Virus record (IMG/VR): IMGVR_UViG_2778261094_000002
Span: 1 to 5,911 of that record
Reading direction: 5' to 3' (one strand)
Source of the DNA: a virus
Lineage: Duplodnaviria; Heunggongvirae; Uroviricota; Caudoviricetes
Length of the DNA: 5,911 nucleotides
In this document: one piece after another, positions 1 to 5,911 of the stretch
Layout of the letters: every line of letters starts with the position of its first letter
Numbering within the stretch: position 1 is the first letter of the stretch
The notes under the pieces: generated by a model
Seen by the model: the letters and a program-made list of their open reading frames with translations, nothing else
What the model was told of the DNA's origin: nothing
Databases searched by the model: none
Program-made: the position numbers and the translations under genes

Positions 1-2051
1 TCCAGATCGATAGTCTTACTAAATTCCGGTCCCATATCTCCGGTTTGCGGATCGAAAAATATTGCACCTATTGAGATGATCGGGGCATCGGGATTTTTTC
101 CCATGGTTTCAAGGTCGATCATTAGATGGTCACACGTCCTGCTGGTGGATGTGATAACGCGATGACCGTTCACCGTAATTAAGGGATCTGCCGTCTCGCC
201 AGTTTCACTATCGCTGGCGTGATCCTGAGCGCTGCCAGCATTCTCCTTGTGTGGATGTTCAGCGCCTTCCATTTTCTCCGAATCGTCTTCCTGAACTTCA
301 ACCTGGTTCTTGTCATCGAATGTTTCCTGGTATGTTGCGTCGCCCATCACCGCACCACAATCAGGGCAGTTGCCACCACCGCTCTGACCGCAGGCGGTGC
401 AGATTTTTTCCGGTTCCTGTTGCACTACTGGTTCAGGTTGTTTCGTTTCTGGCTCGTTTTGTTGCGTATTTGGGCTGTTTTGTTCCGCTTTCTGGTCGTT
501 CTGTTCCGTTTCTTGCTGGTTCTGGTTCACAGTATCGCGGGTCTGGATCCCCTTAACCCATTTCGGATCATTCGGGTCGCTAATCCCTTCAATAAATTCA
601 CCACGTGATGCAGCAAGCAACTTATCGGCGTCAGGCTGGCTGATATTGGCTGCCTGCATAATTTTGTTTACTTCGTCAGCGGTAACTTTTACCGGTTCTG
701 GCTGTGCGGTCGTGTCAGATGCACCAGTATTTTGTTGTGAACCTGAGTATGTACTGTTTTTGTGGGCGAAATATTCTTCTTTCGTGATTTCAGTAGCCCC
801 GGCAGCCAGCGCCTTATCCAGACCAGAAAGTTTGTTTGCGCGACCGTATTTTTCGCCATCCTTGTCGGTGAAGAGGAAGTAGAACGGCCCCTCACGCTCT
901 ACAGATGGTTCGACTTCCACTTTGCATTCGGTTTTTTCGTTGTCCGGAATTGCCGTTTCCACTGCATCAGTTTCTGGTACTGGCGACGAGAGAGTATCAG
1001 TTGCGCTCTGATTTCTTCCTTCATCTTCAAACACGCCCTTTGTAGTCAGGTATTCAGTAATGTATTTGTTCAGTGCCACAGGATCTTTGTGAATGTCGAT
1101 CGGACGTTCACGGACAAGGCCAAAAATAGTCTGGCGGTCGTAGCGAAGGGCATCAGGCTGTTTGCGCATCGATGCCGAGATACGCTTCCAGTCTTCGCGG
1201 TCGTTGTCGATAACTTCATTTTTTGCCCAGCGATGGATGCTGCCGTCAATGTTTCCGGCATCCACATCACCAGGCCAGAGAGCGTAGGCCAGTTCGTCAT
1301 CCAGTGTTTTCCATGTCTGCTTGTATTCGCGATGAGTGGCAGCAATGACCGGGTTGATTTTTCCTGTTGAATTTTCAGTGTTCTGTTGATTGGCTCTGGC
1401 GCGGGCGAGATCAACAGCAGACGTGTATTTTCCGGTTTCCTTGCGTTCACCTTCGCGACGTTTTTTCCAGATGCGCATCTCTGCCTGAATTTCGGGCCAT
1501 TTGGCACCAGGAATACATTTATGCTTAACCCACCCGATGGCATGCAGCTTAAGCTCCGGATACATGGCGTTAACTTCTGGCATTTTCATCAACGCTTCAA
1601 CGATATGTCCGTCGAATGTTGCCATGTCTTCCTGCAACAATTCCTGCGCGCTAATCACCATATCAACGGTGATGTTTTCACATGTACCGAACTTAACCAG
1701 GACCGCGTTCTGTACTTCAAGGGACAGCTTGTCAAAATTGACGATCATCGGATCGGATTCTGGTTCGACCGGGACAAAGGAAGCGCCTTCCTCATCCCAG
1801 CGGTTTTCCAGCATATATTCGGTATCCCAGGAGTCGATGGCAGGGCGGGGCATGCCGGGTTTATCCTCGCAGACAAGAAATTTATAAGCGCAGTCCTGAG
1901 CAGCCGGATATTGCTCCAGGAATTGCCAGGTAAATTTGGCACGGGCGCGACGTTCGTCGCCGGCTTCAATGGCAGTGGCTACAGCGACTGCACCTTCTTC
2001 CTTTATTGCCTGTTCGTCCGGAATGGCGGCGCAAATAAAGACTTTACTCAT
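1..2051 (-). CDS. recE: RecE-like (exonuclease VIII family) large protein, N-terminal 683 codons; the 3' end of the gene lies beyond the left window edge
   Basis: Continuous minus-strand frame from ATG at 2051..2049 to position 1 with no stop. GAGG lies about 11 nt upstream and an in-frame TAA three codons upstream. I checked the frame codon by codon at several points (Cys codons at 399-401, 390-392, 366-368, 357-359; Met codons at 120-122 and 102-104). It is missing from the ORF track, presumably because there is no in-window stop. Translation begins MSKVFICAAIPDEQAIKEEG. Segments ADKLLAASRGEFIEGISDPNDPKWVKGIQTRD and CTACGQSGGGNCPDCGAVMGDATYQETFD match what I recall of the Rac RecE N-terminal region, but this is memory, not an alignment. 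Position upstream of two small genes and the immunity region fits Rac synteny. Confidence 0.6.
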   Translation of the reverse strand, partial: MSKVFICAAIPDEQAIKEEGAVAVATAIEAGDERRARAKFTWQFLEQYPAAQDCAYKFLVCEDKPGMPRPAIDSWDTEYMLENRWDEEGASFVPVEPESDPMIVNFDKLSLEVQNAVLVKFGTCENITVDMVISAQELLQEDMATFDGHIVEALMKMPEVNAMYPELKLHAIGWVKHKCIPGAKWPEIQAEMRIWKKRREGERKETGKYTSAVDLARARANQQNTENSTGKINPVIAATHREYKQTWKTLDDELAYALWPGDVDAGNIDGSIHRWAKNEVIDNDREDWKRISASMRKQPDALRYDRQTIFGLVRERPIDIHKDPVALNKYITEYLTTKGVFEDEGRNQSATDTLSSPVPETDAVETAIPDNEKTECKVEVEPSVEREGPFYFLFTDKDGEKYGRANKLSGLDKALAAGATEITKEEYFAHKNSTYSGSQQNTGASDTTAQPEPVKVTADEVNKIMQAANISQPDADKLLAASRGEFIEGISDPNDPKWVKGIQTRDTVNQNQQETEQNDQKAEQNSPNTQQNEPETKQPEPVVQQEPEKICTACGQSGGGNCPDCGAVMGDATYQETFDDKNQVEVQEDDSEKMEGAEHPHKENAGSAQDHASDSETGETADPLITVNGHRVITSTSRTCDHLMIDLETMGKNPDAPIISIGAIFFDPQTGDMGPEFSKTIDL
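141..148 (+). other. Chi octamer GCTGGTGG (RecBCD recombination hotspot sequence)
   Basis: Exact match to the E. coli Chi sequence on the plus strand, inside the RecE-like ORF. Confidence 0.5.
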
Positions 2052-2131
2052 TTTGTTTTAACCTCATTACAGATTTAAGGGTGAACAAATCCCTGCCATT
2101 GCTGGCATATAAAAATGAAACCGGATATTAA

Positions 2132-2335
2132 TTACGGTGCTGTTTTAAGTCCTGCCGGGATTTCGTTATTATCCATGTGAATAACTTTATCGACCGGATA
2201 ACAGTTACCGGGAATTTTCTGTTCCGCTGCGGCAACCATGCATTCTTTCATTGAGCCGTATACGCCAGTAACCATGTCAACCGGTTCACCGGAAACAAGA
2301 AAAACCGTCAGAACAAGTGCAAATGTAGTATTCAT
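2132..2335 (-). CDS. Small protein with N-terminal hydrophobic segment (signal peptide or membrane anchor), 67 aa, in the position RacC occupies in Rac; a longer alternative start exists at 2389 (85 aa)
   Basis: Minus-strand ORF MNTTFALVLTVFLVSGEPVDMVTGVYGSMKECMVAAAEQKIPGNCYPVDKVIHMDNNEIPAGLKTAP, stop TAA at 2134..2132. ATG at 2335..2333 overlaps the upstream gene's TGA (2334..2332) in an ATGA arrangement, indicating translational coupling. AAGGA lies about 9 nt upstream. The longer ORF from 2389 would overlap the upstream gene by 58 nt and has a poorer RBS spacing. Confidence 0.5.
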   Translation of the reverse strand: MNTTFALVLTVFLVSGEPVDMVTGVYGSMKECMVAAAEQKIPGNCYPVDKVIHMDNNEIPAGLKTAP

Positions 2336-2520
2336 TGCCAGCATCCTTTTTGCATCAGGCGTAAACGGGCCAGCATTGAAACAATGCATATTTTATTTAA
2401 TAGCTCCCGTTCTTGTTTTCTCTTGTTAATGGCATCTTCAGTAAATACTGGGTTACTGATAGTGACACCAATTTCAAAACAACCTTCAGACGTATTAACG
2501 TTTGGTAATAACGTTTCCAT
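2332..2520 (-). CDS. Small Cys-containing protein, 62 aa, in the position YdaE occupies in Rac; the ORF track's longer version starts at 2592
   Basis: Minus-strand ORF METLLPNVNTSEGCFEIGVTISNPVFTEDAINKRKQERELLNKICIVSMLARLRLMQKGCWQ. ATG at 2520..2518 is preceded by GAGGA with 7-nt spacing. Stop TGA overlaps the start of the downstream gene. Confidence 0.45.
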   Translation of the reverse strand: METLLPNVNTSEGCFEIGVTISNPVFTEDAINKRKQERELLNKICIVSMLARLRLMQKGCWQ

Positions 2521-3049
2521 TATCGCGTCCTCAACAATGAATTTTGTGATGCGGCGCCTGGTGCCTCCAGGTGACGTTAACCAGTAAACCATTAACGCCG
2601 GATTGTTAGTTGATGTCTGTTACGCAAGTAAAAGACCGCTTGTTTTAACTGTTCCGCGTGCGCTGAGCCGCATTCACCGCATCACAAAATTCACTTTAAA
2701 AGGGGCGGGTATCACGGGAAAAACAAAACGAATACCCGCCAAAAGGTAATCAACATGGGTTGTTGTAGCGGAGTTGTCACTCAGGCGTATGGTCAACCTG
2801 ACAACCCGGTGTCCTCAACGGGGAAGGAATAACCCCGCCATACTTACCGCCGCGCCATTTCGCGGAGTGCCACAACCGGAAGCGCACGGTCGACGAAAAT
2901 TTAACGACAGGCTATCTATGAACCAGCAACCTCGCCGTGCGCTTTCGCGTTATGCTCTGACTTTTCAGAGAAATATCCTTTCAGTAAACTGTCAGTGCCG
3001 GATGTTCACCCGTGGAGAACTCCTTAATTACCAACCCTCAGGAGGGTGA

Positions 3050-3283
3050 ATGTTAAAATCAACTCTTATTGCTAAATGCCTTTATCAAAATCGCATGGTA
3101 AGCAGCATTTCAATAGGCGAGTCTGCAGTTAAAAGTATTTTCGAAGAGTACTTTTCCGGGCATGATTTTAATAAATGGAATACCAAATTACCGCCAGCAG
3201 TTTCAACGCGTATTCTGAAAGCAACTGAAAGAGCAAGTACAATTCGCGTTAACTATTTCATTAAAGATTTGTGGGATCTTTGA
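3050..3283 (+). CDS. Hypothetical 77-aa protein, AT-rich, lysine-rich; transcribed opposite to the leftward operon
   Basis: ATG at 3050 preceded by AGGAGGG (3040-3046). Translation MLKSTLIAKCLYQNRMVSSISIGESAVKSIFEEYFSGHDFNKWNTKLPPAVSTRILKATERASTIRVNYFIKDLWDL, stop TGA at 3281-3283. Codon usage is AT-biased relative to the flanking genes. No recognisable family. Confidence 0.5.
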   Translation: MLKSTLIAKCLYQNRMVSSISIGESAVKSIFEEYFSGHDFNKWNTKLPPAVSTRILKATERASTIRVNYFIKDLWDL

Positions 3284-3668
3284 TATCCACAGAGCCTAAA
3301 GTATGTGCATATGGATGTGCTATTGTGCGCCCTCGCAGATTTGCATCATTTTCTAAATTCACTGAACGAAACAGGGCATCAACAAGGCTCTGTACAATGC
3401 AAAGGCAATCGAAGACTGTCGCCGTTTCTGTTTTGATTGATGAAAGAACATGGCCATTCACGCAAACAGAAATTACCCGTTTATTAACATCGCTTTCCTG
3501 CTTTTGATTATCAGAACCATATAGCCCAGAAAAAGCATTGCGCACATTACGAACCATATTATCGATGGTTTCTTTTTTGGTGTATGCCGGGTCAATTTTC
3601 ACCAGACTATCACCGAGAGTCGTTGCAGCAATTGTCTGGATTTCTTTTGGTAAATCTTTAAATTCCAT
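3261..3668 (-). CDS. Hypothetical 135-aa protein
   Basis: ATG at 3668..3666 with GAGG 6 nt upstream; stop TAA at 3263..3261. Translation MEFKDLPKEIQTIAATTLGDSLVKIDPAYTKKETIDNMVRNVRNAFSGLYGSDNQKQESDVNKRVISVCVNGHVLSSIKTETATVFDCLCIVQSLVDALFRSVNLENDANLRGRTIAHPYAHTLGSVDIKDPTNL has protein-like composition and no predicted TM segment. No family recognised. Its 3' end overlaps the plus-strand 77-aa ORF by 23 bp. Confidence 0.6.
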   Translation of the reverse strand: MEFKDLPKEIQTIAATTLGDSLVKIDPAYTKKETIDNMVRNVRNAFSGLYGSDNQKQESDVNKRVISVCVNGHVLSSIKTETATVFDCLCIVQSLVDALFRSVNLENDANLRGRTIAHPYAHTLGSVDIKDPTNL

Positions 3669-3690
3669 TATTAGCCTCGTTGGTTAGCTA

Positions 3691-3909
3691 TTAACGTGGG
3701 TATGTAATCATTCTGGCAATGCTTAATGCCGCTGCTTTTTCCAGATTGGTGATATCCTGCTCCAGAGCGGACAGATTTTCAGCCTGCTTAGCCCTGGCTT
3801 CATTGGCCCATTTCAGGTCCTGCGCAGCCTTAATTTTCTGGTGCATCCACTCATAAAGTTCATCATCGGTATAGTCTGGCGCGATGATGACGGGTTCTCG
3901 TTTCTGCAT
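3691..3909 (-). CDS. Hypothetical 72-aa protein, probably helical / coiled-coil-like C-terminus
   Basis: ATG at 3909..3907 preceded by GAGGAA with 5-nt spacing; stop TAA at 3693..3691. Translation MQKREPVIIAPDYTDDELYEWMHQKIKAAQDLKWANEARAKQAENLSALEQDITNLEKAAALSIARMITYPR. Confidence 0.6.
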   Translation of the reverse strand: MQKREPVIIAPDYTDDELYEWMHQKIKAAQDLKWANEARAKQAENLSALEQDITNLEKAAALSIARMITYPR

Positions 3910-3938
3910 ACTGATTCCTCGCGGTGCTGCTTCGCTTA

Positions 3939-4067
3939 TCAGCCGTTAGATTTTGCCGGGCTGGAAAGCGCCTGTTTAAATTCGCTGAAGCTGAGGGCTT
4001 CTTCGCCTTCGGCAAGGCCTTCGAAGTATTCTTCGTAAGCCTTTTCCATGATTGTGTCGAAATCCAT
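3939..4067 (-). CDS. Hypothetical acidic 42-aa protein, too short to appear in the supplied ORF track
   Basis: Found by manual minus-strand translation: ATG at 4067..4065, one nt after the upstream gene's TGA (4071..4069), preceded by AGGTGGG. Translation MDFDTIMEKAYEEYFEGLAEGEEALSFSEFKQALSSPAKSNG, stop TGA at 3941..3939. It fills the gap between two better-supported genes in a third frame. Size resembles the very small Rac proteins YdaF/YdaG, but I cannot assign identity. Confidence 0.4.
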   Translation of the reverse strand: MDFDTIMEKAYEEYFEGLAEGEEALSFSEFKQALSSPAKSNG

Positions 4068-4068
4068 A

Positions 4069-4305
4069 TCACCCACCTGAATCTCTTTCCAGCCAGCGAC
4101 GCGCTCCAGATTCGGTTTTAAACGTTTTGCTTTTGGTATACGTCATTGCGGTGAACGTGCCGTCCTGGTTTGGAAACACGCCGTACACCAGAGATTCGTT
4201 GTTGCCAAGATCGATAGTATCCATGCTGACCTCATTCCCCCTTAACGCCGGGGTAGCGGAACAAAAACCTGCTGCATAGTTATTAAAGTTGAACCCTGCC
4301 GTCAT
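4069..4305 (-). CDS. Hypothetical small protein, first gene of the leftward operon; 78 aa from ATG 4305, or 51 aa from the internal ATG at 4224
   Basis: Both candidate starts have a GAGG 5-9 nt upstream. Translation MTAGFNFNNYAAGFCSATPALRGNEVSMDTIDLGNNESLVYGVFPNQDGTFTAMTYTKSKTFKTESGARRWLERDSGG, stop TGA at 4071..4069. Confidence 0.5.
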   Translation of the reverse strand: MTAGFNFNNYAAGFCSATPALRGNEVSMDTIDLGNNESLVYGVFPNQDGTFTAMTYTKSKTFKTESGARRWLERDSGG

Positions 4306-4401
4306 GTTCTTACGCCTCGGGCTGGCTACTTAACCCCTGACCACTGCCGGGTAACTCGAAGTATTGCCCTGCGTTCTGTGGGGCGGGGTGGGTATGTTGT
4401 T

Positions 4402-4430
4402 ATGGTAACAAGAGTTACCATTGAAGTCAA
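4402..4430 (-). promoter_or_regulatory. PL-like leftward early promoter with embedded operator palindrome (OL)
   Basis: Minus-strand reading: TTGACT (4430..4425), 17-bp spacer, TGT-TACCAT extended -10 (4410..4402). The perfect palindrome GGTAAC-aaga-GTTACC (4404-4419) lies between -35 and -10. Further GTAAC/GTTAC-like half-sites occur at 4351-4355 and 4437-4441. Confidence 0.4.
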
Positions 4431-4462
4431 TATGATGTTACAAAAGGTACGCTTAGGGGTGT

Positions 4463-4487
4463 AAAAAACCCGCAATGAATGCGGGTT
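4463..4487 (-). terminator. Rho-independent terminator of the repressor gene
   Basis: Minus-strand reading, 5 nt after the repressor TAA stop: AACCCGCA-TTCAT-TGCGGGTT followed by TTTT (GC-rich 8-bp stem at 4467-4474 / 4480-4487, 5-nt loop, six consecutive T including the stem end). Confidence 0.65.
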
Positions 4488-4492
4488 CTGAC

Positions 4493-5167
4493 TTAGTCTA
4501 AGTATTGATGTATTTGTGAAACTTTACCTTTAATAGTGTAACCGACATTCAGTTCAATGGGTTTGTAAAGCGGGTTCAGTGACAACAGATAGATGTTTGG
4601 TCCGTCAATCGCAACTTTTTTTAGTGTTACGTTTGGCGTACCCTCCAATTGGATTAAGATTATTTTTCCCACCAGTTCTCTAATGTTACTTGAGCATGGT
4701 GTGATCAGCACGGTAGATCCGTCTGGGATTGTTGGGAGGCCGTTAGAGTTCGTCATCGAATCTCCCTCAACGTGCAATAAAAAAGAGTTTTCAGCGGTTT
4801 TTGTCATGACATCAACCCAATTCTTAATACCAGGAATCTCGGTTACTGGGCAACTCATATCCCAATAACCAGCCTGTTCCCACGTTAAAACGGGCAACCG
4901 GGCGATGTTGTCACTAATGTAAAGGTACTGATTCAGACGCAGATCATCGGCTTTATCGTGATCGTCCTTTCCATAAAGAATCCATTCAGGAGATTTTGAA
5001 AGCAATTTTGACAGCAGATGCAAATTCTCACCGTCAGGTTTTGAAGAGCCATTTTCCCATTTTGTTACGGATACACGAGTTATGCCGATTGCTTTTGCAA
5101 CCTGCTCTTGGGTTAGTCCAACGTCTTTTCGACGATTCCGAATACGTTCGCTGATAGTGTTTTTCAT
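4493..5167 (-). CDS. CI/LexA-like prophage repressor: N-terminal XRE-type HTH plus C-terminal S24 peptidase (autocleavage) domain, 224 aa
   Basis: HTH segment LTQEQVAKAIGITRVSVTKWENG. S24 catalytic motifs GDSM (Ser) and TLKK (Lys). Candidate Ala-Gly cleavage site in the linker (EQAGYW). Stop TAA at 4495..4493. I chose the start at ATG 5167 (MKNTISERIRNRRK...) because the HTH then begins about 17 residues in and 91 bp of intergenic space remains for operators. ATG 5209 (14 residues longer) overlaps a consensus TTGACA. The track's start at 5416 is a TTG that would overlap the divergent cro-like gene. Confidence 0.8.
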   Translation of the reverse strand: MKNTISERIRNRRKDVGLTQEQVAKAIGITRVSVTKWENGSSKPDGENLHLLSKLLSKSPEWILYGKDDHDKADDLRLNQYLYISDNIARLPVLTWEQAGYWDMSCPVTEIPGIKNWVDVMTKTAENSFLLHVEGDSMTNSNGLPTIPDGSTVLITPCSSNIRELVGKIILIQLEGTPNVTLKKVAIDGPNIYLLSLNPLYKPIELNVGYTIKGKVSQIHQYLD

Positions 5168-5202
5168 GTAATCAATGTTACTACCAAGTAATGTCACTAT
5201 GG

Positions 5203-5232
5203 TTGACATTGCGATGTAACTATTGTTACCCT
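5203..5232 (+). promoter_or_regulatory. PR-like rightward early promoter with embedded operator (OR)
   Basis: TTGACA (5203-5208), 18-bp spacer, TGT-TACCCT extended -10 (5224-5232). Inverted repeat GTAAC-tatt-GTTAC (5216-5229) overlaps the -10. Architecture mirrors the PL-like element on the other side of the repressor gene. Additional half-site-like repeats at 5177-5197. Confidence 0.4.
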
Positions 5233-5258
5233 CATGTTCGAAATAACAGGAGAGTTTT

Positions 5259-5474
5259 ATGTTCAAAGATGATGTTCTGCGCCATTTCAAAAAAAAGCGA
5301 CTAGTAGCTGAGGCTCTTGGGATTTCACATGTGGCTGTTGTGCGGTGGAAAGCTGTTATTCCCAAACTTCGCGCAATGGAGCTGGATGAAATTACTAACG
5401 GTGAATTGAAATACAACCCAGAGCTTTACAAGAGGCAGGATAGCACCTCGAACGAAGGAAAGAATGATTCATGA
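5259..5474 (+). CDS. Cro/YdaS-like small HTH regulator, 71 aa, divergent from the repressor
   Basis: ATG 5259 preceded by AGGAGAG (5248-5254). Translation MFKDDVLRHFKKKRLVAEALGISHVAVVRWKAVIPKLRAMELDEITNGELKYNPELYKRQDSTSNEGKNDS shows the Cro/YdaS-type pattern (G-I-S...A-V..W....IP......E.IT.G). Stop TGA 5472-5474 overlaps the next ATG. Confidence 0.7.
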   Translation: MFKDDVLRHFKKKRLVAEALGISHVAVVRWKAVIPKLRAMELDEITNGELKYNPELYKRQDSTSNEGKNDS

Positions 5475-5896
5475 AAATCAAGCATGAGCACATCCGCATG
5501 GCGATGAATGCCTGGGCGCATCCGGACGGCGAAAAAGTACCGACTGCGAAGATTACCAAAGCGTATTTCGAACTGGGTATGACGTTCCCGGAACTGTACG
5601 ACGACAGCCATCCGGAAGCCCTGTCTCGTAATACCCAGAAAATTTTCCGCTGGGTAGAAAAAGACACCCCTGATGCGGTTAAAAAAATTCAGGCGTTGTT
5701 ACCGGCGATCGAAAAAGCAATGCCGCCTCCGCTGGTGGCCCGAATGCGCAGCCACAGTTCGGAATATCACCGGGAGCTTGTCGAGCGACGGGAGCGCCTG
5801 GTGAAAGATATCGATGAGTTTGTTGCGGCAGCGATCGTGTTGTTCGATCAGATGAATCGTGGTGGTCCGGCGGGAAATGCCGTGGTGGCGCATTGA
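5471..5896 (+). CDS. ydaT: YdaT-family protein (Rac prophage YdaT-like; occupies the cII-like position after cro), 141 aa
   Basis: ATG 5471 in an ATGA overlap with the cro-like stop. Translation MKIKHEHIRMAMNAWAHPDGEKVPTAKITKAYFELGMTFPELYDDSHPEALSRNTQKIFRWVEKD... matches my recollection of Rac YdaT in length (about 140 aa) and sequence flavour. Stop TGA 5894-5896. Confidence 0.7.
   Translation: MKIKHEHIRMAMNAWAHPDGEKVPTAKITKAYFELGMTFPELYDDSHPEALSRNTQKIFRWVEKDTPDAVKKIQALLPAIEKAMPPPLVARMRSHSSEYHRELVERRERLVKDIDEFVAAAIVLFDQMNRGGPAGNAVVAH
5731..5738 (+). other. Chi octamer GCTGGTGG
   Basis: Exact match on the plus strand inside the ydaT-like gene, same orientation as the site at 141-148. Confidence 0.5.
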
Positions 5897-5911
5897 TAAC
5901 GTGTTCTGGGG

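Follow-up and report, generated by a model that had tools for sequence, protein, structure and literature searches.

An intact ydfE-type prophage gene of Escherichia coli carries a DEDDh exonuclease domain in the place of the RecE nuclease

In recombineering, full-length RecE (the exodeoxyribonuclease VIII encoded by the Rac prophage) behaves differently from its nuclease domain; its N-terminal part, like the YdfE-type one, has no known function (PMC11611040). The K-12 protein is described by the profiles PF06630 and PF12684 (PDDEXK-like, residues 615 to 850) and lacks a DEDD domain. Among phage-related DEDDh nucleases, T4 DexA is reported to require W152 and D169 for recognition of 5hmC, and loss of D90, a tetramer-forming Asp, has been tied to the sparing of host DNA (PMC12153337). 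In the E. coli homologue EcD, the counterpart of D90 is Ala at position 78 (Kang et al. 2025, PMC12153337). TONDO proteins are ISG20-like prophage exonucleases directed against RNA phages, a group whose candidates were limited to fewer than 500 aa (PMC13344964). A further point of reference is the Qin pseudogene ydfE (b1577) of K-12, which is cut at codon 256 by IS2 and therefore ends before any DEDDh head. The searchable literature yielded no experimental work or enzyme assay on the protein described here or on any YdfE-type fusion.

The window analyzed here, a 5,911-nucleotide stretch of an IMG/VR virus record (IMGVR_UViG_2778261094_000002), has an open frame on its minus strand that covers positions 1 to 2051 (683 codons from an ATG at 2051-2049), and the 3' part of the gene lies beyond the left edge. 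Several E. coli chromosomes match positions 1 to 2400 with 100% identity, and the off-window part can therefore be read directly: 140 further codons and a stop complete an ORF of 823 aa. The full ORF was taken from the near-identical locus L001:5580-8051 (minus strand), whose copy departs from the window part by the single residue change H430R, and a match to PHROG 2082 ("exonuclease") spans residues 1 to 823 of 823. A preliminary description of this DNA had placed a DEDD 3'-5' exonuclease motif at positions 1 to 140, in ORF residues of about 641 to 683, and in frame with an upstream RecE-like part. Translation returns the same letters, coordinates and numbering (residues 641 to 683 read DHLMIDLETMGKNPDAPIISIGAIFFDPQTGDMGPEFSKTIDL, from window position 131 down to 3 on the minus strand), with zero stops between the two parts and none shortly past the window edge, the frame running on to residue 823. 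Structured RNA was rejected as an explanation for this region: an Rfam scan of the window gave zero matches at gathering thresholds, and a permissive scan of positions 2300 to 4600 gave sub-threshold matches only.

The in-window motif is the start of a DEDDh (3'-5' exonuclease) domain that is present in full. The resemblance is much stronger than chance would give: the final 57 residues inside the window by themselves align with positions 1 to 43 of the 177 in profile PF16473 (E 2.5e-16; 60.3 bits, with a cut-off of 27). In the full protein, residues 642 to 813 match profile positions 2 to 177 (E 1.6e-67; 227.1 bits, cut-off 27), the remainder of the domain (residues 684 to 813) falling off-window. 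The general exonuclease profile PF00929 reaches 21.4 bits, below its cut-off of 24. In the L001 copy, Exo II is provided off-window by D746 in W-G-N-G-A-N-F-D and Exo III by H796-N-A-L-D-D801, an H-x4-D arrangement of the "h" subtype. Together with the Exo I pair, these residues align with D7, E9, D119, H186 and D191 of DexA; the DexA paper names the aligned residues as catalytic, printing "E12" for E9, and the DexA sequence has E at position 9 and G at position 12. D646, E648, D746, H796 and D801 are invariant in 20 homologues with identities down to 55%. An AlphaFold2 (AF2) model has a mean pLDDT of 80.7, with nearly the whole DEDDh domain above 80 and strands at the in-window domain positions. 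Its best Foldseek matches are T4 DexA structures 8KEN and 8KEL (E 2e-10, TM 0.69), followed by a DnaQ domain, RNase T, Orn, REXO2, ERI3 and 3'hExo; there are 179 PDB fold matches with E <= 1e-3, and the best 50 of these 179 are all DEDD exonucleases. The exonuclease motif of the preliminary description has thus grown into a whole domain, with near-complete profile coverage, both outstanding motifs located and a predicted RNase H-like alpha/beta fold nearest to T4 DexA. Going by sequence and model, this domain would act as a 3'-5' exonuclease.

Table 1. Features of the ydfE-type gene located in the window.
Feature	Positions	Strand	Basis
ydfE-type prophage exonuclease gene, first 683 codons + 2 nt of 823 aa	1..2051	-	Translation
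N-terminal folded module (YdfE_N part), aa 1-206	1434..2051	-	AF2 pLDDT >90
Second folded helical module, aa 240-345	1017..1334	-	AF2 pLDDT >90
Third small folded module, aa 388-435, beta-hairpins + helix	747..890	-	AF2 pLDDT >90
Low-complexity Q/E/N/P-rich spacer, aa 503-549	405..545	-	Sequence; partly gapped against RecE
Sole nucleotide-level recE homology, codons 476-625 against recE ~456-591, 78% nucleotide identity	177..626	-	blastn against Rac
Putative 4-Cys zinc ribbon, C551-x2-C554...C562-x2-C565, CTACGQSGGGNCPDC	357..401	-	Sequence
Acidic linker, aa 566-626, 17 D/E against 3 K/R, common with RecE	174..356	-	BLASTP; composition
Start of DEDDh domain (PF16473, Rv2179c/DexA-like), aa 642-683, Exo I + first beta-hairpin	3..128	-	Pfam; AF2 strands
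Exo I pair in D-L-E-T: D646 (114-116), E648 (108-110)	108..116	-	20-sequence alignment; DexA D7/E9

The 823-aa chain is built from YdfE_N, YdfE_C, the 4-Cys ribbon, the acidic linker and the DEDDh domain (Table 1). The first folded module (aa 1-206) found no significant PDB neighbor. Weak homology to K-12 RecE, from RecE residue 278 onward, starts inside the second module at aa 262 in BLASTP, and the whole RecE-like stretch is limited to residues of about 262 to 626, aligned with RecE 278 to 592. Within it, aa 474-625 share 67% protein identity with RecE 454-591. Metal binding by the ribbon is putative, read from its CxxC...CxxC pattern; the RecE counterpart in the BLASTP alignment is CNACGQTGGDNCPDC. 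Linker-equivalent residues have pLDDT values below 50 in the C-terminal AF2 model, and the C-terminal edge of the linker (...ETGETADPLIT) is the end of RecE homology. The NCBIfam RecE equivalog PRK09709 matches only in part (aa 238-626 with model positions 261-603 of 877) and, at 284.7 bits, stays below its cut-off of 1269. Pfam searches found neither the PF06630 Exonuc_VIII N-terminal domain nor PF12684 in the 823-aa protein. The designation of the ORF as RecE-like in the preliminary description therefore holds for residues of about 262 to 626 and fails for the first 256, which are of the YdfE type and not PF06630.

The left (3') end of the nucleotide-level recE homology marks a module junction at which nuclease heads diverge. 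Homology stops at RecE residue 591/592, just ahead of the PD-(D/E)XK domain of RecE (about 602-866), and the DEDDh head therefore replaces the RecE nuclease rather than adding to it. Across seven loci, neither the protein nor the 6 kb downstream of its gene gave a PF12684 or RecE C-terminal match; what follows the gene is a DUF4224 excisionase-like gene and an integrase. Canonical K-12 RecE lacks the DEDDh segment and carries PF06630 and PF12684. Of the "different or additional nuclease" anticipated by the preliminary description, "different" is borne out by a DEDDh domain without PF12684, and "additional" falls because neither the ORF nor the stretch downstream of it has a PD-(D/E)XK domain. 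Other C-terminal heads fell into one cluster component because of shared middle regions and were grouped by eye with the help of PHROG and Pfam matches. The heads seen on the common N-terminal and middle parts are PD-(D/E)XK (with RecT), DEDDh (without a partner), a head that is probably a Rad52-like annealase, and RecT itself, and one related variant (P0242) combines PF06630 with a DEDD head.

In a Qin/DicB-type lambdoid prophage of E. coli, the gene takes the final place ahead of xis/int in the leftward early operon. This operon is headed by genes for an HTH+S24 CI-like repressor and a Cro-like protein; dicB and DUF1482/ydfD lie upstream of the gene, and the downstream order is DUF4224 excisionase-like gene, integrase and host yccA. 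A crude consensus search revealed no promoter-like site between ydfD and the ORF. DEDDh versions have xis/int as the next genes in 7 of 7 loci, and tblastn detected no RecT within 6 kb in any of these seven. In contrast, RecT lies immediately downstream in all three loci with a PD-(D/E)XK head that were examined (L013, Rac and Gifsy-2).

In K-12, the Qin prophage has this gene as the pseudogene ydfE; the ORF described here is its intact form, and aa 1-256 are 91% identical to the K-12 version. The architecture YdfE_N (PF27430), YdfE_C (PF27432) and Rv2179c-like is precomputed for the 91%-identical cluster representative P0005, and the assignment of YdfE_N and YdfE_C thus consists of precomputed Pfam hits on that protein, not of scores of the window sequence. 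Of 5426 complete E. coli genomes, 4064 contain DNA of the DEDD domain, in most cases 95 to 99% identical, with up to 7 copies of the gene, and intact ORFs of 823 to 824 aa are found in thousands of genomes, which places it among the commonest E. coli prophage genes. The search for full-length homologues was filled by near-identical E. coli proteins and is informative mainly on prevalence and Pfam architecture. Frameshifts within the DEDD part of the copies from E. albertii (L011) and S. flexneri (L014), together with the IS-disrupted K-12 copy, indicate that the gene is dispensable to the host. It is not new, as RefSeq, Pfam and PHROG already describe it: the RefSeq protein WP_000048566.1, present on genomes 100% identical to the window DNA, is named "3'-5' exonuclease", the PGAP label is often "3'-5' exoribonuclease", and older labels read "exodeoxyribonuclease VIII". 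The finding is sound but ordinary; its impact on annotation is small, and those older labels are the only error worth flagging.

The analysis above documents which domain this is, its full set of catalytic residues, its fold, where the junction lies, the gene context and how common the gene is. Going further, we propose that this modular, intact ydfE very probably encodes a 3'-5' exonuclease with a DEDDh head in the place of the RecE nuclease, and with DNA as the likelier substrate. A YdfE-type N-terminal scaffold leads into a RecE-type middle with the putative zinc ribbon and an acidic flexible linker, and from there into the DEDDh head. The scaffold may serve in targeting or oligomerization. 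The DEDDh domain sits exactly at the position of PD-(D/E)XK in RecE; therefore, one head appears to have been exchanged for another, and heads of opposite polarity would have been swapped at the linker/domain junction. If the head works as its family does, it would take nucleotides singly off free 3'-OH ends through a two-metal-ion (Mg2+) mechanism in which D646, E648, D746 and D801 bind the metals and H796 serves as general base. Activity, polarity and substrate are in this sense predictions from sequence; DNA would be preferred over RNA, since the closest tested relatives, T4 DexA and E. coli EcD, are DNases. To judge from the position in the operon, expression would accompany that of the other early-left genes upon prophage induction. 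Recombinase action of the RecET type would not be expected, because the head would degrade the 3' strand needed by annealases and no annealase gene lies beside it.

The fusion might instead be an exoribonuclease like Rv2179c that trims RNA 3' ends, whether of operon transcripts, host RNAs or, as TONDO does, RNA-phage genomes. PF16473 is named for the 3'-5' exoribonuclease Rv2179c, a term that PGAP often applies to this gene, RNase T, Orn, REXO2, ERI3 and 3'hExo are among the fold neighbors, and a published study reports defense against RNA phages by prophage-borne exonucleases of the DEDDh type that carry auxiliary domains (PMC13344964). However, the best sequence and structure match among solved proteins is T4 DexA, a DNase, and EcD, the nearest tested relative from E. 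coli, was assayed on DNA. TONDO proteins, moreover, were chosen as ISG20 homologues of fewer than 500 aa (PMC13344964), and the sole test related to ISG20/TONDO, the PF00929 match, stayed below its cut-off. We therefore regard an RNA substrate as rather unlikely.

Defense against superinfection is likewise improbable as the main task, and a little more so. An EcD-like nuclease would destroy incoming phage DNA with modified cytosines and thereby shield the lysogen. Cleavage of 5hmC DNA and of T4 genomic DNA by EcD, and protection of E. coli against T4, have indeed been reported (Kang et al. 2025, PMC12153337). EcD shares the Pfam family of the head, to which its reconstructed sequence is 37.7% identical, and the gene under study resides in prophages and is extremely widespread among E. 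coli. PADLOC also returned a weak match to a generic CRISPR-associated DEDDh profile (E 1.9e-5), which does not demonstrate membership in a defense system. Yet the position of DexA W152, Trp in EcD, is Tyr in the 823-aa protein, and that of D169 is Ala, in a loop of uncertain alignment. Asp aligns with DexA D90 and Pro with S87, in an alignment that is shaky at about 20% identity. EcD is also a stand-alone protein of 189 aa, not a fusion. Finally, the operon is under a CI-like repressor, the gene sits far inside it, and a crude scan detected no separate promoter for the gene; silence in a stable lysogen is therefore to be expected.

A dual-polarity enzyme with a PD-(D/E)XK 5'-3' exonuclease further downstream is refuted, for just ten residues follow the DEDD domain before the ORF stops at aa 823, and PF12684 or RecE C-terminal matches are absent from the protein and from up to 6 kb downstream at the seven loci. 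Just as little credit is due to a chance motif resemblance or a functionless pseudogene remnant: K-12 ydfE is indeed a pseudogene cut by IS2 and the L011 and L014 copies are frameshifted, but the full-profile PF16473 match, the invariant catalytic residues, the intact ORFs of thousands of genomes and a confident fold prediction refute this for the present copy, as far as the window and the identical genomes show.

Returning to the DEDDh exonuclease on a RecE-type chain, the gene illustrates neatly how heads are swapped on one scaffold among phage recombination-region genes. A more general suggestion, which we put forward only tentatively and consider less likely than not, is that the RecE/YdfE N-terminal and middle parts form a general carrier that lambdoid prophages fit with interchangeable heads for DNA-end processing, whose DEDDh version has a distinct job and not mere scavenging. 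If so, this DEDDh version, which about 75% of E. coli genomes contain, could be an anti-phage or anti-defense nuclease, or it could provide a 3'-end-trimming step in prophage DNA metabolism. The lack of characterization may stem from the model strain K-12 having only a truncated copy. Should the DEDDh protein be a defense or anti-defense nuclease, or the RecE N terminus a targeting module, this would bear on recombineering and on prophage-host conflict.

Among known systems, T4 DexA (exonuclease A, PDB 8KEL/8KEN) is the best match with a solved structure, in sequence (E of about 1e-7) as well as in fold. Both proteins are phage-encoded and their DEDDh residues align, but DexA is a stand-alone protein of 227 aa with extra loops and about 21 to 23% identity, and it differs at W152 and D169 as described above. 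EcD (an "HREX" DexA homologue, GenBank HAK9828821.1) has the same Pfam-type domain and is likewise enterobacterial and borne on a mobile element. Its 37.7% identity to the head, over about 180 aa and with all catalytic residues conserved, depends on a sequence that we rebuilt from the primers of the published study and matching IMG/VR contigs (forward primer exact, reverse primer one base off). Unlike the fusion, EcD starts directly with MIDTET and keeps the Trp of DexA W152. Closer in sequence are the stand-alone PF16473 exonucleases of about 180 to 190 aa from lambdoid and other phages (among them mEp460 gp26 and proteins of Salmonella and Citrobacter prophages), which are 55 to 75% identical to the C-terminal domain but lack the N-terminal scaffold, several of them with Trp at the W152 position; that of mEp460 is also situated in the early-left region, toward its xis/int end. 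Rv2179c of Mycobacterium tuberculosis, the founder of PF16473, is of the same family, yet it is chromosomal, stand-alone and described as an exoribonuclease. Its kinship is that of the Pfam profile, because it appeared neither in the PDB sequence search (E up to 10) nor among the best 50 of the 179 fold matches.

K-12 ydfE is the same gene in the same dicB-ydfD-ydfE order, truncated there by IS2 and intact here as far as the window shows. RecE (P15032; nuclease domain PDB 3H4R) occupies the same early-left position near xis/int, and its middle region, 4-Cys ribbon and acidic linker are homologous to those of the 823-aa protein. Whereas RecE joins a PF06630 N terminus to a PD-(D/E)XK 5'-3' head and adjoins RecT, the protein described here joins a YdfE_N N terminus to a DEDDh head of presumed 3'-5' polarity and has xis/int, not RecT, as its neighbors.

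The minus-strand ORF starts at an ATG (window 2051-2049) and stays open for 683 codons to the left window edge. Its residues 641 to 683 (window 131 down to 3) read DHLMIDLETMGKNPDAPIISIGAIFFDPQTGDMGPEFSKTIDL, so that the preliminary description, which recognized a DnaQ-like DEDD 3'-5' exonuclease motif here, had the sequence, residue numbering, and coordinates right. The resemblance is not due to chance, since just the final 57 residues inside the window suffice to match profile positions 1-43 of Pfam PF16473 ("3'-5' exoribonuclease Rv2179c-like domain") with an E value of 2.5e-16 and 60.3 bits (cut-off, 27 bits). Window positions 1-2400 show 100% identity to several E. coli chromosomes and were matched in 4,795 of 5,426 complete genomes, with at least 80% of the query covered in 3,482. 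In E. coli NZ_AP043633.1 (locus L001), the full ORF specifies 823 aa, differs from the window by a single residue (H430R), and is listed in RefSeq as WP_000048566.1, "3'-5' exonuclease".

Beyond the window edge there is no early stop, and the extended ORF supplies the Exo II and Exo III motifs. PF16473 spans aa 642-813 of the 823-aa protein (profile positions 2-177 of 177; E = 1.6e-67). Invariant in a 20-sequence alignment reaching down to 55% identity are D646 and E648 (Exo I), D746 (Exo II), and H796 and D801 (Exo III, H-x4-D), which align with D7, E9, D119, H186, and D191 of T4 DexA. The DexA paper gives these five as the catalytic set but prints "E12", whereas the sequence has E9 and G at position 12. 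For a 96%-identical protein, the C-terminal 213 aa were modeled with AlphaFold2 (mean pLDDT 80.7; nearly the whole DEDDh domain above 80). The top PDB neighbor of this model in Foldseek is T4 DexA (8KEN/8KEL; E = 2e-10, TM 0.69), followed by a DnaQ domain, RNase T, oligoribonuclease, REXO2, ERI3, and 3'hExo. Together, these data show that the DEDDh active site is complete and that the domain adopts the expected fold; the motif is real, and its first interpretation was essentially right.

The rest of the protein is best understood by reference to ydfE. Residues 1-256 are 91% identical to this K-12 Qin-prophage pseudogene, which IS2 cuts short at the end of the matching 256 aa; the window gene thus represents its intact form. 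Precomputed Pfam hits on a 91%-identical cluster representative give the architecture YdfE_N (PF27430), YdfE_C (PF27432), and Rv2179c-like. Resemblance to RecE is restricted to aa ~262-626 (RecE 278-592; 39% identity overall), with 67% identity over aa 474-625. The DNA match to recE covers only codons 476-625 (78% identity) and ends abruptly at the linker/nuclease junction, and the NCBIfam RecE equivalog model scores 284.7 bits on the 823-aa protein, far under its cut-off of 1269. K-12 RecE has PF06630 at its N terminus and PF12684 (PDDEXK-like) at 615-850 but, unlike the window protein, no DEDD domain in Pfam. Because RecE homology stops at that junction and RecE lacks a DEDD domain, the DEDDh head replaces the RecE 5'-3' nuclease instead of being added to it: the nuclease had been proposed to be different or additional, and only the former holds. 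Nor does a PD-(D/E)xK domain follow downstream, as the ORF stops ten residues past the DEDDh domain and the next genes encode a DUF4224 excisionase-like protein and a tyrosine integrase. The RecE counterpart of the putative zinc ribbon (residues ~517-532) lies outside the structurally solved nuclease domain (564-866) and is not mentioned in a RecE review (PMC11611040).

The scaffold preceding the head (aa 1-640) has 254 relatives among 50%-identity representatives. Among 50 representatives longer than 480 aa, the head was DEDD in 7 and RecE/Gifsy-2-type PD-(D/E)XK in about 12; one was a PF06630-RecT fusion, and about 30 ended in sequence without a Pfam match. Proteins with alternative heads include P0249, P0253, P0256, P0272, P0282, P0299, P0303, P0309, P0333, P0339, P0356, P0372, P0373, and P0379. 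A large subgroup without a Pfam head is PHROG 2489 (~700-790 aa; labeled "exonuclease"), with the tail signature K-K-S-L-T-D-A-x-K-K-A-L-S-x-L-G-F. This tail gave sub-threshold matches to Pfam Rad52_Rad22 at matching profile positions in 7 of 9 members (best, E = 0.004 and 17.5 bits; cut-off, 20.3). The tail probably represents an annealase of the Rad52/Sak type and not a nuclease, so that the label seems to have been carried over with the common scaffold. Relatives of window aa 1-450 (P0245, P0255, P0360, P0364, P0366, P0376) carry another conserved tail, ...Y-x-QQLTIAAL-x-GLCANPA... (PHROG 26058, unknown function), without a Pfam match. The 901-aa P0242 (L007 387-3092; KilR gene upstream, xis/int after) joins the true RecE N terminus PF06630 to YdfE_C and a DEDDh head, which indicates that N-terminal modules and heads are shuffled independently. 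The predicted structure of the N-terminal 460 aa contains three confidently folded modules (aa 1-206, 240-345, and 388-435) with no informative PDB neighbor, in agreement with a review that assigns no function to the N-terminal domain of RecE (PMC11611040).

Features of the window and of the adjoining prophage end, in order along the minus strand
Feature	Window position	Strand	Remarks
YdaT_toxin-family gene	5471-5896	+	divergent from repressor
P22_Cro-type gene	5259-5474	+	weak YdaS_toxin match; divergent from repressor
CI-like repressor	4493-5416	-	HTH_3, then Peptidase_S24
DUF1391, ydfB			
ydfC	3691-3909		
Insertion relative to K-12 Qin	3037-3670		between ydfC and DicF region
Insertion ORF, 135 aa	3261-3668	-	RefSeq hypothetical; overlaps next ORF
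Insertion ORF, 77 aa	3050-3283	+	RefSeq hypothetical
Diverged DicF-like region	~2709-2761	-	between dicB and ydfC
STnc100 match	2543-2691		below cut-off
dicB	2332-2520		
DUF1482/ydfD			
ydfE-type exonuclease gene	1-2051	-	continues past window edge
Scaffold	132-2051	-	aa 1-640
Putative zinc ribbon, CxxC-x7-CxxC	357-401	-	aa 551-565; CTACGQSGGGNCPDC; conserved with K-12 RecE
Acidic linker		-	aa 566-626; 17 D/E vs 3 K/R; inside RecE-like stretch
xis-like gene (DUF4224), int (tyrosine integrase)			followed by host yccA

No promoter-like site was found directly upstream of the exonuclease ORF, and the one hairpin located there is weak and could be expected by chance; the gene is thus presumably cotranscribed with the early-left operon on induction. 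Its domain composition makes the repressor CI/LexA-like and probably SOS-cleavable. The annotation of K-12 Qin DicA spans just 408 nt (about 135 aa), and DicA is not known to carry an S24 domain. In the L001 RefSeq record, the repressor is called only as a C-terminal 139-aa "hypothetical protein", the HTH part being uncalled, and in a related metagenome contig as a 212-aa product. The cro/ydaS-ydaT arrangement is the same as in Rac-type prophages. At the site of the K-12 Qin sRNA DicF, the 5' two-thirds, the base-pairing part, are replaced and 9 nt shorter, and conservation is limited to the flanks and to the 3' terminator end, CCGCCC-TTTT; DicF gave no Rfam match here even at E <= 1, the sole match being STnc100 (29.9 bits; cut-off, 47). 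Neither insertion ORF matches Pfam.

DEDD-domain DNA alone occurs in 4,064 of 5,426 complete E. coli genomes, in up to 7 copies and mostly at 95-99% identity, and a single protein cluster formed at 90% identity comprises 23,183 sequences. When each species was represented by one genome, the fusion was limited to Escherichia and Shigella plus two MAG contigs with other labels. Contigs from MAGs labeled "Veillonella parvula" (L012) and "Proteobacteria bacterium", soil (L013) carry prophage segments (dicB-ydfD-exonuclease-int; kilR-exonuclease-recT-intR) of the Escherichia type, with 83-97% protein identity to E. coli; these labels most likely result from misbinning or contamination and do not reflect the true host range. 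The full-length gene is present in 17 phage records. About 700 more matched at <60% identity; in those sampled, the match is confined to the ~180-aa domain, which in most cases is a stand-alone exonuclease gene such as mEp460 gp26, near the mEp460 int. Decay of the ydfE-type gene is common, as in K-12. The DEDD part is split over reading frames in frameshifted copies of E. albertii (L011 7876-8456) and S. flexneri (L014 7858-8438), and several 180-aa database proteins (e.g., P0165) that have the internal Met644 (MIDLET) as their first residue are suspected calls on truncated copies.

The gene already carries its correct activity class in RefSeq, a named Pfam architecture, and a PHROG family; we found no experimental study of the YdfE-DEDDh fusion in the literature. 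Several phage and protein database records still use the names "exodeoxyribonuclease VIII", "endodeoxyribonuclease", or "exonuclease VII" for the fusion or for the domain on its own. Such names are unsuitable for a DEDDh 3'-5' exonuclease and seem to go back to the middle region shared with RecE.

By family analogy, the enzyme would hydrolyze from free 3'-OH ends by a two-metal-ion mechanism, releasing mononucleotides. Its substrate is more likely to be DNA, as the nearest tested relatives, T4 DexA and E. coli EcD, are DNases. It may also be RNA, given that PF16473 takes its name from the exoribonuclease Rv2179c and that ISG20-like "TONDO" exonucleases of prophages act on RNA phages (PMC13344964). 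Cleavage of 5hmC DNA and protection from T4 are reported for EcD (Kang et al. 2025, PMC12153337). The EcD sequence, pieced together from primers given in that paper, is a 189-aa protein (MIDTETLG...) that occurs on IMG/VR contigs; its residue 78 is Ala, in agreement with the paper, and it is 37.7% identical to the DEDDh domain of the ydfE-type protein. A constitutive defense role of the HREX type is less likely because the Trp linked to 5hmC recognition in DexA and EcD (PMC12153337) is replaced by Tyr in the ydfE-type protein and because its gene sits in a repressed operon. RecET-like recombination is unlikely given the opposite polarity of the head and the lack of an adjacent annealase gene.

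The latter point extends across loci. In all seven DEDD-head loci (L001, L007, L009, L010, L011, L012, and L014), xis/int directly follow the exonuclease gene and no RecT is detectable. L013, in contrast, combines an 83%-identical YdfE_N scaffold with a PD-(D/E)XK head and has RecT immediately after; in Rac and Gifsy-2, RecT likewise directly follows the PD-(D/E)XK head. The annealase partner thus travels with the 5'-3' head and not with the scaffold.

Follow-up and report, generated by a model that had tools for sequence, protein, structure and literature searches.

Why does a gene-dense phage operon contain 529 nt that seem to encode nothing? The stretch in question occupies positions 2521-3049 of a viral DNA of 5,911 nt, here called the window, by which we mean the whole stretch of DNA that was analysed. 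An earlier interpretation made from the DNA letters alone (the sequence-only reading) had assigned the operon to a Rac-type prophage, in which kilR would be expected at this place, and had proposed that the gene is absent, decayed or replaced by functions at the RNA level. It had described the minus strand as having no stop-free run above about 47 codons, and indeed we measure 46 codons for the longest one, against 73 ± 21 codons in mononucleotide shuffles of the stretch, 5% of which are equally short. Minus-strand ORFs within 2521-3049 reach 40 aa at most. The two plus-strand ORFs that it had listed, of 25 and 91 codons, were also found where it had placed them (Table 1).

The genes on either side of the stretch are not those of Rac. 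A copy of the window with 100% identity is found in E. coli FDAARGOS_1077, and the host prophage is lambdoid and integrated beside yccA. Downstream of the gene for a LexA-family repressor, a leftward operon comprises ydfA, ydfB, ydfC, a 135-aa ORF, the spacer considered here, dicB, and the genes for a DUF1482 protein, an exonuclease, a DUF4224 protein and an integrase. The gene starting at 2520 had been taken to be ydaE-like, at the head of a ydaE-racC-recE series, but according to Pfam and to the PGAP annotation it is dicB, and its downstream neighbour is by Pfam a ydfD-like DUF1482 gene and not racC. The operon thus reads as the early-left dicBF operon of a Qin-type prophage rather than of Rac; true Rac-type gene order was seen in two other loci, L135 and L204. 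Two genes between ydfC and the spacer are extra in comparison to K-12 Qin, namely the 135-aa ORF (phrog_1363; 3261-3668, on the operon strand, which is the minus strand) and the 77-aa ORF on the plus strand (phrog_10348). Their 3' ends overlap by 23 bp, and the pair is also found in an O157:H7 copy (L003).

We compared the spacer to that of K-12 Qin in a three-way alignment of the window, K-12 and an O157 copy, together with a 30-nt identity profile. Positions 2762-3014 match the K-12 ydfC-dicF interval at ~95%, and the match ends exactly where dicF starts. In K-12, the Rfam DicF model scores 76.7 bits at the segment that aligns with 2702-2744 of the window, and the MG1655 record (NC_000913.3) annotates DicF as a 53-nt ncRNA. 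The same model (RF00039, gathering score 48 bits) gave no match in the whole window at E≤1, and none in 2680-2790 even at E≤10; two loci that carry the same class of sequence as the window (class C, see below), L004 and L063, were likewise missed. Nothing can be concluded from PGAP records that show no ncRNA feature here: dicF is annotated in NC_000913.3 but not in the K-12-like record 9A. The dicB leader holds a second hypervariable island (Table 1), of which phage contigs carry many unrelated versions that are unlinked to the cassette class. At ~3006 on the minus strand the window is also without a 29-nt segment, GGTGGAGTGCGTGCGCCGGACACGGGTGC, that is present in K-12 and O157 and bordered by CACGGGTG, a short direct repeat; the segment does occur in some genomes that are nearly identical in other respects (930-nt vs 901-nt matches).

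Table 1. Positions in the window of the features discussed in the text.
Feature	Position	Strand	Basis or remark
dicB, 62-aa cell-division inhibitor	2332-2520	-	Pfam DicB PF05358 full length, E = 3e-40; PGAP annotation in identical genomes
dicB Shine-Dalgarno GAGGA	2528-2532	-	7 nt ahead of ATG; identical in K-12
Structured dicB leader with long-range stem	2536-2695	-	arms 2538-2554 / 2677-2693, 17 bp perfect, 21 bp with wobbles
Segment compared with K-12	2545-2694		identity ~93%, second variable island excepted
Second hypervariable island, in dicB leader	2605-2640	-	7/30 identity to K-12; flanks 90-97%
Position of K-12 72-nt 3' end	2683		inside arm 2677-2693 of the long stem
Segment compared with K-12	2695-2774		identity about 55%
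sRNA cassette at the DicF/KilS position, window allele (class C)	2698-2768	-	K-12 homology falls to ~55% exactly here
Parts of the class C cassette	5' tail 2759 to 2741; hairpin; U-run 2701 to 2698	-	5' tail CCCAUGUUGAUUACCUUUU
Position of K-12 DicF 3' end	2702		last C ahead of U-run
Terminator-type hairpin	2704-2740	-	9-bp stem GGCGGGUAU/AUACCCGCC, two inner pairs in predicted fold, U/C-rich loop
Position of K-12 DicF 5' end	2744		U-run just before hairpin
25-codon ORF, ATG start, MGCCSGVVTQAYGQPDNPVSSTGKE, judged non-gene	2755-2832	+	TAA truncation in siblings
Conserved structured leader, homologous to Qin ydfC-dicF spacer	2769-3014	-	93-100% identity to K-12
91-aa ORF, TTG start, judged non-gene	2774-3049	+	no Pfam/PHROG match; unannotated in most genomes
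Segment compared with K-12	2775-2985		identity 93-100%
Hairpin in conserved leader, putative RNase III site for long precursor	2877-2889 / 2935-2947	-	inverted-repeat search
Position of K-12 190-nt 5' end	2881		inside repeat arm 2877-2889
77-aa gene bordering the spacer	3050-3283	+	phrog_10348, E = 2.7e-46; PGAP: hypothetical protein

DicF, a textbook example of a prophage sRNA, couples induction of the prophage to cell division in the host, to sugar metabolism and to the virulence of EHEC. In K-12 it is released from a polycistronic transcript: its 3' end arises by Rho-independent termination at its own hairpin or by RNase III cleavage 19 nt further on (72-nt form), and its 5' end by RNase E (53-nt form) or by RNase III 137 nt upstream (190-nt form) (PMC10448788, PMC9438474). 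The terminator gives rise to a 1,146-nt ydfABC-dicF transcript, beside read-through into dicB-ydfD (PMC10448788). We transferred these processing coordinates to the window through the alignment (Table 1), and both published RNase III sites map into inverted repeats. One of these, the 17-bp perfect long-range repeat 2538-2554 / 2677-2693, is a stronger feature than the hairpin noticed in the sequence-only reading, which had missed this repeat. In the predicted fold of the spacer, the dicB leader lies inside this long stem as far as the GAGGA Shine-Dalgarno sequence, and the 21-bp duplex of the stem is retained in most of ~115 related loci. True covariation in the long stems was not found among these ~115 loci; since only switches between wobble and Watson-Crick pairs occur, we regard the duplex as conserved rather than covariation-proven. 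The leader gives a sub-threshold partial match to Rfam STnc100 (RF02076) at 2543-2691 on the minus strand, with 29.9 bits compared to a gathering score of 47, and the Rac leader scores 28 bits. We regard the dicB leader as a related structured leader that falls below the curated STnc100 cut-off.

By analogy, biogenesis of the RNA of the window would follow the K-12 route, for which we propose the following steps. The hairpin at 2704-2740 would stop part of the leftward transcription, as suggested by its homology with K-12. RNase III would trim the 3' end of the upstream transcript (ydfABC, the 135-aa ORF and the leader) in the 2877-2947 hairpin, and RNase E would trim nearer to the cassette, so that a short Hfq-type RNA could be released. 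Read-through transcripts would be cut by RNase III in the 2538-2554 / 2677-2693 stem, which would free the dicB mRNA. Such an RNA would resemble 3'UTR and intra-operon Hfq sRNAs such as SroC, CpxQ and SdhX, which are excised from a polycistronic mRNA and end at an internal intrinsic terminator with a U-rich stretch before it (PMC9438474). Those are core-genome RNAs with conserved seeds, whereas the RNA body at this slot is hypervariable and mosaic between prophages and the scaffold is conserved.

The hairpin itself had been noticed in the sequence-only reading as a 9-bp inverted repeat with a T-run on the minus side. Both are present: the arms GGCGGGTAT (2704-2712) and ATACCCGCC (2732-2740) are 100% complementary with 19 nt between them, and 3' of the repeat the minus strand continues as CC-UUUU-AAAG. 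The hairpin folds with -18 to -20 kcal/mol (z = -3.8 to -4.5), and not one of 200 shuffles is as stable. We estimate that 529 nt would contain a perfect 9-bp repeat with closely spaced arms by chance with a probability of ~5%, and therefore the hairpin alone carries little weight; we judge it to be real because it coincides exactly in position with the DicF intrinsic terminator of K-12 Qin. The proposal of a terminator or attenuator on the leftward transcript gains from this alignment, but the genes behind it are dicB and, by Pfam, DUF1482 instead of the ydaE and racC that had been supposed. A simple consensus terminator scan did not call the hairpin because its loop is longer than 8 nt (12-19 nt) and is followed by only 4 U, and termination may be inefficient. 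Sibling alleles and K-12 DicF have 5 U in the corresponding run; the window has CCCCUUUU where the sibling alleles have CCCUUUUU.

Together with DicF, the window allele shares the operon, the position between the ydfC-side leader and dicB, the GGCGG/CCGCC hairpin base with its U-run, both stems with mapped K-12 RNase III sites, and residual similarity within the hairpin (UAU..GUUUU...CCGUGA). It differs in that the 5' seed of DicF, UUUCUGGUGACG, is replaced or deleted, a loss that can be read directly from the alignments, and in its upper stem and loop, such that the RNA itself is ~55% identical. An RNase E 5' end placed by positional homology would leave a tail of 4 nt only.

We therefore read the stretch as an untranslated, structured spacer of a Qin-type dicBF operon that is transcribed leftward, and its hairpin with the U-run as the terminator and 3' module of an sRNA encoded at this slot. 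We estimate the probability of this reading at roughly 0.78. Confidence in the identity of the spacer and in its non-coding nature is high, and the earlier suggestion of a non-coding stretch with functions at the RNA level is supported.

How variable is the slot? With the 18-nt flank just 3' of the hairpin we retrieved 120 IMG/VR contigs and classified the 75 nt upstream by motif. There are four 5' tails (A, the DicF seed; B, GCUGUGUG; C, that of the window; D, CCAUGUGUAGU) and five hairpin tops, which occur in eight classified combinations (A/1 75 times, B/2 17, C/3 6, D/1 3, B/4 3, A/5 2, C/4 2 and B/1 2), beside three unclassified loci. All tail/top classes fold, with -12 to -22 kcal/mol, on a GGCGG...CCGCC base followed by U4-6, and pairing-preserving changes in the base include GGUGG/CCACC. 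The sequence-only reading had suggested looking for conservation of the hairpin in related prophages; every allele class keeps its base and the U-run. The Rfam DicF model recognises only alleles with hairpin top 1. Sibling class C alleles differ in the length of the U/C run in the loop. The tail of the window is also joined to two other hairpin tops (L085, L054, L133, L134), and therefore recombination near UUUUGGCGG is indicated. We take the site for a cassette that recombines while the processing scaffold around it is conserved.

The window allele and its sub-variants are present in 157-205 of 5426 complete E. coli genomes (about 3-4%), and the exact 24-nt class C pattern was found in none of 185,579 species-representative genomes. 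True matches to the 18-nt flank come from Escherichia and Shigella only; the other ~50 stretches with the flank pattern belong to unrelated organisms and look like chance matches. In Shigella flexneri CP182556.1 (L179), the DicF 5' seed is kept, the 3' half is scrambled and the terminator hairpin is lost, which we take to be real decay at the slot. The only record of the phage collection with the window allele is PP818812.1 (5994-6062, 92.8% identity). It is labelled ‘Actinobacillus phage vB_Apl-pPE4’, an odd host label for an Escherichia-type lambdoid module, and a hypothetical protein is annotated over the RNA.

The cassette has a second relative that already bears a name. Directly upstream of kilR in the Rac prophage of MG1655, the 98-nt sRNA kilS (b4833, in the kilR 5' UTR) is annotated; letter for letter, it is allele B/2. 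The 3' flank of kilS and the leader beyond it can be aligned with the corresponding parts of dicF-dicB and the window. KilS was predicted from RNA-RNA interaction data of Hfq RIL-seq, with yncL as a RIL-seq partner, and Northern blots of wild-type and Δhfq strains served to check its expression (Bar et al. 2021, PMC8175672); the paper makes no mention of DicF. KilS and the window RNA are placed alike with respect to the conserved leader downstream (UUUUUAAAGUGAAUUUUGUGAUGCGGUGAAUGCGG...), agree in hairpin base and U-run, and both precede the gene of a division inhibitor. On the other hand, the 5' tail of KilS, GCUGUGUGUAGUCC, and its hairpin top are unrelated to those of the window apart from the stem base, its upstream leader is unrelated as well, KilS may have a promoter of its own, and the gene that follows is kilR instead of dicB. 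On the Rfam DicF model KilS reaches 39 bits, under the cut-off of 48, while the window allele does not score at all. As KilS shows, expression and association with Hfq are possible for non-DicF alleles at the slot.

In Rac, kilR occupies the position of dicB and not that of the spacer. A further arrangement is seen in the Rac-like prophage of E. coli M9 (L135, NZ_CP010196.1, 2650-3180), where the tail of the window, joined to hairpin top 4, precedes kil-ydaE-recE-recT; the name ‘cell division protein FtsZ’ that PGAP gives to the kil product is erroneous. Because kilS lies at the same position, its flank aligns and the M9 arrangement exists, we consider DicF, KilS and the window RNA to be positional alleles ahead of a division-inhibitor gene, either dicB or kil.

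Does the window allele act on the targets of DicF? DicF uses its 5' end for pairing with xylR, and ftsZ and pykA are bound by its 3' part (PMC5069750). We computed the gain in energy upon co-folding with the translation start regions (-60 to +45) of 132 K-12 genes, a method that rests on the energy model only. As a control, DicF ranked xylR first, ftsZ fourth (-14.1 kcal/mol) and pykA 24th of the 132. For the window allele, ftsZ came 20th with -6.2 kcal/mol (~1 sd from the mean), xylR 115th and pykA 98th, and the mean binding of start regions was -3.6 kcal/mol compared to -6.6 for DicF. Since the window allele lacks the 5' seed of DicF and has a different hairpin top, altered targets are expected: xylR and pykA would not be regulated, and ftsZ at most weakly. 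The loss of ftsZ control is a prediction of the model, in which the O157 allele A/5 retains xylR and loses ftsZ, and this fits a modular picture.

Co-folding yielded no robust or conserved target for the window allele. Addition of 120 further start regions gave one strong match, zapC, at rank 1 of 77 with 22 intermolecular pairs over -17 to +7. However, zapC ranks first for DicF too, sibling class C alleles reach only -6.6 and -7.3 kcal/mol, and shuffled sRNAs bind better still, so that we regard the site as purine-rich and ‘sticky’ and do not credit it as a target. ZapC is a division protein associated with FtsZ, and canonical DicF is predicted to pair with the zapC ribosome-binding site (L136 30893-30997) at -14.4 kcal/mol, compared to -14.1 for ftsZ (rank 1 of 77); we note the DicF-zapC pairing as a lead only. 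With regard to a possible porin or receptor target, ompF, ompC and ompA showed no pairing with the window allele. A scan of the sRNA along 24 kb of the prophage that carries it brought up nothing beyond the self-antisense match; the next best, a weak one in 4351-4450 of the window near the early-left promoter (-16.4 kcal/mol, ~3.3 sd), was discounted because it is expected by chance among 1588 scanned segments. The method is blind to some real pairs, because the known KilS partner yncL was not recovered (rank 13 of 43). Two other procedures were given up: duplex folding of whole sRNAs with start regions produced implausibly long, loop-ridden duplexes and was replaced by the co-folding gain, and an annotation-free, seed-filtered scan, in which 250 kb of K-12 were probed with the tail and the loop, was discarded because it missed the DicF controls.

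These results bear on what the class C allele does. We tentatively propose, at odds somewhat short of even, that a single recombining sRNA cassette has DicF, KilS and the window RNA as its alleles, with interchangeable 5' tails and hairpin tops set in a conserved scaffold of RNase III stems, terminator base and division-inhibitor leader, and that class C is a functional Hfq sRNA whose regulon is distinct from those of DicF and KilS. Confidence in a trans-acting role of the class C allele is moderate to low. Alternatively, the allele could be a degenerate DicF without seeds, of which the hairpin remains only as a leaky intra-operon terminator or stability hairpin that sets the dose of dicB and the exonuclease, with no action in trans. 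Such a remnant would fit the deleted or replaced 5' seed, the 4-nt tail left by the homologous 5' end, the generally weak predicted binding with loss of the DicF targets and no conserved target in their place, and the varying U/C-run length in the loop of sibling alleles. Nevertheless, the hairpin, the U-rich stretch ahead of it and the U-run are all kept, whereas the decayed Shigella locus loses them; the allele persists in its 157-205 genomes with several sub-variants; its tail has been recombined with other hairpin tops, as expected of working modules; and KilS, the other non-DicF allele, was recovered both by Hfq RIL-seq and on Northern blots. We consider the remnant explanation rather unlikely.

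Could the stretch instead serve mainly as promoter and 5' region of the rightward 77-aa gene? The gene abuts it, has a strong AGGAGG 6 nt before its ATG and belongs to a recurrent phage family, phrog_10348. K-12 Qin has the spacer without this gene, however, no sigma-70-like promoter site was found on the plus strand in 2400-3049, and at most the last ~35-100 bp could serve the purpose, a use that is compatible with the structured-spacer reading. As a principal function we regard it as very unlikely.

Still more improbable is a small protein encoded antisense to the operon by one of the plus-strand ORFs. The 25-codon ORF had been put forward with an AAGG 8 nt upstream of its ATG, and its last 24 residues, but no others, match the C-terminus of phrog_3651 (162 aa, unknown function, E = 2e-7). 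Against a gene, an in-frame TAA cuts the ORF to 9 codons in 4 (L131-L134) of the 7 sibling loci that retain the ATG, and K-12 carries the same TAA and is without the ATG. This ATG falls in the variable cassette and is missing outside the class C tail type, and the AAGG-N8-ATG appearance arises because it is the reverse complement of the 5' tail of the RNA. The PHROG match is confined to the nucleotide-conserved leader, with a stop-rich frame upstream, and no promoter-like site precedes the ORFs on the plus strand. The 91-aa ORF had already been likened to translated non-coding DNA, and its lack of a Pfam or PHROG family agrees with that.

Finally, the stretch might be the pseudogene scar left by a protein gene, kilR or some other early one, that has decayed or been replaced, as kil lies directly downstream of the equivalent spacer in Rac-like prophages. 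But kilR there holds the dicB position, and the fold of the entire 529-nt spacer is much more stable than that of shuffles (z = -5.2). Because the homologous Qin spacer, experimentally non-coding, is equally ORF-free and the six intergenic ORFs of the spacer have no Pfam match at E≤1, no kilR is missing or decayed here. The scar is the least probable of all these explanations.

The main survey of DicF counted only copies with > 99% identity and stated that dicF-hybridising sequences ‘were not fully characterized’ (PMC5069750). Our literature search on DicF variants, DicF-like RNAs, copies and paralogs found no description of alleles at the slot, although an earlier one is possible, nor did the literature searched contain a paper linking DicF and KilS. 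Faubladier and Bouche (1994) and Melson and Kendall (2019) may describe dicF-like variants. On our reading, the locus is a known element, a dicBF spacer with an sRNA-terminator, in a sequence variant that the literature searched does not describe and that falls outside the Rfam DicF model. It should be annotated as a dicB-operon spacer with a DicF/KilS-like ncRNA rather than as a Rac kilR gap or a small-ORF locus. The comparison shows that DicF and the separately named KilS share one slot, which can also accommodate RNAs that escape Rfam and other standard models. If the variants are active, the host post-transcriptional network would differ from strain to strain with the prophages present, and reports of dicF presence or absence in genome comparisons would be misleading. 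If the proposal of a recombining cassette is true, lambdoid prophages would retarget host genes by module swapping.

Two further observations concern other RNA elements of the early-left region. In some phage contigs, L006 (4747-5234) and also L092 and L054, Rfam IsrK and C4 antisense RNA genes follow within ~250-450 nt after the cassette, which makes three small-RNA genes in a row. In the window, a strong hairpin at 4455-4489, AACCCGCATTCATTGCGGGTT, has a T6 run behind it on the minus strand and lies just past the stop codon of the LexA-family repressor gene, of which it is probably the terminator; it also gives a weak match of 23 bits to Rfam Pseudomonas P9. Just to the left of it, at ~4403-4420, lie the operator-like palindromes TGGTAACAAGAGTTACCA.

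What the first reader, a model, noticed from the sequence alone, without database searches (positions are those of the whole stretch)
3050..3668. Convergent, overlapping pair of uncharacterised genes (77 aa plus / 135 aa minus) in the kilR/sieB slot: candidate novel accessory or defence module
In Rac as I remember it, the stretch between the small immunity-proximal genes and ydaE/racC carries kilR (minus) and sieB (plus). Here it carries instead a 135-aa minus-strand gene and a 77-aa plus-strand gene with a strong RBS, tail-to-tail with a 23-bp 3' overlap (3261-3283). Both are visibly more AT-rich than the flanking recE and repressor genes (by eye, not computed), and neither matches a family I recognise. 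An oppositely oriented, separately promoted gene inside an early operon next to the repressor is the classic layout of lambdoid exclusion/defence morons (rexAB, sieB). The convergent overlap also allows mutual antisense control.
Basis: partly seen in the sequence, partly recalled or inferred. Interest (0 to 1): 0.7.

Follow-up and report, generated by a model that had tools for sequence, protein, structure and literature searches.

The report
Conserved tail-to-tail prophage gene pair
The two overlapping genes are real and form a tightly linked pair of unknown function found next to the repressor in prophages of many enterobacteria, possibly a lysogen-expressed factor with its own early-phase antidote, but no function has been shown.

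Summary
Both ORFs exist as described: 77 aa on the plus strand (3050-3283), 135 aa on the minus strand (3261-3668), with a 23-bp tail-to-tail overlap and a strong RBS.

The context given is wrong. This is not the Rac kilR/sieB slot. It is a Qin-type dicB operon (ydfA-ydfB-ydfC ... dicB-ydfD). The pair is a clean 634-bp insertion (3037-3670) that K-12 Qin lacks.

Both genes are coding (dN/dS 0.24 and 0.43). Every source calls them hypothetical (PHROG 10348 and 1363). There are no Pfam, PADLOC, PDB-sequence or fold matches, although the 77-aa model is very confident (pLDDT 96.9).

The main new result is that the 77-aa gene and the C-terminal ~78-aa domain of the minus-strand protein form a conserved convergent, overlapping module. 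It occurs in at least ten enterobacterial genera, always leftward of the CI-type repressor. The 77-aa gene was never found without this partner. The partner sometimes occurs with other reversed cassettes instead.

In Klebsiella the partner is the first gene of the operator-controlled early-left operon, and the 77-aa gene faces it from its own conserved promoter-like element.

Best reading, not shown: a lysogen-expressed factor plus an early-expressed cognate antagonist. Interest is moderate.

The parts
3037..3670 (.). The cassette: 634 bp present here and absent from K-12 Qin. It holds both genes and both ribosome-binding sites. GC is 39.0%.
   Evidence: BLASTN against K-12 Qin: homology runs to window 3671 on one side and resumes at 3036 on the other. 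GC.
3050..3283 (+). 77-aa gene (PHROG 10348), predicted as five helices. It is oriented against the early-left operon.
   Evidence: ORF; RefSeq CDS WP_001735122.1; PHROG E 2.7e-46; length-conserved homologues in many genera; dN/dS 0.24; AF2 pLDDT 96.9; no PDB relative.
3040..3045 (+). AGGAGG ribosome-binding site of the 77-aa gene. The alternative 63-aa allele uses the same site.
   Evidence: Sequence. The alignment with L002 shows identity resuming exactly at this RBS.
3261..3668 (-). 135-aa gene (PHROG 1363), a two-domain protein in the early-left (dicB) operon.
   Evidence: ORF; RefSeq CDS WP_000394520.1; PHROG E 3.8e-47.
3261..3497 (-). Partner domain (residues 58-135). It is homologous to standalone proteins of 75-90 aa that always converge on the 77-aa gene in other genera. 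Predicted as a beta-hairpin plus two helices.
   Evidence: 37-39% identity to the Klebsiella and Serratia partners; phrog_23433 match to residues 55-128; profile search found 120 clusters; co-occurrence survey; AF2 pLDDT 66-86 in this part; dN/dS 0.43.
3498..3668 (-). N-terminal 'MEFKDLPKEIQ...' domain (residues 1-57). It is specific to Escherichia and Salmonella and is shared by proteins with several unrelated C-termini in this slot.
   Evidence: Sequences P0043-P0052; PHROGs 9419, 2151, 6937 and 33007 match only residues 1-55/72; poorly modelled.
3261..3283 (.). 23-bp 3' coding overlap. The last seven codons and the stop of the minus-strand gene are the antisense of ...IKDLWDL-stop.
   Evidence: The same overlap (23, 26, 33 or 51 bp) is present in all 132 loci that hold both genes.
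2962..2990 (+). Weak candidate promoter for the 77-aa gene (TTTTCA, 17 nt, TAAACT), 59 nt before the ATG. Not significant.
   Evidence: PWM scan: score 8.8, reached by 18% of shuffles. Conserved in all E. coli copies, but so is the whole region.
3005..3014 (+). TTCACCCGTG, the site of a 29-bp deletion relative to most E. coli copies. Those carry two such repeats flanking inverted repeats.
   Evidence: 57 of 64 E. coli loci have the longer form and 7 have the window's form.
4402..4430 (-). PL-like promoter (TTGACT, 17 nt, TACCAT with TG) upstream of ydfA. This is the presumed start of the operon that contains the 135-aa gene.
   Evidence: Consensus scan. Position corresponds to the DicA-repressed dicBF promoter (PMC5069750).
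3691..3909 (-). ydfC, the gene immediately upstream of the 135-aa gene in the operon.
   Evidence: RefSeq annotation; PHROG 1744; 96% identical to K-12 ydfC.
2698..2740 (-). Stable hairpin plus U-run at the position of the dicF 3' end. It is the first terminator-like structure on the operon strand beyond the pair.
   Evidence: Fold -16.8 kcal/mol, z = -2.9; position maps to K-12 dicF; no Rfam DicF match.

Best explanation
Shown:
- Window 3037-3670 is an accessory cassette of lambdoid prophages inserted in a Qin-type dicB operon.
- It carries a conserved two-gene module. One gene is a 77-aa gene read against the early-left operon. The other is an operon gene whose C-terminal ~78-aa domain is its constant companion. 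Their 3' ends always overlap.
- Where it could be mapped (Klebsiella), the companion is the first gene of the operator-controlled early-left operon. The 77-aa gene has its own conserved promoter-like element with no repressor operator.

Inferred:
- In the lysogen the early-left operon is repressed, so only the 77-aa protein is made. It does something useful to the prophage or host, most plausibly interference with other phages.
- On induction or infection, early-left transcription runs antisense through the whole 77-aa gene. This gives transcriptional interference and antisense RNA. It also produces the companion protein, which neutralises the 77-aa protein so that the phage's own lytic growth is not harmed.
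- In this window the companion domain is fused behind an E. coli-specific N-terminal domain and lies fourth in the operon.
For: - Both genes are real: length-conserved homologues and dN/dS of 0.24 and 0.43.
- Module: all 90 untruncated loci retrieved with the 77-aa protein have the partner domain converging on it, with 45 distinct 77-aa sequences. Genera include Escherichia, Klebsiella, Serratia, Dickeya, Yersinia, Proteus, Photorhabdus, Xenorhabdus, Morganella and Salmonella.
- 40 of 45 loci retrieved with the partner domain have a 77-aa family gene, down to very divergent copies at E about 1e-12.
- Asymmetry: the partner occurs without the 77-aa gene, but the 77-aa gene never occurs without the partner.
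- The flanks are mosaic while the pair stays constant.
- Position: the pair is always leftward of an S24/HTH repressor.
- In Klebsiella there is a repressor-gene terminator, then two ACAG-N7-CTGT operators identical in type to those at OR. They overlap a TTGACC-18-TATTAT promoter 42 nt before the partner gene.
- A promoter-like TTCACC, 16/17 nt, TATCYT lies 29-34 nt before the 77-aa ATG in most genera.
- No terminator lies at or near the overlap in the window.
- The cassette is absent from K-12 Qin and is AT-rich.
- Precedents for prophage defence with cognate self-immunity encoded next to the repressor: BstA/aba (PMC8585504). P22 sieB with its sas antisense RNA (PMC7067206).
Against: - No functional evidence of any kind exists. 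There is no homology to defence, toxin, antitoxin or regulator families.
- Expression in lysogens was not tested.
- In the E. coli version the upstream region is shared with K-12 Qin, which has no plus-strand gene there. No significant promoter was found, and the window's copy has lost 29 bp of that region.
- Co-occurrence could reflect the lack of a recombination point between overlapping genes and not functional coupling. The identity correlation of the two proteins is only r = 0.62.
- Loci are heavily redundant for E. coli.
Confidence: 0.38

Rival explanations
1. These are two independent accessory genes that are merely linked. The partner domain is an ordinary early gene with its own role. 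The 77-aa gene is an unrelated reversed moron that landed behind it. Because their 3' ends overlap, recombination rarely separates them.
For: - The slot behind the partner domain accepts several other reversed cassettes: a 63-aa gene (PHROG 2605), a Zn-ribbon gene and the PHROG 5286 family. So the partner does not need the 77-aa gene.
- The identity correlation between the two proteins is modest, r = 0.62.
- The conserved C-terminal tail of the partner (I-K-D-P-K) can be explained as the antisense of the constrained ...DLWD codons.
Against: - The 77-aa gene was never found without the partner in 45 distinct sequences, even though recombination breakpoints do occur exactly at the overlap.
- Adjacency survives divergence to about 25-30% identity and complete turnover of both flanks.
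Confidence: 0.3
2. This is a lysis-lysogeny control device. The 77-aa protein, made in the lysogen, stabilises lysogeny or modulates induction or the dicB operon. The early partner and convergent transcription switch it off to commit the phage to lytic growth.
For: - The pair is always next to the repressor, at or near the start of the early-left operon.
- Interleaved inverted repeats cover the -35/-10 region of the 77-aa promoter-like element, which looks like an operator.
- The 77-aa protein has a net positive charge (sequence).
Against: - The cassette is dispensable. K-12 Qin and many related prophages lack it or carry other cassettes.
Confidence: 0.17
3. This is a toxin-antitoxin-like addiction pair that stabilises the prophage, with the 77-aa protein as toxin and the partner as antitoxin.
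For: - The dependency is asymmetric: the partner can occur alone but the 77-aa gene never does.
- Some copies of the 77-aa gene are frameshifted while the partner is intact: Photorhabdus L013 and E. coli L125/L126.
- Other TA modules (PaaA2/ParE) sit in the same neighbourhood in related prophages.
Against: - If the partner is repressed in the lysogen along with the rest of the early-left operon, a constitutively made toxin would be unopposed.
- The convergent layout is unlike type II operons.
- There are no TA family matches.
- The 77-aa protein has no hydrophobic segment of the kind seen in type I toxins.
Confidence: 0.1
4. The 77-aa ORF is a chance ORF and is not a gene.
For: It is small and AT-rich, and no significant promoter was found in this window.
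Against: - 45 distinct sequences keep a length of 77-78 aa with invariant motifs.
- dN/dS is 0.24.
- The AF2 model has pLDDT 96.9.
- It has a strong RBS.

Confidence: 0.02

Closest known systems
Lambda/P22 sieB (with esc and the sas antisense RNA)
   Same: Both are small accessory genes read against the early-left operon close to the repressor, tail-to-tail with an early gene. sieB is expressed from the prophage, and the phage carries its own escape function with antisense RNA involved. (Layout from my own knowledge of lambda and P22; sas/sieB is cited in PMC7067206.)
   Different: - There is no sequence or family similarity (no Pfam SieB match).
- SieB is a membrane protein of about 190 aa. 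The 77-aa protein is soluble and helical.
- The escape function of sieB is an internal product of the same gene, not a separate convergent gene.
- Exclusion activity has not been tested here.
BstA/aba prophage abortive-infection system with cognate self-immunity
   Same: BstA is a prophage accessory locus beside the cI repressor that is expressed in lysogeny. It comes with a co-encoded cognate element that protects the prophage's own lytic cycle (PMC8585504). This is the logic proposed for the pair.
   Different: - BstA is a large two-domain protein and aba is a 63-bp DNA element inside the same locus. Here the presumed antidote is a protein domain encoded on the opposite strand.
- No homology was found (PADLOC negative).
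- No function has been shown here.
Qin prophage dicBF operon (ydfA-ydfB-ydfC-dicF-dicB-ydfD)
   Same: The window's operon has the same genes in the same order under a repressor/Cro pair. ydfC and the region from the dicF UTR to dicB are 89-96% identical to K-12 (PMC5069750).
   Different: - K-12 Qin has nothing between ydfC and the dicF UTR. Here the 634-bp pair is inserted there.
- The sequence at the dicF position does not match Rfam DicF.
- The repressor is a CI/LexA-type S24 protein and not DicA.
Convergent type I toxin-antitoxin loci with 3' overlap (for example Bacillus txpA/ratA or bsrG/SR4; own knowledge)
   Same: These also use convergent transcription with overlapping 3' ends, giving antisense control of one partner by the other.
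   Different: Both partners here encode conserved proteins under purifying selection. The 77-aa protein is not a small hydrophobic peptide.

Membership tests
Rac prophage kilR/sieB slot | Flanked by racC/ydaE on one side and ydaF/ydaG/racR on the other; contains kilR and sieB homologues | tested here: not met
   The flanks are ydfC and the dicF UTR/dicB/DUF1482. Neither ORF has a SieB or Kil Pfam match. The prophage is integrated beside yccA/tusE.
Qin-type dicBF operon | Order ydfA (DUF1391), ydfB, ydfC, long UTR, dicB, ydfD (DUF1482), downstream of a repressor/Cro pair | tested here: met
   Pfam DUF1391 6.5e-28, DicB 1e-39, DUF1482 1e-22. RefSeq names ydfA, ydfB, ydfC and dicB. 89-96% identity to K-12 Qin.
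Qin-type dicBF operon | DicF sRNA (Rfam RF00039) in the UTR | tested here: not met
   No DicF match at E up to 10 on 2593-3049 or up to 1 on the whole window. Only the 3' hairpin is similar.
Moron (independently transcribed accessory cassette in a prophage) | Present or absent between otherwise homologous prophages, with deviant base composition | tested here: met
   Clean 634-bp indel against K-12 Qin. GC is 39.0% against 48-50% in the flanks.
Moron (independently transcribed accessory cassette in a prophage) | Own promoter | tested here: inconclusive
   A conserved promoter-like TTCACC, 16/17 nt, TATCYT lies 29-34 nt before the ATG in most non-E. coli genera. In this window only a non-significant candidate at 2962-2990 was found.
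Moron (independently transcribed accessory cassette in a prophage) | Own terminator | tested here: not met
   There is no terminator-like structure after either stop codon; the genes overlap.
Moron (independently transcribed accessory cassette in a prophage) | Expressed in the lysogen | not testable with these tools
   No transcriptome data for this locus were found.
Known anti-phage defence systems (PADLOC) | Profile match to a catalogued defence protein | tested here: not met
   No family matched either window protein or the Klebsiella homologues.
Prophage defence with cognate self-immunity (BstA/aba type logic) | Encoded beside the repressor with a co-inherited cognate element | tested here: met
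   The pair is always leftward of the S24/HTH repressor and co-inherited in all 132 loci that hold both genes.
Prophage defence with cognate self-immunity (BstA/aba type logic) | Blocks heterologous phages, and the cognate element rescues the phage's own lytic growth | not testable with these tools
   Needs phage challenge and induction assays.
Type II toxin-antitoxin | Co-directional two-gene operon; antitoxin with a DNA-binding domain; toxin of a known superfamily | tested here: not met
   The genes are convergent. There are no TA Pfam domains and no fold match.
Type I toxin-antitoxin | Small hydrophobic toxin and a non-coding antisense RNA | tested here: not met
   The 77-aa protein has no hydrophobic span. 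The opposing gene is protein-coding with dN/dS 0.43.

The most novel reading that the evidence does not exclude
The pair would be a widespread, unrecognised two-component prophage system. A 77-aa protein with a fold that has no solved relative is made in lysogens and blocks competing phages, or otherwise acts on the host. A repressor-controlled immediate-early protein domain, together with convergent antisense transcription, is its cognate off-switch. The same 'forward early gene plus reversed overlapping gene' design recurs with other unrelated cassettes in this slot. That would make the slot a hotspot for lysogeny-expressed effectors with built-in self-immunity.
Probability: 0.25. Interest if true: 0.75.

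Novelty: new variant of a known kind. Interest (0 to 1): 0.5.

Why it matters
The pair is common. It is in about 12% of complete E. coli genomes, including O157:H7 and Stx2a-phage-associated prophages, and in prophages of Klebsiella, Serratia, Yersinia, Proteus and others. Yet it is annotated only as 'hypothetical'.

If the 77-aa protein is a lysogen-expressed effector with a dedicated early antagonist, it would add a new small system to prophage-encoded defence or host control. It would also give a second, protein-based solution to the self-immunity problem shown for BstA/aba.

The insertion lies inside the dicBF operon, upstream of the dicF position and dicB. Transcription from the 77-aa gene could therefore also affect expression of those cell-division inhibitors.

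If the two genes are merely linked, this is an ordinary pair of unknown prophage genes.

Tried and rejected
- **Rac placement:** rejected by annotation and by homology to K-12 Qin.
- **Repeat proteins:** two hits from the exhaustive search (P0088, P0109) looked like tandem copies of the partner core. They are low-complexity repeat proteins and were discarded.
- **DicF:** an exact or near search and two Rfam scans found none.
- **Conserved terminator:** I looked for one on the early-left strand just beyond the 77-aa promoter, which would define a short immediate-early transcript. Klebsiella has a weak candidate, but there is no consistent signal across genera.
- **Terminators or stable structures at the overlap:** none.
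- **Plus-strand promoter in the window:** only a non-significant candidate.
- **Literature:** searches by protein accession, PHROG id and locus context found no study of these genes.
- **Source names:** all 'hypothetical'. One 'dGTP triphosphohydrolase' label is not credible for a 77-aa protein with no HD domain.
- **Species-representative genome scan:** gave only 3 loci because of its pattern limits.
- **Plasmids:** a single hit among 72,556 plasmid records.

Full report
**1. The observation**

The window has an ATG ORF of 77 aa at 3050-3283 (+) and an ATG ORF of 135 aa at 3261-3668 (-). They lie tail-to-tail and share 23 bp, 3261-3283. AGGAGG sits at 3040-3045, four bases before the plus-strand ATG. 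GAGG sits six bases before the minus-strand ATG. RefSeq annotates exactly these CDS as hypothetical proteins in a 100% identical chromosome, NZ_CP068155.

Computed GC is 35.5% for the 77-aa gene, 40.0% for the 135-aa gene and 39.0% for the cassette. The exonuclease gene is 49.6%, the adjacent UTR 50.0%, ydfC 47.9% and the repressor gene 41.4%. The pair is therefore AT-rich relative to the recE-like gene and its immediate flanks, but hardly so relative to the repressor gene.

**2. The context is not Rac kilR/sieB**

Pfam and RefSeq identify the neighbours:
- RecE-type exonuclease, running off the window start to 2051 (-)
- DUF1482/ydfD-like, 2132-2335
- dicB, 2332-2520
- ydfC, 3691-3909
- ydfB and ydfA (DUF1391)
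- a CI/LexA-type S24 repressor, 4493-5209
- Cro, 5259-5474
- YdaT, 5471-5896

This is the Qin-type dicBF operon described in PMC5069750.

Compared with K-12 Qin, homology runs through ydfC to window 3671 and resumes at 3036. Window 3037-3670 is therefore a clean 634-bp insertion: the two genes with their ribosome-binding sites. The prophage lies beside yccA/tusE.

**3. Both genes are real but uncharacterised**

The 77-aa protein matches PHROG 10348 end to end. The 135-aa protein matches PHROG 1363. Both families are of unknown function. Pfam, NCBIfam and PADLOC give nothing.

The 77-aa protein has homologues of 77-78 aa in Klebsiella, Raoultella, Serratia, Dickeya, Yersinia, Xenorhabdus, Photorhabdus, Proteus, Morganella and Salmonella. 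They share an invariant N-terminus (MLKS.LIAKCL) and C-terminus (RV[DN].FI[KRE]DLW). Median dN/dS is 0.24 for the 77-aa gene and 0.43 for the partner domain.

The 135-aa model is poor in residues 1-62 and moderate in residues 63-130, pLDDT 66-86, with a beta-hairpin followed by two helices. It also has no match.

Every source names both proteins 'hypothetical'. No paper mentioning them was found.

The pair is in 646 of 5426 complete E. coli genomes, including O157:H7. It is also in phage Evi and the PPompW prophages, and on one plasmid record only.

**4. The main finding: a conserved convergent module**

In Klebsiella and Serratia prophages the 77-aa gene is again tail-to-tail with a minus-strand gene. 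The overlap is again 23 bp, but the partner is only 77-79 aa. That partner aligns with residues 58-135 of the window's 135-aa protein at 37-39% identity. A profile of this domain finds 120 clusters across Enterobacterales.

I scanned 141 sources with HMMs of both families:
- All 90 untruncated loci retrieved through the 77-aa protein have the partner domain converging on it.
- 40 of 45 loci retrieved through the partner domain have a 77-aa family gene, including very divergent ones.
- The 3' ends overlap by 23, 26, 33 or 51 bp in every case.
- There are 45 distinct 77-aa sequences.

The flanks differ completely between genera:

| Genus | Upstream of the partner | Beyond the 77-aa gene |
|---|---|---|
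| Escherichia | ydfC | dicB |
| Klebsiella | repressor gene | rdgC |
| Yersinia | repressor gene | YfdP |
| Serratia | repressor gene or unknown genes | YfdP or other genes |
| Proteus | ydfC-like gene | HD-domain protein |

The dependency is one-sided. The partner domain occurs without the 77-aa gene, but the 77-aa gene never occurs without the partner.

**5. The partner is modular and the slot is a cassette site**

In E. coli the partner domain carries an N-terminal 'MEFKDLP...' domain. The same domain is found on proteins with several unrelated C-termini. In Citrobacter and Yersinia the partner domain is fused to a ClpX-type C4 zinc finger. In Y. frederiksenii it has a 110-aa extension.

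An E. coli allele encodes a 201-aa protein. It is identical through codon 128 (…GSVD), then diverges into a 73-aa tail that overlaps a different reversed gene of 63 aa (PHROG 2605), again by 23 bp. DNA identity is lost at codon 128 and returns exactly at the shared AGGAGGGTGA ribosome-binding site.

Other loci without the 77-aa gene carry further forward/reversed overlapping pairs: a Zn-ribbon gene and the PHROG 5286 family. All are of unknown function.

**6. Transcription logic**

In Klebsiella L005 the layout, reading leftward from the repressor gene, is:
- an intrinsic terminator after the repressor gene;
- two ACAG-N7-CTGT sites of the same type as the two between the repressor and cro genes;
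- a TTGACC, 18 nt, TATTAT promoter that these sites overlap;
- the partner gene, 42 nt downstream of that promoter.

So the partner is the first gene of the operator-controlled early-left operon.

The 77-aa gene faces it. In most non-E. coli genera it is preceded by a conserved TTCACC, 16/17 nt, TATCYT element 29-34 nt before the ATG, with interleaved inverted repeats and no repressor operator.

In the window:
- A PL-like promoter lies at 4430-4402 (-), after a repressor-gene terminator hairpin.
- The 135-aa gene is fourth in the operon.
- No terminator lies at the overlap.
- The first stable hairpin with a U-run on the operon strand is at 2698-2740, the dicF position.

Operon transcripts must therefore cover the whole antisense of the 77-aa gene.

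The weak point is the plus-strand promoter in E. coli. The upstream DNA is shared with K-12 Qin and with the 63-aa allele. The best candidate (2962-2990) is not significant. The window's copy also lacks 29 bp present in 57 of 64 E. coli copies.

**7. Interpretation**

What is shown: a real, widespread two-gene module that is conserved as a unit, positioned next to the repressor, with opposite orientation and obligatory 3' overlap.

What is inferred: the 77-aa protein is made in the lysogen. The early partner, helped by convergent transcription, switches it off or neutralises it during the phage's own lytic growth. This is the logic known from P22 sieB/esc/sas and from BstA/aba.

Rival readings are plain linkage of two unrelated accessory genes, a lysis-lysogeny control device, and a toxin-antitoxin-like pair. 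None is excluded. A chance ORF is excluded.

**8. Verdict**

The 'defence module' idea remains a hypothesis with structural but no functional support. The novelty lies in the architecture, not in the existence of the genes, which databases already hold as unknown families. Interest is moderate (0.5).

Noticed in passing
window 2698-2745 (-): At the position that aligns with K-12 dicF there is a stable hairpin plus U-run (z = -2.9) resembling the dicF terminator. The 5' 'seed' part differs, and Rfam DicF does not match even at E up to 10. This is possibly a divergent DicF allele with other targets.
   Followed up: partly
window 2543-2691 (-): Weak match to the Salmonella sRNA family STnc100 (29.9 bits, E 0.0011, below the gathering score of 47) in the UTR just upstream of dicB.
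   Followed up: no
window 3005-3014 (+): The window's copy has lost one 29-bp unit between TTCACCCGTG direct repeats. 57 of 64 E. coli copies keep it. The lost segment forms inverted repeats (GCCGGA...TCCGGC, CTCCAC...GTGGAG) just upstream of the 77-aa gene, so this copy may be regulated differently.
   Followed up: partly
L005 5935-5975 and equivalent positions in L008, L015, L016, L019, L025, L033, L043, L129, L132: Interleaved inverted repeats (GCCTG...CAGGC and CACCAC...GTGGTG) span the -35/-10 of the conserved promoter-like element of the 77-aa gene. Serratia shows a compensated variant (GCCGGG...CCCGGC). This could be an operator or an RNA pseudoknot on the opposite-strand transcript.
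   Followed up: partly
L021 3815-4583, L036 3232-3925, L048 2974-3856: Other forward/reversed gene pairs lie in the same slot, overlapping by about 185-260 nt. The reversed gene belongs to PHROG 5286 (unknown function). In L021/L022 a 66-aa Zn-ribbon ORF lies wholly antisense inside a 97-aa forward ORF.
   Followed up: partly
window 3498-3668 (-); P0043-P0052: The N-terminal ~55 residues (MEFKDLPKEIQ...) are shared by E. coli and Salmonella proteins with at least five unrelated C-terminal parts (124-212 aa). This is either a polymorphic family or a recombination hotspot right after ydfC.
   Followed up: partly
P0122, P0163, P0186, P0198 (Citrobacter, Yersinia): The partner domain is fused behind a ClpX-type C4 zinc finger (PF06689), a domain that in ClpX mediates dimerisation and substrate/adaptor binding.
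   Followed up: no
L013 3995-4230; L125 3001-3247; L126 1420-1666: The 77-aa gene is split by a frameshift while the partner gene stays intact, in Photorhabdus temperata and two E. coli viral contigs.
   Followed up: no
L003 3694-4172; L004 3685-4156: Related E. coli prophages carry a PaaA2/ParE toxin-antitoxin pair between the repressor gene and ydfA, the system studied in PMC8630535. The window lacks it.
   Followed up: no
window 4429-4489: The weak Rfam 'P9' hit is simply the intrinsic terminator hairpin of the repressor gene read on the other strand. It is followed by the PL-like promoter at 4430-4402.
   Followed up: partly
cluster of the 77-aa protein: One source labels the O157 version of the 77-aa protein 'dGTP triphosphohydrolase'. 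Nothing in the sequence or model supports this.
   Followed up: no

Follow-up and report, generated by a model that had tools for sequence, protein, structure and literature searches.

We found that the tightly packed cluster of leftward small genes at positions 3691 to 4305 of the window (the whole stretch of 5,911 nucleotides that was analysed) consists of ydfA, ydfB, and ydfC, which open the early-left operon of a lambdoid prophage of the Qin family as its first three cistrons; in K-12 this is the dicBF operon. The window covers the prophage's immunity and early-left region, in E. coli. Both the identification of the three genes and their reality are secure, and we put at roughly 90% the probability that the whole is best explained as the ydfABC genes of a dicBF-type operon whose products would be early binders of other macromolecules. 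The three genes have long been annotated in E. coli prophages: since they are real and conserved and already catalogued, the cluster is ordinary as a finding and adds no new feature.

The cluster is carried by about four-fifths of complete E. coli genomes, often in multiple copies, and by viable phages, and the early-left promoter expresses its genes before any others. Should one of the three be an anti-defence or regulatory factor, this would explain the retention of so small a cassette across many immunity types, and the few phage micro-proteins that are understood would gain another member. What the present analysis contributes is the correct start of ydfA (giving 51 aa), firm coding evidence for ydfB, including a 29-residue core, and structural leads.

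Identity of the cluster and its surroundings

A 901-base query around the cluster matches the E. coli FDAARGOS_1077 chromosome (NZ_CP068155.1) with 100% identity and has hits in 4389 out of 5426 complete E. coli genomes (~80%; median of two places per genome), far above chance expectation. RefSeq coding sequences named ydfA, ydfB, and ydfC lie in NZ_CP068155.1 at exactly the positions of the three leftward ORFs, all on the minus strand: ydfA (51 aa) at 4069..4224, the 42-aa ydfB directly after it at 3939..4067, and, after ydfB, the 72-aa ydfC at 3691..3909. All three proteins match PHROG families (YdfA phrog_751; YdfB phrog_2061 at 9.1e-28; YdfC phrog_1744 at 2e-39). YdfA also matches PF07151 (DUF1391) at 96.6 bits (E = 6.5e-28) over profile positions 1-47 of 48, well above the curated gathering score of 27.3, and so belongs to the DUF1391 (YdfA-YdaF) family. 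The packed arrangement is thus as originally predicted, except for the claim that three different frames are used: the starts at 4224 (or 4305) and 3909 are 0 mod 3 and that at 4067 is 2 mod 3, so that there are only two. The 42-aa ORF had been described as missed, which holds for the size-limited ORF track; it is otherwise well recorded, being listed in RefSeq as ydfB and also a gene of K-12.

The cluster is transcribed leftward from a promoter just past the terminator of the repressor gene. A consensus scan places this PL-like promoter at 4430..4402 on the minus strand (sigma-70-like TTGACT-17 nt-TACCAT with a TG extension), in agreement with the PL-like promoter originally proposed. It is overlapped by an operator palindrome, GGTAACAAGAGTTAC, at 4404..4418, which is 93% complementary to 5216..5230, beside the rightward promoter, and on which the repressor would act. 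A terminator hairpin (4466..4489) separates the promoter from the repressor gene (4493..5167, minus strand), whose product has Pfam matches to HTH_3 and Peptidase_S24 (1.8e-16 and 1.1e-17, respectively) and is named "LexA family protein" in RefSeq. This CI/LexA-type repressor presumably controls the ydfABC cluster. RefSeq begins the repressor gene at 5209 (4493-5209, minus strand; 238 aa); counted from the ATG at 5167, the protein would be 224 aa long, with its HTH from residue 7-9. Rightward beyond the repressor lie a P22-Cro-like gene and a YdaT-like gene.

Going leftward from ydfC, two extra ORFs are followed by a long leader, dicB, a DUF1482 gene that resembles ydfD, and the genes for a large exonuclease and an integrase. 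The dicB assignment scores 137 bits with NF049927 (cut-off 100), and the DUF1482 protein shares 76% identity with YdfD of K-12. The order is therefore that of a dicBF-type operon: a promoter just past the repressor gene, then ydfABC, then dicB and a ydfD-like gene. At the site orthologous to K-12 dicF (~2700..2750, minus strand), the flanks are conserved and the sequence between them has diverged, with a 9-nt deletion and a changed loop; the terminator hairpin and U-run of this allele are retained (z = -2.9). The Rfam DicF model finds no match in the window at E up to 1. The wider Rfam scan of the window returns nothing within 3691..4305, and elsewhere a terminator look-alike and a sub-threshold match to STnc100, a Salmonella sRNA family, in the leader just upstream of dicB (2543-2691, minus strand; 29.9 bits against a gathering score of 47; E = 0.0011).

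The two extra ORFs occupy a 634-bp insertion relative to K-12 (3037-3670), located between ydfC and the dicF leader and found in only some related prophages. They are convergent, with 3′ ends overlapping by 23 nt: orf135 at 3261..3668 on the minus strand (phrog_1363) and orf77 at 3050..3283 on the plus strand (phrog_10348). Neither has a match in Pfam, NCBIfam, or PADLOC.

Start codons and coding evidence

Among 96 related loci, gathered from one-genome-per-species contigs and viral contigs and onto which the window proteins were mapped, ydfA, ydfB, and ydfC each begin at a start codon and follow a ribosome-binding site of their own, and these are conserved. The ATG that gives the 51-aa YdfA is present in 93 out of 93 relatives, with a GAGG Shine-Dalgarno sequence 5 nt upstream. 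In contrast, the in-frame ATG 27 codons further upstream, which underlies a 78-aa form, occurs in only about one-third of related loci, and among the 90 loci with enough upstream sequence it is confined to the window-type allele. Other alleles have no ATG there, a double frameshift (MTAGTLCITAQQVF vs. MTAGFNFNNYAAGF), or stops at -12, -13, or -18 codons. The leader is conserved only in its last ~40 nt, which contain the ribosome-binding site. Some phage records, for example that of Tritos, do annotate the first gene as a 78-aa protein from 4305; this ATG and a GAGG 9 nt upstream of it exist in the window allele, and versions of 77-83 aa are common in gene-caller output. However, the Pfam domain begins only at residue 29 of the long form, RefSeq and K-12 use 51 aa, and most alleles lack the extension or interrupt it by a frameshift or a stop codon. 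We consider the 78-aa protein extremely improbable and reject it, and treat 4225..4305 (minus strand) as the non-coding 5′ leader of ydfA. The predicted conservation of ORFs and starts among related prophages accordingly stands for the 51-aa ydfA, for ydfB, and for ydfC, and fails for the extension.

Leaders of other immunity types (L005, L026, L048, and most other loci) have a small hairpin ~45-60 nt upstream of ydfA, in which the sequence varies and the pairing is kept (ACACC..GGTGT, ACAGC..GCTGT, and ACAACGA..TCGTTGT). The window's own ydfA leader has no obvious counterpart by eye. Leader RNA was no more structured than shuffled controls.

As judged from substitution patterns, all three genes are kept intact by purifying selection. 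For ydfA the dN/dS is 0.12, with 8/8/31 variable sites at the first, second, and third codon positions among 28 unique full-length sequences; for ydfC it is 0.30, with 6/9/19 variable sites among 30 sequences. A GAGGA Shine-Dalgarno sequence stands 6 nt upstream of ydfC, and the 29-nt spacer after ydfB is conserved. A second ydfC allele has 59% identity to the first and shares its first 22 residues.

The ydfB gene required a wider comparison. Among close relatives (23 unique full-length sequences) its dN/dS is 0.27 and its variable sites are distributed 8/8/11, a codon-position signal that is weak alone because diversity is low. We therefore extended the comparison of a 29-codon core to distantly related sequences from prophages, those of Citrobacter among them. 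Synonymous divergence over this core (pS of 0.39, 0.84, and 1.0) is in places saturated or nearly so, set against a non-synonymous divergence of only 0.07-0.14; for the distant relatives the values are pS 0.84-1.0 and pN 0.11-0.14. The conserved core comprises residues 7-35 (KAYEEYFxxLAEGEEALSFSEFxxAxS) and is 40-50% identical in distant phages. A profile search of 1.84 billion representative proteins yields only 79 clusters, nearly all of 29-90 residues and with the common core (Y)EEYFxxLxEGEExLSFxEFxxAxS. The conserved core, the saturated synonymous sites, and these clusters together indicate that ydfB encodes a real, conserved micro-protein that has no Pfam family (the Pfam search with YdfB gave no match).

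The junction between ydfA and ydfB had been described as TGA-T-ATG, which is how it reads on the minus strand at 4071..4065, and it is kept in 79 out of 80 related loci; the two genes are probably translationally coupled. The length of 42 aa is kept in 71 out of 81 loci. The protein is acidic, as had been proposed, with a pI of 4.05 and a net charge of approximately -7.5, and its RefSeq entry, its conserved junction, and selection at the amino-acid level bear out the suggestion that it is a real gene. In eight of the 81 loci (L034, L035, L036, L039, L050, L051, L059, and L084), ydfB has recombined at codon 34 into a longer ORF of 143 or 191 aa with a CPICG motif, and ydfC is missing; this ORF matches phrog_35040 and the contexts of the "ECs_2282 family zinc-binding protein" of O157-type genomes.

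These data bear on whether the ORFs encode functional proteins at all, or whether the region is only a leader for carrying or processing the DicF/dicB transcript. What the operon is known to produce is DicF, DicB, and YdfD; DicF is excised from a ydfABC-dicF precursor; and published work gives ydfABC no known function. However, all three genes show selection on their amino-acid sequences, the YdfB core persists in distant phages, start codons and ribosome-binding sites are conserved, and the genes are also found where dicF is absent. A role as leader alone is therefore very unlikely.

Mobility of the cassette and possible roles of its products

The cassette is found behind at least five unrelated repressor types with its internal spacing unchanged. 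The comparison of loci shows that a 592-bp cassette moves as a unit between prophages of different immunity and that each gene can also stand alone. YdfB follows YdfA in 81 out of 93 loci. DUF1391 genes unaccompanied by ydfB or ydfC occur in Rac-type loci and in a non-lambdoid phage, a Pantoea lietduovirus. Conversely, a solitary YdfB-like gene comes first past the repressor in Rac-like prophages of Citrobacter and in one other enterobacterial prophage, and a 42-kb metagenomic contig that carries phage-type genes has a further YdfB-like gene within a row of small early genes. Viable phages also carry the cassette: the early-left arm of Tritos comprises ydfA, ydfB, ydfC, DicF, dicB, ydfD, exonuclease VIII, xis, and int. 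Four metagenome-assembled genomes labelled Collinsella, Veillonella, Nanosynbacter, and Sphingomonas (L004, L007, L013, and L016, respectively) have the cassette at 70-96% protein identity, most likely through binning contamination or mislabelling.

AlphaFold2 predicts YdfA as a beta-beta-beta-alpha domain (pLDDT 77.7; strands at 15-18, 24-27, and 32-35, helix at 38-49). The predicted fold is most like small nucleic-acid-binding domains of the AP2/ERF and dsRBD types. The YdfC model (pLDDT 88.3) has a short N-terminal strand segment and one long helix of ~55 residues (15-69), with no fold match. By inspection, YdfB looks like two short helices around an EGEE turn. By computed charge and pI, YdfA and YdfC are mildly acidic, and none of the three proteins has a long hydrophobic stretch by eye. 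Sequence searches of the PDB with YdfA and YdfC give chance-level matches only; one of them pairs YdfA weakly with the head decoration protein of lambda (E = 0.25) and may be the reason for the label "head-DNA stabilization protein D" in some phage records. Pfam and NCBIfam assign no function to YdfB or YdfC, and PADLOC returns nothing for these two; its sole match for YdfA, to AbiEi, is at chance level (E = 0.007, 14 bits).

Characterised small lambdoid early-left proteins bind and modulate macromolecules, for example DicB acting on MinC. In a lysogen, the ydfABC promoter would be silenced by the CI/LexA-type repressor and would fire upon induction or infection. All three products would then be small, soluble, and cytoplasmic, with YdfA forming a beta-beta-beta-alpha domain (51 aa), YdfB an acidic peptide predicted to be helical (42 aa), and YdfC a single long helix (72 aa). 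Because none has a predicted catalytic fold, the most likely role for YdfA, YdfB, and YdfC would be to bind and modulate another macromolecule early in phage development, a proposal drawn from size, fold, and analogy.

In K-12, ydfABC are the promoter-proximal genes of the dicBF operon and are described, in papers of 2016, 2023, and 2024, as small proteins of "unknown function" (PMC5069750; PMC10448788; bioRxiv 10.1101/2024.09.21.614188). A 1146-nt ydfABC-dicF RNA and longer read-through species (-dicB-ydfD) are made from the DicA-repressed promoter dicBp (PMC5069750; PMC10448788), and DicF is cut out of the ydfABC-dicF precursor (PMC10448788). When the operon was placed under Plac with dicF and dicB deleted and ydfABC and ydfD intact, growth, viability, and shape were wild-type-like (PMC5069750). 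Normal growth without dicF and dicB argues against ydfABC being toxic or division-blocking at the single-copy level, and for this reason we reject a toxin or division-inhibitor role; at that level of expression YdfABC would be neither cell-killing nor division-blocking. The filamentation of the Keio ydfA::kan strain disappeared after removal of the kan cassette, and its authors suggest read-through from the kan promoter into downstream genes. In a directed-evolution study YdfC served only as starting material, and the wild type was without activity. Our literature search on ydfA, ydfB, ydfC, DUF1391, and dicBF found no assigned function, no mention of "DUF1391", and no direct evidence of translation of YdfA, YdfB, or YdfC. 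The "ydfA" and "ydfB" of IncI1-type plasmids appear, from their plasmid operon context, to be different genes and were set aside.

Three more specific forms of the binder explanation can be distinguished. The first takes YdfABC as putative anti-defence proteins or inhibitors of host factors that would disarm the host as the earliest products made upon induction. YdfB, with its acidic character, might act as a mimic of nucleic acid or of a host peptide; the long helix of YdfC might inhibit a host nuclease or protease. This form is possible, if short of even odds. The genes stand at the very start of the early-left operon and are non-toxic, the cassette is mosaic and behaves as an accessory element, YdfB is strongly charged (~-7.5), and YdfB-like genes come first past the repressor in unrelated prophages as well as among the small early genes of the metagenomic contig. 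Set against this, no phenotype has been reported, and hhalign comparisons of the three ydfABC alignments with the lambda PL proteins N, Ral, CIII, Kil, Gam, Ea10, and orf28 reveal no relation: the best result, YdfC with the C terminus of Bet, has a probability of 7%, and all others are ≤0.2%. In addition, Cronobacter phage phiES15 has a ydfA/ydfB region alongside genes annotated as Kil and a host-nuclease inhibitor, so this region is no simple replacement for either. A narrower version centers on YdfB, as an uncurated family of acidic micro-proteins of ~29-45 residues (core YEEYF-x2-L-x-EGEE-x-LSF-x-EF) that would be peptide mimics neutralising a host defence or regulatory protein. In temperate phages of enterobacteria, genes of this type are often the first to be read from the early-left promoter; YdfA and YdfC could then be further independent early binders of like kind. 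We regard this version as rather doubtful.

The second form assigns to at least one of the proteins a regulatory role in the phage's own early programme, either in read-through of the dicF terminator to dicB, exonuclease, xis, and int, or in tempering the toxicity of DicB, DicF, or YdfD. In these phages no N gene is recognisable in the stretch from PL to the first terminator, and ydfA stands where N would be expected, which makes it N-like by position; the predicted resemblance of YdfA to AP2/ERF and dsRBD domains points the same way, and both terminated and read-through transcripts are made in K-12 (PMC10448788). Even so, we judge such regulation unlikely.

The third form, in which YdfA and YdfB are an obligate pair (a complex, or a toxin-antitoxin-like system), would account for the one-base junction between them. 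Its conservation in all but one of 80 loci, the frequent succession of the two genes, and the pairing of a near-neutral with a strongly acidic protein are consistent with such a partnership. However, YdfA occurs alone in Rac-type and other loci, YdfB-like proteins occur alone in Citrobacter and other prophages, and induction of the operon revealed no toxicity. An obligate pair is thus improbable.

Comparison with known systems

The closest known counterpart is the dicBF operon of the K-12 Qin prophage, which has the same gene order (ydfA-ydfB-ydfC-dicB-ydfD) and the same spacing. By blastn, the K-12-type Qin locus (L002) is 95.8% identical to the window over a sharply bounded segment of 592 bp (3671..4262, minus strand), the cassette common to both, and the flanks are unrelated. 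The encoded proteins are 96% (YdfA), 98% (YdfB), and 97% (YdfC) identical to those of K-12. The two prophages differ in four respects. The window encodes a full CI/LexA-type repressor with an S24 peptidase domain, whereas Qin has the short DicA; the 634-bp insertion adds two ORFs between ydfC and the dicF leader; the putative dicF allele has diverged from that of K-12 and is not recognised by the Rfam model; and, unlike the cryptic Qin, the window prophage looks intact, with an integrase, a full-length exonuclease, and replication genes.

In the Rac prophage, the DUF1391 homologue YdaF (~88% identical to YdfA) holds the same position behind the repressor. However, ydfB and ydfC are lacking, the unrelated ydaG precedes ydaF, and sieB, kilR, and ydaE follow it.

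The PL operon of lambda (N, Ral, orf28, CIII, Kil, and Gam) likewise consists of short early genes behind PL. In lambda itself (L103), an annotated 28-aa, extremely acidic orf28 (MEEEFEEFEEHPQDVMEQYQDYPYDYDY) is located at 6772-6858, beside ral; it resembles ydfB in position and has no sequence homology to it. Several of the small PL-operon proteins of lambda act through binding a host protein, and the likeness of ydfABC to them would be one of possible working mode rather than of family.

Follow-up and report, generated by a model that had tools for sequence, protein, structure and literature searches.

The GTAAC-N4-GTTAC palindromes on the two sides of the repressor gene are very probably the sites through which a cI-like repressor and Cro control the early promoters of this Escherichia coli prophage. 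The recognition sequence and the OL/PL and OR/PR assignments proposed in the first-pass annotation held up in four independent tests made at the level of sequence (footprinting, register, co-variation and positional homology). That first description of the operator/promoter array was incomplete, not wrong: it lacked OR3, OR2, OL2 and the repressor's own promoter. The full set supported by our comparisons comprises OL1 and OL2, OR1, OR2 and OR3, PL and PR, a probable leaderless PRM, and a predicted terminator at 4463-4487 (Table 1). We hold with good confidence that the switch is of the ordinary P22/lambda-type kind, with a specificity of its own that sets it outside the P22 and CP-933P immunity groups.

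Prophage context and gene content

The window, by which we mean the whole stretch of DNA analysed (5,911 nt, or 5.9 kb), is 100% identical to a prophage integrated beside yccA in E. coli FDAARGOS_1077, and represents the early region of a lambdoid prophage of the Qin/Rac-like type. Positions 4396-5474 in all likelihood make up the immunity module of this lambdoid E. coli element, in which the repressor gene and cro are divergent and separated by a gap of 91 bp. In the leftward operon, DicF is absent between ydfC and dicB (window 2593-3668), unlike in Qin, and an Rfam search gave no match at gathering thresholds. The same region includes a noncoding stretch of about 450 bp with an STnc100-like match at 2543-2691 on the minus strand, which is sub-threshold at 29.9 bits (gathering score 47).

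The repressor matched lambda cI (3bdn, E = 2e-14; C-terminal domain related), P22 c2 and the 434 repressor in the PDB, and A99, G100, S137, K183 and K184 (Ala-Gly site, Ser and Lys) were invariant in the repressor alignment. At the junction of cro and the ydaT-family gene, the sequence ATGATT-catgaa-AATCAA (5464-5481) spans the cro stop and the ydaT start and has one mismatch to TTGATT-N6-AATCAA, the OM site footprinted for CP-933P YdaT at the position equivalent to window 5464-5481 (PMC9986795). This YdaT-box-like sequence is a candidate site for a PRE-type establishment promoter.

The immunity segment (4300-5480) was nearly full-length in 702 of the 5,426 complete E. coli genomes, with ~95-100% identity among the matches listed. 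No phage repressor in the phage collection searched was more than 43% identical to that of the window, and a one-genome-per-species scan with repressor peptide patterns returned generic HTH matches in unrelated bacteria only. At this frequency the immunity type is common yet uncharacterised, and we found no description of its operators. Prior descriptions of the motif, of ZF40 operators or of dicB-type prophage operators were likewise not found in the literature, which is weak evidence of novelty given incomplete coverage.

Predicted operators and promoters around the repressor gene

We compared the locus with relatives ordered by repressor identity: the AZ146 allele (95%, L002), three loci at 88% (L017, L019 and L020), two from Salmonella at 70% (L021 and L022), one at 65% (L023), and phages AH07, ZF40 and ST101-KPC2phi6.3 (ST101) at 41-43%. 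Exact GTAAC-N4-GTTAC occurs in the window in two copies only, at 4405-4418 and 5216-5229, both of which had been reported (the former as GGTAAC-aaga-GTTACC, 4404-4419). The shuffle expectation for this motif was 0.01, and two copies were reached in 0 of 200 shuffles. A search of 25 kb of prophage and flank gave no exact copies beyond these two. The left palindrome proved longer than first described, reading ATGGTAAC-aaga-GTTACCAT over 20 bp (4402-4421) with 8-bp arms. GTWAC pentamers are also enriched: the window has 18 where 7.9 are expected (0 of 200 shuffles), and five lie inside the repressor gene (4538, 4626, 4685, 4842 and 5064).

Table 1. Genes and predicted regulatory elements of the window, in window positions.
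Feature	Position	Strand	Details
Leftward genes, left to right: exonuclease, ydfD (DUF1482), dicB, two small ORFs, ydfC, ydfB, ydfA (DUF1391)		- (except one small ORF)	
ORFs between dicB and ydfC	3050-3283; 3261-3668	+; -	No annotated function
PL leader	4300-4395	-	Start of predicted PL transcript, outside immunity module; contains GTAAC 4351-4355
PL extended -10, TGT-TACCAT	4402-4410 (hexamer 4402-4407)	-	TACCAT or TACCTT in relatives
OL1, GTAAC-aaga-GTTAC	4405-4418	.	Perfect; core of 20-bp palindrome; occupies PL spacer and -10
PL -35, TTGACT	4425-4430	-	Plus-strand GTCAA kept in most relatives; ATCAA or GGTCAA in two
OL2 (weak), GTTAC-aaaa-GGTAC	4437-4450	.	Two mismatches; reverse complement GTACC-tttt-GTAAC
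Intrinsic terminator of repressor gene	4463-4487	-	Read from sequence; 8-bp stem 4467-4474/4480-4487, 5-nt loop, U-run
Repressor gene	4493-5167	-	224 aa; N-terminal HTH_3 (E = 2e-16), C-terminal Peptidase_S24 (E = 1e-17), LexA/cI-type
OR3, GTAAT-caat-GTTAC	5168-5181	.	One mismatch; abuts repressor ATG; overlaps putative PRM -10
Putative PRM -10, TAACAT	5175-5180	-	Predicted from sequence; ends 7 nt before ATG
OR2 (weak), GTCAC-tatg-GTTGA (GTCACtatgGTTGA)	5193-5206	.	Three mismatches; right half is PR -35
PR -35, TTGACA	5203-5208	+	GGTTGACA invariant in 8 E. coli and Salmonella loci
OR1, GTAAC-tatt-GTTAC	5216-5229	.	Perfect; in PR spacer and -10; ATGTAACTATTGTTACC invariant in 8 loci, to 65% repressor identity
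PR extended -10, TGT-TACCCT	5224-5232 (hexamer 5227-5232)	+	TACCTT in relatives; predicted start ~5239-5241
cro	5259-5474	+	P22_Cro family (Pfam E = 3e-16); Shine-Dalgarno AGGAG 5248-5252
ydaT-family gene	5471-5896	+	Pfam; functional equivalent of cII

Outward-facing promoter-like modules lie on both sides of the repressor gene, as had been claimed. In the PL module (4430-4402, minus strand), 17 nt separate TTGACT from TACCAT, and in the PR module (5203-5232, plus strand), 18 nt separate TTGACA from TACCCT; TACCAT and TACCCT both follow a TG. At both promoters the palindrome is located between -35 and -10 and supplies the TG of the extended -10. The spacers of 17 and 18 nt given in the earlier description are correct for the hexamers TACCAT and TACCCT, whereas the literal gaps to TGTTACC.. 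measure 14 and 15 nt. A simple promoter scan called PL only, not PR or PRM, and the PR -10 matches TATAAT at just 3 of 6 positions.

The additional half-sites listed in the first-pass annotation are mostly parts of larger sites. The GTTAC at 5177-5181 belongs to a full one-mismatch site (5168-5181, perfect in the 95% allele), and the half-site at 4437-4441 to the weak full site at 4437-4450. Within 5188-5197, the right-hand pentamer (5193-5197) forms the left half of the weak OR2, whereas 5188-5192 is not conserved. The GTAAC at 4351-4355 falls in DNA common to ~3,700 E. coli genomes with other immunity types; it lies within a leader shared across these types and is therefore not specific to this repressor.

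On the left side, four elements line up in an alignment with eight relatives: OL1, the -35 (as GTCAA), a second site at a distance of 32-35 bp, and the repressor terminator. The OL1 position is conserved in these eight as GTAAC or GTACC-N4-GTTAC, GTACC being a recurrent half-site variant among relatives. In the 95% allele (L002 3107-3126, against window 4402-4421), the outer flanks of OL1 change symmetrically from ATGG...CCAT to AAGG...CCTT, with the 20-bp palindrome kept despite the flank change and the PL -10 becoming TACCTT. This could be a coincidence, or it could reflect selection on positions beyond the 14-bp core. OL2, which starts 32 bp from OL1 and upstream of the PL -35, is the weakest assignment: all aligned relatives retain its OL1-distal half as G(G/T)TAC, and the degenerate half varies even among close ones. 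The site in L023 is perfect, and good ones occur in AH07 and ST101, at +34 and +35. The terminator element (AAAAAACCCGC...GCGGG) is present in all relatives and is predicted to separate the repressor transcript from OL/PL; 4463-4487 was not listed by a simple terminator scan of the window. In the Salmonella relative (70%), no OL-like site or E. coli-type terminator was found within ~250 bp downstream of the repressor (L021 2217-2470; L022 1329-1580). The left arm is replaced there, and the repressor is followed by a co-directional 204-aa gene of no known function.

The immunity module is bounded on its left by the predicted PL start at 4395, an A when read on the minus strand, which follows the TACCAT hexamer by 7 nt. 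Rac and CP-933P have their junction at this position too. About 3,700 of the 5,426 E. coli genomes match window 4300-4393 only, and in these the leader of ~95 nt is 93-99% conserved next to unrelated immunity modules. It adjoins racR in K-12 Rac and paaR2-paaA2-parE2 in EDL933 CP-933P, and the window, Rac and CP-933P stay collinear as far as GGTAT (window 4395), past which they are unrelated. The leader was also located in L029 (1501-1598) and L030 (1501-1597). In CP-933P, the PL933P promoter of this region has been cloned and is repressed ~100-fold by PaaR2 or by YdaS (PMC8630535). We also considered the PL leader (4300-4396, minus strand) as a structured antitermination RNA and rejected this, its predicted fold being no better than that of shuffles (z = 0.19).

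On the right side, the repressor-cro gap of eight E. coli and Salmonella loci contains four near-invariant blocks with scrambled segments between them: CAT+GTAA(C/T)nnn(T/G)GTTAC, GGTTGACA, ATGTAACTATTGTTACC(C/T)T, and the Shine-Dalgarno sequence. OR3 is free of mismatches in the relatives at 95%, 88% and 65%, as it is in the phages AH07, ZF40 and ST101. A clear middle site (GTAACttttGTTTG) is present in AH07 and ST101 in the same register, on which basis OR2 of the window was placed at 5193-5206; its left half varies among close relatives. An OR2 at 5184-5197 (32 bp from OR1, mirroring OL) was tried and rejected, as that position has no conserved half-site and the OR2 of relatives lies 23 bp from OR1.

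For PRM, a TANNNT hexamer is found at the -10 position in all relatives, and no recognisable or conserved -35 hexamer was seen at the expected position. No Shine-Dalgarno sequence precedes 5167. Lambda cI is a precedent for a leaderless repressor mRNA. By analogy with it and with paaR2, we think it rather likely that the repressor mRNA of the window is leaderless or nearly so, with its -10 inside OR3. The paaR2 start of CP-933P was mapped by 5' RACE and N-terminal sequencing, and its mRNA is leaderless (PMC8630535). If the mRNA of the window is leaderless, OR2 would span about -26 to -39 and so cover the -35 position of PRM, a geometry that does not support lambda-style activation from OR2.

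Register, specificity and alternative readings

Across nine relatives with 95-41% repressor identity, the same sites recur in the same register while flanking bases drift. In the 95, 88, 70 and 65% relatives, the sites, -35 and -10 are invariant or nearly so, and the spacers between them diverge. The register CAT-14-11-14-9-14 (ATG, OR3, 11 bp, OR2, 9 bp, OR1) is identical in 11 loci, including AH07, ZF40 and ST101-KPC2phi6.3. Phage vB_EcoM-689R6 (38% identity, helix SDVAVGYWE) departs from this register, so the blueprint is not universal.

The half-site changes with the proteins predicted to read it. Among the aligned GTAAC-type repressors the recognition helix is identical or nearly so, SRV(S/T)(V/I)TKWE, that of the window being SRVSVTKWE (also given as TRVSVTKW). 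The window Cro helix is ..SHVAVVRWK, of which ..AV(V/C)RW is shared within the GTAAC group, and it differs in mEp390 and P22. In mEp390 and vB_EcoM-720R4, the repressor helix is NRVTVTGWE and the sites, in the same register, are GTAGG-N4-CCTAC; the mEp390 Cro helix reads ..SGWG. P22 combines the helix SNVAISQWE with TTAAG-N4-CTTAA cores. Such parallel change of the half-site and of both DNA-binding proteins is what palindromes read by repressor and Cro should show, and it argues against conservation by promoter function alone. The operators of mEp390 and 720R4, which have the Stx2c-phage type of repressor, lie at L026 1128-1195 and L032 about 496-600, and the annotated 720R4 repressor start (MNMSD...) is probably two codons too long.

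Tentatively, an enterobacterial clade may share a rigid blueprint (ATG, 14-bp OR3, 11 bp, 14-bp OR2, 9 bp, 14-bp OR1), within which a few residues of helix 3 might set specificity: before the conserved Trp, Lys in the repressor and Arg in Cro would specify GTAAC, Gly in both GTAGG, and Gln in both TTAAG. As part of the same tentative proposal, the position of PR would be shifted from that in P22 by about one operator, and regulation of the repressor's own promoter may then be negative only. If few-residue specificity is true, immunity groups and operators could be read from sequence for hundreds of uncharacterised prophages.

Could the palindromes instead be conserved mainly as promoter parts (TG-extended -10 and spacer), with the true operators elsewhere or of another sequence? 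The promoter-proximal half-site does supply the TG and TA of the -10 at PL and PR, and the -35 and -10 show the same invariance as the palindromes do. However, the promoter-distal GTAAC half is equally invariant without having a promoter role, and the palindrome recurs outside the PL and PR spacers, at OR3 and, in L023, AH07 and ST101, at OL2/OR2. Moreover, the switch to GTAGG/CCTAC coincides exactly with altered recognition helices in both repressor and Cro, and we consider promoter function an extremely unlikely sole account. The probability that the repeats arose by chance, or as a compositional feature of an A/T-rich intergenic region, is close to nil: although GTWAC pentamers are common across the window (18 copies, five of them in the repressor gene), none of the 200 shuffles held two exact 14-bp sites, and both position and sequence are conserved across genera.

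A reading in which only OL1 and OR1 are functional depends on the repressor start. Here the start at 5209 would be correct, 5168-5181 and 5193-5206 would be coding, and the repressor would be transcribed from inside or beyond cro (PRE-type only), for which the YdaT-box at 5464-5481 could serve a PRE-like promoter. The NCBI pipeline PGAP does place the start at 5209, 42 nt upstream of 5167 (238 aa), and, with other gene callers, predicts proteins of 238-240 aa whose 14-residue extension puts OR3 and OR2 in coding sequence. However, Met at 5167 is invariant and is the start used by most homologues (~219 aa), including P22 c2, and the symmetry and register of OR3 are kept in phages whose callers choose the shorter Met. 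Between two E. coli alleles, 3 of the 4 differences in 5168-5209 fall at second codon positions of the PGAP frame, and the conserved 'NIGYM' of the extension is translated operator DNA. The 5209 start is thus probably wrong, with the 14-residue extension representing translated operator and -35 DNA, and many 238-240 aa database homologues probably carry the same start artefact. Overall, we regard a switch limited to OL1 and OR1 as very unlikely.

With the palindromes read as repressor and Cro sites, a cI/c2-type repressor dimer would bind the 14-bp cores GTA(A/C)C-N4-GTTAC in a 434/P22-like geometry, that is, through two contacted 5-bp half-sites around a 4-bp A/T-rich centre. PL would drive ydfA-ydfB-ydfC...dicB and the exonuclease gene, and repressor on OL1 and OR1 (with OR2) would occlude RNA polymerase, giving a silent prophage. 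OR3, overlapping the putative weak promoter of the repressor gene, would make the repressor negatively autoregulated and would be where Cro acts to stop its synthesis, and RecA-stimulated self-cleavage at the conserved Ala-Gly site would lead to prophage induction. Binding, transcription starts, occupancy order, cooperativity and the leaderless start are the parts of this switch that we infer. The operator map nonetheless offers a testable account of the silencing of dicB, the exonuclease gene and the lytic genes, and the operator sequence predicts which prophages are homo-immune and corrects the annotated repressor start. It adds nothing conceptual beyond the lambda/P22 paradigm.

Comparison with known systems

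The immC switch of Salmonella phage P22 is the nearest characterised system to that of the window. P22 c2 is 36% identical to the window repressor and has the same HTH + S24 architecture, and both Cro proteins belong to the P22_Cro family. As in P22, OR3 lies next to the repressor ATG, the centre-to-centre operator spacing is 25 and 23 bp, OL1 is in the PL spacer/-10, and OL2 is ~33 bp away beyond the -35. In P22 operators, repressor contacts fall on the outer bases, and the 4 bp at the centre are free of them (PMC4267663). Unlike P22, which has a TTAAG half-site, ATTTAAG-N4-CTTAAAT operators and the helix SNVAISQWE, the window has a GTAAC half-site and a different helix; with these differences and 36% repressor identity, membership of the P22 immunity group was rejected. 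Measured against the operator array, PR of the window is also displaced ~18 bp to the right: OR1 is in its spacer and OR2 on its -35, whereas the P22 spacer contains OR2, and OR1 of P22 covers the -10 and +1. Through this shift, PR of the window copies the PL layout, which is the mirror architecture first noticed. A third OL site, such as P22 OL3, was not identified in the window.

CP-933P of E. coli O157:H7 resembles the window as a prophage of the Rac/Qin-like class; both have a cII equivalent of the YdaT family, and in both a YdaT-box lies where cro meets ydaT. Its PL -35 and -10 elements resemble those of PR, as in the window, and the same conserved PL leader starts from the same junction. 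PL, PR and PRM of CP-933P have been shown to be regulated (PMC8630535, PMC9986795). In contrast to the window repressor, PaaR2 is a small protein without an S24 domain, a toxin-antitoxin pair follows it, and the CP-933P operators follow the consensus GTTTAGTAA in four repeats. PaaR2-type immunity was rejected for the window because repressor family and operators differ; what the two have in common is limited to the YdaT-type gene and the leader on the left side of 4395.

The leftward operon ydfA, ydfB, ydfC, dicB and ydfD under a divergent repressor/cro-like pair is a feature in common with the Qin DicA/DicC system of E. coli K-12. DicA is a P22 c2-like repressor. Unlike the Qin system, the window has a different operator sequence, no DicF was detected in it, and its repressor has a full S24 cleavage domain and should therefore be SOS-inducible.

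Similarities to lambda include divergent cI/cro genes, a tripartite OR, operators overlapping PL and PR, and a repressor mRNA that is probably leaderless. However, the operator cores are 14 bp instead of the 17 bp of lambda, and the HTH is of another subtype. OR2 would overlap the PRM -35, which OR2 of lambda abuts, an N gene is absent, and just ~0.8 kb separates OL from OR. As far as sequence can tell, the window has what defines a lambdoid switch of the P22 type, namely divergent genes, a repressor with HTH and S24 domains, three OR sites (OR2 degenerate) and OL at PL.
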